64,000 nucleotides of DNA from Bacteroidaceae bacterium (lineage in GTDB: Bacteria; Bacillota_I; Bacilli_A; RFN20; CAG-826), in assembly GCA_963624045.1 (NCBI GenBank), contig CAVFNI010000007.1:21935-85934 (forward strand), in the 5' to 3' direction. The translations under genes and the position numbers were made by a program. Shown here in pieces: positions 1 through 64,000 of the stretch. The notes under the pieces were generated by a model. The model ran no database searches. It had not been told where the DNA came from and worked only from the letters and a program-made list of their open reading frames with translations. Numbering within the stretch: position 1 is the first letter of the stretch; each line of letters begins with the position of its first letter.

Positions 1-1109
1 CTATTGATGTAATTGCTGAAATATGGGGTGCCATATTTAGCGGTCATGGTGAAGAGAAGCTTGTTGTTTTCGTTATCGCTCCAATCGAAATCCTTGGTGA
101 TGGAATAGGTGGGGATAGGATATTGGAAACCGCGTCCGTTGGCGTCGCCTTCGATCATCACTTCGATGAAAGCGCGATTGACCATATCCATTTCCTTTTT
201 GCAATCGCCATAAGTGAAATCCATCTCTTTGCCGCCGACGATGGCTGGAAGGTTTTTCAAATCCTCGGGGACGGTCCAATCGAGGGTGATATTGGTGAAG
301 GGAGCCTGCGTGCCCCAACGCGAAGGGGTGTTCACGCCAAAGATGAAGGATTGAACGGCTTGTTTGACTTGCTTATAAGTGAGGTTATCGACTTTGACGA
401 ATGGGGCGAGATATGTATCGAAAGAAGAGAAAGCCTGCGCGCCCGCCCATTCGTTTTGCATGATTCCTAAGAAATTGACCATTTGGTTGCTTAAGGTCAT
501 CAAATGCTTAGCGGGGGAGGAGGTGATTTTTCCAGGCACGCCACCTAAGCCTTGCTGGATCAATTGCTTTAACGACCATCCGGCGCAATAACCGGTGAGC
601 ATGCTTAAATCGTGAATATGGATGTCGGCGTTGCGGTGGGCGTCGCCGATTTCCTTGTCATAAATCTGACTTAACCAATAATTAGCCGTGACAGCGCCGC
701 TATTAGAGAGGATGAGGCCGCCGACGGAATAGGTGACGGTGCTATTTTCTTTAACGCGCCAGTCGTTGACTTTGAGGTAATTGTCGACGACGGAAGCGTA
801 ATTGAGCTCTGTTTTGCGGATATCGCGCAAATCGGCATGCTTTTTGCGGTAATCCATATAACTGCGAGCAACATCGACATAACCGGCTTGAATCAAAACG
901 ATTTCCACGGAATCTTGGATGTCTTCGACGGCAATCGTTTCCTTTATTACTTTGCGGTTAAAATCGGCCGTGACACGAAGGGAAAGGATTTCCAGCATGT
1001 CTTTGGTGATCACCTTGTGCTCGGCCAAGAAGGCTTTTTCAATAGCGTTTTGAATTTTGGCAAGATCGAATTCCACTACGGAACCATCTCTTTTTTTGAC
1101 TTTGATCAT
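1..1109 (-). CDS. nrdD: Anaerobic ribonucleoside-triphosphate reductase, N-terminal part (ORF runs off the left edge of the window)
   Basis: Manual minus-strand translation from the ATG at 1109-1107 (GAGAGG SD just upstream) gives MIKVKKRDGSVVEFDLAKIQNAIEKAF... (ATP-cone) ...NADIHIHDLSMLTGYCAGWSL...GAQAFSSFDTYLAPFV...WGTQAPFTNITLDW. It is absent from the ORF track because there is no stop in the window. The listed + strand ORFs at 123-470 and 837-1250 are its antisense shadows. Confidence 0.85.
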   Translation of the reverse strand, partial: MIKVKKRDGSVVEFDLAKIQNAIEKAFLAEHKVITKDMLEILSLRVTADFNRKVIKETIAVEDIQDSVEIVLIQAGYVDVARSYMDYRKKHADLRDIRKTELNYASVVDNYLKVNDWRVKENSTVTYSVGGLILSNSGAVTANYWLSQIYDKEIGDAHRNADIHIHDLSMLTGYCAGWSLKQLIQQGLGGVPGKITSSPAKHLMTLSNQMVNFLGIMQNEWAGAQAFSSFDTYLAPFVKVDNLTYKQVKQAVQSFIFGVNTPSRWGTQAPFTNITLDWTVPEDLKNLPAIVGGKEMDFTYGDCKKEMDMVNRAFIEVMIEGDANGRGFQYPIPTYSITKDFDWSDNENNKLLFTMTAKYGTPYFSNYIN

Positions 1110-1694
1110 AATTGTTACCTCTCTTTTTTTAGGGCTCGAAAAACTATCGACCCAGGCTTTCTTTTTGTTTTTCGCCTTTGCTCGATTAATCTAAATGGCG
1201 ACGAAAAATATTTCAATCGAAATGCTTTTCGTATGCATGTAAGAAAATGAATGAAAAATGTTTCGTGTGTTTTCAAAAAATGATAAATATACGAAAGAAA
1301 GCCGATTTTTAAGTTTTAGAAATAATGGTTATGGCCTTGTCAATGCCCTTTCTAAGCGTTTTGATACACTGTATATAAAAAGAGTGATAAAGCCGACTAC
1401 AAAAGAACTTTATAAAAAATATAAATTTCCCTTGAATTAAAAACTTGAGTAAAAGTTTCATGACAATTAAGAAGAATGATTCAGTTTGTGTAAAAATGCG
1501 AAAACGGATAATAAAATCGCTGGCTAATTATATTTTAACCTAATATAGGTAACCGATATTTTCATGCCGTTTTCAATACGCTCCGTTTCTTGGCTTCATT
1601 TCTAATCACTTTCTTTTGATGATGTTTACATTTTCTCTTTTAACCTTTCTTTTTTGCGTCTATTATTGTTCTTGCTTTGGAGGACTCATAGATT

Positions 1695-2414
1695 ATGGGC
1701 AATAAAGAAGAAAAGAAAGCTAAACGCAAGGAGAAGCGTGAAGGCTTATGGCAGGAATTTAAAAAATTCATCAGCCGCGGCAGTGTGGTCGATATGTCCG
1801 TTGGTGTCATCATGGGCTCTGCCTTTGGTGCCATCGTCACCGCATTCACAAATATCTTATTGAGCGTGTGCACCTGGGGGGTTCCGGGAGGCTTAAAAGG
1901 ATTGGTCACCGTTTTGCCGGCACTTAACGATGCGCAGAAAGGCATGGATGTTGTCAATGGATTAGGACAAAAATTCGATGCTTCCCAATTGCAGGATCTC
2001 GCGACTGCCGAGGCCAATGTTCTATATACGGAAGCCACGGTTGCCGATAATCCTAATTTAATTGAAAGCGTGAAAACCACCATCTTGTCTAAATACACCT
2101 TGCATGGATCTCAATACACCTACAACATGTCTGCCGTCATCGATTGGGGGACTTGCATCAACGCTATCATTTCTTTCTTGATTATCGCGTTAACACTCTT
2201 CGTTATCGTGAAAACATATAACTGGAGCCGCTTAAAGAGGGAAGAACTTAAGAAGAAGATGGAAGAGGAATATTACGAAAAGCATCCTGAAGAGAGACCG
2301 GTTCCGCCTGAACCTGGCAAACCGGCTATAACGGAGCTTGACGTCCTTAACCAAATCCGTGACGAATTAAGAACGATGAATGCGCAAAAAAGCGTAGATC
2401 AAAAAACGGAATAA
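1695..2414 (+). CDS. mscL: Large-conductance mechanosensitive channel MscL with an enlarged extracytoplasmic loop and long C-terminal tail
   Basis: The N-terminus [35 protein letters not shown] is the MscL TM1 signature. The TM2 region [28 protein letters not shown] matches the MscL TM2 pattern. Length is 239 aa versus about 130-150 aa for typical MscL. Confidence 0.8.
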
Positions 2415-2436
2415 ACTACATTAAAAAACACAAAAA

Positions 2437-2459
2437 GCCTGCAAATCGCAGGTTTTTTG
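2437..2459 (+). terminator. Rho-independent terminator after mscL
   Basis: Stem GCCTGC/GCAGGT (one G-U pair) with loop AAATC, followed by TTTTTT and preceded by an A-tract. Confidence 0.6.
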
Positions 2460-2540
2460 TTAGCTTTAACCAGTTTTTAGAAACGCAAAAAAACAATGCT
2501 GGTTAGAAATTTCTTTGCCGTCTAAATTGTTCGCGACCTT

Positions 2541-2622
2541 GCCACATTTTTGTGTCATAGTGAGGCAACCGCGCCACATTTTTGTGTCATCATCAATAAA
2601 CCTTGCCACATTTTTGTGTCAT
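2541..2622. repeat. Three direct copies of an 18-bp element GCCACATTTTTGTGTCAT at exactly 32-bp spacing
   Basis: Copies lie at 2541-2558, 2573-2590 and 2605-2622. All three are identical, and the 14-bp spacers are unrelated. Each copy contains the dyad CACA-TTTT-TGTG. The array lies in the convergent intergenic region between mscL and the RimK-like gene. Confidence 0.9.
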
Positions 2623-2690
2623 GGTTGTTAAACAATAATGGCAAAAGAGGGCTATCTAATACACATTAGAAAATGGAATCTCCATCAAAT

Positions 2691-3563
2691 TTATATTTTC
2701 GAGATGATTTCTTTGGCATATTCGCCGGCGACGTTTATGCCACTTACTTTTTCGATGCCAGATAAGAAGGCGTTGCTATTGACTTCGCATAAGATTGGTT
2801 CACCTTCGGGTCCTGACAATAAATCCACTCCGCAATAATCTAGTTGCAAGATGCGAGCGGCTTTTTCTGCCATTTCGATATAGTCGCCATTAAGAGTCGC
2901 TTTTTCGCCTTTTCCTTTTTGGGCGATGTTGCTTCGCCAATCGTGATTATTGACGCGTTTCATGGTGGCGCAAACCTTTCCGCCAATGACGATGGCGCGA
3001 TAATCGAAGCCATAGCTAGAAGAAATGAATTGTTGATAAAGGTGAGGGATTTGCAGGTGTTTTTGCTCAAATTCAACTAATTCGTCCATGTTTTTTACGA
3101 GAAAAACGTTCTTGCCTAAACTTCCGAAATTTTCTTTGGCCACCAAAGGAAAAGCAAAAAGGCTTGCGACGTTTTCTAAGAACGCCGTCGGAAGCGCGGC
3201 TCCGTAATTGAGAGGGGCGGCGATGGTTTTTGGCATCTTAATCCCTTCGTGAGACAAGGAAATATGCGTGAGCATTTTGTCATCGCAAAGTCTGATCGCT
3301 TGAGCGGAATTAAATAAGCGATACCCGCACTTCTCTAGAAGGGACGACAAATATTTGTCTTTATCTAGATAAAGGATGAAGTCGTAGGCACCGAGGTTAT
3401 TTACTACATCCCCGTTTTCCTTAATATATATAAGGGATCCATCGTTGGTCTTTTTTTCTAGGGGAATCCCATATCGACCTAATTCTTCCGCCATCCTTTG
3501 ATAAAAATGCTCGGGACCGTTGGTCACAGGGGCGATATTGAGTAAGCAAAGACCGCGTTTCAT
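2691..3563 (-). CDS. RimK-family ATP-grasp ligase (alpha-L-glutamate ligase-like)
   Basis: The 290-aa ORF has ATP-grasp features: FPLVAKENFGSLGKNVFLV, YQQFISSSYGFDYRAIVIGGKV, RSNIAQKGKGE and DYCGVDLL...ILCEVNSNA. Confidence 0.7.
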   Translation of the reverse strand: MKRGLCLLNIAPVTNGPEHFYQRMAEELGRYGIPLEKKTNDGSLIYIKENGDVVNNLGAYDFILYLDKDKYLSSLLEKCGYRLFNSAQAIRLCDDKMLTHISLSHEGIKMPKTIAAPLNYGAALPTAFLENVASLFAFPLVAKENFGSLGKNVFLVKNMDELVEFEQKHLQIPHLYQQFISSSYGFDYRAIVIGGKVCATMKRVNNHDWRSNIAQKGKGEKATLNGDYIEMAEKAARILQLDYCGVDLLSGPEGEPILCEVNSNAFLSGIEKVSGINVAGEYAKEIISKI

Positions 3564-3628
3564 CGGCGCTCATTATATATCATTAGATTATCTGTATGCC
3601 TAAGACATAATTGTGATAGAATTATGTC

Positions 3629-5773
3629 ATGTCAAAAATTCAACCAATTACTTGTTTGCGGGATACCGCGAAATTAGAGAAGGACCTCCGGGACAACGAT
3701 GGCGTCCTTCACATCACCAAAAACGGTTATAGCGATTTGGTGATTCTCTCTCCCGAAGTATACGACTCGCTAACCAAAAGCAGCCTTCGCCCCGCCGAAC
3801 ATCTTTCTTATAGCGACGTCCATGAAAGCGAAGACAAGGACGAAAGTCTATTAAGACAATCCGACCCGCTTGGCTATGTTCGCGTTCGCTCTACGAGCAT
3901 CGAAATCGAAGTTTCCTGCGTAAGCAAGAACGCAAAGGCCATCATCGACGCTGTCGATAAGGCACAAAAAGATAAAGTGCATGTGCTGGTTCTCCCCGAA
4001 TTATGCCTCACGGGATACACATGTTCAGATTTGTTTTTGGATGACGCTTTGTTAACGAACGCCCAAGCAGCGATCTCTGATATTTTGGAAGCGACTAAAG
4101 AAGATGATGTTTTGTTTGCCTTTGGAGCGCCAATTGCAAAAGACAATTCGCTATATAACACGGCAATCGTGTGCTTTCATGGCAAGATCCTAGGCATAGT
4201 CCCTAAAAAACACATTCCCAATTATTCTGAATTTTATGAAGCTAGGCACTTTGCCTCTTGGCATTATGAAAACGAAACCTTAATGACGGAAGCGGGTGCG
4301 GTGCCATTCGGCAATAAACTACTTTTCCGCGATCGTAATTACGCCTCTCTTGTCGTCGGTGTGGAGATATGCGAAGACCTATGGGCGCCCAACCCCCCTT
4401 CCACGGAATTAGCTTTGCATGGCGCGACCTTATTATTGAATCTTAGCGGCTCTAATGAAGTGGTAGGGAAAGCCAAATATCGTCGCGACCTTGTCTCGAT
4501 GAATAGCGCTAAGCTTTTTGCCGCTTACGCATATAGTGATGCTGGCGATGGAGAAAGCACCACAGATTTGGTTTTCGCTAGCCATAATATCATCGCCGAA
4601 AATGGCAAAATCCTTGCTGAATCCCCTTTATTTAAGATGGAAGCGGCAACTTCCGACATTGATCTTGAGCAGATTATGGCGGAGCGGTTACGGATGAATA
4701 CGTATACCACTAAAGCTAAAGAAGGATATGAAACGATATGGTTTTCTTTGCCATTAGAGAGGCCACAACAAGTGTTAAGGCATTACAACCCTTTGCCTTT
4801 TTTGCCACATCATGGCGAATTCGACGAAGAAAGGATCAAGACGATTTTGACTATCCAATCTAAAGGGTTAATCAAGCGTTTACAAACAGTACGGCAAAAA
4901 AAGGTTATTGTCGGTCTTTCGGGTGGGCTTGATTCCACTTTGGCTTTGCTTGTGGCGGTGGAAGCCTTTGATTATTTAGGTTATGACCGCCAAGGCGTTA
5001 TCGCCGTGACTTTGCCGGCTTTCGGCACTTCTAGTCGGACGCATGATAACGCCAAGCTCTTGTCTGAAGAGCTAGGTGTTTGCTTCCGGGAAATTAATAT
5101 AAAGGATTCATTATTACAACATTTCGCTGACATCGGCCATGATAAAGACGACCATAACGTCACTTATGAAAATGCCCAAGCTAGGGAAAGGACGCAAGTC
5201 CTAATGGATTTGGCTAATGACGAAGGCGCTTTGATGTTAGGAACGGGCGATTTAAGCGAACTTTGCTTGGGTTGGACGACCTATAGTGGTGACCATATGT
5301 CAATGTACGGCATTAATGCCTCCATCCCCAAAACGTTGGTGCGTTATTTATGTAAAGGCTATGCCAAAATCCATCCTGAAGCCGCCCCATCATTAGAAGA
5401 TATCATTGACACTCCAATCAGCCCCGAGCTCCTTCCAACAAACGAAAAAGGCGCCATCGAACAGCAGACGGAAAATATCGTCGGGCCATATGAGGTCATT
5501 GATTTTATTATTTTCCATTTTATGCGTTACCGCTTTAGGCCCAAAAAGATTTTCTTTCTTTTGCTCGAAGCCTATGGGAAGAGATATAGCAAGGAACAGT
5601 TAAAGGAGTGGCTTTCTTCGTTTTATCGTCGTTTTTGGCGAAATCAATTCAAACGGTCATGCTTGCCTGATGGCGCCAAAGTGGGGACCGTTGCCATCTC
5701 CCCGCGCGGGGATTGGCGCATGCCAAGCGATGCATCGGTTGCTGATTATTTAAAGGAAATAGACGAAATCTGA
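3629..5773 (+). CDS. nadE: Glutamine-dependent NAD+ synthetase (CN-hydrolase plus NAD-synthase domains) with an extra N-terminal Phd/YefM-like domain
   Basis: The nitrilase-like domain has VLVLPELCLTGYTCSDLF and VEICEDLW. The synthetase domain has the VGLSGGLDSTLALLV PP-loop. The first ~50 aa, MSKIQPITCLRDTAKLEKDLRDNDGVLHITKNGYSDLVILSPEVYDSL, resemble Phd/YefM antitoxins. The reading frame is continuous. Confidence 0.85.
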   Translation: MSKIQPITCLRDTAKLEKDLRDNDGVLHITKNGYSDLVILSPEVYDSLTKSSLRPAEHLSYSDVHESEDKDESLLRQSDPLGYVRVRSTSIEIEVSCVSKNAKAIIDAVDKAQKDKVHVLVLPELCLTGYTCSDLFLDDALLTNAQAAISDILEATKEDDVLFAFGAPIAKDNSLYNTAIVCFHGKILGIVPKKHIPNYSEFYEARHFASWHYENETLMTEAGAVPFGNKLLFRDRNYASLVVGVEICEDLWAPNPPSTELALHGATLLLNLSGSNEVVGKAKYRRDLVSMNSAKLFAAYAYSDAGDGESTTDLVFASHNIIAENGKILAESPLFKMEAATSDIDLEQIMAERLRMNTYTTKAKEGYETIWFSLPLERPQQVLRHYNPLPFLPHHGEFDEERIKTILTIQSKGLIKRLQTVRQKKVIVGLSGGLDSTLALLVAVEAFDYLGYDRQGVIAVTLPAFGTSSRTHDNAKLLSEELGVCFREINIKDSLLQHFADIGHDKDDHNVTYENAQARERTQVLMDLANDEGALMLGTGDLSELCLGWTTYSGDHMSMYGINASIPKTLVRYLCKGYAKIHPEAAPSLEDIIDTPISPELLPTNEKGAIEQQTENIVGPYEVIDFIIFHFMRYRFRPKKIFFLLLEAYGKRYSKEQLKEWLSSFYRRFWRNQFKRSCLPDGAKVGTVAISPRGDWRMPSDASVADYLKEIDEI

Positions 5774-5844
5774 AACTAAATAAGAGTTTTCAAAGAATCG
5801 TTTTGGTGGTATGAAGAAAAGGAAGAAAGGCATACAATCTAAGC

Positions 5845-6723
5845 ATGAAAAAGAACAAGGAAACAACTAACGCCTACAATTCGCCAGCCTCTTTGGCGAT
5901 TGAGGCCAAAAACGTCGAACGTGAAGAGGCATTAAAAAAGGAAAAAAGGAAGAAGAATAAAGGATTAGAAATCCTGCGTTTCGTCGTGATTGGCGTTTTA
6001 TGCACCATCCTCGATTTCTGCATTCAATTCGTCCTGATGAAATGGGCCTTTGCCTTCTTGATTGAGAAAGAGGGCTGGTGGGAATATCTGGCTTGGGGAT
6101 TGAGCGTGACGATCGCTTTCATAATCGCCAATATCGTCAATTTCGTTTTCTCTAGGTTATGGGTTTACCAAAACGTCGATAAGAAAATCAACACAAAATC
6201 CTTCAAAACCTTCCTCGTTTATTTTGGCTTGGGTGCTGGGGGATGGCTTATTGGCTTAGCGCTACAAGAATTAGGTGTCTTGATTTGTAATTCCTTCTTC
6301 CCTGATCTGAAATTGACCTATGATTTCACCAAAGTGAATCTCTTAGCCTTATTTGAGGAAGGCGCTTGGGCCTTTTGGGCTTTCTGCATCATCTTCGCTA
6401 TCAAGACCATCGTTACCATGTTCTACAACTACATAACCAGGAAACGCGTCATCTTCAAAGAGCCGAAAGGCGAGGAAGAGCCGTTCTTGCCATTATCCAA
6501 CGAAGAACCTTTGGTGGTTACCGCCCAAGAGAAAATAGAAAAAACGCCGAAATATGAAGGCCCCCGCCTTATTACCCGTTCGTCTTTCATCGAAATTCTC
6601 CGTGAGGAAATCGATGCTTTTTATGGCAAGCCGCAGCAAAAGGTTTACGTATCCGATGCTAAACGGCTGATTCACGAGGAATTAGAAATTTTTGAGCGTG
6701 AGCATTCGACCAAAAAGCAATAA
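5845..6723 (+). CDS. GtrA-family membrane protein with a ~90-aa hydrophilic C-terminal extension
   Basis: LRFVVIGVLCTILDFCIQFVL and IIANIVNFVFSRLWVYQ are GtrA-like motifs. Four predicted TM segments are present. Confidence 0.6.
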   Translation: MKKNKETTNAYNSPASLAIEAKNVEREEALKKEKRKKNKGLEILRFVVIGVLCTILDFCIQFVLMKWAFAFLIEKEGWWEYLAWGLSVTIAFIIANIVNFVFSRLWVYQNVDKKINTKSFKTFLVYFGLGAGGWLIGLALQELGVLICNSFFPDLKLTYDFTKVNLLALFEEGAWAFWAFCIIFAIKTIVTMFYNYITRKRVIFKEPKGEEEPFLPLSNEEPLVVTAQEKIEKTPKYEGPRLITRSSFIEILREEIDAFYGKPQQKVYVSDAKRLIHEELEIFEREHSTKKQ

Positions 6724-6745
6724 ACCGCTCTTCCTCCCATAACGT

Positions 6746-7921
6746 ATGAGAATCGGAATCTTAGGATCGGGCCCCGCCGCCTTATATAGCGCGCTGCTTA
6801 TTAAAGCAAAGCATCCCGAATATCTCATTGATATTTTTGAAAAAGAAGAAAAATTCGCCAAAAAATTACGGGCCACGGGCAATGGCCATGCCAATATCAT
6901 GCCATCTTTAGAACGGGATCCGACCGCTTATAACGATCCTCTTTTTATGGCACATCTTTTGGATAAATACCCTCTTTCGCAAAGAAGGGAGGCTTTTAAG
7001 AAGATGGGCGTTGCCCTCATGCAAAAAGAAGGGCAAGGATATTATCCGGCCTCCGATAACGCCAGCCAATTCGCTTCCTATTTGTTGGATGTCGCTTTAA
7101 GCAAAGGGGTTGCTTTATATAATCTAACGCGCGTCGCTGATTACGCTAAAAAAGAAGGGAAATATTTCTTCATGACCTCTCACGGGGGAAAAGGCCCTTA
7201 TGATACGCTCCTTTTGGCGCCCGGCGCTTTAAGTGGCAAAAATCTAGGAAGCGACGGCTCTTTCATTAAGATCTTAGAAGCGCATGGTTACCAGTTTGAT
7301 CCTTTTCGTCCAGGTTTGACCCCCGTTCGTTTACATGATGACGTTAAAGGTTTGGCGGGGGTGCGTCATAACGCTCTATTATCGATTTACGAAGAGGAGA
7401 AGAAGATTTTCTCCGAACGCGGGGAGATCCTTTATAAGGAAGACGGCCTTTCTGGCATTGTGGCGATGAATGCCTCTAGCGTCATTGCTCGTAAGAATAG
7501 CGGTGGGCAGCTGGCCATTCAAATTGATCTGTTTCCGGAATATACCCTAGAAACGTTAATTGATGAAATGAAGAAAATCCGCAATGTGTCTCCTTCTTCG
7601 TTTCTCGATGCTTTTTTGCCTCACCCTTTGGCGATGCATGTTATAAAACGAGCCAAGAGGATGCAGGACGTGATGTATATCCCTTCTTTAGCTATCGCTA
7701 TGAAAGGATTGCGGTACGCTTATAAGGAGAATTATGGTTTTTCTTTTTCTCAAGTGAGCGTCGGTGGACTTTTGACCGATCAATTGTCTTCGTCATTTGA
7801 ATCAAAAATTGAAAAATCCGTGTATTTCGCAGGCGAAATCATCAATATAGATGGCGTATGCGGGGGATATAACTTGCTTTTCGATTTATTGAACGCCATG
7901 GCCATCGCCGATTCGTTATGA
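6746..7921 (+). CDS. BaiN/HI0933-family NAD(P)/FAD-dependent oxidoreductase
   Basis: There is an N-terminal GSGPAALYSA dinucleotide-binding motif, an EKEEKFAKKLRATGNGHAN motif, and a C-terminal YFAGEIINIDGVCGGYNL typical of the HI0933-like family. Confidence 0.65.
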   Translation: MRIGILGSGPAALYSALLIKAKHPEYLIDIFEKEEKFAKKLRATGNGHANIMPSLERDPTAYNDPLFMAHLLDKYPLSQRREAFKKMGVALMQKEGQGYYPASDNASQFASYLLDVALSKGVALYNLTRVADYAKKEGKYFFMTSHGGKGPYDTLLLAPGALSGKNLGSDGSFIKILEAHGYQFDPFRPGLTPVRLHDDVKGLAGVRHNALLSIYEEEKKIFSERGEILYKEDGLSGIVAMNASSVIARKNSGGQLAIQIDLFPEYTLETLIDEMKKIRNVSPSSFLDAFLPHPLAMHVIKRAKRMQDVMYIPSLAIAMKGLRYAYKENYGFSFSQVSVGGLLTDQLSSSFESKIEKSVYFAGEIINIDGVCGGYNLLFDLLNAMAIADSL

Positions 7922-9480
7922 AATATTTGCTTTCCAACGTTAAAGTCCCCCTTGGCGCCAGCGATGATTTGAAAAACGTCATCGCCCATAAGATTGGCTT
8001 GCCTCCGAAATCTTTTACTTACGATATTTATCGCCGCTCGCTAGATGTTAGGCGTCACGAAGGATACTGGGTATATCGTGTTCTAGTCGATGCCCCTGAA
8101 CCGCCAAGGAGTCGCGATGCCACTCCTTTCTTGCCAACGGCACCAGTCACCATTTCCCAAAGACCTCTCTCTTTTCGCCCGATTGTGGTGGGATTAGGCC
8201 CTAGTGGCCTATTCGCTTCTTTGATTTTGGCGCGATCGGGTAACCCGCCCATCATCTTGGAAAGAGGCAAGGACGTCGATAAACGGAAAATGGATATTGA
8301 GGCGTTACGAGAGCGAGCCACCTTAAATAACGAAAGCAATGTTTGCTATGGCGAAGGCGGGGCAGGCACCTTCAGCGATGGCAAGCTCCATACTGGCGTT
8401 AATAGCCCTTATGGCCGCTTTGTGTTAGAAGAAATGGTGAAGCATGGCGCTCCCAAAGATATCTTAATTGATTCTAATCCGCATATTGGCAGCGACCTAT
8501 TGCCAGCGATGATGAAATCCTTCCGCGAGGAGCTTCTTTCTTTAGGGGCTGATATTCTCTTTTCTTCGAAGTTTGCTGATTTGGAAACAACTAAAGATGG
8601 TTTGCTTATTAAATATCTCGATGATGAGGGAACCGCTCACCGATTAACCACTAAAGCGTGCCTCCTCGCCTATGGCCATAGCCCTTTTGACACCGCCAAA
8701 ATGTTACAATCAAAAGGCTTATCGTTTGTGCCCAAAGATTTCTCGCTTGGCGTGAGAATCGAATTTAAACAGGCGGACATTGACCGCATTAATTATCGCG
8801 AATTCTATGGCAAAACCCCTTTGCCTGCTTCCTCTTTTCACTCCGTTAGCCATCTTTCTAGCGGACGATCCGTCTATTCCTTTTGCATGTGCCCAGGGGG
8901 AGAGGTCGTTAATTCTTCTAGTGAGGAAGGGAGTGTCGTTACCAATGGCATGAGCAAGCGTGACCGGGCGTTAGAAAATGGCAATGCCGCTTTGTTAGTT
9001 AATCTACGTGTCGATGATTACTTCAAAGGGGATGCGTTAGACGGATACCGATATCGCGAATTCTATGAAAGGAAAGCTTATCGCGCAGAAAAACCTTATT
9101 TCGCTCCGTCATCGCGCTTAGCGGATTTCTTAAAAGGCCAACCGAGCGCCTCTTTCGGTTCGGTCACTCCGACCTATCAACCAGGCGTTTATCTTTCTTC
9201 GTTTAATGATTGTTTGCCTTCTTTTACTTTGGATGCCTTGCGAGAGGGAATAGGTAGGCTTAGCGAATTCCAAGCTTTTTATCGTGACACAGATGCGGTG
9301 ATAACGGGCGTGGAAACGCGCAGTTCTTCGCCAGTTAGGATCCCGAGGAACGAGCGGTTTGAAAGCAATATTCCCGGTTTGTTTCCTATAGGAGAAGGGG
9401 CGTCTTTTGCCGGCGGCATCACTTCGGCCGCCATCGACGGCGTGACGGTAGCCATGAAGATCGTCGAAGAACTTTTTTAG
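7918..9480 (+). CDS. FAD-dependent oxidoreductase (COG2509-like)
   Basis: Motifs VGLGPSGLFASLILA, GEGGAGTFSDGKL, CMCPGGEVV and GLFPIGEGASFAGGITSAAIDG are present. The start overlaps the upstream stop (ATGA). Confidence 0.6.
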   Translation: MKYLLSNVKVPLGASDDLKNVIAHKIGLPPKSFTYDIYRRSLDVRRHEGYWVYRVLVDAPEPPRSRDATPFLPTAPVTISQRPLSFRPIVVGLGPSGLFASLILARSGNPPIILERGKDVDKRKMDIEALRERATLNNESNVCYGEGGAGTFSDGKLHTGVNSPYGRFVLEEMVKHGAPKDILIDSNPHIGSDLLPAMMKSFREELLSLGADILFSSKFADLETTKDGLLIKYLDDEGTAHRLTTKACLLAYGHSPFDTAKMLQSKGLSFVPKDFSLGVRIEFKQADIDRINYREFYGKTPLPASSFHSVSHLSSGRSVYSFCMCPGGEVVNSSSEEGSVVTNGMSKRDRALENGNAALLVNLRVDDYFKGDALDGYRYREFYERKAYRAEKPYFAPSSRLADFLKGQPSASFGSVTPTYQPGVYLSSFNDCLPSFTLDALREGIGRLSEFQAFYRDTDAVITGVETRSSSPVRIPRNERFESNIPGLFPIGEGASFAGGITSAAIDGVTVAMKIVEELF

Positions 9481-9601
9481 GCTTGAAAGCGAGAAATTTT
9501 ATCAGAGTCACTTTTTATGAATTGACTATCTTTTCAAGATAGACTTAAATAGTGGGGCTGTGTTGGCCTTTTAGGCCATATGTTTGGAAAGGTTGATTTG
9601 T

Positions 9602-10540
9602 ATGAAATATCAAAGCACATCGCGAATCTTAAGCTTCATCTTCCATGCGCTGATTTTCTTGTCCTTCGGCGCGCTAGGCCTTTATTTTGGGGCGTTTGTC
9701 GTTCCTCAATTCTTTACGGCCGGTTTCTTTGAATGGAGAGAATCTTTGTTTGATGCCCCATATTTCCTATATTTGGAATTCGCCGTCATCGGTTTCACTT
9801 TCTTTTTGCTTAGTGGCTATGGCGTTTATCAAGCGTGGTGCAGCTTAAGCAAACCTAATGATGACGCGCCAGTCGTTAAGAGCCTTACGGTCTTTATCGT
9901 CGAGGGTTGGATTTTTAGTTTAGCCCTCTTGCTCCATGGCATTTTGCTATTCGATGTGACTGCCAACGGAACCAATATGGCTTTCGCCGTCGTTATGGCT
10001 TTGATTTTTGCCATCTTGATGTTGATTGCTACCAATATCCCGATGGTCAAGCTTTACGATGGCAAAGATTCGAAACAACTCGTTTCTTATTTGCTCATCG
10101 GTGTCTCCGTCTTTACGGGTTTTATGTTCTTAGAGACGGCACTTGGTTTATTGTTGACTATCCCCGAAACATATTCGGCAAAAACGCCAACCATCTACCT
10201 TTTGCTTACGATGACAATCTCCAATGTGTTAGCGTGCGTTTTGACGGGCGTGGCTGCTTGTTTCGCTAAGAAAGGACAAAATCCTTTGGCGAGTTTATTG
10301 GCCTCTGGCGCTTCCTTTGCTTTGGGCGCCGGCTTAATTGTCTACGGCTCTCTGGATATGGTTTATTACGACAAACCCGTTCACTTCAATTTTGTGAATA
10401 CGCCGATTCAGGATACCGCCCAAAACGGCTTCGGTTATGGCTTCCCAGTGATGGCGATCGTTGTCGGCACGGCGTTATTTGCCGCTGCTGGATATTTGAT
10501 TTGGAACGCCACCAAAGAAAAGAAAGCTGTTACGAAATAA
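9602..10540 (+). CDS. Polytopic membrane protein, unknown function
   Basis: Long ORF with many hydrophobic segments. I prefer the ATG at 9602 (GGAAAGG SD 9 nt upstream) over the track's TTG at 9584. Confidence 0.5.
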   Translation: MKYQSTSRILSFIFHALIFLSFGALGLYFGAFVVPQFFTAGFFEWRESLFDAPYFLYLEFAVIGFTFFLLSGYGVYQAWCSLSKPNDDAPVVKSLTVFIVEGWIFSLALLLHGILLFDVTANGTNMAFAVVMALIFAILMLIATNIPMVKLYDGKDSKQLVSYLLIGVSVFTGFMFLETALGLLLTIPETYSAKTPTIYLLLTMTISNVLACVLTGVAACFAKKGQNPLASLLASGASFALGAGLIVYGSLDMVYYDKPVHFNFVNTPIQDTAQNGFGYGFPVMAIVVGTALFAAAGYLIWNATKEKKAVTK

Positions 10541-10568
10541 AGAATCCGTATTATCTTTATCAATCATT

Positions 10569-10603
10569 TGCCCATAGCGATATTGCTACGGGCATTTCTT
10601 TTA
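10569..10603 (+). terminator. Rho-independent terminator
   Basis: Stem TGCCCATAGC/GCTACGGGCA (one wobble pair), loop GATATT, followed by TTTCTTTTA. Confidence 0.55.
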
Positions 10604-10813
10604 TTGTCTTTATATCGCTACGCTTTTTAAGAGAAGTGGAGGTCATGCCCTTATAAAGCTATTACGCTTTGTCTTATTTATTATCCTTATATAAGTGCCC
10701 TTCTAGAACGGTTAAATGACTGTAAGCAATACTGGTGATACATGCTTGCTCATAACGCCTATAAAAAACGATAAAACCATGGCAAACCACCATTGTATGA
10801 TATTGCATGGTAA

Positions 10814-10839
10814 ACAAAAAGGCGCCCCGTAGAGCGCCT
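10814..10839 (-). terminator. Rho-independent terminator of the minus-strand membrane-protein gene
   Basis: Read on the minus strand: AGGCGC-loop-GCGCCT followed by TTTTTG. Confidence 0.6.
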
Positions 10840-10859
10840 ATAAAAGTTATTACAACCGC

Positions 10860-11429
10860 TTATTTGGAAGTGACGGCGGCAATGGCGATGCTGATACCGC
10901 CAACGGCACTGAAGATGCCGGACATTATGGCTCCAACGCCAAGGGAGAAATAATCGGAGAAGTCAGCCGTGTAGCCGCTGATGGTGAAGGAAGAAAGGTC
11001 GCCGCTCATGCTTTTGAATAAGAAGAACATAATGCAGGCAGCCATGAAGAGAAGGAAGGAGAGACACCCAATTCCCATCTTGACGGCGCCTTTCTTCAAG
11101 AAGACGAAGAGAAGAGCCAAAACGATGGCCACGGCCACCAAGATGAAGGCGACTAGTGCGCCGGCGTGAAGTTCGATCGCTCCAGCCTCGGCGACATCGG
11201 TGACGCTGCTACCGACGGTCATTTTAGCGGTGGCTTGTCCGCCAAAGGCCAAGGCGAATCCGCTGATGAAGAGGGCGTAGGAAGTAGTTACGCCGAGGAT
11301 GCTATTTGTGATGGTTCCGTTAACGGCGGTGGTCAGCATCATGAGGATGGCTCCAACCCCGAAAACGACTGCCGCAAAAGCGAGAATCGTTCCTAAAAAG
11401 TTTCCGACTTTGTTTTTTGATTTTGCCAT
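10860..11429 (-). CDS. Membrane protein, unknown function
   Basis: 189-aa ORF that is Gly/Ala-rich with about 5 hydrophobic segments. An SD (AAGGAGG) lies upstream of the ATG. Confidence 0.55.
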   Translation of the reverse strand: MAKSKNKVGNFLGTILAFAAVVFGVGAILMMLTTAVNGTITNSILGVTTSYALFISGFALAFGGQATAKMTVGSSVTDVAEAGAIELHAGALVAFILVAVAIVLALLFVFLKKGAVKMGIGCLSFLLFMAACIMFFLFKSMSGDLSSFTISGYTADFSDYFSLGVGAIMSGIFSAVGGISIAIAAVTSK

Positions 11430-11514
11430 AAAAGGCCTCCTTTATTGTTCTAGGCAATCTTAAAGCAACGGATTAACCGATAAAATAGACAAATGTGTTT
11501 ACTTGTAAAAGACT

Positions 11515-12033
11515 TCAGTCTTTATTGGTTGATTTTTCTTCAATTTTCTTGGCTTTGTTAGACATGAAATCGTGGATTTCGATGAATTCGTCGTAAAGGC
11601 TAATGATTTCAGTCGAAGGATCTTCGTATTCGTTTTTTAGTTTTTCCATAGCCGCTTCGGGCACGATGCGGTCTTTCGCTCTCATTTTGTTTTGAATGCA
11701 GCAAATTTCGAATGGGATTTTGAAAAGAACCAAAACATGACGGTCGAAAAGAGGGGTGGATTCGTAATACATTTTGCGATATTTGTTTTGCAAATTGGTG
11801 GCGTCTGCAATGACGGTGACCGATTCTTCGTTCTGAGCGTAATTATTGATTTCGGATAAGAAGGTATCCCAAACTTTCGTTTCGTCACGGAAGTCATTGG
11901 GCTTGCCCCATAAAGAGACGCGGATCTCGTCGCTAGAGACGATGTGGGTGTTGGGGTGGAGTTCGCAATATTTCTTGGCCCAGGTGCTTTTGCCGCTGCC
12001 TGGAATGGCGCTTAGAAGGATAAAAGTCTTCAT
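11515..12033 (-). CDS. P-loop kinase/ATPase (AAA_33 / polynucleotide-kinase-like)
   Basis: Walker A motif LLSAIPGSGKSTWAKK near the N-terminus, followed by SSDEIR. Size is 172 aa. Confidence 0.55.
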   Translation of the reverse strand: MKTFILLSAIPGSGKSTWAKKYCELHPNTHIVSSDEIRVSLWGKPNDFRDETKVWDTFLSEINNYAQNEESVTVIADATNLQNKYRKMYYESTPLFDRHVLVLFKIPFEICCIQNKMRAKDRIVPEAAMEKLKNEYEDPSTEIISLYDEFIEIHDFMSNKAKKIEEKSTNKD

Positions 12034-12175
12034 CGCCTCTAATCTTAACGATATTCATGCCCCATGTTTAGAGATTTTTGGCGAAACGGCCAAAAATTCT
12101 CTAACCCAAGGTTGATTTGGTCGTTAGAGGGCGATTTTGCTTCCATTTCTTCGGTCATAGTATTATGTTCACTAT

Positions 12176-12217
12176 GCACGTGTTCCTCCTCTGAACCACG
12201 TATAAAAAACAAGGAGG
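12176..12217 (+). promoter_or_regulatory. preQ1-I riboswitch (translational, SD-sequestering)
   Basis: P1 is ACGUG (12178-12182) paired with CACGU (12197-12201). The loop starts with UUC and contains CUCC. The A-rich tail AUAAAAAACAAGGAGG nearly matches the B. subtilis queC aptamer tail AUAAAAAACUAA. CUCC can pair with the GGAG of the SD to form a pseudoknot. The element sits immediately upstream of queT. Confidence 0.75.
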
Positions 12218-12223
12218 CCTCTT

Positions 12224-12766
12224 ATGGCCAAAAACGAAAATCAGCCGCTTCCGTCATCCAAAAGAAAAATCGCCGTTAAGGACATTGCCTTTAACGCAGT
12301 GGTGGCGGCCATATATTGCGCTTGCACATTGTTATTACAGCCGATCAGTTTCGGCGCCATTCAATTCCGCATCGCCGAAATATTGGTCTTATTATGTTTT
12401 TGGCGAAAGGATCTTATCATCGGCCTAACTTGTGGATGTCTGATATCCAACGTCTTTAGCTTCTCTTATTGGGATGTTTTAATCGGAACGATGGCGACGT
12501 TAATAAGCCTGTTATTTATCGTTTACCTTTCGCCTCGCCTTTGTGTGGCACTTATTTGGCCGGTTCTTTTTAATGGTTTGGCCGTCGGTGCGGAATTAAC
12601 TTGGATTTATCCGGCTTTCCCTGAATATTGGCAAAACGCCTTATCGGTGGCCGGTGGCGAATTGGCCGTGATGGCCATTGGCTACGTTTTTTGGGTGATC
12701 GTCATTCATAACGCCAACTTTAGGAAGATGCTTAGCCCCAATATTCACCCAGCAACCTTTTATTAA
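12224..12766 (+). CDS. queT: Queuosine-precursor transporter QueT (ECF S-component-like)
   Basis: AAIYCACTLLLQPISFGAIQFRIAEILVLL matches the QueT signature. The context is a preQ1 riboswitch upstream and tgt/queA/queH downstream. Confidence 0.75.
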   Translation: MAKNENQPLPSSKRKIAVKDIAFNAVVAAIYCACTLLLQPISFGAIQFRIAEILVLLCFWRKDLIIGLTCGCLISNVFSFSYWDVLIGTMATLISLLFIVYLSPRLCVALIWPVLFNGLAVGAELTWIYPAFPEYWQNALSVAGGELAVMAIGYVFWVIVIHNANFRKMLSPNIHPATFY

Positions 12767-12790
12767 AAGGGTTAATGAGAGTAGAATTAA

Positions 12791-13924
<1,134 letters not shown>

Positions 13925-13925
13925 T

Positions 13926-14981
13926 ATGGATATTTCGCTTTTTGATTATTATTTGCCAGAGGAATTGATCGCCCAAGCACCCTTAGCTAAACGCGACGAA
14001 TGCAAGCTCATGGCGATTGACCGCGAGCACAAACATGTTGAATCTAAACATTTTCATGACATTATCGATTACCTAAAACCCGGGGATGTCTTGGTTAGAA
14101 ACAATACGAAAGTCATTCCGGCAAGGCTTATTGGCACCAAACAAGAAACGGGCGGAGCGGTGGAAGTGTTGCTTCTTAAGCAACTCGAAGGGGATACGTG
14201 GGAATGCTTAGTTGGCGGCGCTAAAAGCGTCAAAGTAGGCACCCATTCCATTTTCGGCGATGGCCGTTTGTTGGCCACATGCGTAGCGGTGAAGGACGAA
14301 GGGATCCGCGACATGCGTTTTTCTTACAAAGGCATCTTCCTAGAGGTACTAGAATCCTTAGGCCAAATGCCTTTGCCTCCGTATATAAAGAAGCAATGCG
14401 AGAATAATGACGATTATCAGACGGTATACGCCAAAATCCCTGGTAGCGCGGCGGCGCCGACGGCGGGATTCCATTTCACGCCCGCCTTGTTTGAAGAAAT
14501 CGAGAAAAAAGGCGTGGAAGTGGTGGATGTTACCCTCAATATTGGTTTAGGAACCTTCCGCCCCATCAAAGTAAAAGACACCAAAGACCATCAAATGCAT
14601 TCGGAGACTTACGAAATAAGCGAAGAAGCGGCGGAAAGACTAAATAAAGCTAAAGCCGAAGGCCGTCGGATCATTGCCGTCGGTACGACTTCGGTCCGCA
14701 CTCTCGAAAGCGTTTATGCTCGCTATGGCACCTTCAAAGGAGCCCACGAAGCCACAAGGCTTTTTATTGAACCGGGATATCGTTATCAGGCGATTGATGC
14801 CATGATTACTAACTTTCATTTGCCCAAAAGCACATTGATCGAATTGGTGTCCGCTTTCATGGGAAGGAGTTTTACCTTGTCGTGTTACGCCAAAGCTGTT
14901 GGGGAGCGTTATCGTTTCTTCTCTTTTGGCGATGCTATGTTTATTTACGGTTCCTACGATTATTCGAAAGCCAATGAATAA
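13926..14981 (+). CDS. queA: S-adenosylmethionine:tRNA ribosyltransferase-isomerase
   Basis: MDISLFDYYLPEELIAQAPL..., PGSAAAPTAGFHFT and AVGTTSVRTLES are present. The start is chosen at the ATG at 13926 (2 nt after the tgt stop) rather than the track's upstream 13833. Confidence 0.95.
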   Translation: MDISLFDYYLPEELIAQAPLAKRDECKLMAIDREHKHVESKHFHDIIDYLKPGDVLVRNNTKVIPARLIGTKQETGGAVEVLLLKQLEGDTWECLVGGAKSVKVGTHSIFGDGRLLATCVAVKDEGIRDMRFSYKGIFLEVLESLGQMPLPPYIKKQCENNDDYQTVYAKIPGSAAAPTAGFHFTPALFEEIEKKGVEVVDVTLNIGLGTFRPIKVKDTKDHQMHSETYEISEEAAERLNKAKAEGRRIIAVGTTSVRTLESVYARYGTFKGAHEATRLFIEPGYRYQAIDAMITNFHLPKSTLIELVSAFMGRSFTLSCYAKAVGERYRFFSFGDAMFIYGSYDYSKANE

Positions 14982-15669
14982 CGATCTTCCTAAAATCAAT
15001 TATTATGAACGTGGCGAGGAGATTTTATCGTCGTTGGATCCCTCTAAACCCAAACCCCGTCTTCTGCTTCACGCTTGTTGCGGGCCATGCTCTTGTTTCC
15101 CTTTGACGTATTTGTGCCCGCGTTTCGACGTGACGATTTATTACAACAATAGCAACATCTATCCGTCCGAAGAATTTATTAAACGACTGGAAACGCTCAA
15201 GGAATTGCTTGCTAAGCTTAAAGACGAATATGGATTCGTCGTCGATTTAATCGTTCCGCCATACGATAACGATGGCTATAACGCCGCCCTTAAGCCGTAT
15301 GGAAACACTCCAGAAAGAGGTGGAAGATGCCTCTTTTGTTATGAAAAGAGAATGGCTGAAGCTTATGATTTCGCGGAAAAGGAAGGTTTTGATTTCTTTT
15401 GCACGGTCATGACGATATCCCGTCAAAAGGATAGCCAAATCCTTAACGCCATCGGCACTAAATTAGAAAAAAATCATCCGACTTGTCATTATTTCTATAG
15501 TGATTTCAAGAAGAAAGACGGTGCATTGAAAGGTCGGGAGATTCGTCAGCGATACAATTTGTATAATCAACTCTACTGCGGTTGTGTTTATAGTTATGCC
15601 GAGATGTTAGAACGGCAAAAAGCCAAAGAAAACACCCCTCAAAAACCTGCGGAAAAGGAAGATAAATAA
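14974..15669 (+). CDS. queH: Epoxyqueuosine reductase QueH (DUF208)
   Basis: LLLHACCGPCSCFPL, RCLFCYEKR and LYCGCVYS are the QueH Cys motifs. The ATG at 14974 overlaps the queA stop by 8 nt. Confidence 0.85.
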   Translation: MNNDLPKINYYERGEEILSSLDPSKPKPRLLLHACCGPCSCFPLTYLCPRFDVTIYYNNSNIYPSEEFIKRLETLKELLAKLKDEYGFVVDLIVPPYDNDGYNAALKPYGNTPERGGRCLFCYEKRMAEAYDFAEKEGFDFFCTVMTISRQKDSQILNAIGTKLEKNHPTCHYFYSDFKKKDGALKGREIRQRYNLYNQLYCGCVYSYAEMLERQKAKENTPQKPAEKEDK

Positions 15670-15676
15670 AGTCAAA

Positions 15677-15697
15677 TTTTGTGCACGGTGCACAAAA
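15677..15697. other. Perfect palindromic hairpin after queH (possible weak or bidirectional terminator)
   Basis: The sequence is TTTTGTGCAC-G-GTGCACAAAA. It is followed by AAAATTCCGTTTTT, so the U-tract is not canonical. Confidence 0.3.
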
Positions 15698-15796
15698 AAA
15701 TTCCGTTTTTCGGATGGGTAAATCGCAAAAAGTTCGCAAATCGCTTACTTTTTTAGAAAGAGCGGATTCCATCGGATTTTTCATGTGCAAAAAGTG

Positions 15797-15825
15797 TTGA
15801 CGTCGTGCGGGCGTAGGGGTATATT
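15797..15825 (+). promoter_or_regulatory. Sigma-A-type promoter of the S10 operon
   Basis: TTGACG (15797-15802), a 17-bp spacer, then TATATT (15820-15825). This leaves a ~135-nt leader before rpsJ. Confidence 0.7.
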
Positions 15826-15962
15826 TTTCAACGCTGGCGCAAGTGTAGATGTGCGATGTTGCTGACACGCCGAGAAGCGTTGCCAAGTATTCCCGGCTTA
15901 GTCAGGGAACTCGCATGGAGCTTACGAAAGCAAGCCTGAAGAAATCTAAAGGAGGAAAATTC

Positions 15963-16277
15963 ATGGCGAAACAAAAAGTCCTGCGTATTCGCTTGCAGGC
16001 CTACGATCACAAGATCCTCGACCACACAGTCGAAAAGATTATCGACGTAGCCAAAAAGACCAATGCCGGCGTCATTGGCCCTGTTCCTCTCCCAACCGAG
16101 AAGCAGGTCTACACGATCTTGCGTGCCACCTTCAAATACAAGGACAGCCGCGAGCAATTCGAGATCCGTACGCACAAAAGGTTGCTTGACATCACCAACC
16201 CGACCAAAGAAACCGTCGAAGCCATCCGCAAATTGGACCTTCCTAGCGGGGTCGACATCGATGTCACCGCGAAGTAA
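15963..16277 (+). CDS. rpsJ: 30S ribosomal protein S10
   Basis: [21 protein letters not shown]...GPVPLPTEK. The ATG at 15963 follows a GGAGGA SD; the track's upstream start at 15849 is rejected. Confidence 0.95.
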
Positions 16278-16293
16278 TTAAGGAGAATCCATC

Positions 16294-16977
16294 ATGAAAT
16301 CCATAATCGGAAGAAAAATGGGGATGACCGAAGTCTTCGCCGCTGACGGAACGATGTATCCCGTCACCGTCATCGAGGTCCTTCCTAACACCGTCGTTCA
16401 AAAGAAAACCAAAGAGAAGGACGGCTATGAAGCCTTGCAAATCGGCTATGAAGACATTAAGGAATCCCGCTTAAACAAGTGTGAGCTTGCGCACTTCAAG
16501 AAAGCAGGCGTCGCCCCCAAAGCCCATCTATTCGAGCTCAAAGGCGATGAAATCTATGGCAAGAACGTGGGCGATACGCTTACGTGCGACCTATTTAAAG
16601 CGGGTGACGTCGTCGACGTCATCGGCACTACCAAAGGTCACGGCTATAGCGGCACCATCAAGAAATACGGCAACCACATCGGCCCGAAGGCCCATGGTTC
16701 TGGCTATCACCGCCAAATCGGTTCGTTAGCCAATAACGGCCGTGATAATAACCGCGTCATCCCTGGCAAGACGATGTCTGGCCATTGGGGGCCGGAACAA
16801 GCCACGATTCAAAACGTCACCGTCATCGAATCGAACCCAGAAAAGGGATATATCCTCGTCAAAGGCGGCGTCCCTGGCACCAAGAAATCGATCGTCATGA
16901 TCCGTAGCGCCATCCTCGCCCAATTTGGCAAGCCGGAGGTCAAACCCCTCCATGTCGTTAGCAAGAAAGGAGAATAA
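16294..16977 (+). CDS. rplC: 50S ribosomal protein L3
   Basis: Motifs GRKMGMTEVF and TKGHGYSGTIKKYG, plus operon position. Confidence 0.95.
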   Translation: MKSIIGRKMGMTEVFAADGTMYPVTVIEVLPNTVVQKKTKEKDGYEALQIGYEDIKESRLNKCELAHFKKAGVAPKAHLFELKGDEIYGKNVGDTLTCDLFKAGDVVDVIGTTKGHGYSGTIKKYGNHIGPKAHGSGYHRQIGSLANNGRDNNRVIPGKTMSGHWGPEQATIQNVTVIESNPEKGYILVKGGVPGTKKSIVMIRSAILAQFGKPEVKPLHVVSKKGE

Positions 16978-16982
16978 CAACC

Positions 16983-17615
16983 ATGGCAGAGAAACAAATC
17001 ACCTTGCCAGTCGTTAATCTCGCTGGCGAGAAAGTCGGAGACGTCAAACTTGATCCCTCCGTCTTCGGCATCACCGATGCCAATGAACAAGTCGTTCATG
17101 ACGCCGTTGTCGCCTATATGGCCAACTCCCGTCAAGCGACGGCCAAGACAAAAAAACGCCATGAAGTGAGCGGTGGCGGCAAAAAGCCCTGGAGACAAAA
17201 AGGAACCGGGCGCGCTCGCGCAGGAAGCTCCCGCAGCCCCTTATGGGTCGGCGGCGGAAAAGTCTTCGGACCTGATGGCAACCAAAATTACAAGGTTAGC
17301 CAAAACAAGAAAGCGCACGCTTTGGCTCTGAAGACCGTCCTCTCACAAAAAGTGAAAGATGGGCTCATCGTCGTTGATAGCCTAGCTCTCAAAGAGACGA
17401 GCACGAAAGCCTTCGCCGCTAATCTCCTTGCCATCAAAGCAGCTGATAAAGCGTTAGTGGTGGGAAGCGACGAAAATTTGCTTAAGAGTGCGAGAAATAT
17501 CGACAAAGTGGTCGTTCGCGATGTGAAGAACGTCAGCGTCTACGACATCCTTAACAACAAATCGCTCGTCATCAGCAAAGACGATGTCAAAACTTTGGAA
17601 GGAGGCCTTAAATAA
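16983..17615 (+). CDS. rplD: 50S ribosomal protein L4
   Basis: Motifs VSGGGKKPWRQKGTGRARAGS and SPLWVGGG, plus operon position. Confidence 0.95.
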   Translation: MAEKQITLPVVNLAGEKVGDVKLDPSVFGITDANEQVVHDAVVAYMANSRQATAKTKKRHEVSGGGKKPWRQKGTGRARAGSSRSPLWVGGGKVFGPDGNQNYKVSQNKKAHALALKTVLSQKVKDGLIVVDSLALKETSTKAFAANLLAIKAADKALVVGSDENLLKSARNIDKVVVRDVKNVSVYDILNNKSLVISKDDVKTLEGGLK

Positions 17616-18034
17616 TGGCAGAAGAAAAACAAGAAGTGGTCGCCGAAGAAAAGCCGGCCCCCAAAGCCAAAAAGACCACCAAAAAAGCCGCTGTCAAAGC
17701 GGAAGTCGTCGAAGAGAAGAAAGCCAAAGCCTTCGCTAAGCCAGTGAAGCATGATTACGACGTGATCATCGAGCCGCTTATCACCGAAAAGAGCATGGCT
17801 CTCCTTCAAAACAACAACAAGGTGACGGTCAAAGTTGCTTCTAATGCCAACAAGACCGAAATCAAAGAGAGCTTCCAACGCCTCTTCCAAGTTGCTGTTA
17901 CCGATATCAAGATCGTAAACGTCCTAGCCAAGAGCAAATCGCGCGGCGGACGTTACCAAGGCCACGTCAGTGGCTTCAAGAAGGCGGTTGTCTCCGTTGC
18001 CAAAGACGGGGCCATCGACCTCTTCAAGGAGTAA
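17615..18034 (+). CDS. rplW: 50S ribosomal protein L23 with a ~45-aa Lys/Ala/Glu-rich N-terminal extension
   Basis: The core is DYDVIIEPLITEKS...NKVTVKV. The start overlaps the rplD stop (TAATG). Confidence 0.9.
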   Translation: MAEEKQEVVAEEKPAPKAKKTTKKAAVKAEVVEEKKAKAFAKPVKHDYDVIIEPLITEKSMALLQNNNKVTVKVASNANKTEIKESFQRLFQVAVTDIKIVNVLAKSKSRGGRYQGHVSGFKKAVVSVAKDGAIDLFKE

Positions 18035-18086
18035 GGAAACACTCATAGGCAATCGCTTATAAAGAATCCACTATAGGAGAAAAGAA

Positions 18087-18920
18087 ATGGCAATCAAAAC
18101 CTACAAGCCGTATACGAAGAGCCGCCGCCAAATGCAAACGCTCTCGTACGCGGACATCACCAAAGCCACTCCTGAAAAATCATTGCTCGACACGAAGAAG
18201 CATTCGGGTGGGCGCAACAATCAAGGAGTCATCACCTGCCGTCACATCGGCGGTGGCAACAAAAACCGTTATCGTATCATCGACTTCCGTCGCAACAAGG
18301 ACGATATCCCAGCGACTGTCAAAGCAATCGAATACGATCCCAATCGTACCGCCTTCATCGCCCTCTTGGCTTATGCCGATGGCGAAAAGCGTTACATCAT
18401 CCGTCCAAAGGATCTTAATGTCGGAGATAAGGTTATCAGCGGCAAATCCACCGATATCAAAGTCGGCAATAACTGCCCCCTCTCCAACATTCCTGATGGC
18501 ACCTTCATCCACAATGTCGAACTACAACCTGGCAAAGGTGGACAAATGTGCCGCGCGGCTGGCACGAGCGCTCAGGTGCTCGGTGCCGACGGAGCCTACA
18601 CAATCCTCCGTCTTGCTTCTAGCGAAGTCCGCAAGGTCCTCTCCGTCTGCCGCGCCACCATCGGCCAAGTCGGCAACGAAGATTGGAATTTGGTGAATGT
18701 CGGCAAAGCTGGCAAAACCCGCCATCTTGGTGTTCGCCCAACGGTCCGTGGCTTCGTCATGAACCCTTGCGATCACCCTCATGGTGGTGGTGAAGGTAAG
18801 TGCCCTGTCGGACGCGATGCGCCGCGTACCCCATGGGGCAAGAAGGCGATGGGCGTTAAGACCCGCCGCGTCAAAAAGAATTCTACGCGCCTAATCATGC
18901 GTCGTAAGAATGATAAATAA
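18087..18920 (+). CDS. rplB: 50S ribosomal protein L2
   Basis: Motifs [17 protein letters not shown] and [13 protein letters not shown]. Confidence 0.97.
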
Positions 18921-18937
18921 GGAAAGGAGATCGAACA

Positions 18938-19231
18938 ATGTCACGTTCTTCCAAAAAAGGGCCGTTTGTTGATGAATACCTTCTCAAGAAGGTTGAGGCT
19001 CTCCAAAAATCAGGAAAGAAAGAGGTTATCAAAACCTGGTCTCGTCGCTCGACCATCTATCCTGCCTTCGTCGAGCAGACCTTCGCCGTCTATAACGGCA
19101 AAGAACATATCACCGTCTATGTGACGGAGGATATGGTCGGCCATAAACTTGGCGAATTCGCCCCGACTCGCACCTTCAGCGGACACCACGGCAATAACCT
19201 TGGTGACCAAGCTGCGTCGGGCAAGAAATAA
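18938..19231 (+). CDS. rpsS: 30S ribosomal protein S19
   Basis: Motifs [12 protein letters not shown] and [12 protein letters not shown]. Confidence 0.95.
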
Positions 19232-19242
19232 GGAGTTAACTC

Positions 19243-19767
19243 ATGGCAGAAACTAAAAAGAAAGCCGTAGCCAAAGAAGCCGCCCCGAAAGCGGACAAGA
19301 AGGCTGCTAGCAAAGCTCCGAAAGCCACCAAGAAAGAAGTGGAAAAGAAAGAGGCTCCGAAAGCCGAGGTTAAGCCGGCTAAGGAAAACAAAAAAGCCAA
19401 GGAAGCTCCGAAAGCGGAGAAACCTGTGGTCACGGAAGCTCACGCCTATTCCAAAGACGTGCGCGTCACTCCTCGTAAAGTTCGTTTGGTCCTCGATCTC
19501 GTTCGTGGAAAAGACGTCGATGAGGCCTTAGCGATTCTTAAAAACGTCAATCGCGCCGCTAGCGCCCCGGTGAGCAAAATCATCAAGAGCGCGGCCGCCA
19601 ACGCAACCAACAACTTCGGCATGGACGCTTCGAAATTGTATGTCGCGATGATCCAAGCTAGCGATGGCATCCGCATGAAACGCTTCGAGCCACGCGCCAA
19701 AGGCAGTTCCTCCCCCATCGTGAAGAGAACCGCCAATATCAGCGTGACCGTTAAGGAAAGGAAATAG
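19243..19767 (+). CDS. rplV: 50S ribosomal protein L22 with a ~60-aa Lys/Ala/Pro/Glu-rich N-terminal extension
   Basis: The core is AHAYSKDVRVTPRKVRLVLDLVRGKDVDEALAIL. Length is 174 aa versus about 110-120 aa typically. Confidence 0.9.
   Translation: MAETKKKAVAKEAAPKADKKAASKAPKATKKEVEKKEAPKAEVKPAKENKKAKEAPKAEKPVVTEAHAYSKDVRVTPRKVRLVLDLVRGKDVDEALAILKNVNRAASAPVSKIIKSAAANATNNFGMDASKLYVAMIQASDGIRMKRFEPRAKGSSSPIVKRTANISVTVKERK
19272..19295 (+). repeat. 24-nt segment identical to one in rplE (CAAAGAAGCCGCCCCGAAAGCGGA)
   Basis: This is an exact match to 22455-22478. Both copies are in frame and encode KEAAPKA within the N-terminal extensions. Confidence 0.9.
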
Positions 19768-19779
19768 GAGGACAAACTA

Positions 19780-20493
19780 ATGGGACAAAAAGTTAACGCC
19801 GTCGGTCTCCGTATTGGTATCAACCGCGGTTGGGAAGCCAATTGGTTTGCTTCCAAAAAAGATTATCCGGTCTTCTTGGGTGAGGATATTGCTATTCGCA
19901 AATACTTAGAGCCTGCGCTCAAAGATGCGATGGTTAGCCATATCGATATTGCCCGCACCAAGGGCGATAAAGACAGCAAAGTCCGCATTCAAGCGTACGT
20001 TGCTCGTCCGGGTATCGTCATCGGCCAAGATGGCGCCAACATCGCCAAAATTCAAAAAGGCCTCGACAAAATCGTTAAAACGGGCAAAGCTCATATCGAT
20101 ATCCTCGAAGTTAAGAACCCCGATGTCGATGCTACGCTCATCGCTCGTTGGATCGCTTCGGAATTAGAGAATCGTCAAAGCTTCCGTAGCACTCAAAAGA
20201 AAGCCATCCAAAGGATGCGCAAAGCCGGCGCCTTAGGCTGCCGCACCCAATGCCAAGGACGTCTAGGCGGCGCGGAAATCGCCCGTCGCGAAGGCTATAA
20301 AGAGGGCGTTGTGCCACTAGAGACCCTTCGCGCTGACATCGACTTCGCCGCGGTCTCCGCTGCGACTAGCTATGGCCGCATCGGCGTAAAAGTCTGGTGC
20401 TGCCGCGAAGCGCACAAAGAAAAGCAAGAAGCTAACAAAGCTGCTAAGGATATGCAAGGAGGCGCTAACAATGCTGCAACCAAAACGCGTTAA
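19780..20493 (+). CDS. rpsC: 30S ribosomal protein S3
   Basis: Motifs [18 protein letters not shown] and [10 protein letters not shown]. The 3' end overlaps rplP by 23 nt. Confidence 0.95.
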
Positions 20494-21031
20494 ATACCGC
20501 CGTCCCCACGGACTCCGTTACGAAGGAAAGGCCACCAAAGGCAATAACGTTGACTTCGGCGAATATGGCCTTGTCGCTCTCGAAGGCGGTTACATCAACG
20601 ATCACCAAATCGAAAGCGCCCGTATCGTCTTAGCCAGATACACTGACCGCTTAGGCAAAATCTGGATTCGTATCTTCCCACATTTAGCCAAAACCAAAAA
20701 GCCGGCCGAGGTTCGTATGGGAAGCGGCAAAGGCTCACCGGAAGGCTGGGTCGCCGTCGTCAAAAAAGGCCGCGTGATCTTCGAGATCGGCGGCGTCGAT
20801 GAGAAAATCGCTATGGAAGCCCTCCATCAAGCCGGCTTCAAACTTCCGATTCTCACCAAAGTCGTCAAACGCACTAAAGCGCTCTCGGAATCCGAGAAGC
20901 TCAAGATGGAAGAACAACATTCTTCTAGCCTTGAAGCCATCGAGGAAGAGGATGCGCAAATGATCGAAACCGTCTCGGATACGGGTAACGATACTCCCGT
21001 CACCGAAGGCGAGGATAAGAAAGGGGAATAA
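20471..21031 (+). CDS. rplP: 50S ribosomal protein L16 with a ~45-aa acidic C-terminal extension
   Basis: Motifs [13 protein letters not shown] and [21 protein letters not shown]. Length is 186 aa versus about 140-145 aa typically. Confidence 0.93.
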
Positions 21032-21036
21032 CTGCT

Positions 21037-21249
21037 ATGGATATTAAAGAATTCAGGGCCTTGTCCCCGAAAGAGCTTGACGAAAAGCTCGCCTCGCTCC
21101 GCCAGCGTCAATTCGAACTCTCCCGCAAGAGAGCCGTCGGCGCCCTCGAACATCCCGATGAAATCGCCTATGTTCGCAAAGATATCGCCAAAGCCGAAAC
21201 CGTGAAGCGTGAGCGTGAGCTCCAAATCAAAGTTCCGGAAGGCAAATAA
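21037..21249 (+). CDS. rpmC: 50S ribosomal protein L29
   Basis: Motif LSPKELDEKLASLRQRQFELS, plus operon position. Confidence 0.9.
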   Translation: MDIKEFRALSPKELDEKLASLRQRQFELSRKRAVGALEHPDEIAYVRKDIAKAETVKRERELQIKVPEGK

Positions 21250-21264
21250 AGAAAGGAGATCAAT

Positions 21265-21627
21265 ATGGAACGCAATAACAGAAGCACTTTCCAGGGAATC
21301 GTGACCGGCACGAAAATGGATAAGACCATCATCGTCACCGTCTCGACCAAACGTAACGATCCCCTTTATGCAAAACGCGTTGGTTATAGCAAAAAATACT
21401 ATGCCCACGATGAAAAACACGAAGCCAAAGAAGGAGACACCGTCACCATCATGGCTTGCCGTCCTATCAGCAAAACCAAGCGCTGGCGTTTGGTAAGCGT
21501 CGATAAGAAGGCCATTGTCGAAAAGAAAGCCGCGGAAGTGGAAGCCACTCTCGAGGCAGCAGAAGGCAGCGCCGAACTTGTTTCCCCCAAGGAAGAAGTT
21601 AAGGAAGAAGCGCCCTCCAAGGAGTAA
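21265..21627 (+). CDS. rpsQ: 30S ribosomal protein S17 with a C-terminal extension
   Basis: Motifs [29 protein letters not shown] and SKTKRWRLV. Confidence 0.92.
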
Positions 21628-21633
21628 TGACCT

Positions 21634-22002
21634 ATGGTGCAAAACGAAACCAATCTCATCGTCGCTGACAATAGCGGCGCCCGTCTCGTCCGCGTCTTCC
21701 GCCAATTCGGCGGTGATCGCAAAAAAGTCTCAACGCTTGGCGATATCGTCATGTGCGCCGTCAAATCGGCCACTCCAAATGGCAAAATCAAAAAAGGCCA
21801 AGTGGTCAAAGGCGTCATCGTCCGCGTTAAGCGCTCCGTCATCCGTAAAGACGGTTCGTCCATTTGCTTCGACGATAACGCCGTCGTGCTCGTCGATGCC
21901 GATGGAAATCCGCTCGGCACCCGTGTCTTCGGGCCAGTGGCACGCGAATTACGCGACAAAGGCTATATGAAAATCATTTCTTTGGCCATGGAAGTTCTAT
22001 AA
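21634..22002 (+). CDS. rplN: 50S ribosomal protein L14
   Basis: Motif [17 protein letters not shown]. Length is 122 aa. Confidence 0.96.
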
Positions 22003-22016
22003 GGAGAAAGATCACT

Positions 22017-22328
22017 ATGAATATCAAAAAAGGTGATAAGGTGATCGTCCTCTCAGGCGATGACAAAGGCAAGGAAGGACTCGTCCAACGTGTCTATCCG
22101 AAGCTCAATAAAGTCGTCGTTGAGGGCGTGAACGTCCACAAAAAACACAAGAAACCGACGCAAGCGACTCCTGAAGGATCGATTCTCGACATCTATGTCC
22201 CCATCGATGCCTCGAAGGTGGCCCTCATTGATCCGAAGACCAAGAAGGCGACAAGAGTCCATCACAAAGTTGTTGACGGAAAGAAAATCCGTGTTGGCAA
22301 ATCGGGCGAATCGCTCGAGAAGAAGTAA
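22017..22328 (+). CDS. rplX: 50S ribosomal protein L24
   Basis: Motif IKKGDKVIVLSGDDKGKEG (KOW), plus operon position. Confidence 0.93.
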   Translation: MNIKKGDKVIVLSGDDKGKEGLVQRVYPKLNKVVVEGVNVHKKHKKPTQATPEGSILDIYVPIDASKVALIDPKTKKATRVHHKVVDGKKIRVGKSGESLEKK

Positions 22329-22341
22329 GGGAGGATAAACA

Positions 22342-23052
22342 ATGGCTGAAACAAAAAAGACTGCCGCGAAGGCCGCCCCGAAAGCTGCCACCGCGAAAAA
22401 AGCGACCGCGAAGGCTCCGACGAAAGAAACTGCTCCAAAAGCAGAGAAAGTCGTCAAAGAAGCCGCCCCGAAAGCGGAAAAAACCAAAGCCGCTCCCAAA
22501 GAGAAGGCTTATGCGACTCGCTTAGCAAAGCATTATAAAGAAGAAGTGGTGCCCGCTCTCGTTAAGAAGTTCGGTTATACCACCCCGATGCAAGCGCCTC
22601 GCTTCGAAAAAATCGTCATTAACATCGGCGTTGGCGACGCCACGCAAAACGCAAAAGCCCTTGAGGATAGCGTTAACGAACTCGCCACCATCACCGGGCA
22701 ACACCCCGTGGTCACCAAAGCAAAGAAATCTATCGCCACCTTCAAACTTCGCGAAGGCCAAGCGATCGGCTGCAAGGTCACTCTCCGTGGAACGCGCATG
22801 TATGAATTCTATGACAAACTCGTCAGCATCGCCCTTCCTCGCGTCCGCGACTTCCGTGGCGTTTCCAAAAACGCCTTCGACGGCCATGGTAATTACACCC
22901 TCGGCGTCAAAGAACAATTGATCTTCCCGGAAATTGATTACGATAAGATCTCGAAGATCCGCGGCATGGACATCGTCATTGTCACGACATCCAAGACCGA
23001 CGAAGAATGCTTAGAGCTTCTCACATTGATGGGAATGCCCTTCCGGAGGTAA
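22342..23052 (+). CDS. rplE: 50S ribosomal protein L5 with a ~55-aa Lys/Ala/Pro-rich N-terminal extension
   Basis: The core is [20 protein letters not shown]...[15 protein letters not shown]. Length is 236 aa versus about 180 aa typically. Confidence 0.93.
22455..22478 (+). repeat. 24-nt segment identical to one in rplV
   Basis: This is an exact match to 19272-19295. Confidence 0.9.
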
Positions 23053-23056
23053 GAAA

Positions 23057-23242
23057 ATGGCTAAGAAAAGTTTAATCGTCAAAGCAAGCCGTCCGCAAAA
23101 ATTCTCAACCCGTGTTTATACGCGTTGCCAACGTTGCGGCCGTCCTCATGGCGTCATCCGCAAATTCGGATTATGCCGTATCTGCCTTCGCGAAATGGCC
23201 TACAAAGGTGAAATCCCAGGCATGAAAAAAGCCTCTTGGTAA
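23057..23242 (+). CDS. rpsN: 30S ribosomal protein S14, short zinc-binding type (type Z)
   Basis: 61 aa with a CxxC...CxxC arrangement ([24 protein letters not shown]). Confidence 0.93.
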
Positions 23243-23263
23243 TAAGGAAAGGAGAAAAAGAAC

Positions 23264-23659
23264 ATGAATATGGATCCGATTGCCGATATGCTCACCCGCA
23301 TCCGCAACGCGAATGCCCTCCATTATGAGCAAGTCTCCATGCCTTATAGCAAAATGAAGGCTTCCATCGCTAAGATTCTTAAGAAAGAAGGCTACATCCT
23401 TGACTTCTCAGTCGAAGGAAGTGGCGTTCATAAGAACCTCGTCGTCTCTCTTAAATACGGCCCGACTGGCGAACGCGTCATCTCTGGTCTTAAGAGAATT
23501 AGCAAACCCGGTCTCCGCGTGAACGTGGAATGCGATAAGCTTCCCCGCGTCCTCAAAGGGCTTGGCATTGCCATCATCAGCACCAGCAAAGGCCTTTTGA
23601 CCGATAGCGAAGCCCGCAAGGCTGGCATCGGCGGCGAAGTCATTTGCTACGTTTGGTAA
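23264..23659 (+). CDS. rpsH: 30S ribosomal protein S8
   Basis: Motif [13 protein letters not shown]. Confidence 0.95.
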
Positions 23660-23676
23660 TTTAAGGAGAAGAGAAA

Positions 23677-24255
23677 ATGTCTCGAATTGGATTTAAACCC
23701 ATCTCTCTTCCAGAAGGCGTCAGCTATCAAATCGCTGATGGCCTTATGACCGTCAAAGGTCCCTTAGGCGAAGTAAGCGTCCATATTCCTTCGGACGTCA
23801 GCGTCTCTGAGAAGGACGGTCACCTCCATGTCGCTCCGATTAACGGAGCCACCGAGGAAGCCGGCAAAGACCGCCAAGGAAGTGAGAACCACGGCACAAC
23901 CGCCGCCAACATCAATAATGCTGTCATCGGCGTTACCAAAGGTTGGAAGAAGGAATTAGAAATCAATGGTACCGGTTACCGCGCCTCTATCAAAGGCGAC
24001 TCGGTCAGCATGTTCCTTGGTTATAGCCATGAGGTCTTAGTGGCCCCCGTTGGCAAATATACCAAGATCACTTGCCCCGACGAAACCCATGTTACGGTGA
24101 CTGGCTGCGACAAGCACGACGTCGGGCAGACGGCCGCTTATATTTACGATAAGCATCGTCCAGACGTCTATGGTCAAAAGGGTGTCCATTATGTTGGTCA
24201 ACACCTCATCAAGAAAGTCGGCAAACGCGCTTCGGCGGGTTCCGGCAAGAAATAA
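23677..24255 (+). CDS. rplF: 50S ribosomal protein L6
   Basis: Motifs MSRIGFKPISLPEGV and LEINGTGYRA. Confidence 0.93.
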   Translation: MSRIGFKPISLPEGVSYQIADGLMTVKGPLGEVSVHIPSDVSVSEKDGHLHVAPINGATEEAGKDRQGSENHGTTAANINNAVIGVTKGWKKELEINGTGYRASIKGDSVSMFLGYSHEVLVAPVGKYTKITCPDETHVTVTGCDKHDVGQTAAYIYDKHRPDVYGQKGVHYVGQHLIKKVGKRASAGSGKK

Positions 24256-24268
24256 GGAGAGCTAAGAT

Positions 24269-24625
24269 ATGATTCATAAAGAGTCCCGTCGCCTCGTTCG
24301 TGACCGCCGTCACGCGAGGGTCCGTGAAAAAGTCTTCGGAACAGCGCTCCGTCCACGCTTGGTCGTCTTCCGTAGCAATAAGCACATCGAAGCCCAAATC
24401 ATCGATGATACCAAGGGATATACCCTCGTTTCCGCCTCGAGCGTCCAACTTAAGCTCGCTAACGGCGGCAACGTTGAAGCCGCCACTAAGGTCGGCGAAG
24501 CCTTGGCCGAAAAAGCCAAAAAGGCTGGTATTAGCGAAGTCGTCTTCGATCGTGGTGGATATCAATACCACGGCCGTGTCGCCGCTTTGGCGGACGGCGC
24601 TCGCAAAGGAGGCTTAGTTTTCTAA
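24269..24625 (+). CDS. rplR: 50S ribosomal protein L18
   Basis: Motifs [34 protein letters not shown] and [24 protein letters not shown]. Confidence 0.95.
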
Positions 24626-24634
24626 GGAGAACCC

Positions 24635-25351
24635 ATGGAAGAAAATAAAGAAGTTGCGGTTAATGCTACCGCCGAAAATCAGCCCGCAGAAAAGAAAGTC
24701 ACCGGCAACCCCGGCTACGAGCCTCATGGTTCTCGTTATGCGGAACGCCCTGGATCCCGCAAATACGGCGATCGCAAAGGACGTCCTGGCGAAAGACGTG
24801 GCGGTCGTGGCGGGTTCCGTCGCGAAGTCGATGAATTCCAAGACCGCGTCGTCGATATCAATAAAGTCACCCGTGTCGAAAAGGGTGGCAAACACATGCG
24901 CTTCGCCGCTTTGGTGGTCGTTGGCGACAACAAAGGCCATTATGGCTTCGCGATGCGTAAATCGGGCGAAGTCCCCGATGCCATCAAGAAATCCTTGACG
25001 GCCGCCAAGAAAGACCTTCATTCCATCCATATCGCCAAAGGCGGTACCATTGCGCACCCTGTGCAAGGGCACTTCACTTCGACGACCGTCTTCCTCAAGC
25101 CAGCCCCACAAGGCACTGGCGTTGTGGCCGGCGGCGCTGTCCGTGCGATTTTGGAACTTGCTGGCATCAAGAACGTTTATTCTAAGGTTTACGGTTCCCG
25201 TACCCCAGTCAACGTCATCAATGCCACGCATATCGCGCTCTCTAGCCTCAAGGAATACAACAAAATCATGGTTCTCCGTGGTTTGAAGAACCCCGAAGAG
25301 GTTAAGAACCCTCAAGTCAAAAATGACGTCGAAGAGAAGGAGGCTAAGTAA
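24635..25351 (+). CDS. rpsE: 30S ribosomal protein S5 with a ~65-aa Arg/Gly-rich N-terminal extension
   Basis: The core is [34 protein letters not shown]. Length is 238 aa versus about 165 aa typically. Confidence 0.93.
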
Positions 25352-25353
25352 TT

Positions 25354-25800
25354 ATGGCAAACAATCTCCATTCCATCGTTGTTGCGGAAGGTTCTAAGAA
25401 AGAACATTTCCGCCGCGGCCAAGGTTTAGGCTCTGGCAATGGTAAGACCGCCGGCAAAGGCCAAAAAGGCCAAGGCGCTCATGCCCACACCAAAAAGCAT
25501 GGTTTCGAAGGCGGCCAAATGCCTCTTGCGAGACGCTTGCCGAAATATGGCTTCAACAACGTCGTTCGTGTTGAATTCGCTATCGTCAATCTTTCTTCCC
25601 TTGAATCCTTTGAGGATGGAGCGGTGGTCGACAAAGCCGCGCTCGTCGAAAAAGGATTGGTGAAAAAGAATGTTCCGGGGGTTAAAATCCTTGGTAATGG
25701 CAAATTGAGCAAAAAACTCACTGTCAAAGCCAACGCCTTCTCGGCCTCTGCGAAAGCGGCTATCGAAGAGAAAGGCGGCGTCATCGAGGTCATTAAGTAA
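25354..25800 (+). CDS. rplO: 50S ribosomal protein L15
   Basis: Motifs [15 protein letters not shown] and [14 protein letters not shown]. It starts 2 nt after the rpsE stop, so no rpmD lies between them. Confidence 0.95.
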
Positions 25801-27158
25801 TGAAAAAATTCGTCTCGATCTTCAAAAACAAAGAAATCGTCAACCGTATTTTCTTCACGGTCATGATTCTCTTCGTCATCCGGATCGGGGCGGCCATTAC
25901 GGTACCGGGAATCAAGGTGAGCGAAGAGCTCTCCAACATCATGAACAGCGGCAATTCGCTTGCCATCATGGATTTGTTGGGCGGCGGCGCTCTCTCGAAT
26001 TTCAGTATCTTCGCCCTCGGCGTTTCGCCCTATATTACCTCTCAGATCATCATCCAATTGCTTTCTAAAGACGTTCTCCCCGCCTTGACGGAATTAAGCA
26101 AGCAAGGCGAATACGGGCGCAAGAAGAAAGAGATGGCCACTCGTTATCTCACCCTTCTATTAGGCGCTGTGCAAGGTTATGGCATCATCAAAACGATGCA
26201 AAACCAAAATTATATCTCCTTGTCGCTTGCTGATAATTTCTGGACGTACGCTTATATCGTTACCATCCTCTTGGCTGGCGCGATGCTTACGATGTGGCTC
26301 GGCGACCAAATCACGGAAAAAGGCATAGGTAATGGCATCTCCGTTATCATCTTTGCCGGCTGCGTGAGAAGCTTGCCAACCCAAATCACGACCGCTTGGA
26401 GCAAATGGATCACTCAAAACGTGACCAGGGGTTCTAGTGAAATGATTCAAGGAGCCTTCCAATTCGCCCTCTATATCTTGGCGATGGTGCTTATCACCTC
26501 CTTCGTCGTCTTCGTAGAATTATCAAAGAGAAAGATACCGGTCCAACATGCTGGCAAAGGTGGTAGCAACGCCTCCTTAGCTCGCGCTAGCTTCTTGCCC
26601 ATCAAGATCAATAGCGCCGGTGTCATCCCCGTTATCTTCGCTTCCAGCATCATGAGCGCTCCAAGCATTATCGCGAGTTTCATCTCGAGCGATGCCGCCA
26701 ACGCCGAATGGCTTAAGATCTTCAATTATAACGACACCTTCTTAATGCCATGGTTCGATGGCACCCATTGGAAGATGAATTGGGGCCTCTTCATTTATTT
26801 GGCTCTAATCATCGCCTTCTGCTTCTTCTATGCGCAAATGCAAATAGATCCCGAACAATTGGCTGATAATTTCCAAAAGAACGGTTCTTATATCCCTGGC
26901 ATCCGACCGGGCAAAGAAACGGAACGATATGTCGGCAAAGTGCTTAATCGCGTCACCTTTATCGGCGCTATCGCCTTGTCGGTTATCGCCGCCTTGCCGA
27001 TTGTGCTAGTTTGGGCCAATGCCTTTGGCACCGACACTTCCTTAGCCATCGGCGGCACGGGACTTATCATCATCGTTGGCGTTGCCTTGGAAATCAATTC
27101 GCAAATCGACGGCCTTCTCGCTGGCAAATCATTCGACCAAATCAAGGAGGTCGCTTAA
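25800..27158 (+). CDS. secY: Preprotein translocase subunit SecY
   Basis: Motifs FALGVSPYITSQIIIQLL and GNGISVIIFAG. It is a polytopic protein of 452 aa. Confidence 0.96.
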   Translation: MKKFVSIFKNKEIVNRIFFTVMILFVIRIGAAITVPGIKVSEELSNIMNSGNSLAIMDLLGGGALSNFSIFALGVSPYITSQIIIQLLSKDVLPALTELSKQGEYGRKKKEMATRYLTLLLGAVQGYGIIKTMQNQNYISLSLADNFWTYAYIVTILLAGAMLTMWLGDQITEKGIGNGISVIIFAGCVRSLPTQITTAWSKWITQNVTRGSSEMIQGAFQFALYILAMVLITSFVVFVELSKRKIPVQHAGKGGSNASLARASFLPIKINSAGVIPVIFASSIMSAPSIIASFISSDAANAEWLKIFNYNDTFLMPWFDGTHWKMNWGLFIYLALIIAFCFFYAQMQIDPEQLADNFQKNGSYIPGIRPGKETERYVGKVLNRVTFIGAIALSVIAALPIVLVWANAFGTDTSLAIGGTGLIIIVGVALEINSQIDGLLAGKSFDQIKEVA

Positions 27159-27811
27159 TGCTTAATATCATCCTAATGGGCCCGCCTGGCGCGGGTAAGG
27201 GAACCCATGCCAAATGGATCGCCAAAGACTTCAATATCCCCCATATTTCCACCGGAGATATGTTCCGTGAAGCGATGTCTAGCGGTTCGGAACTTGGCAA
27301 TACAATCAAAGACGTCATTAACCGCGGCGATTTGGTGAGCGATGAGCTTACCTGCGCCTTGGTGAAGGAGAGACTATCTCGCCCCGATTGCGAAAATGGC
27401 TATCTCCTCGACGGCTTCCCGAGGACCATTCCTCAAGCCGAGACTTGGGATAAGGTCTCCAAGGAAATCGGCCGTGAGGTCAATCTGGTGATTAACATCG
27501 CTGCCCCGGACGAATTGTTGGTGAGCCGCATTGCCGGCCGCCGCGTTTGTCCGAAGTGCGGCGCTAGTTATAACGTCAACACGATGAAGCCGAAAAAAGA
27601 AGGCGTTTGCGATGCCTGCTCTTCCGACCTCATTCAGCGCAAGGACGATAATGAAGAAAGCTTCAAAGTCCGCCTTGCCAATTACTACAAGAGCACAGCC
27701 CCTCTCTTGGATTATTACAAGAGCGCAGGGCTTCTCTCTGACTTCGACGGTTCCGTCGGGGCCAGTGACCTCAAAAAAGAGCTAACCACTCTTCTCGAGG
27801 CCAATAGATGA
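27158..27811 (+). CDS. adk: Adenylate kinase (zinc-lid type)
   Basis: MLNIILMGPPGAGKGTHAKW, with lid CPKCGASY...CDACSS. The ATG overlaps the secY stop (TAATG). The track's upstream start at 27011 is rejected. Confidence 0.95.
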   Translation: MLNIILMGPPGAGKGTHAKWIAKDFNIPHISTGDMFREAMSSGSELGNTIKDVINRGDLVSDELTCALVKERLSRPDCENGYLLDGFPRTIPQAETWDKVSKEIGREVNLVINIAAPDELLVSRIAGRRVCPKCGASYNVNTMKPKKEGVCDACSSDLIQRKDDNEESFKVRLANYYKSTAPLLDYYKSAGLLSDFDGSVGASDLKKELTTLLEANR

Positions 27812-28560
27812 TCATCATCAAGTCTCCGCGCGAGATTGAGCTCATGCGGAAGGCCGGCGCTCTGACAGCTAAGGTCTTCGATGTTGTGGGCCCTCTCGTC
27901 AAGCCTGGGGTGAGCACTCTCTACTTATCGGAAATGGCTGAGAGAGTCATTAACGAAGGAGGGGGAGAGGCCGCTAGCAAAGGCTATGGCGGATTCCCAG
28001 GAGCCATTTGTACTTCTGTTAACGAAGTGCTGGTGCATGGGATCCCATCGGATAAGCGCATTCTTACCGATGGGGACATTATTTCCCTCGATGTGGTGGC
28101 TAAATTAGATGGTTACCATGGCGATGCTTGCCGGACCTATCCGGTGGGGATATGCAAAGAAGAAAGAATCCGCCTGATTCGCGTCACGGAGGAATGCTTC
28201 TATAATGCCGTATCGAAAATACATGAAGGCGCCTATCTAGGCGATGTCGAGCACGCGATTCAGACGACAGCCGAAGCAAACGGATATTCGCTGCCGCTAG
28301 AATACACCGGTCACGGCATCGGGCGTGAAATGCACGAGGATCCCTATATTCCATGTTATGGGAAAGAAGGGACGGGCCCCATCTTGAAAGCGGGCATGAC
28401 CTTGGCCATCGAACCTATGGTGATGATGGGCAAGAATAAGCTTCGCATTCTAAACGATGGATGGACGGCGGTCAGCAAAGACGGCGAGCCCAGTGCCCAT
28501 TATGAAAACACAGTACTGGTGACGGAAAGTGGGTATGAGATACTCACCAAAAGCCACTAG
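27808..28560 (+). CDS. map: Type I methionine aminopeptidase
   Basis: Motifs [35 protein letters not shown] and LAIEPM. Confidence 0.95.
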
Positions 28561-28577
28561 ACGAGGAGGACACTCTA

Positions 28578-28799
28578 TTGAGTAAAGAAGATTGCATTGA
28601 AGTTGAGGCCACGGTGTTGGAGAATCTCCCCAACGCCATGTTTAAGGTCAAACTCGCCAATGGAGCGGTGGTTCTAGCCTGCGTTTCGGGAAAAATTCGG
28701 ATGCATTACATCCGCATTCTCCCCGGCGATCGAGTCACTGTCCAATTCTCGCCTTATGATTTAACACGCGGGCGTATCACCTTCCGTTACAAGAATTAA
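28578..28799 (+). CDS. infA: Translation initiation factor IF-1 (TTG start)
   Basis: [25 protein letters not shown]...[16 protein letters not shown]. Confidence 0.95.
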
Positions 28800-28835
28800 G
28801 CAACTAACGTTTGCGATAAAGAGAGGAAAAACGTT

Positions 28836-28949
28836 ATGAAAGTCAGACCAAGCGTCAAACCTATCTGCGATAAATGCAAAATCATCCGCCGTCATGGCGT
28901 CGTCATGTGCATTTGCTCCAATCCGAAGCACAAGCAGAGACAAGGTTAA
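28836..28949 (+). CDS. rpmJ: 50S ribosomal protein L36
   Basis: Manual translation gives [50 protein letters not shown] lies upstream. The ORF is below the size cutoff of the ORF track. Confidence 0.93.
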
Positions 28950-28970
28950 TTTAAGGAGAAGAAAACCTAT

Positions 28971-29348
28971 ATGGCACGTTTAGCAGGGGTGGATATCCCA
29001 TCCGAAAAACGCGTTGTGATTTCCCTTACCTACATCTATGGTATCGGTGACACGACCGCAAAGAAGATTTGCAAAGCCGCTGGTGTCAATGAAGACATCC
29101 GCGTCAAGAATTTGACCGACGAACAACTCGTGGCTCTACGCACCGAAGTCGCCAAACACAAAACGGAAGGCGACCTCCGCCGCGAAATCGCGATGAACAT
29201 CAAACGTCTCACGGAAATTGGCTGCTACCGCGGCATCCGTCATAAGAGAGGCTTACCTGTGCGCGGGCAACGCACCAAAACCAACGCCCGTACCCGTAAA
29301 GGCAAGCGTAAGACCATCGCCAACAAGAAAGAAGCCACCAAAGGCTAG
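28971..29348 (+). CDS. rpsM: 30S ribosomal protein S13
   Basis: Motifs [10 protein letters not shown] and [23 protein letters not shown]. Confidence 0.95.
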
Positions 29349-29369
29349 AGAAAAGGAGGCTAATTCACA

Positions 29370-29786
29370 ATGGCTGATACAAAATCTGCCGGCAAAGGCA
29401 AAAAGGCGACCAGCGCGCGCAAGAAGAAAATCAAGCGCAATTTTACCCGCGGCGTCGCACACATTCATAGTTCCTTCAACAACACCATCGTTACCATCAC
29501 CGATCCGCAAGGCAATGTCATTGCCTGGAGCAGCGCTGGTGCGCTCGGTTACAAAGGCGCCAAGAAATCTACCCCATTTGCGGCTCAGCTCGCTTCCGAA
29601 GCGGCTGGTAAATCCGCCTATGATCAGGGGCTACGTCAAGTCGATGTCGATGTCAAAGGCCCAGGCCCAGGCCGCGAAAGCGCTGTGCGCGCTCTCGCCA
29701 ACGTTGGCCTTCAAGTCCTATCGATCACCGACACCACGCCGATTCCTCATAACGGCTGCCGCCCGCCGAAACGCCCCAGAGGCTAG
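29370..29786 (+). CDS. rpsK: 30S ribosomal protein S11
   Basis: Motifs [18 protein letters not shown] and [15 protein letters not shown]. Confidence 0.95.
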
Positions 29787-29817
29787 TTTCTAATTGATCA
29801 TAGGAGGATCATCACAC

Positions 29818-30822
29818 ATGGCAATTAATAACGAAGTCAAAGCGGAAGAGATCCGCCTTCCCAACCCTTTTCAACCATTCGAAGTCAAAATTGACGTCAA
29901 CGATGAAAGCGAGCATTATGCCCGTTTCGTGATAGAACCACTTGAACGTGGCTTCGGACTGACCGTCGGTAATGCCCTTCGTCGCGTTTTGCTTAGCGCC
30001 CTTCCTGGCGCTAGCGTCTTCGCCGTCCATATCGAAGGCGTCCGTCATGAATTTAGCGCCATCCCTGGCGTCGAAGAAGACGTCACCGCCATCATCCTTA
30101 ATCTTAAGGACCTTGTTCTTAAGGTCGATAGCTCGGTGGGCGACGTCAAAATCCTTAGCGTCGATTTCCAAGGCCCTGGCGTTTTGAAAGCCGGCGATTT
30201 GGAAACGCCCGCCCTCGTGGAAGTCATCAACAAAGATTTGGAGATTGCCCATCTTAACAAAGACGGCCATCTGCAAATGACGATTTATGTGGGAACTGGA
30301 CGCGGTTATATCACGAGCGAAGGAAACAAAATCGAGCGCAAAATCGAAAGCGTGAGCGTCATTCCGACCGATAGCAATTTCTCGCCGGTCACGAAAGTCG
30401 CTTATAGCGTCGAACCGACGCGTGTTGAACATGATTCCAAGTTCGACAAATTGACGCTAGAGATTACGACCAACGGCTCTGTCAAGCCTTACGAGGCTTT
30501 GGCGATGGCCGGTGAATTGTTGGTCATGCATTTCAATGAATTCACCAAACTCGACAGCGTTGTCAAAAATTACAAGACCGTCAAAGACGATCTCAAGATG
30601 GAAGACAACAAATATCAGGACATGATGATTGAAGAACTCGATTTGAGCGTCCGTAGCAACAACTGCCTCAAGCGCGCTGGCATTAGCACCGTCATGGAAC
30701 TCACTCAAAAGAGCGAAGACGAGATGATGAAAGTGCGTAATTTGGGCAAGAAATCGCTTAAAGAAGTGAAAGAGAAGCTTGCGACTTGCGGGCTTCATTT
30801 CCGCGATTACGTAGGAGAATAA
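29818..30822 (+). CDS. rpoA: DNA-directed RNA polymerase subunit alpha
   Basis: Motifs FVIEPLERGFGLTVGNALRRVLLS and ELDLSVRSNNCLKRAGI. The ATG at 29818 follows an AGGAGG SD; the track's upstream TTG at 29794 is less likely. Confidence 0.95.
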   Translation: MAINNEVKAEEIRLPNPFQPFEVKIDVNDESEHYARFVIEPLERGFGLTVGNALRRVLLSALPGASVFAVHIEGVRHEFSAIPGVEEDVTAIILNLKDLVLKVDSSVGDVKILSVDFQGPGVLKAGDLETPALVEVINKDLEIAHLNKDGHLQMTIYVGTGRGYITSEGNKIERKIESVSVIPTDSNFSPVTKVAYSVEPTRVEHDSKFDKLTLEITTNGSVKPYEALAMAGELLVMHFNEFTKLDSVVKNYKTVKDDLKMEDNKYQDMMIEELDLSVRSNNCLKRAGISTVMELTQKSEDEMMKVRNLGKKSLKEVKEKLATCGLHFRDYVGE

Positions 30823-30825
30823 AAT

Positions 30826-31227
30826 ATGGCAGCAATAGGAAGAAAGAACGTCCACGGCAAAGCTGGCGTTCGCTTCAAAACCGGTTACACGGCTTCGAAG
30901 AATTACAACATGCTTCGCAACGTCGTTAGCGAGCTTATCGTCCATGGTCAAGTGAAGGTCACCTCTGGCGTTACGCCGGAGCTTGTCGCCCTCGCCGCCA
31001 AGATGGTGACTTACGCCAAGGCTGGCGATGTGGCTTCCCGCCGTCAAGCCGCTCGCGTTATTCGCCATGGCATCGTCGATGAAAACGGCACCGAGGCCCT
31101 TGATAAATTATTCAAGGAAATCGGTCCAAAATTCAAAGACCGCCAAGGTGGCTACACCAGTGTCCTTAAGCTTGGGGCCCGCAAAGGCGATAACGCCGAA
31201 GTGGAACTCGTCCGCTGGGTCGACTAA
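30826..31227 (+). CDS. rplQ: 50S ribosomal protein L17
   Basis: Motifs RNVVSELIVHGQVKVT and GGYTSVLKLGARKGDNAE. Confidence 0.92.
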   Translation: MAAIGRKNVHGKAGVRFKTGYTASKNYNMLRNVVSELIVHGQVKVTSGVTPELVALAAKMVTYAKAGDVASRRQAARVIRHGIVDENGTEALDKLFKEIGPKFKDRQGGYTSVLKLGARKGDNAEVELVRWVD

Positions 31228-31238
31228 AAACGGTAAAT

Positions 31239-31277
31239 GGCAAGGCTTCTCCTTATGAGGGGCCTTTTGCCCTTTTT
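31239..31277 (+). terminator. Rho-independent terminator ending the alpha operon
   Basis: Long imperfect hairpin pairing 31239-31251 with 31257-31271 (loop CTTAT, one 2-nt bulge), followed by CTTTTTGT. Confidence 0.7.
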
Positions 31278-31328
31278 GTAGTTTTAATCCATTATTTTTA
31301 ATATCATATTAGAAAAGGAGCGAAAAAC

Positions 31329-31925
31329 ATGAAAATTAACATCTTAGATGGAATAGGAACAACTGCCATTATCATTATCGTGGTGGTTGCCGTCGTCCTC
31401 ATCCTAATTGCCTCCGTCATCGGCTGGTGGATTGCTACCGGCAACGCCTTAAGGCGTGAAGTCGTCAAATGCGACGAAAGCGCTTCGGGAATCGATGTCG
31501 CTTTGACTAAACGCTTCGATTTGCTCACCAAATCGGTGGCCGTCGTCAAAGGCGTCGCCAAGCATGAGCAAGAAACCTTGACCAACGTCATCGCCATGCG
31601 CCGCCCGGCTTCTGACGCTTCGATGAAAGAGAAGGCGGAATTCGCCACTTCGATGACCAAGGCCTTCGATAGCATCAACATCGTCGCGGAGAAATATCCG
31701 GAAATCAAAGCCAATGCCAACTTCACCCAACTTCAAAACCAAATTTCTGAAGTCGAAGAGCAACTTCAAGCTTCCCGCCGCGTCTATAACAGCAACGTTT
31801 CGATCTATAACCAAGACATCGTTGTCTTCCCTAAGAGCATCGTGGCCAATCATTTGCGTTTGACTCGCCGCGATTTCTTCGAAGCTGAGGAAAGCAAGCG
31901 GAAAGACGTCGAAATCAATTTCTAA
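31329..31925 (+). CDS. lemA: LemA family protein
   Basis: N-terminal TM segment, then RREVVKCDESASGIDVALTKRFDLL...YPEIKANANFTQLQNQISEVEEQLQASRRVYN. Confidence 0.85.
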   Translation: MKINILDGIGTTAIIIIVVVAVVLILIASVIGWWIATGNALRREVVKCDESASGIDVALTKRFDLLTKSVAVVKGVAKHEQETLTNVIAMRRPASDASMKEKAEFATSMTKAFDSINIVAEKYPEIKANANFTQLQNQISEVEEQLQASRRVYNSNVSIYNQDIVVFPKSIVANHLRLTRRDFFEAEESKRKDVEINF

Positions 31926-31937
31926 ATTAATTAATTG

Positions 31938-31961
31938 GGCCGCGATTTGCGGCCTTATTTT
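31938..31961 (+). terminator. Rho-independent terminator or attenuator after lemA
   Basis: Stem GGCCGC, loop GATTT, stem GCGGCC, followed by TTATTTT. Confidence 0.65.
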
Positions 31962-31979
31962 AATTTCGGAGGATAAAAT

Positions 31980-32927
31980 ATGGACGCTAAAATTTTCAAA
32001 GACATCATTGGCAAAAGTGAAATTCTGCGCTTAGAAGCCAAACGGGCTTTTACGATTCTTTTAGCCATCGGCGTGCCGCTTCTTTGCGTTGGCTTAGGCA
32101 TTACGGTTTTTTCTCTTTTCCATTTTGGAGAGGACGATGGTCCTTATAATATCTTGCTTTTTATTTTCCTTTTCGTGACACTCATCGGTTTAATTTTGGT
32201 TATCGTGGCCGTGGCCAAGAAAAATAAATACCAAAAGAACGTCCTTGCCCTTATCGAAGCGAGCGTTGATAAAGAATTATATACCAACGTCAAGAAGAAC
32301 CGTTCCGCCGGCTTTCCCCTCAAAATGCTTCTAGAACCTGGCTTCTTTGCTTCCCCCGACCGATATAATGCTTCCAATTATATGTCGGCCGCTTACGGGG
32401 ACGTCCGTTTCGAAAGGGCGGATTTCGATTTGCAAAGGCGGGAAGAGACGAGGGATTCTAAAGGCAATGTGCAAGTGAATTACGTTTCCTATGCCAAGGG
32501 AAGGATGTTCCATATTACCTTTGAGAGGGAATTCCATCAAAGGATGATGGTGGTGGAGAAGAGCTTCTTAGGCACGCCCAAAGGCAAAGGCTTAGAGAAG
32601 GTTGAGACTGAATTCTTGGAATTCAATAAGAAATTCGCCGTTTATTCGAGCGATCAGCAATTCGTCTTCTATGTTTTGACTCCGCAAATACAAGAAAAAT
32701 TCCTGGAATTGGAAAAGAAAAATTCCGGCAAATTCTATTACGCCGTCATAAATAACGAAATATATCTCGCTTTGGCCAATAACGGCTCTTACCCGGTTCC
32801 TCCCCTTAACGAACCGCTTAGCGAAGGACGGGCAATGGTTTTGGCTGAGCAATTCACGATGCCGGCTATAATCATTGAGACTCTTGGCATAGCCAAGAAC
32901 AAATTCAAAACCAACGCCGGCGTCTAA
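31980..32927 (+). CDS. Membrane protein, probably DUF3137 family (a frequent LemA neighbour)
   Basis: Two N-terminal TM segments and a C-terminal domain with GDVRFERADFDL...YAKGRMFHITFEREF...KKFAVYSSDQ...LTPQIQEKFLEL. The family assignment is from memory only. Confidence 0.5.
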   Translation: MDAKIFKDIIGKSEILRLEAKRAFTILLAIGVPLLCVGLGITVFSLFHFGEDDGPYNILLFIFLFVTLIGLILVIVAVAKKNKYQKNVLALIEASVDKELYTNVKKNRSAGFPLKMLLEPGFFASPDRYNASNYMSAAYGDVRFERADFDLQRREETRDSKGNVQVNYVSYAKGRMFHITFEREFHQRMMVVEKSFLGTPKGKGLEKVETEFLEFNKKFAVYSSDQQFVFYVLTPQIQEKFLELEKKNSGKFYYAVINNEIYLALANNGSYPVPPLNEPLSEGRAMVLAEQFTMPAIIIETLGIAKNKFKTNAGV

Positions 32928-32940
32928 AAAATGGTTAATG

Positions 32941-32985
32941 GCGTCTAACCAATTCTTTCCTTAGATGGTTAGGCGCTTTTTTCTT
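32941..32985 (+). terminator. Rho-independent terminator
   Basis: An 11-bp stem GCGTCTAACCA/TGGTTAGGCGC (one wobble pair) followed by TTTTTTCTTTT. Confidence 0.7.
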
Positions 32986-33084
32986 TTATAACCGATAAAG
33001 GATTACCGAATTACCTAAATAGGTTGTTCTCAACGAAAAAAATTAAGTTTACAATGCACACGTTGATGCAGTAGGAGGGTCTTT

Positions 33085-33570
33085 ATGCCCATTAAGCCTG
33101 AGGCGAAAGCCGAAATTATTTCCTTAATTGCCCAATACAAAGGCGAAACGAGTCCTTTGATGGTTATTTTGGAAGCCATTCAGAAAAAATACGGATACAT
33201 TCCTCTCGACGTCCAAGAACTGGTCGCCAAGGAACTTGATGTCCCTTTTAGCGAAGTCTATGGGGTTGTCACGTTCTACAATTTCTTTTCGTTAAACCCC
33301 AAAGGCAAATACGTGATTGGCGTTTGCTTAGGCACCGCCTGTTATGTAAAGAACGCCCAACTCGTTCTTGATAAGGTGGAAGAGCTTCTTCATATCAAGC
33401 CCGGGGAAACGACGGAAGATGGTTTGTTCACGATTGAAGCGCTCCGTTGCATCGGAGCCTGCGCCTTAGCGCCAGCCATGTCGATCAACGGCAAGGTCTA
33501 TGGTCAAGTGAAGCCGGAGCAAATCGAAGGTATTTTAAACGGATATCGTCATGAGGAGGGACTTCTATAA
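33085..33570 (+). CDS. hydC: [FeFe]-hydrogenase complex subunit, NuoE-like 2Fe-2S protein (HydC/HndA type)
   Basis: Thioredoxin-like 2Fe-2S motifs GVCLGTACYV and LRCIGACALAP. It is the first gene of the hyd operon. Confidence 0.8.
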   Translation: MPIKPEAKAEIISLIAQYKGETSPLMVILEAIQKKYGYIPLDVQELVAKELDVPFSEVYGVVTFYNFFSLNPKGKYVIGVCLGTACYVKNAQLVLDKVEELLHIKPGETTEDGLFTIEALRCIGACALAPAMSINGKVYGQVKPEQIEGILNGYRHEEGLL

Positions 33571-33572
33571 TT

Positions 33573-35447
33573 ATGGAAAAGATAGCTGATGTCGCATCAT
33601 TACTAGCTCGAATTGAGAAAGATAGCGATAAATTCCAAAAGAAACTCTCTGGATATGGCAATAAACGCGTAATCGCCGTTTGCGGTGGCACGGGTTGCTT
33701 AGCTAATGGCAGCGACGAATTAGTCAAGGCGATCAATGAGCAAATCGAGGAACACCATCTCGAAGATTCCGTGAGTGTTAACCACGTCGGTTGCTTCGGC
33801 TTTTGCTCGCAAGGCCCCTTCGTTAAAATCTATCCCGAAGAGACCTTGTATCGTTTGGTCAAGATCGATGACATTAAGAAGATTTTTGACGAAGATATCT
33901 TGGGTGGCAAAATTTGCGAGGATTTGCTTTATGTTGATCCCGTCACCCATGAGAAGGTGGCCAGACAAGAAGATATCAATTTCTATAAGAAGCAACTTCG
34001 CATTTCTTTGCACGGCTGTAGCATCATCGATCCCGAGAATATCGATGAGGCCTTTGGCTATGATGGTTTTAAGGCCTTAGCGAAGGTCTTGACAGAAATG
34101 AAGCCGCAAGATGTCATTGACGAGATCCTAAAAAGCGGTCTCCGTGGCCGTGGTGGTGCTGGCTTCCCAACTGGGAGAAAGTGGCAATTTGCTGCTGCCG
34201 TCTCTTCGCCGACGAAATATATCGTTTGTAACGGCGACGAAGGCGATCCAGGCGCCTTCATGGATCGCTCGATTTTGGAAGGCAACCCCTTTGAGGTTAT
34301 CGAAGGCATGATGATCGCTGGCTATGCCTTTGGAGCGAATGAAGGTTATTTCTATGTTCGCGCCGAATATCCTGTAGCCGTCGGACGCCTAAAGAAGGCG
34401 ATTGCCGAAATGGAAGAAGTGGGCTTATTAGGCGAACATATCCTAGGAACAGATTTCTCTTTCAAAGTCCACCTTCGCGAAGGGGCTGGCGCTTTCGTGT
34501 GCGGTGAAGAAACGGCGTTACTTGCTTCCATCGAAGGCAAGCGCGGTATGCCTCGCCCCCGTCCTCCCTTCCCCGCCGTCAGCGGTTTATATGGCAAACC
34601 AACCTGCGTCAATAACGTTGAAACTTTGGCACAAGTTCCATATATCATCCGCGTTGGCGCAGAGAAATACGCCGAAGTCGGCACTTCTGGCAGCAAAGGC
34701 ACGAAAGTCTTCGCTTTAGGCGGCAAAATCAATAACGTCGGCTTGGTCGAGGTTCCGATGGGAACGACTTTGCGCACTTTGATTTACGATATTGGCGGCG
34801 GCATCCCGCATGACAAGAAATTTAAAGCCATTCAAACGGGTGGTCCTAGCGGCGGATGTTTGACCGAAGAGGATTTGGATACGCCGATTGATTATGAAAC
34901 CCTAACCGAACGCGGTTCGATGATGGGGTCAGGAGGCGCCATCGTCATGGACGAAGATAACTGCATGGTTGATGTTGCCCAATTCTATATGGATTTCATT
35001 TGCAGTGAGAGCTGTGGCAAATGCACGCCGTGCCGCATTGGCACCAAGCGCCTTTATGAAATGCTTTCGAGCATCACTCAGGGCAAGGGCACGCCGCAGA
35101 CGTTAGAGGATATGAAATCCTTGGCCGAAGTCATTAAAAACGGCAGTTTGTGTGCCTTAGGGCAAACGGCAGCCAACCCCATTCTTTCGACGATGAAGAA
35201 ATTCCCAGAAGAATATCGGGCTCACGTTGAAGACAAGACTTGTCCCGCCCACGTTTGTAAGCGCCTTATCCGTTACCATATCATTCCTGAAAAATGCAAA
35301 AAGTGTTCAAAATGCGCGCGGAATTGTCCAGTGGGATGCATTTCGGGCGTCCCAGGCAAGACCCCTTATGTCATCGATGAGTCGAAATGTATTAAGTGCG
35401 GAGCGTGTATGGCTGGATGTTTCTTCCACGCCATCGAGAAGATTTAA
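33573..35447 (+). CDS. hydB: [FeFe]-hydrogenase complex subunit, NuoF-like FMN/NAD(P)H-binding flavoprotein (HydB/HndC type)
   Basis: An N-terminal 2Fe-2S domain (CGGTGCLANG...GCFGFCSQGP), the FMN site GLRGRGGAGFPTGRKW, SCGKCTPCR, and C-terminal 2x[4Fe-4S] motifs (CKKCSKCARNCP and CIKCGACMAGC). Confidence 0.85.
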   Translation: MEKIADVASLLARIEKDSDKFQKKLSGYGNKRVIAVCGGTGCLANGSDELVKAINEQIEEHHLEDSVSVNHVGCFGFCSQGPFVKIYPEETLYRLVKIDDIKKIFDEDILGGKICEDLLYVDPVTHEKVARQEDINFYKKQLRISLHGCSIIDPENIDEAFGYDGFKALAKVLTEMKPQDVIDEILKSGLRGRGGAGFPTGRKWQFAAAVSSPTKYIVCNGDEGDPGAFMDRSILEGNPFEVIEGMMIAGYAFGANEGYFYVRAEYPVAVGRLKKAIAEMEEVGLLGEHILGTDFSFKVHLREGAGAFVCGEETALLASIEGKRGMPRPRPPFPAVSGLYGKPTCVNNVETLAQVPYIIRVGAEKYAEVGTSGSKGTKVFALGGKINNVGLVEVPMGTTLRTLIYDIGGGIPHDKKFKAIQTGGPSGGCLTEEDLDTPIDYETLTERGSMMGSGGAIVMDEDNCMVDVAQFYMDFICSESCGKCTPCRIGTKRLYEMLSSITQGKGTPQTLEDMKSLAEVIKNGSLCALGQTAANPILSTMKKFPEEYRAHVEDKTCPAHVCKRLIRYHIIPEKCKKCSKCARNCPVGCISGVPGKTPYVIDESKCIKCGACMAGCFFHAIEKI

Positions 35448-35458
35448 GGAGAAAGAAG

Positions 35459-37264
35459 ATGGCAACCGTGAAAATAAAAATCGAAGGCAAAAGCTACGAA
35501 GTGGATTCTTCCTTGACGGTCTTAGATGCCGCTAGGGCGTGCGGATATCGCATCCCGACTTTATGCAATTGGCGCCATGGACAAAATAGTTTTGGCTCTT
35601 GCCGTGTTTGTTTGGTGGAAATAAAAAGTCCTAGGGGTGGTAGACTCTTTGCTAGTTGCACTTATCCCGTTTCCGAATGCCCTGAAGAAAAGGGGTTTGA
35701 AATCCTTATTTCCAGCCCGAAAGCCGTCAAGGCGAGAAGGACTTCCGTTGAGCTTCTCCTTTCCAACCATTCCTTCAATTGCCAAGCTTGCGTGAAAAAC
35801 GGCGAATGCGAACTTTTATCCGTCAGCAAGCGCGTGGGTGTCGATAGCTCCCGTTATATCGGGGCCAAAACGCCTTCGACGATTGATCGCGTGTCTCCCG
35901 GCATTATCCGCGATACCTCCAAATGCATTCTTTGCGGCCGTTGCATCAATCGTTGTTTAGAAGCCACCGGCATCGGTGTGCTAGGCTTTATCGGTCGTGG
36001 ATTTAACACCTGCGTTGGGCCGGTTGGCAATGGCAGTTTTGCCACGAGTCCTTGCATTCAGTGCGGGCAGTGTATCAACGTTTGCCCTACGGGCGCTTTA
36101 AGTGAAAAGCGCGAGATCGAAGAGGTCGATAAAGCGAAAGCGGCCGGCAAATACATCGTAGCGCAAGTTGCTCCGGCCGTTAGAGCAGCCATTTCCGAGG
36201 AATTCGGACACAAGATCGGCGAAGAAAACGGCGAAAAGAAATTGATCGCTGCCCTTCACCGCTTGGGATTCGACCGCGTATTTGATGTGAATTTCGGAGC
36301 CGATTTGACGATCGTTGAGGAATCCGCCGAGCTTTTGCGGAGAATTTCGAAAAACGAAGGCCCGCTTCCACAAATTACCTCTTGCTCACCAGGTTGGATT
36401 AATTATCTCGAATATTTCTATCCTGAGCTTATTCCTAACGTCAGCACTTGCAAGTCTCCGCACGAGATGCAAGGCGCTATCACGAAGAGCTATTTTGCTA
36501 AGGCGCATGGTTTGAAACCTGAAGACATATACGTGGTCTCCATCATGCCTTGCACCGCTAAAAAAGGCGAGAAGCTCCGCAAAGCCAATGCCGTTGATGG
36601 AATACCTGACGTCGATGCCGTTCTTACGACGCGTGAACTAGCTGTCATGATCAAGCGCAGCGGCATCATGTGGGACGAACTCCCGACTAACGAAACCTGG
36701 GACCAGGATCTATTAGGCGAATATACGGGCGCTGCGGTCATCTTTGGCGTTACGGGCGGGGTTATGGAAGCCGCCCTTCGGACGGCCTATCACACCCTTA
36801 CGGGCGAAGAATACAAACAAATTGACTTTACGGCTGTGCGCGGCTTAGAAGGCGTGAAGGAAGCTAGCATCGACATCAACGGACAAACCATCCGCGTGGC
36901 GGTGGCTAGCGGCACTAAAAACGCCAAACCTCTTTTGGATGAGATTAAGGCGGGCAAATCGCCATATGCCTTCATCGAGATCATGGGTTGCCCTGGCGGA
37001 TGCATCAATGGCGGTGGACAACCTTTCGTGAAACCGAGCTTATTGGACCACGAAAAGGCGGATATTTTGGACACCTATCGACAAAAGAGAGCCAAGATTT
37101 TATACGACATCGACAAAGATGCGCCAATTAGGCAATCGCATAATAACCCTGACGTCATTAAACTTTATCGTGATTTCCTAGGCGAAGTCGGCGGCGAAAA
37201 AGCTGAGCACTTGCTTCATACGAATTATGACGCTTCGCGCAAGCAATACCCAGATTTGGATTAA
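35459..37264 (+). CDS. hydA: [FeFe]-hydrogenase catalytic subunit, M3 architecture (2Fe-2S, His-ligated 4Fe-4S, 2x4Fe-4S, H-domain)
   Basis: H-cluster motifs are TSCSPGW (variant of TSCCPxW), MPCTAKKGE and EIMGCPGGCINGGGQP. The N-terminal ferredoxin domains are CNWRHGQNSFGSCRVC, HSFNCQACVKNGEC, CILCGRCINRC and CIQCGQCINVCP. The ATG at 35459 follows an AAGGAG SD. Confidence 0.9.
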   Translation: MATVKIKIEGKSYEVDSSLTVLDAARACGYRIPTLCNWRHGQNSFGSCRVCLVEIKSPRGGRLFASCTYPVSECPEEKGFEILISSPKAVKARRTSVELLLSNHSFNCQACVKNGECELLSVSKRVGVDSSRYIGAKTPSTIDRVSPGIIRDTSKCILCGRCINRCLEATGIGVLGFIGRGFNTCVGPVGNGSFATSPCIQCGQCINVCPTGALSEKREIEEVDKAKAAGKYIVAQVAPAVRAAISEEFGHKIGEENGEKKLIAALHRLGFDRVFDVNFGADLTIVEESAELLRRISKNEGPLPQITSCSPGWINYLEYFYPELIPNVSTCKSPHEMQGAITKSYFAKAHGLKPEDIYVVSIMPCTAKKGEKLRKANAVDGIPDVDAVLTTRELAVMIKRSGIMWDELPTNETWDQDLLGEYTGAAVIFGVTGGVMEAALRTAYHTLTGEEYKQIDFTAVRGLEGVKEASIDINGQTIRVAVASGTKNAKPLLDEIKAGKSPYAFIEIMGCPGGCINGGGQPFVKPSLLDHEKADILDTYRQKRAKILYDIDKDAPIRQSHNNPDVIKLYRDFLGEVGGEKAEHLLHTNYDASRKQYPDLD

Positions 37265-37297
37265 TATAGGCATCTACATGCGATAGAATAAGCGCAT

Positions 37298-37960
37298 ATG
37301 ATGCAAAATGTCATTTTTGATTTAGACGGCACCCTCTTAGATACGCTTGAGGACATTCAAGACGCCATCAACGACGCTTTGAAGGCCGGCGGCTTTCCTT
37401 ATCGTTATTCTAGATACGAATGCCGTCTTTTAATTGGAAACGGCGCCGATTCTTTGGTGCATCGCGCTTTAAAGGACTATGATAACGAGGATAATTTTCT
37501 TCGTTTGAAGAAGGAATATATGCCCCGTTATCGGGATTATCAGAATCGTCACACGAAGCCTTTCGATGGCATTAAGGCCGTTTTAAAGGAACTTCGGGAT
37601 GATGGAATGTCCCTTTTTGTTTGCACTAATAAGCCGGACGCTTTAGCGCAAAGCGTCGTCAAAAGAACTTTTGATGAAGAATTGTTTACGGGCATCCGTG
37701 GCCTTAAGGAAGGCGAAGAGCCTAAGCCCAACCCGGCCATCGTCAATCATTTCATTGAAATGTATGGCTTAAATCGTCACGAAACCATCTTTGTCGGCGA
37801 TAGCGTCACCGACTTGCTTACGGCGAGGGCGGCTGCCCTTCCTGTGGCTATTGTCTTATGGGGATATGGTCGTTACGATAAGGATTGGATGAAAAACGCT
37901 GAAATCATCTTAAAGGAACCTAAGGAAATATCGAGGATTCGTGATTATGCCGCTTTTTAG
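37298..37960 (+). CDS. HAD-superfamily hydrolase (phosphoglycolate phosphatase-like)
   Basis: Motifs VIFDLDGTLLDT, CTNKP and FVGDSVTDLLTA. Confidence 0.75.
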   Translation: MMQNVIFDLDGTLLDTLEDIQDAINDALKAGGFPYRYSRYECRLLIGNGADSLVHRALKDYDNEDNFLRLKKEYMPRYRDYQNRHTKPFDGIKAVLKELRDDGMSLFVCTNKPDALAQSVVKRTFDEELFTGIRGLKEGEEPKPNPAIVNHFIEMYGLNRHETIFVGDSVTDLLTARAAALPVAIVLWGYGRYDKDWMKNAEIILKEPKEISRIRDYAAF

Positions 37961-38837
37961 TAAACACATCAAAAAAGAAAACAAGCCAATCCCCATCTTT
38001 TTAGTCGTTTCCTTTTGCTTGTTGGCCTTGAGCTTGCTTTTCCTTCTTTGCTTCAATCAAAGCGAATACATGATGACGGGGGAGACCGATTATCTGGTTA
38101 AGACAATCGCCTTCTTTGCGGGCATTACCCTTTCGACCTTCGCGGATTTCGCCGTTTATTTTCTTCTTCCAAAAGACGAAAAGCGTAAATTGATTCTTTT
38201 ATTTGTCCCCGCAGTTTTGGAATTCGTTTTCTTGGTGGTGGGAGTTTATTCCTACTTGTCCGTTTATAACGAAACGGTCAATTCTATTCGTTTGCCTCGT
38301 TACGTTACGATTGTTTTCGTTTTCCTTTTATGGGGAATCGGCTTATTTAGCCGCACGCCCTTTTATGAAGAAAAATCGAAAAATCAAGAAAACAGCGCAA
38401 ATCCCTATCGTTTTCTTCCATATATGCCGTTTTTGTTAGCGATGATCGTTGCTGCGATGTTTCCCTTTTGCGTCTTTTTGACGATGGAAGTGCCTTTATC
38501 GCATTATGTTTTTGTCATGTTGCTTCTTGTTTTGGCTTGCTTAGTCATCACCTTCATTTTGACGACGGCGTTATTAAGCAAAACGGAGAAAGCCTCTAAA
38601 GCGTTATCTACCATCTTAAAAGTGGTGGTCGTTGATATCTTGTTTGCCATCGCAGCCGTCATCGCCTGCGTCATTGCTTATGATGCTAAAGCGGGCATTG
38701 CCTTTCGTTCTTTGTATTGGTTAGTGGCCTCTCTTTTGGCGGTTACTATATTTGGCGCTTTAATGTGCGTGAACATATATTGGAATATCCATCCAGAAAA
38801 GATGCCGGTGTTGGAGGATGAGCAACAAGGCGAATAG
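37947..38837 (+). CDS. Polytopic membrane protein, unknown function
   Basis: Hydrophobic ORF. The ATG at 37947 has a GAGGA SD; the track start at 37941 is a GTG. Confidence 0.5.
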   Translation: MPLFSKHIKKENKPIPIFLVVSFCLLALSLLFLLCFNQSEYMMTGETDYLVKTIAFFAGITLSTFADFAVYFLLPKDEKRKLILLFVPAVLEFVFLVVGVYSYLSVYNETVNSIRLPRYVTIVFVFLLWGIGLFSRTPFYEEKSKNQENSANPYRFLPYMPFLLAMIVAAMFPFCVFLTMEVPLSHYVFVMLLLVLACLVITFILTTALLSKTEKASKALSTILKVVVVDILFAIAAVIACVIAYDAKAGIAFRSLYWLVASLLAVTIFGALMCVNIYWNIHPEKMPVLEDEQQGE

Positions 38838-38954
38838 ACAACCATGGCTTCCGCCTATAGTTTGGCCGCCTTGTAGATTATTTGGCAGTTCGAAAGATAC
38901 TAGCATTATCAAATTCATAAATTTGTCATAAAGACAGGGAGGAGAAGTAAAGAA

Positions 38955-39296
38955 ATGGCAGTTAAAGGAAGAGCGAGCGACATTCGCGATGTCAGCGCGA
39001 AAGAACGCCTTAAGATCTTCGGAAAACTTACTTACGGCATTTTTTGTGCAGTCAACGCACTCTTGGCCGCCGGAACTATTTTTTGCGTGATTTATGGGAT
39101 GGTCACTAGAGAATATTTCTTCTTTTTGGCGTTAATGGCCGCTCTGGTGACGTTCTTTTTCATTTATTATGGCTACGTTGCCATTTTGACGCGCATAGAT
39201 CATTTTGAAGCCACTGAACTTATATTGGAGGAACTTCAGCAAAGGAAAAGCGACGAGAACAGCTCATCGCCTGACATAAATGTATCTAAAACGTAG
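38955..39296 (+). CDS. Small membrane protein (2 TM), unknown function
   Basis: GGGAGGAG SD upstream, two hydrophobic segments and an acidic C-terminus. Confidence 0.45.
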   Translation: MAVKGRASDIRDVSAKERLKIFGKLTYGIFCAVNALLAAGTIFCVIYGMVTREYFFFLALMAALVTFFFIYYGYVAILTRIDHFEATELILEELQQRKSDENSSSPDINVSKT

Positions 39297-39374
39297 AATG
39301 CTAATTTGCGTTTTTAATAATTTGCGCATCGATCCAAGCCCGCTTCCCATAATTCTTGATAGGCGTGTAAAATA

Positions 39375-40727
39375 ATGACCATGGCACATGAAATTCGTTT
39401 TTTTAATTCTCTTGGCTCTCATAAGGAACTCTTTAAGCCGCTTATCCCTGGAGAGGTTAGCATCTATTGTTGCGGGCCTACCGTTTATAACGATCCGCAT
39501 ATCGGCAATTTCCGCCCCGTGGTCGTTTTCGATGTTTTGCGTCGCTTCTTAATAGAGGAAGGATATGAGGTGACGTTTGTTAGCAATTATACCGATGTGG
39601 ACGACAAAATAATCAAAAGAGCTCATGAACTTGGCATCGATGAGAAGACCTTGACGGATGGCGTTATCGCGGAATATCGCCGTTTGGTTGATGAGGTTGG
39701 ATCATTGCAACCCGACGTCACTCCTCGTCCAACCGTTTACATGCAGCAGATTATTGATTATGTGGCTGCATTGGTGAATAAGGGTTACGCCTATCAAAAA
39801 GGTGGCGATGTTTATTTGCGTGTCCGTTCTATCCCAGGATACGGTTCGTTGAGCGGCAATTCCGTTGAATCCCTCGAAAGCGGGGCCCGCATTGCCGTTG
39901 ATGATAAGAAAGAAGATCCGTTGGATTTCGCTTTATGGAAGACGACGACGGAAGGCATCCGTTGGTCGAGTCCCTGGGGTGAAGGGCGCCCTGGCTGGCA
40001 TACGGAATGCTGCGTCATGATCGATAGCATTTTCTCCAAGCAACATGGATTAATCGACATTCATGGCGGCGGTTTTGATCTTAAATTCCCTCATCACGAA
40101 AACGAAATGGCCCAAGCATGGGCGCATAACGGAAATAAATTGGCGAATTATTGGATGCATAACGGATTCATCAATATCAACAACGAGAAAATGTCCAAAT
40201 CCTTAGGCAATGTGGTTTTGATGAAAGACGTGGTGGAAAGATATGGCGGTTTGCCCTTCCGTTTAATGATTCTCGCCTCCTATTACCGTTCCCCCGTTTC
40301 TTTTAGCGAGGACACCATTCATGAAGCTAGCGTTAAGAAGGAGCAATTAGAAACGACTTTCCGCAAGGCTTCGATCGCCCTTTTAAGGGCCGGACTCGAT
40401 CCTTATGCTCCTGCTAGAGCAAACGAAGCTTTCCTTAGCGCTTTAGCCGATGATTTGAATACGCCGAATGCCTTGATGGCTCTTTATGATGATCAAAAGA
40501 AAGTCAACGCGGCATTGCGACAAAAGCCGTTTGTGCCAGCTGAAACGCTTTCTGTTTTCCTACCATTCAGGAAAGAATTGGAGGTCCTTGGTTTAGGTTT
40601 CGAAAAAGTGGTGCTCACCGAAGAAGACAAAAAGCTTCTCACCGATTATGACGATGCTAGAGCCAAGAAGGATTTTGCCTTAAGCGATTCCCTTCGTCAG
40701 GAATTGATAAAAAAGAAATTGTTTTAA
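39375..40727 (+). CDS. cysS: Cysteine--tRNA ligase
   Basis: Motifs CGPTVYNDPHIGN (HIGH), KMSKSLGN and GWHTECC. Confidence 0.95.
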   Translation: MTMAHEIRFFNSLGSHKELFKPLIPGEVSIYCCGPTVYNDPHIGNFRPVVVFDVLRRFLIEEGYEVTFVSNYTDVDDKIIKRAHELGIDEKTLTDGVIAEYRRLVDEVGSLQPDVTPRPTVYMQQIIDYVAALVNKGYAYQKGGDVYLRVRSIPGYGSLSGNSVESLESGARIAVDDKKEDPLDFALWKTTTEGIRWSSPWGEGRPGWHTECCVMIDSIFSKQHGLIDIHGGGFDLKFPHHENEMAQAWAHNGNKLANYWMHNGFININNEKMSKSLGNVVLMKDVVERYGGLPFRLMILASYYRSPVSFSEDTIHEASVKKEQLETTFRKASIALLRAGLDPYAPARANEAFLSALADDLNTPNALMALYDDQKKVNAALRQKPFVPAETLSVFLPFRKELEVLGLGFEKVVLTEEDKKLLTDYDDARAKKDFALSDSLRQELIKKKLF

Positions 40728-40780
40728 CAATGATGAAGAAATGTTGACCATACTTGTTATTTAAGAAGGATTGTTTTAGT

Positions 40781-41500
40781 ATGAATGTGCAGATATTTGG
40801 CAAGAACGCCGTGAAAGCGGCAATTGTTGGTAAACAAGCCAAAGTGGTTTATCTAACGGCCAAACATTCGCAAGGCGATATTGCTCGATTAGCTCGTGAG
40901 CAGGGTGTATTGGTGAAGGTCGTTTCCGATAACGAATTAACCCGTATTGCTTCTCATTCTAATCATCAGGGCTATGTGGCAAATATCGATCAGATTCGTC
41001 TTTATTCCGTCGATGAGCTTATTGTGGCTTCGGGGCCCCGGCCATATCCGACCATCTTGCTTCTAGACGGTATTGAAGATCCGCAAAACTTTGGAGCGAT
41101 ATTACGGAGCGCGGATGCTTTCGGGGTCGACGGCGTTATTGTCAAAAAACATGGCGAAGTGCCTTTGAATGGGACCGTTGCTAAAGTCTCTACTGGCGCA
41201 ATGTACCATGTGAAAGTCGCTGTCGTTCCTAACTTAACGCAGGCTATAACCAAGCTTCAGAAGGCAGGCTTTTGGATCGTCTCCAGTGCCGATCGAGGCG
41301 CTTCTTCCTATCTCGATATTGACTACAAATGCCCGATTGGATTAGTGGTTGGTAACGAAGGATATGGAATTAGCCGTCTTGTTCTTGAGCACAGCGATTT
41401 CGTCGTCAAAATTCCTATGAGAGGACACGTGGAATGTCTTAACGCTTCGGTAGCTACGGGCGTTTTGCTTTCTCATATCGTGGCCTCAAGAGAAAGATAA
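40781..41500 (+). CDS. rlmB: 23S rRNA (guanosine-2'-O)-methyltransferase, TrmH/SpoU family (RlmB/YacO-like)
   Basis: Motifs LLLDGIEDPQNFGAILRSADAFG, LVVGNEGYGIS and ECLNASVATGVLL. Its position after cysS matches Bacillus. I prefer the ATG at 40781. Confidence 0.85.
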   Translation: MNVQIFGKNAVKAAIVGKQAKVVYLTAKHSQGDIARLAREQGVLVKVVSDNELTRIASHSNHQGYVANIDQIRLYSVDELIVASGPRPYPTILLLDGIEDPQNFGAILRSADAFGVDGVIVKKHGEVPLNGTVAKVSTGAMYHVKVAVVPNLTQAITKLQKAGFWIVSSADRGASSYLDIDYKCPIGLVVGNEGYGISRLVLEHSDFVVKIPMRGHVECLNASVATGVLLSHIVASRER

Positions 41501-41508
41501 TTAAAACA

Positions 41509-42123
41509 ATGAACAATTCCAATTTACCTTTTTCCGATGAATCGGATGAAAGCCTTTTGATGTTAGCGAGACGGGGAAACGTCTCTGCTCACCTCGCCCT
41601 CACCAAACGTTATTTTGACCGAAAGCACATTTTGGCCAAACAAGCGTCGGCGCCTTTGGCGTCGCTTTTCGATAGTTGGGACATCAACCATATTTTCTTT
41701 ACGACCTTTCTTCACGCCTCTGATCGGTATGAGTTGGGTCAAATGGCCAAATTCTCGACTTATTTCCTCACCTGCTTCCGCCATGAATTGTTGGCCGAAG
41801 CCAAAGCGAATAAGATTTTCGAAAGGGGAATGGTCCTTTCGTTAGATGCGGAATGCTCTTCCGATTATTCGGAAGGCAGTTTCGCTCTATCTGACGTGAT
41901 TGCCGCTCCCGACGAGGATCCGATGCGCTATGTCGATTTCTTTGACGAATGCCTTGAAAACGGCAACGAAGAATACCAAATCGACCCTCAAGCGGTGGAT
42001 GTGGCTAGGCTCAAGATCTATGGCTATAGCTTCCGAGCGATAGCTAGGCTTATGAATCAAAGCGTGCGCCGTTGCAAGAATCTTTATCTCCTGTTCCTAG
42101 GGATGGTGAAGCGTTTGCTATAA
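41509..42123 (+). CDS. Divergent sigma-70-family sigma factor in the sigH position
   Basis: Region-2-like sequence SLLMLARRGNVSAHLALTKRY...FSTYFLTCFRHELL and a region-4 HTH YSFRAIARLMNQSVRRCKN. Synteny is cysS-rlmB-[sigH]-rpmG-secE-nusG. Confidence 0.55.
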   Translation: MNNSNLPFSDESDESLLMLARRGNVSAHLALTKRYFDRKHILAKQASAPLASLFDSWDINHIFFTTFLHASDRYELGQMAKFSTYFLTCFRHELLAEAKANKIFERGMVLSLDAECSSDYSEGSFALSDVIAAPDEDPMRYVDFFDECLENGNEEYQIDPQAVDVARLKIYGYSFRAIARLMNQSVRRCKNLYLLFLGMVKRLL

Positions 42124-42148
42124 GATTAACCTCCTCATTACGTTCTTT

Positions 42149-42174
42149 GGCGGGCCATTACGGCCCGCTTTTAA
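42149..42174 (+). terminator. Rho-independent terminator after the sigma-factor gene
   Basis: Stem GCGGGCC, loop ATTAC, stem GGCCCGC, followed by TTTTAATGTTTT. Confidence 0.75.
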
Positions 42175-42181
42175 TGTTTTC

Positions 42182-42961
42182 GTGAGCAAATGGAACGCGT
42201 CGTCTTATGCTACAATAGAAGCAGCTAAAGAAATTGATTGGCGGTGGTTATACATGTCTTTGAAATTAGACGATCTTGAAACATTCAAAAAACATAGAAA
42301 CGAGATTTCTGAGTCTTTGATAAATAAATTTGTAGGTAGAGAAAAAGACATTGATAATATTTGTGATTTGTTGGTGCGGAATGATTTCATTGCCATAACC
42401 GGACCTGCCGGAATTGGTAAAAGCAGGTTAGCAGTGGCGACTATAGAAAAGTATTCTTTGGAAAATAAAAAAATCAGTGTTTTATGCGTCAAAAGTTTTG
42501 GTGACTACATATCTGCCATTGAGGAATCTATAGAAGACTCAAAGCAATATCTTTTGCTGATAGATGATGCTAGCAATCTCAAAAGATTTGACGAAGTGAT
42601 TAAAAGATTCGAAGAAGCCAATCAAATGACGCTCATCGAAAGTTTGTATTCATTGTTTTTGGAGAAGAAGTGGACAGTTAAAGAATTCACGCAAGAGACA
42701 GCGTTAACGAAAGACCTTTTCAGCAAAATAAAGAACAAGCAAAGGAAAAGCCTCGAAAAGAAGACTCTCATCCAAATCCTGATTGGGCTTAGGCTTCCTA
42801 AGGATCAGCGAGATTATCTAATAGAGAAAAATCAAACTCAGCTTTCAAAATACGACTTAGAAGATGTCCTTTATGATTTCATGCTCGCATCGGGAGTTGG
42901 TATTGACGACGCTGATGCATTGCTTAAAGAATTGGGAAAAGAGGGTTTTATAAAAAAATAA
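42182..42961 (+). CDS. Chimeric ORF: truncated STAND/AAA-type P-loop N-terminus joined in frame to an XRE-like HTH C-terminus
   Basis: FVGREKDIDNICDLL...ITGPAGIGKSRLA (Walker A) and YLLLIDDA (Walker B) are followed after ~20 aa by WTVKEFTQETALTKDLFSKIKNKQRKSLEKKTLIQILIGLRL (HTH-like). The annotated start is a GTG without an SD; the ATG at 42254 (GGTGG upstream) is an alternative. Confidence 0.45.
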   Translation: MSKWNASSYATIEAAKEIDWRWLYMSLKLDDLETFKKHRNEISESLINKFVGREKDIDNICDLLVRNDFIAITGPAGIGKSRLAVATIEKYSLENKKISVLCVKSFGDYISAIEESIEDSKQYLLLIDDASNLKRFDEVIKRFEEANQMTLIESLYSLFLEKKWTVKEFTQETALTKDLFSKIKNKQRKSLEKKTLIQILIGLRLPKDQRDYLIEKNQTQLSKYDLEDVLYDFMLASGVGIDDADALLKELGKEGFIKK

Positions 42962-42971
42962 TACGGTAAAA

Positions 42972-42988
42972 ATATTTTCTAAAAATAC
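42972..42988. promoter_or_regulatory. 17-bp near-palindrome ATATTTTCTAAAAATAC (candidate operator, copy 1)
   Basis: It shares 15 of 17 positions with 43048-43064 and has the dyad TATTTT-N-AAAATA. Confidence 0.4.
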
Positions 42989-43047
42989 AAAACAATCATA
43001 TAAGAGGATAATTTCATGAAAAACTGCTTAAAAAGTCCATAAAAGCT

Positions 43048-43064
43048 GTATTTTCGAAAAATAC
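43048..43064. promoter_or_regulatory. 17-bp palindrome GTATTTTCGAAAAATAC (candidate operator, copy 2)
   Basis: Arms GTATTTT/AAAATAC. It lies ~20 bp upstream of a TATAAT hexamer (43085-43090) and ~80 bp upstream of the cassette start. Confidence 0.4.
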
Positions 43065-43143
43065 GGGCATTTTTAAACCTCAAATATAATGGAGCCAGAA
43101 CGAGTTAGACACGTTCGAAATTCATTAATAGGAGGTTATAAGA

Positions 43144-43800
43144 ATGTCTAAAAATATCATTGATGACGGTTACTCATCATACCTGGTTGATGGTGCTACC
43201 TTTGTAGGCAAGTACCAGATTCCATCCATTCCAAAACATGATGTGATTCGCATCCCCAAGGATATGGTCCCATTTGATAAGAGAAACGTCGTGAAGGAAA
43301 GAAATCTAGCGATAGATTTCTACATGCATGATGTGACTTTCAGACAAATACTCACATCGACAAGCAAATATCTTGATGAACTATCAAGGTTTGCGGCGGT
43401 GATTTCGCCGGATTGCTCACTCTACAGGGATATGCCGTTATGCTTGCAGATAACCAACACCTATATGAGTAGGGCTGTTGGCTTCTATCTTCAAAGACGC
43501 GGCGTATATGTGATTCCGAATGTTCGGTGGGGAGACGAAAGGAGCTTCGAATTCTGCTTCCAAGGACTTCCTACAAACGACATCGTATGCGTCAGCACGC
43601 ATGGATGCATCAAAGGCGAGGAAAACAAGTATTATTTCAAACTTGGACTTGAAGAAATGCTTAACGTCTTGAAACCACAGGTCGTGCTCGTTCACGGGCC
43701 AATGCCGGTTGAGGTGTTCTCTGATTTTCCAAGCAAGACGAAGCTTGTCCATTACAAGAGCTATATCTCCAAAATGAAGGGAGGTAGGCGTAATGGGTAG
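43144..43800 (+). CDS. DUF4417-like protein (function unknown)
   Basis: The 218-aa ORF has an AGGAGG SD. DFYMHDVTFRQIL...AVISPDCSLYRDMPLCLQITNTYMSRAVGFYLQRRGVYVIPNVRWGDERSFEFCF resembles my memory of the DUF4417 core (...SPDFSLY.DMP...Q..N.YR.R....W...G..VIP.V.W.D..S..FCF). Confidence 0.45.
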   Translation: MSKNIIDDGYSSYLVDGATFVGKYQIPSIPKHDVIRIPKDMVPFDKRNVVKERNLAIDFYMHDVTFRQILTSTSKYLDELSRFAAVISPDCSLYRDMPLCLQITNTYMSRAVGFYLQRRGVYVIPNVRWGDERSFEFCFQGLPTNDIVCVSTHGCIKGEENKYYFKLGLEEMLNVLKPQVVLVHGPMPVEVFSDFPSKTKLVHYKSYISKMKGGRRNG

Positions 43801-44326
43801 TGGAATCTCCGGAAACTACACTGGCGTAAGGCCGAATGAAGAATCTCAACCATACGCAATCGCTTATCGTGTTACGGACGATTTGCTCGAGCGAGATAAG
43901 CAGAATCCGGATATCTATGATTCAATTAGCGGATATTTCAAAAACCCTACAACAACCAATCTCAGCGAAGCGATTATTGGTGATGGAGTTTATATGGGCG
44001 AAAGGCGCATGCATGGCAAATTTCCATACGTCTTGACGGAAGACGGTAAAATATTATTTGGTAAGAGATCTAATCCTAATAATTCATCTAAAAGAGCTCC
44101 ACATCCAACCTTAATAGGTGGAAAAAATCCAAAAGTCAAATGTGCTGGCATGATTACATTCTCTAAGGGAAAGGTCGTTTCAGTAAATAATGATAGCGGC
44201 CATTTCAAACCAAATGTGAAATCCATGAAATACGTTAATGGCTTCATGAATAAACTATATGAACACCACCTACCGTCTTTAGCAACATGTCAAAATGGAG
44301 GAAGAATAAATGACAACGATCAATGA
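43793..44326 (+). CDS. Hypothetical 177-aa protein, toxin-like
   Basis: GGGAGG SD, and the start overlaps the upstream stop (ATGGGTAG). There is no signal peptide or TM segment. The conserved-looking block HPTLIGGKNPKVKCAGMITFSKGKVVSVNNDSGHFKP recalls C-terminal toxin modules of polymorphic toxins. This is a recollection, not a verified hit. Confidence 0.35.
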   Translation: MGSGISGNYTGVRPNEESQPYAIAYRVTDDLLERDKQNPDIYDSISGYFKNPTTTNLSEAIIGDGVYMGERRMHGKFPYVLTEDGKILFGKRSNPNNSSKRAPHPTLIGGKNPKVKCAGMITFSKGKVVSVNNDSGHFKPNVKSMKYVNGFMNKLYEHHLPSLATCQNGGRINDNDQ

Positions 44327-44771
44327 AATAACAAAAAAACTATTTAGTGTCAATTTTGAAAAGGATTTAGATGACGGCGAAGTATCTAATGCTTATGAAA
44401 GCATGGCTGAGGAATTGATAAAAAACAACAAGTGGTCTGATGTTTATGCTTCTTGGTTTTACTATCTTGTCAACAATTGCAAGACAGAAGAAGAAGTTCT
44501 AAATTTTGCTAATCTCTTTTGGTTCTACGAAGGCTATAAACATTTCATTCCAAACGCAGTGGAGTTTTGTGCTTTTTTCTATGCCAATATATCATTTGAC
44601 AATTATCCTGATGCCGCAGAAATATTAGATAGCATTACTTGTGAAGTATTTTTGAATTCCGGAATATATCCAAGCGCATCTCTTCGTTACGACGAATATA
44701 TTCCGGCGAACGATCCTAAGATAAAAAAAGCCATCTACAAATGGAAGGAGAAAGGTTATGGATTGTGTTAA
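44310..44771 (+). CDS. Hypothetical 153-aa acidic, aromatic-rich protein, immunity/antitoxin-like
   Basis: GGAGGAAG SD, and a 17-nt overlap with the upstream ORF. The composition looks helical, and I recognise no motifs. Confidence 0.35.
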   Translation: MTTINEITKKLFSVNFEKDLDDGEVSNAYESMAEELIKNNKWSDVYASWFYYLVNNCKTEEEVLNFANLFWFYEGYKHFIPNAVEFCAFFYANISFDNYPDAAEILDSITCEVFLNSGIYPSASLRYDEYIPANDPKIKKAIYKWKEKGYGLC

Positions 44772-45303
44772 ATTATCGAAAGAAGTTTCATATGCATTAA
44801 GGCACGCGCCATGGGAATACGAGCTTGAACTCGATGAGAACGGATTCGTTCCGGTAGAGCAATTGCTACATTCCCTGAATTCGTTAAATAAATATGGCAG
44901 AGATGTTACGAAGGAAGATCTTGAATACATTATTGCTAATTCCGACAAGAAGAGGCACGAAATCGTTGGAGACAAAATCAGAGCCTTATACGGCCATTCA
45001 GTCCCAAATAAAATTGAAAAAGTGCCTTCAATTCCGCCTGATGTCCTATATCATGGGACAGCCAAAAGATTCCTCGATTCCATAATGAAGGATGGCTTGC
45101 TTCCCATGAAGAGACAATACGTTCATCTTAGCGTTGATATGGATACGGCAACGGTGGTCGGGAAGAGAAGAGATGGCGACCCCATAATTCTTGAGATTGA
45201 TGCCAAGGCTGCATCTGACGATGGAATCGCGTTCTATATTGGAAACGACAAGGTGTGGATGTGTGACAAGTTGCCGGCGAAATACATTAAAATTCCTAAA
45301 TGA
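44758..45303 (+). CDS. kptA: RNA 2'-phosphotransferase, KptA/Tpt1 family
   Basis: LSKEVSYALRHAPWEYELELDENGFVPVEQLL, IRALYGHS, VLYHGT and RQYVHLS are Tpt1 hallmarks, including the Arg/His catalytic positions. Length is 181 aa. It overlaps the upstream ORF by 14 nt. Confidence 0.85.
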   Translation: MDCVKLSKEVSYALRHAPWEYELELDENGFVPVEQLLHSLNSLNKYGRDVTKEDLEYIIANSDKKRHEIVGDKIRALYGHSVPNKIEKVPSIPPDVLYHGTAKRFLDSIMKDGLLPMKRQYVHLSVDMDTATVVGKRRDGDPIILEIDAKAASDDGIAFYIGNDKVWMCDKLPAKYIKIPK

Positions 45304-45357
45304 AGAAGGTTCCAAACATAAAAAAGAGGTTGTCCAAAAGACTGCTTTCTTCTTTTC

Positions 45358-45386
45358 TTGACAGGTCGCTATCGCGGTCCTATTAT
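45358..45386 (+). promoter_or_regulatory. Sigma-A-type promoter of rpmG-secE-nusG
   Basis: TTGACA (45358-45363), a 17-bp spacer, then TATTAT (45381-45386). Confidence 0.7.
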
Positions 45387-45410
45387 TGACACGCTGAGAA
45401 AGGATAAAGA

Positions 45411-45560
45411 ATGGGTAGGGAAAAGAAATTTTTAATTTGCTCCGATTGTCTCTCGAGAAATTACCAAACCTCTAAGCGCTCGGACGATCCCACTCGTTTG
45501 GAAATCAAAAAATTTTGCCCCAAGTGCGGTCGCTACACGATCCATAAGGAAAGCAAATAA
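45411..45560 (+). CDS. rpmG: 50S ribosomal protein L33
   Basis: Manual translation gives MGREKKFLICSDCLSRNYQTSKRSDDPTRLEIKKFCPKCGRYTIHKESK (CxxC...CxxC). The ORF is below the track's size cutoff. Confidence 0.92.
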   Translation: MGREKKFLICSDCLSRNYQTSKRSDDPTRLEIKKFCPKCGRYTIHKESK

Positions 45561-45569
45561 AGGAGGTCT

Positions 45570-45764
45570 ATGAATCCACACAAGTACATGAAAGAAGTGG
45601 TCAAAGAAGGCAAGCGCGTTCGTTGGCCTTCCCGTGACAAGCTTTGGCCCGCTATCGCCGTGGTTATTTGCATCTCTGTCTTCGCCGCCATCTTTTTGAT
45701 GCTCGAAGACTTGACGGCGAATAGCATCATCACGCAGCTTAAAGACGCTTTTGGAGGAATGTAA
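45570..45764 (+). CDS. secE: Preprotein translocase subunit SecE
   Basis: Motif EVVKEGKRVRWPSRDKL followed by a single TM segment. Position fits synteny. Confidence 0.9.
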   Translation: MNPHKYMKEVVKEGKRVRWPSRDKLWPAIAVVICISVFAAIFLMLEDLTANSIITQLKDAFGGM

Positions 45765-45765
45765 G

Positions 45766-46323
45766 ATGGAAGCACCGCAATTAGGTGAGAAGCAGTGGTA
45801 TATCGTTACCACTTATTCGATGCACGAGGCTAAAACGGCCGACAATTTAAAGAAACGTATCAAGACGATGAACATGGAAAAGAAGATTTTCCGTGTTTTG
45901 GTCGCCGAGGTGGAAGAGCCGGTTTTAAAAGATGGCATCGCCACTGGCAAAATGAAGACAAGGAACCTTTATCCCGGATATATCTTCGTTGAAATGGTCA
46001 TGGCTGACGATTCCTGGTATATCGTCCGTAATACTCCAGGCGTTACTGGTATCGCTGGTTCTAGTGGCGGCGGTCAAAAACCAACCCCGGTCACTCGCGA
46101 GGAAATCGAACCCGTTCTTAAGAGAATGGGCATGGTCGACAGCTCCATGTACGACCGTTATAGTGTGGGTGACCGTGTCAAAGTTATCCACGGCCCGCTC
46201 GAAGGGACGGAAGGCACAATCCTTTCCATTGACAAATCGACGGGCGCTTGCCGCGTCGATACGGTCTTTTTCGGTCGCAGCACGCCGGTGGATGTGGATT
46301 TCTCGGAAATTGAGAAAATCTAA
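45766..46323 (+). CDS. nusG: Transcription termination/antitermination factor NusG
   Basis: Motifs KQWYIVTTYSMHE, PGYIFVEM and the KOW sequence GDRVKVIHGPLEGTEGTI. The ATG at 45766 follows a GGAGG SD. Confidence 0.93.
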   Translation: MEAPQLGEKQWYIVTTYSMHEAKTADNLKKRIKTMNMEKKIFRVLVAEVEEPVLKDGIATGKMKTRNLYPGYIFVEMVMADDSWYIVRNTPGVTGIAGSSGGGQKPTPVTREEIEPVLKRMGMVDSSMYDRYSVGDRVKVIHGPLEGTEGTILSIDKSTGACRVDTVFFGRSTPVDVDFSEIEKI

Positions 46324-46360
46324 TTTCGTTTTTCGTAACATAAGATCACCAAATCACAAA

Positions 46361-46390
46361 AGGCCGCCCGACAGGCGGTCTTTTGCTTTG
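46361..46390 (+). terminator. Rho-independent terminator after nusG
   Basis: Stem AGGCCGCC, loop CGACA, stem GGCGGTCT, followed by TTTTGCTTTG. Confidence 0.75.
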
Positions 46391-46399
46391 TCTAAAAAT

Positions 46400-46419
46400 A
46401 TATGAACAATTTTTCATAT
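46400..46419. promoter_or_regulatory. ArsR/SmtB-type operator, copy 1 (ATATGAA-N6-TTCATAT)
   Basis: A perfect 7-6-7 inverted repeat that abuts the -35 hexamer. Confidence 0.6.
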
Positions 46420-46424
46420 TTATA

Positions 46425-46452
46425 TTGACGAGCCAAACAAAAAGGATATGAT
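46425..46452 (+). promoter_or_regulatory. Promoter of the arsR-family / P1B-ATPase operon
   Basis: TTGACG (46425-46430), a 16-bp spacer, then TATGAT (46447-46452). Confidence 0.55.
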
Positions 46453-46462
46453 TATCGTTGAA

Positions 46463-46482
46463 ATATGAAAGGACATTCATAT
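46463..46482. promoter_or_regulatory. ArsR/SmtB-type operator, copy 2 (ATATGAA-N6-TTCATAT)
   Basis: The arms are identical to copy 1. It covers the SD (AAAGGA) and ends 1 nt before the ATG at 46483. It lies 63 bp from copy 1. Confidence 0.6.
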
Positions 46483-46785
46483 ATGAGCACATTACCAGTC
46501 GATAAAACGTTAGAAAAGATGGAGGAGCTTCTAAACGTCGCTAGTGATTTCACTAGACTCAAAATCCTCTATTCCATTAACGGCGAAGAGAAGAACGTCA
46601 GCGAAATCATGGAAGAAGTGGGGGCTTCGCAATCTTTGATATCCCACCAACTTAAAGTGCTTCGTAAAAACCATTTGGTCCAAACGCGGAAAGATGGCCA
46701 TAAAGTCTATTATCGTTTGGCCGATGAACACGTCAGCAAATTGCTAGAAGTTGTTCATGACCACGTTTTGGAAGAGGGGGAATAA
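46483..46785 (+). CDS. ArsR/SmtB-family metal-responsive transcriptional repressor
   Basis: ASDFTRLKILYSINGEEKNVSEIMEEVGASQSLISHQLKVLRKNHLVQTRKDGHKVYYRL is a winged HTH. The track start at 46465 is also possible. Confidence 0.85.
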   Translation: MSTLPVDKTLEKMEELLNVASDFTRLKILYSINGEEKNVSEIMEEVGASQSLISHQLKVLRKNHLVQTRKDGHKVYYRLADEHVSKLLEVVHDHVLEEGE

Positions 46786-46787
46786 AG

Positions 46788-48800
46788 ATGGGATGCTCAC
46801 ATTGCCATTGCCATGCGCATGAAAATAAAGGAATCGAAAAGGAACACGAGAAAATCGAAAAGGAGGATAAAAAACACGTTGTTATAACGATTATTCGGCT
46901 GTCTATAAGTTTGACGTTTGCATTGCTTGGGTTGCTTTTGTTTAAGGAGGAATGGGGCGATGCCCACCTTGGAGAAGGCGCCGGCCTTTGGCTTAATTTC
47001 GCCATCATGTTAGCGGCATGGATTATAGCTGGATATGACATCGTTATCGAAGGCATTAAAAGTTTCGTCGAAGAGAAGAACCCCTTCGATGAGAACGTCT
47101 TGATGTTCATCGCCAGCGTAGGTGCCTTCTGTCTCCGTTTCTTCGGGTCAAACGAATTCTTTGAAGCGGTCATGATCGTTCTTCTCTACCAAGTGGGCGA
47201 GATGTTTGAAGATTTTGCTTCGGAACGTTCGCACAAAGCTATCTCGGAAGCGGTGGGATTGCGCGCCAAAACCGCCAATTTACTGGTTGATGGAACGCTT
47301 AAGACGATCGATCCGAAAGAATTAGAAATTGGTGATAAAATCCTAGTTAAAGTAGGCGAAATCGTTCCGGCCGATGGGGTGGTGATCGAAGGAGAGGGAT
47401 CTTTTGATTGTTCCAGTCTTACTGGTGAATTTGTCCCTGTGCATAAGGGGTGTGGCAATTCCGTTAATAGCGGTACCATCCTCAAAAATGGATCGGTCAC
47501 TATTGCCGTGAGTAAATCATACGAGGAGAGCACGGTCAGCCACATCATCAAATTGGTCGAGGAATCGGAAAGCAATAAATCGAAAGCGGATAAATTCATC
47601 ACCAAATTCGCTAAGATTTACACTCCGATTGTGGTCGGGATCGCCGTTTTGTTGGCTATCATACCCCCGATTTGCATAGATATTTCGAATTTTTCCGTTT
47701 GGTCGCATTGGCTATATACCGCCATTTGTTTATTGGTTATCTCTTGTCCGTGCGCCGTCGTTGTTAGCGTGCCTCTCTCTTATTTCGCCGGCATCGGATT
47801 AGCTTCTAAGCACGGCATTTTGGTTAAAGGCGCTTCTTATTTCGATAAATTAAACGAACTAGGGTTAGTGGTGACCGATAAAACGGGGACCATCACTGAA
47901 GGTCGCTTCAGCGTTACGAAATTATCCCCGATCGATATCGATGAAAACGAATTCTGTAAATGCCTCTTCTTGGCGGAAAGCCGTAGCAACCACCCAATCG
48001 CTAAGGCAATTATTTCCGACTTAGGAACAAAAGAAGAGCAAGAGAAAATTGACTCCTATAAGGAAATCGCCGGATATGGCGTGGAAGTGACATCCGACAA
48101 TCACATCATTTTAGCTGGAAACGCTAAATTGATGAAAGAAAGGGGGATTGCCTTCGAGGAGAGCGATGATATTGGAACGGTCGTTTATTTGGCTAAGGAC
48201 GATAAATTTTGTGGTTATATTGTTCTAAACGATGTTGCCAAAAAGGAAAGCGCTCCGACTTTAGCCGCCCTGAAAAAGGGAGGAATCGGCACTTTGATGT
48301 TAACCGGCGATAAAGAAGAAAGCGCCGCCATGATGGCTAAAGCGATTGGCCTCGACGATTATCGAAGCGAGCTTTTGCCTAATGAAAAAACAGAGATTTT
48401 GAAAGAAAAAATTGCTTCTTCATCCAAGGCGGTCGCCTATGTTGGCGATGGCATTAACGACGCGCCGTCGATTGCTTTGGCCGATGTCGGCATCGCCATG
48501 GGCGGTGGTGGCAGCGATATGGCTATCGAAAACGCCGATGTGGTCATTATGAATGACGATTTCTCTAAAATCATCACGGCCATTGCTATCGCCAAAAAAA
48601 CTAGAAACAGGGCCGTTATCGATGTGGCCGTCGCTCTCTTTGTCAAAGTCACCATCGCCATTTTGGCCATTATCATGCCTTATATCGCTAACGGCACAGA
48701 ATTACCGATGTTCATCGCCGTGCTCGCTGACACAGGGTTGACCGCTTTGCTCATTATCTTTTCGGTTTCTTTGCTGTATTCAAAGAAAATCAAAGAATAG
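46788..48800 (+). CDS. Heavy-metal-translocating P1B-type ATPase (Cd/Zn/Co-type) with a His/Cys-rich N-terminus and no HMA domain
   Basis: N-terminus MGCSHCHCHAHE, the CPC motif (LVISCPCAVVVS), DKTGTIT, GDGINDAP and TGD. Confidence 0.9.
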   Translation: MGCSHCHCHAHENKGIEKEHEKIEKEDKKHVVITIIRLSISLTFALLGLLLFKEEWGDAHLGEGAGLWLNFAIMLAAWIIAGYDIVIEGIKSFVEEKNPFDENVLMFIASVGAFCLRFFGSNEFFEAVMIVLLYQVGEMFEDFASERSHKAISEAVGLRAKTANLLVDGTLKTIDPKELEIGDKILVKVGEIVPADGVVIEGEGSFDCSSLTGEFVPVHKGCGNSVNSGTILKNGSVTIAVSKSYEESTVSHIIKLVEESESNKSKADKFITKFAKIYTPIVVGIAVLLAIIPPICIDISNFSVWSHWLYTAICLLVISCPCAVVVSVPLSYFAGIGLASKHGILVKGASYFDKLNELGLVVTDKTGTITEGRFSVTKLSPIDIDENEFCKCLFLAESRSNHPIAKAIISDLGTKEEQEKIDSYKEIAGYGVEVTSDNHIILAGNAKLMKERGIAFEESDDIGTVVYLAKDDKFCGYIVLNDVAKKESAPTLAALKKGGIGTLMLTGDKEESAAMMAKAIGLDDYRSELLPNEKTEILKEKIASSSKAVAYVGDGINDAPSIALADVGIAMGGGGSDMAIENADVVIMNDDFSKIITAIAIAKKTRNRAVIDVAVALFVKVTIAILAIIMPYIANGTELPMFIAVLADTGLTALLIIFSVSLLYSKKIKE

Positions 48801-48931
48801 ACAGGGGTTTCGTTTTGGGCCGTTTTGCCGGCAATTTGATGTTTAAACGCGTCCATTTAGTTATTTAACGGAAGATTTGCGGAGATTTTTCAATTTTTCG
48901 TTTTTTATTCTTGCGACGCCACAAAAAACGC

Positions 48932-48960
48932 TTGCGATAGCGTACGCCTACGCGTATACT
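48932..48960 (+). promoter_or_regulatory. Sigma-A-type promoter of rplKA
   Basis: TTGCGA (48932-48937), a 17-bp spacer, then TATACT (48955-48960). This leaves a ~90-nt leader. Confidence 0.55.
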
Positions 48961-49050
48961 AATGCCCGCATGCGAAAAAAGCGTGTTGCGTGGTAGAGCC
49001 TTGGACGAAGGCCCGCTAAGCCACTGCATATTGTCATTTAGGAGGACAAC

Positions 49051-49461
49051 ATGGCAAAGAAAATCGTCAAAGTCCTAAAGATGGAACTCCCAGGCGGGGA
49101 CGCCCATCCGGGACCGAAGCTTGCTAGCGCAGGCGTCGTCATGAACAAATTCTGCACGGACTTCAACGCGAAGACGGCAGACCGCAAAGGACAGGTCGTT
49201 CCTGTCATCATCACCGCCTATGAAGATAAATCCTACAGCTTCGAGATCAAGACCTCTCCTGTGAGCGGTCTCATCCTCAAAGCGGCGGGACTCACCAAAG
49301 GATCTGGTGACCAAAAGAAGATCGTCGGTCATATCACCGATGCTCAATGCGAGGAAATCGCCAAATACAAGATGCCGGATCTTAATGCCAACGATATCGA
49401 AGCGGCCAAGAAGATCGTGGCCGGCAGCGCCCGTCAAATGGGCATCACGGTCGAGAAGTAG
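49051..49461 (+). CDS. rplK: 50S ribosomal protein L11
   Basis: Motifs PGGDAHPGPKLASAGVVMNKFC, FEIKTSPVS and GSGDQKK. Confidence 0.95.
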   Translation: MAKKIVKVLKMELPGGDAHPGPKLASAGVVMNKFCTDFNAKTADRKGQVVPVIITAYEDKSYSFEIKTSPVSGLILKAAGLTKGSGDQKKIVGHITDAQCEEIAKYKMPDLNANDIEAAKKIVAGSARQMGITVEK

Positions 49462-49472
49462 GAGGGGAAACG

Positions 49473-50162
49473 ATGAAAAGAGCAAAAAAATACGTCGAAG
49501 CCTCCAAGCTTGTCGATGCCAATAAGGAATACAGCTTCGAAGAAGCCGCCGAACTCCTTAAGAAAACAAATACGACCAAATTCGATGCGACCATCGATGT
49601 CAGCTTCCGTCTTAACGTCAATCCGACCTTAGCCGATCAGCTCATTCGCGGAACCCTCGTCCTTCCGCATGGCAATGGCAAGACGAAGAAAATCCTTGCC
49701 TTAACTTCGGGCAAGCAAGAAGAAGCGAAAGCGGCCGGAGCCGATTTCGTCGGTGCGAAGGACATGCTAGAAAAAATCCAAACTGAGAACTGGTTCGGAT
49801 TCGATATCATCGTCGCTACCCCGGATATGATGGGCGAACTTGGAAAAATGGGCCGTCTTCTCGGTCCGAAGGGCTTGATGCCTAACCCCAAGACGGGCAC
49901 CGTCACCATGGCCATCGGCCAAGCGGTCACCGAAATAAAAAAAGGCAAGATCAGCTACCGCGTTGACAAAGATGGAAACCTCAATATCAGCATTGCCCGC
50001 GTTTCCTTCGATAGCCAAGCGATCGTCGATAACCTCAAGACCGTTTGCGACGCCATCGTTAAATCTCGCCCCTCGACCGTCAAGGGAAATTACATTCTTA
50101 CCGCGGTCGTCCACACCACCATGGGCCCTGGCATCAAACTCGCCTTCGCCTCCCGTAACTAA
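49473..50162 (+). CDS. rplA: 50S ribosomal protein L1
   Basis: Motifs FDATIDVSFRLNVNP, RGTLVLPHGNGK and LGPKGLMPNPKTGTVT. Confidence 0.95.
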   Translation: MKRAKKYVEASKLVDANKEYSFEEAAELLKKTNTTKFDATIDVSFRLNVNPTLADQLIRGTLVLPHGNGKTKKILALTSGKQEEAKAAGADFVGAKDMLEKIQTENWFGFDIIVATPDMMGELGKMGRLLGPKGLMPNPKTGTVTMAIGQAVTEIKKGKISYRVDKDGNLNISIARVSFDSQAIVDNLKTVCDAIVKSRPSTVKGNYILTAVVHTTMGPGIKLAFASRN

Positions 50163-50311
50163 CGGGCTCTCCATTGGAGTGAATCGCTTGTTATACCTAA
50201 GATAGCAACGGGCAAGTGCCTTAATACAACACGTTGCTGAGGTTACATTCGCATTCTCACTAGTTATATCAAGCTTCACATATAGTCGAAAAAAGAAAGG
50301 AGGAACACACG
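50163..50311 (+). promoter_or_regulatory. Untranslated leader upstream of rplJ (candidate L10-leader autoregulatory element)
   Basis: A 149-nt non-coding gap in an otherwise tightly packed cluster, at the position of the Firmicute L10 leader. I did not verify the structure. Confidence 0.3.
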
Positions 50312-50827
50312 ATGAACGAAAAAGCGCTTCAGGCTAAAAAAGATGCCGTCAAGGAAATCTCTGAAAGCCTAAAGAACAACAAGGCTCTCGCAATCGTCAG
50401 CTACCAAGGCTTGACCGTGGCCGAGATGACCGAGCTCCGTCGTACCCTCGCCGAGAAGAAGGGGACCATTGGCGTTTATAAGAACACGATGGTTCGCCGC
50501 GCCCTCAAAGAGAACGGCATCGAAGGACTCGAATCCTATCTCGAAGGGCCTAACGCCTTCGTCTTCTCTGAGGACACGACATCAGGTGCGAAGATTATCT
50601 ACAAGTTCAGCCGTTACCACGAGGCTTTAGTCCTCAAAGGCGGTCTTGTGGAAGGAACTATCGTCGATGCTGCCGGTTTGAAAGAAGTGGCGAAGCTCCC
50701 GACCAAGGAGCAATTGCTCTCGATGTTCTGCATGGTTCTGAACGAACCCGTCGCTGGCTTTGCCCGCGCCGTCAAGTCGATTGCCGATAAGGATGCGCCA
50801 GAGGCCGCTGCCTCGGCAGCCAATTAA
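50312..50827 (+). CDS. rplJ: 50S ribosomal protein L10
   Basis: Motifs VSYQGLTVAEMTELRRTL and VYKNTMVRRAL. Confidence 0.93.
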   Translation: MNEKALQAKKDAVKEISESLKNNKALAIVSYQGLTVAEMTELRRTLAEKKGTIGVYKNTMVRRALKENGIEGLESYLEGPNAFVFSEDTTSGAKIIYKFSRYHEALVLKGGLVEGTIVDAAGLKEVAKLPTKEQLLSMFCMVLNEPVAGFARAVKSIADKDAPEAAASAAN

Positions 50828-50844
50828 TCTAGGAGGATAAAACA

Positions 50845-51228
50845 ATGGCTGAAAAGTTAACCAATGAACAAATCATTGACACCCTCAAGCAAATGAGCGC
50901 CCTCGAGCTCTCTGCTCTTGTGAAGGAAGTCGAAAAAGAGTTCGGCGTCACCGCCGCCGCTCCAGTTGCCGCTGCTGCCCCAGCGGAAGAGGAAGGACCA
51001 GTTAAGAAGGGACCGACCGAGGTTTCTCTCTTCCTCAAAGGCCTTGGTACGGCTGGCAAAGTCGCCGTCATCAAAGTCGTCCAAACCATCACCGGTCTTG
51101 GACTTATGGATGCCAAGAAACTCGTTGATCAAGCTCCTGTGGCCATCAAAGAGAAAATCAGCCCCGTCGAAGCGGAAGCTTACAAGAAGACCCTTGTCGA
51201 CGCTGGCTGCGAAGTCGAAATCAAATAA
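50845..51228 (+). CDS. rplL: 50S ribosomal protein L7/L12
   Basis: Motifs LSALVKEVEKEFGV, an Ala/Pro hinge, and KVAVIKVVQTITGLGLMDAKKLVD. Confidence 0.95.
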   Translation: MAEKLTNEQIIDTLKQMSALELSALVKEVEKEFGVTAAAPVAAAAPAEEEGPVKKGPTEVSLFLKGLGTAGKVAVIKVVQTITGLGLMDAKKLVDQAPVAIKEKISPVEAEAYKKTLVDAGCEVEIK

Positions 51229-51307
51229 TTTCGAATTCTCTCGTCTTAACCCTGCTCATGGACTCGTCATCTGTGGGTAGGGTTTTGGCGCTTATGGAGG
51301 AATCAAA

Positions 51308-51904
51308 GTGGGTCAATACTTCGACAACAACGAAGCGCTCGCTCATAAAGACATTACAATTCGTTTCTCTTTATGGGGAAAGGAATATGCCCTCCAAAGC
51401 GACAATGGGGTTTTCTCTAAAGACGGTTTAGACGATGGTACGCGTTTGTTGCTTGAAACCATCGCCCAAGCCGATCTTGGAACCTCGATTCTGGATATGG
51501 GATGCGGAGTGGGACCAATCGGACTAATCCTCGCTCTAATCTCGCCGAAACGTTCCGTCGATTTAGTGGATGTGAACGATCGGGCAATCGATCTAGCGAA
51601 CAAGAATGCCGTCATTCTCGGCGTTTCCGAACAAGTTAAGATCTTCCATAGCGACGTTTACCGCAGCATCGATTCTACCTATGACACGATAGTCAGCAAC
51701 CCTCCTATAAGGGCTGGCAAAAAAGTCACCTATGGCATTTACGACGACGCCCTTCATCATCTTAAAGATAACGGAAGGCTCATCATCGTCATCCGAGTGA
51801 AGCAGGGCGCCTATAGCGCGCTCGCGCATATATCTTCTTTATATAGCCATACAGAGATATTAGCCAAGAAGAAGGGCTATCTTGTCATCCAAGCAGTCAA
51901 ATAA
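51308..51904 (+). CDS. Class I SAM-dependent methyltransferase (RsmC/YbxB-like), GTG start
   Basis: Motifs [13 protein letters not shown] and [11 protein letters not shown]. Its position between rplL and rpoB matches B. subtilis ybxB. Confidence 0.75.
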
Positions 51905-51914
51905 GGAGCTTCAA

Positions 51915-54900
51915 ATGGCCAAAACACAAAGCAAAACCTACAAGGACTACCCCTTGCTTCAAAATGACCGCATTGATTTTTCGAAAATCAGCGGAAATTC
52001 TCCTTTGCCGAATCTTGTTGAAATCCAAACGGATTCCTTCAAATGGTTCATGGAGAAAGGAATCGACGAAGTCTTTAAAGAAGTCTTCCCAATTACCAAT
52101 TATGCGGAAACGGTCTATATCGAATATGCCAATTGTCATTTCGACAAACCCGAATACGGACCTTTGGAATGCAAAGAAAACGACCTAACTTATTCAAGCA
52201 AGTTACGCGTCACCCTGCGTCTAAATAACAAAACGACCGGGGAAATCAAGGAAACGAGCGAAGTTTTCATGGGCGATGTCCCGATGATGACTGAAAGCGG
52301 AACCTTCATCGTCAATGGCGCCGAACGTGTCATCGTTTCTCAGATTGTTCGTTCGCCAGGCGCTTATTTCGGCGAAAGCTTCGATACCAAACTTGGTGTT
52401 CATCTTTATACCGGGGAAATCATTCCGACGCGTGGCACCTGGTTACAATTCGAAACCGACACCCATGGCGTGATGTATGTTCGCATTGACCGCCAGCGCA
52501 AGATGCCGGCGACCGTTCTTTTCAAAGCCCTTGGTATGGACAAGAACGATGGCAATGGCTATTGGAATGAAATTTATGATCTTTTCGGCGAAAGCGAAGG
52601 CCTAAAGGCCACCATCGCCAAAGATAGCGCTAACACGTCTGCTAACGCCGCCATCATTGACATCTTCAAGAAATTAAAGCCTGGAGAACCGGTCACCCGT
52701 GAGGGCGTTGAAAAATTCCTCGTCCAGAAATTCTTCGATGACAAGCGTTATGACTTAGGCCGCGCCGGCCGTTTCAAATACACCCAAAAACTCGGTATTT
52801 ACGAGCGTTTGGTTGGACGTGTTTTGGCCGAAAGCCTCGTAAGCGTCGACGGCGAGATCTTCACCAACCGCGAAGGCGAGCCCTTTGTTCGCGGCCACCT
52901 GATGAGCAAAGCGGACGTCGCCGAGCTTCGTGACGCCGAATTCTTCGAGCGCGGCGCTCACACGAAGAAAGTTCGCGTCAACACCAAACTCGACACCCAT
53001 AGCACCGTCAATGTCGTGAAGGTTTTCGCTCATGACAAAGAAGGCGACAAAATCGTCAAAATCATCGGTACCGATATCAACCTTTGCGGCATCCAAGGCG
53101 GCAAAGAAGTCTCTTGCGTCACCATTAGCGACATGATCGCTTGCTTCAGCTATTTCTGCAATATTCAAGATGGCATCGGCGTAACCGATGACATTGATCA
53201 CTTAGGTAACCGCCGTGTGCGTTGCGTTGGCGAGCTTTTGCAAACGCAATTCCGCATCGGCCTTACCAAGATGAGCAAAGCGGTCCAGCAGAAGATGTCC
53301 GTTACCGATATGACGGAAATGAAACCGCAAGCGCTTATTAATATTCGCCCGCTTACTTCCAGCATCCGTGAATTCTTCGCCTCGAGCCAGCTCTCCCAAT
53401 TTATGGATCAAACCAATCCTTTGGCAGAACTCACCAATAAGCGTCGTATCAGTGCTTTAGGCCCTGGCGGCCTTACCCGCGACCGCGCTTCCATGGAGGT
53501 TCGTGACGTTCACTATACCCATTACGGCCGCATTTGCCCGATTGAAACGCCTGAAGGCCAAAACATCGGTCTTATCAATAACTTAAGCACCTACGCCAAA
53601 ATCAATAAATATGGCTTCTTGCAAGCTCCTTACCGCATCGTCATTAAAGAATGCGATAAAGACGGCAAGATGCATTATTATGTCTCCGACCGCGCCGAAT
53701 ATTTAAGCGCCGATGATGAGCGCGATCACTATATCGCCCAAGCCAACGTCCGTTTAAGCGAGCCAGAGGAAGTTACTTTCTCTGATGGACATAAAGAAAT
53801 CGTCAAGGAGTTCCTCGATGAAGAAGTCATTGCTCGCCATGACGATGACAGTGGCCTTGTTCCCGTGGATGAAGTTTCTTATGTCGACGTCTCGCCGAAA
53901 GAAATCGTTTCGGTGGCGGCCGCTTGCATCCCCTTCCTTGAAAACGATGACGCCACCCGTGCTTTGATGGGTGCGAACATGCAACGTCAGGCCTTGCCGC
54001 TTCTTCGTCCTTCTCTATCTTATGTCGGAACCGGCATGGAAGGGAAAGTCGCTCGCGACAGTGGCTTAGCGGTCGTTTCCAGCGGCGATGGCGTGGTTAC
54101 CTATATGGATAGCTCCACCATCAAAGTGAAGGAAGGATCGAAGGAAAAGGTGTATCGACTCCAAAAATTCGATCGTTCTAACCAAGGAACTTGCATTAAT
54201 CAAACCCCGATTGTCAAAGTGGGCGATGAGATCAAGAAAGACCAAATCATTGCCGATGGTCCCGCTATGAAGAATGGTGAATTGGCCCTCGGTCAGAATA
54301 TGTTGGTCGCCTATATGACGTGGCACGGATATAACTACGAAGACGCCGTCATCATGTCCGAGAGAATGGTCAAGGAAGATATTTATACTTCCATCCATAT
54401 CGAGGCTTATGACCTAGAATGCCGTGAAACTAAGCTTGGTGCCGAAGAAATCACCCGCGATGTTCCTAACGTCGGAGAAGAAGCGAAAGCCAATCTTGAC
54501 GAAGATGGCATCATTATCGCCGGGGCGGAAGTCAAAGAAGGGGATATCCTCGTAGGCAAAGTCACGCCGAAAGGACAAACTGAGCCGACGCCGGAAGAAA
54601 AACTCCTTATGGCTATTTTCGCTGAGAAAACGAAAGATGGTAAAGATAGCTCTTTGCGCGTTCCTCATGGCGGTGCTGGCATCGTCTTGAAAGTCAAGCA
54701 ATACAGCCGCAAAAACAAAGATCCATTATCGCCAGGCGTTATCAAGAAAGTTCGCGTTTATATCGTTCAGAAGAGAAAGATCTCTGAAGGCGATAAGATG
54801 TCAGGACGTCATGGTAACAAAGGCGTTATCTCGAAGATCTTGCCGGTGGAGGATATGCCATTCTTGCCGGATGGCACGCCAATCGACGTCATGCTTTCTC

Positions 54901-55673
54901 CGATGGGCGTCCCTTCCCGTATGAACATCGGCCAGATTTTGGAAGTCCATTTAGGCTTAGCTTGCCGTAAACTCGGACTCCGTGTTGCTACCCCGGTATT
55001 CGATGGTATAAGCAACAAGGAAATCAGCGATTTGATGGATAAAGCCGGCATTGCTAGCGATGGCAAGAGCATCCTTTATGATGGACAAACTGGCGAACGC
55101 TTCCCCGAACGTATCTCCGTGGGCGTTCAATATATGATTAAACTCGTCCACATGGTCGACGATAAGCTCCATGCCCGTGCGACGGGACCATATTCGTTAG
55201 TGACGCAACAGCCACTAGGCGGCAAAGCCCAAAACGGCGGTCAGCGTTTCGGCGAAATGGAAGTCTGGGCCCTCGAAGCCTATGGCGCCGCCCACGTGTT
55301 ACAAGAAATGATCACCATCAAGAGCGATGATCGCGTTGGACGTCGTAAGACTTACGAAGCAATCATCAAAGGTCATAATTTGCCTAAACCCGGCATGCCT
55401 GAAGCTTTCAAAGTCTTCACCAAGGAACTTAAAGGCCTTGGCATGAATGTCGCTTTGTATGATACCGAAGGCGAAACCATCGATATGGATAGCTTGGCTA
55501 AGGAAGCCTTGATTGAGGAAAGGAAGGTCAATAGCGCCATCCGTAACCTCACTTCACCCCGCGAAGAGGAGAAGGCCGATGTCGAAGAAGTGAGTAACGA
55601 CATCACTTCCGAACAAGCGGCAGAAGAAGGGCTTTCTATCGGCAATGGTCCTAGCTCTGGCGACCTTGACTAA
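51915..55673 (+). CDS. rpoB: DNA-directed RNA polymerase subunit beta
   Basis: Motifs [35 protein letters not shown] and [14 protein letters not shown]. The ATG at 51915 follows an AAGGAG SD. Confidence 0.97.
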
Positions 55674-55690
55674 TAAAGGAGGAAAGAAGA

Positions 55691-58600
55691 ATGTTTGATA
55701 TCAATAATTTAGCCGCGATGCAAGTCGGCCTTGCCTCCCCGGATACGATTCGTAGCTGGTCGCACGGCGAAGTCACCAAATCGGAAACCATCAATTATCG
55801 TTCCCAAAAACCGGAAATGGGAGGTTTATTCTGCGAGAAGATCTTCGGTCCGGCCAAGGATTACGAATGCCATTGCGGCAAATACAAAAAAATCCGTTAT
55901 CAAGGCATCACTTGCGAAAAGTGCGGCGTCGAGGTTATCTCCAAAGAATGGAGAAGGGAAAGATTCGGCCATATCGAATTGGTTTCCCCTTGTTCGCATA
56001 TTTGGTACCTCAAAGGCATCCCTTCCCGCATGGGGTTAGTTTTGGAGATGTCTCCGAAGCAACTCGAGGAAATCGTCTATTTTGCCGCCCACGTGGTTCT
56101 TAACCCTGGCTCCAGTGGTGTCCTCAAATACAAAGACTTCCTTGATGAGAAGACGGCGCGCGTGGAATTCGTCGACGCCATCAACGATTTCAAGTTATCA
56201 ATTCCCGAAGGCAGTGCCGATTATCTTAAAGCGGAAGAGCTCATCGAGAAGATGCAAAACCCCAATGAGACGTTCGATTTTTTCTCCAATAGTGCCTTTA
56301 TCTCCAAATACACCGGCGCCGAATTCGGCGAAGGGGCAGCCGCCGTTAAGCGTTTGCTTCACGAAGTCGATTTGGATGCCGAATTTGACCGCATCACCAA
56401 AGAAATCCGCGATTTCAGCGGCCAACGCCGTTTGAAAGAAGCCAAACGCCTCGAAGTTATTCAAGCTTTCCGTGATTCCAAGCAAAAACCGGAATGGATG
56501 ATTTTGGACGTCATTCCCGTCATTCCACCGGATTTACGTCCGATGCTTCAACTCGACGGCGGCCGTTTTGCCGCCAGCGATTTGAACGATTTATATCGCC
56601 GCGTCATCAGCCGTAACACCCGTCTTAAGAAATTGATCGACATGAACGCTCCTTATGTCATTCTTATGAACGAGAAGCGTATGCTTCAAGAAGCGGTGGA
56701 TGCCTTAATTGATAATGGTCGCCGCAATAAGCCCGTCACTGGGCCTAGTGGCCGTCCGCTGAAATCGCTTAGCTCTGGCTTAAAGGGCAAGCAAGGCCGT
56801 TTCCGTCAAAACCTCTTGGGCAAGCGTGTCGATTATAGCGGCCGTTCCGTCATTGCCGTTGGCCCGTCCTTACGCATGTATCAATGCGGTCTTCCTCGGG
56901 AGATGGCCATCCAATTGCTTCGTCCTTTCATCGCCGCCATTTTGATCAAACGCGGCTATGTGAACGCCCATAAGCAAGCGGATAAGATCATCGACCGTTA
57001 CGATTCGATCGTCTACGATATCGCTGAGGAAATCGTTTCCCAGCACCCGGTCTTGCTTAACCGCGCCCCGACCCTGCACCGTTTAGGCATCCAAGCCTTC
57101 CAACCGGTTCTAGTCGATGGCCACGCTATCCGTTTGCACCCGCTCGTTTGCCCTGGCTTTAACGCCGACTTTGACGGCGACCAGATGGCCGTGCACGTTC
57201 CTTTAGGCAAAGCGGCGCAAGAAGAAGCTTTGAACCTCATGCTCGCTAGCAATAACATCCTCGGCCCGAAAGATGGCAAGCCCATCGTCATCCCTTCTCA
57301 GGACATGATTTTAGGCAACTATTATTTGACCGAAGAGGAGACGAAGAACGACTTCTTGCTTCGTGCCTCGAAGCTTCGCGCCGTCAAAATCAAAGACCCC
57401 GCCGAGAAAGAAGCTAATGATAGGCATGCCGAATTAAATGAGCATTTCGCCACGATGGAAGGTAAAGTCTTCTCGAGCGTAAACGAAGTGCGCGACGCCT
57501 ATGAATCGGGCATTGTTTCTTTGCATAACCGTATCGCCATTCCGGCGACGAAAATCCATAAGAAATTCGCCCCCGAGAGCGATCCCGACAACATCCGTGA
57601 TTATGGTCTTCCATATGAATGCCGTAACCGTTATCTCATCACCACCGTCGGCAAGATTATCTTCAATGAAATTTTCCCTGACGATTTCAATTACATCAAT
57701 GATAAGCCTGGCGCCTCTTTATCTGAATTAAAGAGCTGGTTCGTGCCAATGGGGACGGATATTCCTGCTTGGATTAGCGAACAAGCCCCGCACAATCCGA
57801 TCAAGAAGAAAGATTTAGGTAAATTGATTGACCTCATCTTCCATAAATACGACATGAACGAAGATAGCTCGATCGCCGCCTTGCAAAAGATTAGCGACGA
57901 TTACGCCCAAAGCGAGGAAAAAGATGCTCCCTCTTCCATCCAAAAAGTGGCGCAAGTCATTAACGATGGTCTCAAGGAGGAAGACGATTCTCGCTTGGTT
58001 AATTCTTCCAAGCATCATTATGTCCTCACCCGTGCTGACGACATTCTCCGCGAAAGCGAGGAAGGCAAATCGCCCGATGAGATCATGAACGAAATCAAAC
58101 AACTCCTATTGGAGCCATATCCTTCGAAGACTTCCGCCGTCCTTGATAAAATCAAAGACCAAGGCTTCGAATATAGCACCAAGAGCTCTGTCACCGTCGC
58201 CATCAGTGATATCAAACCGGTCGACGGCAAAGAAGAATTGGTCGACAATTACCGCAAGAGGGTCGAGCATATCAATTATCTAGCGAATCATAAAGGTCTC
58301 CTTTCTGAGAATGAACGCCACGAAACGGTGGTCAAACTCTGGCAGGAATGCACTTCCAAGGTTCGAGAACTCGTCGAAGCGGCCATTAAGAAACCCGAAG
58401 AGAGACAAAATCCTGTCATCATCATGCTTGATTCTGGCTCTCGTGGTTCGGTCGATAACTTTAACCAGCTCGAAGGCATGAAAGGCTTGGTCGCCGCCGC
58501 CCGTGGTAGCGCCCATAAAGACTACGTTTACGAAATGCCTATCACTTCCAATTATCGTAGCGGTTTAACCATTGCCGAATATTTCCATAACACCCACGGT

Positions 58601-59935
58601 TCCCGTAAGGGTGGTGCTGATACCGCTTTAAAGACGGCCGACTCAGGCTATTTGACCCGCCGTTTGGTCGACGTCGCGCAAGATGTCATCGTCCGTGAGG
58701 AAGATTGTCATTGCGACCATGGCTTCAAAGTCCGGGAAATCGTCGATACGGCCCGCAAAGTCGTCATTGTTAAACTTGAAGATCGTTTGATCGGACGTTT
58801 CGCGATGCATGATATCGTTAACCCCGAAACGGGCGAAGTCATCGTTAAAGGGAATACGCTCATCGGCCTCGAAGGCGCGAAAGCTATCGTTGCCGCCGGA
58901 ATTAAAGAAGTGGAGATCCGCTCCTTATTCACCTGCAACACCAAAAATGGCGTTTGCCAACACTGTTATGGTCTTAACATGGCCACGGGTCACTTGGTAG
59001 AACTTGGCGAAGCTGTCGGCATCATGGCGGCCCAATCCATCGGCGAGCCTGGCACGCAGTTAACGATGCGTGTCTTCCACACCGGCGGTATGGCTACTAC
59101 CGATATCACCCAAGGTCTTCCCCGTGTCCAAGAACTTGTCGAAGCCCGTAACCCGAAAGGCGAAGCTCTCATCAGCGAAATTGATGGTATTGTTGAAGCC
59201 ATCAAAGACGATGGCGATGGTCGCTATATCGTGACCATCCGCTCGACGAGCGAAAAGACCGCCGAAAGCGATGTCGCGGAAGTGAAAAACTACACGACGG
59301 GATTCGGTGTGCGTCTACGCGTTAAGAAGGGCGACCACGTCGAAGCCGGTGGCAAGATCACCGAAGGCGCCATCAACCCGAAGCAACTCCTTGAAGTAAG
59401 CGACGTCGAGAAAGTCGAAGTCTATATGATCAAGGAAATCCAAAAGGTCTATGCCGCTCAGGGTATCGACATCAGCGATAAGCATTTGGAGGTCATTATC
59501 CGTCAGATGCTTCGTAAGATGGTCGTCATCGATGGTGGAGACACGCCGCTTCTTCCTGGCACCCGCGTGGATGTCGATCGCTTCAAAGAAGCCAATAAGG
59601 CCGCGCTCATCGCTGGCAAACGTCCTGCCGTTGGGCATCCGCTCGTCCTTGGCATCACCAAAGCCGCCTTGGAGACGGACAGCTTCCTTAGCGCCGCTTC
59701 CTTCCAAGAGACGACTCGCGTCCTTACTGACGCCGCCATCAAAGCAAAGACCGATCCGCTCCATGGCTTGAAGGAGAATGTCATCACTGGCAAGCTCATT
59801 CCGGCTGGCACTGGCCTTCTAAGCGAAGCTGACGAAGAAGAGCGCCTCGGCTACTTCGACGTCTTGACTCATATGCAAGAAGTCAAAGCCCAATATATCG
59901 AGGCCCATGACCGTCAAGAGGTTATTGACCGCTAA
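55691..59935 (+). CDS. rpoC: DNA-directed RNA polymerase subunit beta-prime (1414 aa, with lineage-specific insertions)
   Basis: The zinc site [20 protein letters not shown], the active site [12 protein letters not shown] and [16 protein letters not shown]. Confidence 0.97.
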   Translation: [1414 protein letters not shown]

Positions 59936-59941
59936 AATATG

Positions 59942-59982
59942 GATTCCCTTGGCAAAACCGCCAGGGGGGAATCTTATCTTAT
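59942..59982 (+). terminator. Rho-independent terminator after rpoC
   Basis: Hairpin GATTCCCTTGGC-loop-GCCAGGGGGGAATC followed by TTATCTTAT. Confidence 0.6.
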
Positions 59983-60004
59983 TGATAGATAAAGGAGAAA
60001 AAAC

Positions 60005-60214
60005 ATGAAATTAGCCGCTTTTATTCTTTGCTTGTTATCCACCATCGGCATGGGATGTTTACTCATCCCGCTTATTTGGTGCATTCCGATGACGGTGAAG
60101 GTTTATCGCGCCTATAAGAACAACGAAAAGCTTTCTGTTGGCTTTAGCATTTGCACCTTGCTATTCGTTAGCCTAATCGGTGGTGTCTTGCTTCTTTGCG
60201 ATACCGACAATTAA
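60005..60214 (+). CDS. Small 2-TM membrane protein, unknown function
   Basis: AAGGAGAAAAAAC SD upstream and two hydrophobic segments. Length is 69 aa. Confidence 0.45.
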   Translation: MKLAAFILCLLSTIGMGCLLIPLIWCIPMTVKVYRAYKNNEKLSVGFSICTLLFVSLIGGVLLLCDTDN

Positions 60215-60292
60215 AGAATATTTTCGTTGCTTTAATCGAGCGGCGATAAAGTCCACTCACACCGGCGTGTCAAAAATTGAATAATTTCGTTG

Positions 60293-60321
60293 TTGACACG
60301 CTTTTTATGTTGTTTTATCAT
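60293..60321 (+). promoter_or_regulatory. Sigma-A-type promoter of the str operon
   Basis: TTGACA (60293-60298), a 17-bp spacer, then TATCAT (60316-60321). Confidence 0.7.
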
Positions 60322-60409
60322 CTTGCACGAACGCGAGGGCAAGGCCCTAGCGATGGCAAGATGACACGCCAATGGCGGTGGACATCAAAAGAACAAAGGA
60401 GAATTGGAA

Positions 60410-60829
60410 ATGCCAACGATCAACCAACTCGTTCGCTCTGGCAGGAAATCCAATGTCAAGAAGTCGAAGACTCCGGCTCTTGGCAAACGTTGGAATTCCT
60501 TAGTCAAAGTGGCGAAAGACCAACCCAGTGCCCAAAAGCGCGGCGTCTGCACCCGTGTCGGCACAATGACCCCGAAGAAACCGAACTCGGCGCTTAGAAA
60601 ATACGCCCGTGTCCGTCTCTCTAATGGGTACGAAGTTACCGCCTATATCGGCGGCGAAGGACATAACCTTCAAGAGCATAGCACCGTCATGATCCGGGGC
60701 GGACGTGTCAAGGATCTCCCTGGCGTCCGTTATCACATCATTCGCGGATGCCTCGACTGCGCGGGCATCGAAGCCCGCCGCCAAGGCCGCAGCCAATATG
60801 GCACCAAGAAACCGGCCCCGGCCAAATAA
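60410..60829 (+). CDS. rpsL: 30S ribosomal protein S12
   Basis: Motifs [31 protein letters not shown] and [14 protein letters not shown]. Confidence 0.97.
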
Positions 60830-60848
60830 TTAGGAAAGGAAAGATCAC

Positions 60849-61319
60849 ATGTCACGCAAAGGAAAAATCGAAAAGCGGGATGTTCTTCCCGATCCAATTT
60901 ACAACACCAAATTGGTTACCCGTTTGATTAACCGCGTTATGTATGATGGCAAACGCGGCACGGCCCAAACGATCATCTATAACAGCTTCAAGATCATCGA
61001 AGAGAAGACCCAGAAGCCGGCGATGGATGTCTTCGCGACCGCTATCGCGAACATCATGCCGGAAGTCGAACTTAAGGTTCGTCGCATCGGCGCCGCCAAC
61101 TACCAAGTCCCAGTCGAAGTGAGCCCCGAAAGAAAGCAAACGCTCGGTCTTCGTTGGCTCGTTACCTATTCCAGGCTTCGCAATGAGAAGACCATGGAAC
61201 AGAAATTGGCTGGCGAGATCATCGATGCCGCCAATGGCAATGGTGGAGCCGTCAAGAAGAAAGAAGACGTCCATAAGATGGCCGAAGCCAACAAGGCTTA
61301 TGCCCATTATCGCTGGTAA
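60849..61319 (+). CDS. rpsG: 30S ribosomal protein S7
   Basis: Motifs [24 protein letters not shown] and [10 protein letters not shown]. Confidence 0.97.
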
Positions 61320-61334
61320 TTAAGGAGAAGATAG

Positions 61335-63431
61335 ATGGCCAACGACGAAAACATGATCACGGAGACCGACAACTACGATCTCCCTCATACCCGCAACATC
61401 GGCATCATGGCCCACATCGATGCTGGAAAAACGACGACCACCGAACGTATTCTCTATTATACCGGCCGTACCCACAAAATCGGCGAAGTCCATGAAGGCA
61501 CCGCCGTTATGGACTGGATGGTTGAGGAGCAAGAACGCGGCGTCACCATCACCGCAAGCGCCACAACCGCTTTCTGGAAGAATTACCGCGTTAACATCAT
61601 CGACACTCCAGGGCACGTCGACTTCACGGTTGAAGTTGAACGCTCCCTCCGCGTCCTCGATGGCGCTGTCACCGTTCTTGATTCCAAAAACGGCGTTGAG
61701 CCGCAAACGGAGACCGTCTGGCGTCAAGCCGACAAATACAACGTCCCTCGTATTGTCTTCTGCAATAAGATGGATGCCATCGGCGCCGACTTCTTCATGT
61801 GCCTTGATTCGCTCAAAGAGCGTTTAGGCGTCAGCTATGCCGCCTTCCAATACCCAATCGGCAAGGAAAGTGGATTCATCGGCGAAATTGACCTTGTTCG
61901 CATGGTCGCTTGGACCTATACACAAGATAAGGATGTCCCTCCAACCGAAGGGCCTATCCCCGAGGAACTTAAGGCCAAAGCGCAAGAATATCACGAGAAG
62001 CTTCTCGAAGCCCTCGCCAATTATGATGACGAATTGATGCTCGACATCCTCGATGGCAAAGAGCCAACGGTCGAGAAAATCAAAGAAGTCGCCCGCAAAG
62101 CGACCATCACTGGCAAATTCTTCCCGGTCTTCTGCGGAACCGCCTTCAAAAACAAAGGCGTTCAATTGCTTCTCGATGCCGTTATCGACTATTTGCCCTC
62201 TCCTCTTGATATCCCTGGGGAACCGGGCGAACTCAAAGGTGAGCCGTATACTTGCAAAACGACCGACGATGCTCCGTTTGTCGGGTTGGCGTTTAAAATC
62301 GCTACCGACCCCTTCATCGGCCGTCTGGCTTATGTGCGTGTCTACCAAGGCGTCCTTAAGAGCGGAACTTATGTCTATAACAGCAGCCGTGGCAACCAAG
62401 AGCGTATCGCCCGTTTGGTTCTCATGCACGCTAACCACCGTCAAGAGGTTCCTTGCCTTCATGCTGGTGAAATCGGTGCGGTTGTCGGTTTAAAGAACAC
62501 GACGACTGGCGATACCCTCTGTGATTCCGACAATCCCGTCGTTCTCGAGAGGCTCGAATTCCCTGAACCGGTCTTGGAAGAAGCGGTTGAGCCGAAGACT
62601 AAAGCCGACCAAGAGAAGATGTCGGTGGCCCTTCAGAAATTGGCTGAAGAAGACCCGACCTTCCGTGTTCATACGGATAACGAAACCGGCCAAACCATCA
62701 TCGGTGGCGTCGGTGAACTTCAACTTGAGGTTCTCATCGAACGTATGCGCCGCGAATTCTCGGTGGACGTCAACGTCGGCAAACCGCAAGTCAATTACCG
62801 CGAGACCATCCGCAAGAGTGGCGAAGCCGAAGGCCGTTACATCAAACAGACCGGCGGTCATGGTCAATATGGCGACGTTTGGATTCGTTTCGAACCCAAT
62901 CCAGGCAAAGGCTTTGAATTCGTCGACGCCATCGTCGGCGGCGCCGTTCCGAAAGAATTCATCAAGCCGACCCAACAAGGTCTCGAAGAAGCCCTTAACC
63001 GCGGCATCGTGGCCGGCTACCCCATCATCGACATCAAAGCGACCCTCTTTGACGGATCCTATCACGATGTTGATTCTAGCGAAGCTGCGTATAAGATTGC
63101 CGCTTCGATGGCCCTTAAGGCCGCTGGCGTCAAGTGCGACCCCGTCATCTTAGAACCTATCATGAAGGTGACAATCACGGTGCCAGAACAATATTATGGC
63201 GATGTCATTGGCGACGTTTCCCGCCGCCGTGGCAACATCAACACCGAATCGCAGCGCGGCAACGCCAAAGAGCTCGAATGCTTCGTGCCGCTCGCTGAAA
63301 TGTTCGGTTACGTCACCGACCTTCGTTCCTTGACGCAAGGACGCGGCAACTTCATGATGAGTTTCGATCATTATGGAGAATGCCCGCGCTACATCCAGGA
63401 CAACATCATCAAGAACAGTAACGCTCACTAG
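61335..63431 (+). CDS. fusA: Elongation factor G
   Basis: Motifs [31 protein letters not shown] and CNKMD. Confidence 0.97.
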
Positions 63432-63523
63432 TTACCTAGTGGTAAATGTTGCGAACATTCAAGAACTGCTCTATCATTACTACGCGAACTTTCTAAAGAA
63501 ACCATTCTTGGAGGAATTAAAAA

Positions 63524-64000
63524 ATGGCAAAAGAGAAATTCAATCGTGACCGCGTCCACGTTAACGTTGGTACCATCGGTCACATCGACCACGGCAAAAC
63601 GACCTTAACGGCCGCTATCTGCCACGTCCTTAGCCTCGTTGGCAAAGAGACCAACGGCGCTGGAGGCAACGCCAAAGACGTCGGCTATGCCGGCATCGAC
63701 AGCACGCCAGAAGAGCGCGCTCGTGGCATCACCATCAATTCTGCTCACGAAGAGTATGAAACCGCGCATCGTCACTATGCGCACGTCGACTGCCCAGGGC
63801 ACGCCGACTACATCAAGAACATGATCACCGGCGCCGCCCAAATGGATGCCGCTATCCTTGTTGTCGCCGCCACTGACGGCGTCATGCCGCAAACCCGTGA
63901 GCACGTCTTGCTCGCCCGTCAAGTCGGTGTTCCTTCCATCATCGTTTTCCTTAATAAGTGCGATATGGTCGACGATCCCGAACTTATCGACCTTGTCGAA
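63524..64000 (+). CDS. tuf: Elongation factor Tu, N-terminal part (runs off the right edge)
   Basis: Manual translation gives [32 protein letters not shown]...[29 protein letters not shown] lies upstream. Confidence 0.95.

Follow-up and report, generated by a model that had tools for sequence, protein, structure and literature searches.

An AT-rich island at a sigH-rpmG junction as a probable DUF4417-linked toxin-immunity cassette with an accessory Tpt1

The AT-rich island at positions 42182-45303 of the window, by which we mean the whole 64-kb stretch of DNA analysed here, is probably a conflict cassette of the polymorphic toxin-immunity type that arrived by horizontal transfer and varies between strains, built from three core components and an accessory that is often present. 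The core would comprise a DUF4417 protein, a 177-aa toxin (p177) and a 153-aa immunity protein (p153), and the accessory is the RNA 2'-phosphotransferase Tpt1 (KptA). A sequence-only reading had proposed these genes as an undescribed system. They recur outside the source genome: the 79 species-level loci, which come from at least 9 phyla, include 67-75 in which the three core families are neighbours and 32 in which Tpt1 accompanies a p177-type toxin, and the cassette set is found in more than 100 gut-bacterial species. In keeping with that reading, no PADLOC model fits the four cassette proteins, and neither this gene set nor any three-part DUF4417 toxin system was found described in the literature searched.

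Results

The island interrupts the sigH-rpmG junction

No other 3.1-kb stretch of the window is as AT-rich as the island, whose GC content is 0.387; the window averages 0.476 (s.d. 0.034 over 3.1-kb windows). This low GC had been anticipated; the flanking genes, then put at 50-60%, lie at 0.46-0.49, and within the island the DUF4417 gene (0.44) and the Tpt1 gene (0.42) are only mildly AT-rich. All five plus-strand ORFs described earlier are present, the first starting more likely at ATG 42254 than at GTG 42182, according to the gene call in locus L012. To the right lies rpmG-secE-nusG and to the left a gene called sigH solely from its position; a Pfam search found no sigma-70 match for the protein. 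Each boundary carries the signal predicted for it: on the left an intrinsic terminator of the sigH-position gene (about 42149-42177, plus strand; an 8-pair stem, 7 of them G-C, and a T-run), which is kept in same-species contigs, and on the right the rpmG-secE-nusG promoter (45358-45386, plus strand; TTGACA-17-TATTAT, 11/12 matches).

Comparison of the junction across genomes confirmed that the island was acquired. In a related genome (L106) the site is empty, running from sigH through about 200 nt to rpmG, with an equivalent terminator directly ahead of rpmG and with both the rpmG start and the TTGACA-17-TATTAT promoter preserved. In L107 and L108 the junction is occupied by a DUF4417 cassette of another kind, and strains L099 and L101 have an IS1595 transposase where the triad would be. 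Together with the lowest GC of the window, these arrangements indicate horizontal insertion. Within the species, strains exist that have lost the triad, and some of these retain Tpt1 alone. Of the loci retrieved through the p177 profile, L001 (92% identity) is alone in occupying this position, the others lying elsewhere in unrelated genomic contexts; the remaining same-site copies (L098, L100, L104 and L105) belong to strains of the window species that were retrieved by an exact SecE match.

The last four genes are translationally coupled, and we verified both their Shine-Dalgarno sequences and the previously noted stop/start overlaps of 8, 17 and 14 nt, of which the 17-nt overlap proved to be a peculiarity of the window allele. 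Ahead of them is an AT-rich intergenic region (42962-43143, plus strand; GC 0.286) that ends in an AGGAGG Shine-Dalgarno sequence. No strong sigma-70 match was scored within this presumed promoter/operator region, in which the promoter of the unit would lie.

A toxin domain shared with Rhs and VgrG-like proteins

Family alignment and domain fusions divide the product of 43793-44326 (plus strand), p177, into a Gly-rich N-terminal tag (about aa 1-20) and a putative toxin domain (about aa 20-160). Neither p177 nor p153 has any Pfam, NCBIfam, PHROG or PADLOC match, and the confident AF2 model of p177 (pLDDT 83) matched nothing in the PDB (best E 0.3) or among annotated viral folds. A profile search returned 1391 relatives, and the core domain is found at the C-terminus of proteins of 700-7500 aa, Rhs and VgrG-like polymorphic toxins among them; P0314 and P0405 each combine DUF6531 with RHS repeats, and P0321 is VgrG-like. 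These fusions argue that p177 is a toxin, as its first description had suggested. The family shares the invariant motifs MGS.., PHPTLIGG and SGH..P, and the window protein keeps every invariant residue of the toxin core. Two invariant histidines with Arg/Ser, together with the linkage to Tpt1, suggest that the domain may be RNase-like. In the window allele the last 18 codons are frameshifted through the loss of 1 nt from a C-run near 44271; in the relatives L001 and L105 the toxin ends ...SKWRKNK and overlaps the next gene by 4 nt.

The acidic p153 (44310-44771, plus strand) follows p177 immediately in 67/79 loci, and its homologues extend across genera at 31-33% identity (E 3e-16 to 1e-30). 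Extra tandem copies are present in L040, L043, L071, L085 and L086. DUF6960 takes the same slot in place of p153 in 7 DUF4417 loci and in all six Rhs/VgrG-type loci. From this position and homology, p153 is likely to be the immunity partner of p177, in agreement with the earlier immunity-like call, and DUF6960 would be an alternative partner elsewhere.

DUF4417 is the constant neighbour of tagged toxins

The first gene of the coupled unit (43144-43800, plus strand) encodes a 218-aa, enzyme-like DUF4417 protein (PF14386, E 3e-53), as had been read from the sequence. Its AF2 model (pLDDT 88.7) has only weak, TIM-barrel-like PDB matches (TM 0.44), and the family alignment contains 25 invariant residues, including D, R and C155, with H62 nearly invariant. 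Structure and profile searches yielded no housekeeping assignment for this protein, p177 or p153. DUF4417 adjoins p177 in 75/79 loci and was not found in 4; in 5 loci it lies downstream of the toxin-immunity pair.

In phages as well as bacteria, the gene after DUF4417 encodes a small protein with a common Gly-rich N-terminal tag (consensus M-G-[GST]..G.[YF]..T[KR]GS), and a small immunity-like ORF comes next. Behind the tag stands an EndoU_bacteria (E 3e-15), Tox-REase-3 (E 4e-17), PBECR1-like, ADP-ribosyltransferase or unknown domain; gp2 of Mycobacterium phage First, whose ORF begins MGKRGGSGGGGG, is annotated as an ADP-ribosyltransferase toxin. The DUF4417 cassette follows the portal gene, in the head/packaging module, in viral contigs L115 and L117, and in mycobacteriophages it forms genes 1-3, next to the genome end. 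On these comparisons the island appears to belong to a broader class of DUF4417-linked polymorphic toxins in which DUF4417 is the constant member.

Tpt1 tracks the toxin domain

Tpt1 (44758-45303, plus strand; PF01885, E 2e-42), likewise correctly named at the outset, is translationally coupled to the p153 gene. Its closest solved homologue is Clostridium thermocellum Tpt1 (6E3A; E 3e-64), to which the aligned region is 60% identical, and the motifs ...ALRHAP..., ...IRALYGHS... and ...RQYVHLS... are retained. Besides internal 2'-phosphates, the C. thermocellum enzyme also removes the 2'- and 3'-phosphates at RNA termini (PMC6573784). In the 32 loci that pair Tpt1 with a p177-type toxin within a few kb, which also span at least 9 phyla, 18 have it downstream on the same strand, 11 upstream and divergent, and 3 convergent. 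It lies directly behind DUF6960 in 6/6 evaluable DUF4417 loci, and in two of six Rhs/VgrG-type loci that lack DUF4417 it follows the immunity gene of an Rhs (L119) and a VgrG-like (L122) toxin. Tpt1 is absent from the other 47/79 loci (21 of them incomplete) and from 4/6 Rhs/VgrG loci, and is therefore not required. About 10 distinct DUF4417 loci whose toxins are of other kinds likewise lack it. The conserved core is the triad; Tpt1 is a common addition whose presence goes with the toxin domain. An NAD+/RNA-centred chemistry of the cassette is suggested by Tpt1 alone.

ORF1 is related to a STAND NTPase

ORF1 (42254-42961, plus strand) matches Pfam nSTAND3 (E 6e-8), and its PADLOC matches are weak (capH, E 3e-3). 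Its residues 25-141 align to residues 1-117 of a 1234-aa protein in L017 (81% identity) and residues 139-259 to 1112-1232 of the same protein (79%); the L068 protein was also compared as a full-length counterpart. ORF1 is thus a deletion derivative, its Walker-A N-terminus having been joined in frame, by an internal deletion, to the capH-like HTH region at the C-terminus. A full-length gene of about 1230 codons lies immediately upstream of DUF4417 in 8 loci, those of the closest relatives included, and the STAND NTPase behind ORF1 belongs to the cassette. With this gene deleted and the toxin tail frameshifted, the window copy may be decaying or attenuated.

Discussion

In the arrangement that we favour, the toxin would consist of a short Gly-rich tag joined to a domain borne elsewhere at the C-termini of Rhs and VgrG-like proteins, and p153 would neutralise it by binding. 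DUF4417 most likely recognises the tag and then processes, loads or activates the toxin; the phage cassettes suggest loading into virions because they sit in the head/packaging module. The toxin itself would be a metal-independent, RNA-targeting enzyme that leaves RNA bearing a 2'- or 3'-phosphate. Tpt1, co-translated and following the toxin domain whatever its delivery context, would most likely repair this damage as an enzymatic second line of immunity, using NAD+ to restore 2'-OH/3'-OH RNA. ORF1 is the leftover of a STAND NTPase found alongside the cassette in the closest relatives.

Repair-type immunity of this sort is exemplified by the ADP-ribosylhydrolase immunity protein Tri1, which counters Tre1. 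Another case is that of (p)ppApp hydrolases, which act as enzymatic immunity against (p)ppApp-synthetase toxins (PMC10083569). The cassette similarly places beside a toxin-immunity pair an enzyme that could undo a chemical lesion, which would protect without binding the toxin and is kept alone in some strains; here, the toxin would have to make a Tpt1 substrate. The cassette also shares with fungal and plant tRNA healing-and-sealing and with phage RNA repair (PMC9503650; PMC6573784) a canonical Tpt1 and the logic of a phosphate, left by a metal-independent RNase, that must be removed. Unlike those pathways, no RNA ligase, polynucleotide kinase or 2H cyclic phosphodiesterase was found in the cassette, and its Tpt1 is coupled to a putative damaging enzyme and that enzyme's immunity protein.

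The cassette resembles polymorphic toxin systems (Rhs/YD, VgrG, CdiA, LXG and others; Zhang et al. 2012, PMC3482391) in its toxin domain, which Rhs and VgrG-like proteins also have, in the cognate immunity gene directly downstream and at times in tandem arrays, and in a constant element combined with interchangeable domains (EndoU, Tox-REase-3, ART and the p177 domain). The cassette toxin differs in being free-standing and about 170 aa long, with a Gly-rich tag of about 16 aa as its sole constant part; a gene of its own, DUF4417, serves as the constant 'module', and neither a secretion signal nor a delivery apparatus was found near the chromosomal cassettes. A search of that paper for 'KptA' gave no matches, and DUF4417 was not among the full-text search matches. 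The S8-PTS (Li, Tan & Zhang 2022, PMC9424270) has a comparable three-gene make-up of accessory enzyme, polymorphic toxin with a common N-terminal part, and immunity protein. Its accessory is an S8 subtilase and its toxins have both a signal peptide and a BetaH domain, whereas DUF4417 has no recognised peptidase fold and the cassette toxins are cytoplasmic by sequence.

An anti-phage abortive infection system is possible, though we consider it rather unlikely. A sensor, be it the STAND NTPase, a Lamassu-like ABC-3C or an XRE/ImmA-type switch, would free the toxin from its immunity protein on infection, and toxin and Tpt1 would then damage RNA and burn NAD+, one per phosphate, until growth stops. 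Each of these has been seen beside the cassette: the STAND gene in its 8 loci, Lamassu-like LmuA/LmuB (ABC-3C MC7/CTD11) in about 10, and in about 10 an XRE and Peptidase_M78 (capH/capP-like) pair, co-oriented with Tpt1 and facing the cassette; a Type I R-M system adjoins the Holdemanella locus, and the lack of a nearby delivery apparatus also fits. Most loci, however, have none of these sensors, and the STAND protein differs from Avs-like defence NTPases in having no fused effector and, even at full length, no match to a PADLOC family. Its gene is deleted in the window, the toxin domain and DUF6960 immunity serve classical exported Rhs/VgrG toxins, and phages themselves carry DUF4417 cassettes in their head modules.

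Those phage cassettes could instead mean that the island is decaying phage cargo, which we regard as improbable. DUF4417 would load tagged toxins into virions, and the chromosomal copy would be non-functional, kept because p153 and Tpt1 guard against incoming toxin. The precedent is the MuF toxins of temperate phages (Jamet et al. 2017, PMC5576092), toxin-immunity pairs that also lie by portal and terminase genes in the head-morphogenesis/packaging module and are thought to be packaged and injected. The DUF4417 cassette, unlike these, has no MuF domain, its toxin sits in the next gene, unfused to a structural protein, in L115 DUF4417 occupies the slot after the portal gene, and p177-type copies are mostly chromosomal and outside prophages. 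Decay would account for the damaged STAND gene and toxin tail and for strains that keep only Tpt1. Yet the p177-type triad is intact and translationally coupled, at 40-90% identity, in 138 species-level genomes, no phage structural gene is among its top 25 neighbour families, only 4 remote toxin relatives were found in 2.9 million viral contigs, and the window toxin core is unaltered at its invariant positions.

It is very improbable, to our mind, that Tpt1 is itself an effector, ADP-ribosylating the 5'-phosphate ends of toxin-cut nucleic acid and so capping them against religation, as an NAD-dependent nucleic-acid-modifying module. Its co-translation with the toxin would fit, and Tpt1 enzymes do modify 5'-phosphorylated RNA and DNA ends in vitro, according to two reports (PMC12678800; PMC11833690). 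Against it, Tpt1 comes after the immunity gene, the slot of protective genes in Rhs/VgrG loci, closely resembles an ordinary Tpt1, and is often divergent and transcribed with regulators instead of the toxin; strains without toxin and immunity genes retain it, and it is therefore not harmful alone. Finally, an ancestral housekeeping RNA-processing cluster native to the junction, for which the shared strand of all genes with the flanking core operons and the conservation of Tpt1 would speak, is refuted, as a related genome has the site empty and the contexts vary, and the deviant GC, the within-species variability and the near-confinement of same-site copies to the window species also contradict it.

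The toxin-immunity cassette thus remains our preferred reading. In the literature searched we found no description of Tpt1 serving as a toxin's partner in immunity or repair, and the cassette offers a testable idea for the purpose of bacterial Tpt1.

An AT-rich insertion that varies between strains

Five plus-strand ORFs lie between the sigH-position gene and rpmG-secE-nusG (42182-45303), encoding ORF1, a DUF4417 protein, proteins of 177 aa (p177) and 153 aa (p153) and Tpt1/KptA. These ORFs, their Shine-Dalgarno sequences and their stop/start overlaps of 8, 17 and 14 nt are seen as a sequence-only reading had described them, and scans returned the left terminator (42149-42169) and the rpmG-side promoter (45358-45386, 11/12 positions). 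The same reading called the island AT-rich and its flanks 50-60% GC; the island is indeed the lowest of all 3.1-kb windows (0.387 vs 0.476 for the window, sd 0.034), but the flanks computed to 0.46-0.49. Most of the drop comes from ORF1, the 182-nt spacer, p177 and p153 (0.29-0.39), with DUF4417 (0.44) and Tpt1 (0.42) nearer the flanks. The island is not bounded by att-like direct repeats or terminal inverted repeats, and no integrase adjoins it in the window. At gathering thresholds, Rfam returned zero RNA families across the 64-kb window, the ribosomal-protein leaders near rplK/rplJ included.

The junction differs between relatives. In L106, a contig whose sigH-position protein is 65% identical, it is empty: after cysS-rlmB-sigH come a terminator, some 200 nt, then the promoter seen in the window and rpmG-secE-nusG. 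Two further contigs carry another cassette, on the minus strand, at exactly this junction (L107, 8600-10885; L108, 2760-6311). Its products are a regulator with an XRE HTH, an M78 peptidase of the ImmA/IrrE type, a distant DUF4417, a tagged protein of 127 aa and a zinc-ribbon protein of 173 aa that has four CxxC pairs. In this lineage DUF4417 cassettes seem to have landed repeatedly at the sigH-rpmG junction, with different ones in different species.

Strains of the window's species were recognised by an identical SecE (same-species assembly, GCA_963614415.1). The toxin, immunity and Tpt1 genes are present in four of their contigs (L098, L100, L104 and L105), and wherever the contig extends that far the 3' end of DUF4417 falls at its edge. 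In two others, sigH and ORF1 fragments are followed by a region with an IS1595-family DDE transposase (L101, 811-2490; L099, 271-1317) that replaces DUF4417, toxin and immunity genes, and then by Tpt1. Every same-species contig with sigH ends inside ORF1, probably because this transposase is present in some strains. Among the loci found with the p177 profile, L001 (92% identity) is the only same-site copy; the further copies at this site come from strains of the window's species. The island is an insertion, and one that is variable between strains.

Two features of the flanks were also noted. In the ORF at the sigH position (41509-42123, 204 aa), Pfam finds no sigma-70 region, only a weak HTH_38 match (E 0.03). 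Its label "sigH" comes from synteny alone; the protein could be a highly diverged sigma factor or a protein of another kind. Between nusG and rplK, a regulator of the ArsR family and a P-type ATPase (670 aa, heavy-metal-type; together 46465-48800) interrupt the usual nusG-rplK-rplA order. This pair is found also in L001, L106 and L108 and, unlike the island, is kept in the 65%-identity relatives.

Distribution of the conserved unit

Two island proteins have full-length domain assignments: DUF4417 (43144-43800, plus strand; PF14386, E 3e-53, 180.4 bits vs a cut-off of 28.9, profile positions 3-182 of 183) and Tpt1 (44758-45303, plus strand; PF01885, E 2e-42, 145.8 bits vs 26, positions 4-176 of 177). 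For p177 and p153 there were zero matches in Pfam, NCBIfam, PHROGs and PADLOC. The p177 family comprises 149 close relatives, all of about 170 aa, and among GTDB species, scanned with one genome each, it occurs in 138; the window's own species is not among the representatives carrying it. We analysed 79 of these loci by iterative searches on their ORFs. They come from Bacillota, Actinomycetota (Bifidobacterium, Senegalimassilia), Bacteroidales, Spirochaetes, Fibrobacter, Synergistetes, Proteobacteria, Planctomycetes, Lentisphaerae and Anaerolineae, and where a habitat is named it is gut or rumen in every case.

The grouping of these genes seen in the window recurs across this range. DUF4417 is present in 75/79 loci and a p153 homologue directly 3' of the toxin in 67/79; in 7/79 a homologue of DUF6960 (PF22283) takes the p153 position, and Tpt1 lies within the locus in 32/79. 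Identity among the three p153 proteins compared is 31-33%, tandem p153 copies occur in five loci, and duplicated toxin-immunity pairs are also found. In one Mobilibacterium-like contig (L008, 5513-7295), the segment from the 3' part of DUF4417 through the toxin to the immunity gene is inverted relative to the flanks when compared with L006 and L007, and a 53-aa DUF4417 fragment remains on the opposite side; the inversion is either real or a misassembly.

A putative toxin domain with two candidate immunity families

A search of 1.84 billion representative proteins with the p177 profile gave 1391 matches, and in many large proteins (700-7535 aa) profile positions ~20-166 fall at the extreme C-terminus. 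Pfam identifies two of these (P0314 and P0405) as DUF6531 plus RHS-repeat proteins and a third (P0321) as VgrG-like. A DUF6960 gene lies directly 3' of the toxin in all six Rhs/VgrG-type loci fetched, and the 127-aa alternative third gene of DUF4417 loci is itself a DUF6960 homologue (E 1e-10). Because the domain ends Rhs and VgrG-like proteins and is followed by DUF6960, p177 can be read as a toxin, with p153 and DUF6960 as its alternative immunity proteins, and two unannotated families gain roles. The predicted toxin would be neutralised by its putative cognate immunity protein, a mechanism that we read from genomic context.

The domain thus occurs on different N-terminal trafficking regions and is followed by immunity genes in arrays or of alternative families, which places the island in a known kind, the polymorphic toxin-immunity systems. 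The sequence-only reading, which had taken the island for a candidate NAD+/RNA-centred conflict cassette, is supported and sharpened by the insertion, the co-occurrence and the toxin domain. New within the literature searched are the DUF4417 and tag architecture described below, the toxin domain with its two immunity families, and the recurrent recruitment of Tpt1.

An AlphaFold2 model of p177 has a pLDDT of 83 (core >90). Its sequence profile found nothing in the PDB at E <= 10, Foldseek gave no match there (best E 0.3), and a search of BFVD returned three weak unnamed matches (TM 0.33-0.40); p153 and DUF6960 likewise have no sequence relative in the PDB. Invariant in the family are PHPTLIGG and SGH..P motifs and residues of Arg, Ser, Asp and Tyr, a set that would fit an enzyme catalysing phosphotransfer without a metal; a barnase/BECR-like topology is compatible with the order of secondary structure. 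A 2H phosphoesterase reading of 'HPTL' was dropped, as both a second HxT/S motif and a fold match are absent.

Viral contigs also carry remote toxin relatives. In L094 (9014-10495), a single 493-aa protein has an N-terminus resembling a signal peptide and contains the core H..L..AG...G.I..I.N.SGHY.P twice; on a 324-kb contig the relatives are two tandem small ORFs (L096, 9887-10737). Neither contig's relatives have any Pfam match.

State of the window copy

ORF1 aligns in two parts to a 1234-aa protein encoded directly upstream of DUF4417 in locus L017: its residues 25-141 match residues 1-117 (81% identity) and its residues 139-259 match residues 1112-1232 (79%). The L068 alignment is alike, and since the two ends align to these homologues, ORF1 is without ~995 residues, in frame. 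Its nSTAND3 match covers profile positions 6-97 of 155 only, short of a complete NTPase module with Walker A and B, helical/winged-helix arm and sensor region, and ORF1 is a remnant of a STAND NTPase. The full-length homologue, a P-loop NTPase of the nSTAND3 type, has a long C-terminal region with no assignment and ends in a capH-like HTH; it stands ahead of the cassette in 8/79 loci, and gave nothing beyond a weak mad8 P-loop match against PADLOC.

The window toxin keeps every invariant core residue. A 1-nt deletion in a C-run changes its tail from ...PTVFSNMSKWRKNK to ...LPSLATCQNGGRINDNDQ, an allele common to L104 and not found in L001 or L105. Together, the toxin frameshift and the STAND deletion suggest relaxation or attenuation of the window copy.

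DUF4417 is paired with tagged putative toxins

The first ~20 residues of p177 form a Gly-rich tag (MGSGxSGxYxGTxGxSQ) that is not in the Rhs/VgrG versions and reappears on unrelated proteins whose genes immediately follow other copies of DUF4417. These proteins begin MGSGESGRYY... in L109 (EndoU_bacteria, E 3e-15), MGGCAGGGGFGGTKGS... in L115 (Tox-REase-3, E 4e-17) and MGRYKSSGLGVGT... in L107 (PBECR1-like), and the MGTSKSGRHLNTRGS... protein of L021, which the domain scan did not cover, resembles the L109 EndoU-type protein by eye. Those of L117 (MGGSTNGNFGRTKGS...), L108 (MSTKGPSNRYGNTKGS...), L113 and L127 (both with a related N-terminus) have toxin domains of unknown type. Each tagged-toxin gene is then followed by a small ORF, often acidic. 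With EndoU_bacteria, Tox-REase-3, PBECR1-like, ART and unknown domains all preceded by DUF4417 and the tag, DUF4417 is the constant partner in a class of putative tagged toxins whose domains are interchangeable.

The pairing extends to phages. Among deposited phage genomes, 492 carry DUF4417, of which 385 are from Mycobacterium and 57 from Streptococcus phages. In Mycobacterium phage First (L125, NC_020876), gp1 is DUF4417, gp3 is small, and gp2 is annotated as an 'ADP-ribosyltransferase exoenzyme toxin' starting at 1591. The gp2 frame opens at an ATG at 1240 (1240-2184), overlapping the 3' end of gp1, and begins with MGKRGGSGGGGG followed by an extended Gly-rich linker; the true start probably lies upstream of the deposited one. 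Streptococcus phages carry ParB-DUF4417 fusions just before the terminase genes, and in L115 and L117 a portal gene precedes the cassette. No secretion route adjoins the chromosomal cassettes; the phage cassettes lie in head/packaging modules, a position that suggests virion delivery. The nearest precedents are the MuF (PMC5576092) and S8-PTS (PMC9424270) polymorphic toxins, whose papers do not cover DUF4417, and a MuF (PF04233-like) domain is absent from the cassette proteins and from the 332-aa upstream protein of L117.

In the literature searched DUF4417 is treated as a domain of unknown function and given none, and DUF6960 is not mentioned. The 25 invariant residues of the DUF4417 family, including D, R, W and Cys155, make it look like an enzyme, speculatively a Cys/His/Asp hydrolase. 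Its model (AlphaFold2, pLDDT 88.7) gave weak TIM-barrel-like Foldseek matches to PdxJ and EAL domains, which at TM 0.44 were insufficient to assign a function, and its profile found a 27-residue chance match only in the PDB. DUF4417, present in hundreds of sequenced phages and gene 1 in many mycobacteriophages, thereby gains a context, and its fixed pairing with immunity genes and those for tagged toxins suggests that phages have a general way of handling toxins.

Neighbours of the chromosomal cassettes

Abortive infection is an alternative function that we keep in play. The commonest families among the 125 nearest neighbours have a moderate defence-island flavour, in Pfam (Peptidase_M78 10, HTH_3 9, type I methylase 4, ABC-3C components 4 each) and in PADLOC (capP 5, HTH_VI 5, type I MTase and LmuB 3-4 each), but at most loci the neighbours are ordinary. 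DUF4417, p177, p153, DUF6960 and Tpt1 themselves have no match in PADLOC-DB 2.0. A Lamassu-like ABC-3C trio (DUF2326-type ABC ATPase/LmuB, MC7 and CTD11/LmuA) adjoins the cassette in about ten loci (L048, 4100-7065; L055; L057; about seven others) from different phyla, including Bifidobacterium and Lachnospira, which may reflect either co-transfer or functional coupling. That the chromosomal cassettes are prophage was rejected, with no phage structural families in the top 25 neighbour families and only four remote toxin relatives in IMG/VR.

Tpt1 follows the toxin domain

We take the catalytic motifs of Tpt1 to be the Arg-His-Arg-Arg tetrad. In the alignment of the window protein with Clostridium thermocellum Tpt1 (6E3A, E 3e-64), ALRHAP, IRALYGHS and RQYVHLS are aligned identically; its best NCBIfam score (190.6 bits vs the equivalog cut-off of 231, NF002013) makes it a family member below threshold. 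Tpt1 lies directly downstream on the same strand in 18/79 loci, upstream and divergent in 11/79, mostly within an operon that also has an XRE regulator and M78 peptidase, and convergent in 3/79; it is missing from 47, 21 of which are cut off near the cassette. It is directly 3' of DUF6960 in 6/6 evaluable DUF4417 loci, and also follows DUF6960 at two loci with no DUF4417, behind an Rhs toxin (L119, T7SS-type context) and behind a VgrG-like toxin (L122, overlapping start). It is absent from about ten distinct DUF4417 loci with other toxins. Tpt1 tracks the p177 toxin domain, not DUF4417.

Tpt1 is, to our knowledge, conserved in bacteria without the only pathway known to need it. Immunity by repair has precedent for other toxins, and on the simplest reading Tpt1 would reverse a phosphate-bearing RNA lesion made by the p177 toxin. 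The C. thermocellum enzyme takes off internal 2'- as well as terminal 2'- and 3'-phosphates of RNA in an NAD+-dependent reaction, and the paper describing this (PMC6573784) states that what Tpt1 does in taxa lacking a fungal-type ligase 'remains obscure'. Strains that have lost toxin and immunity genes retain Tpt1, which argues that it is not the harmful component. RNA repair operons (Pnkp/Hen1, RtcB, healing-sealing ligases) have a ligase and end-healing enzymes, whereas the cassette is without both: no RNA ligase, end-healing kinase, phosphatase or 2H enzyme occurs in the island or the 25 commonest neighbour families. No link between Tpt1/KptA and toxin immunity was found in the literature searched.

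Possible, and on our own estimate doubtful, is the combined proposal that bacterial Tpt1 serves specifically as an NAD+-dependent antidote to a widespread family of RNA-damaging p177-domain toxins and that DUF4417 and the 16-aa tag form a new toxin-handling route. If true, the p177 toxin would have a new lesion chemistry, leaving an RNA 2'-phosphate or terminal phosphate, and phages and bacteria would handle interchangeable toxins through DUF4417 and the tag, for example by virion loading. The occurrence of the p177 domain with Tpt1 in three unrelated genomic architectures offers a direct experimental handle on the natural substrate of Tpt1, namely toxin-treated RNA.
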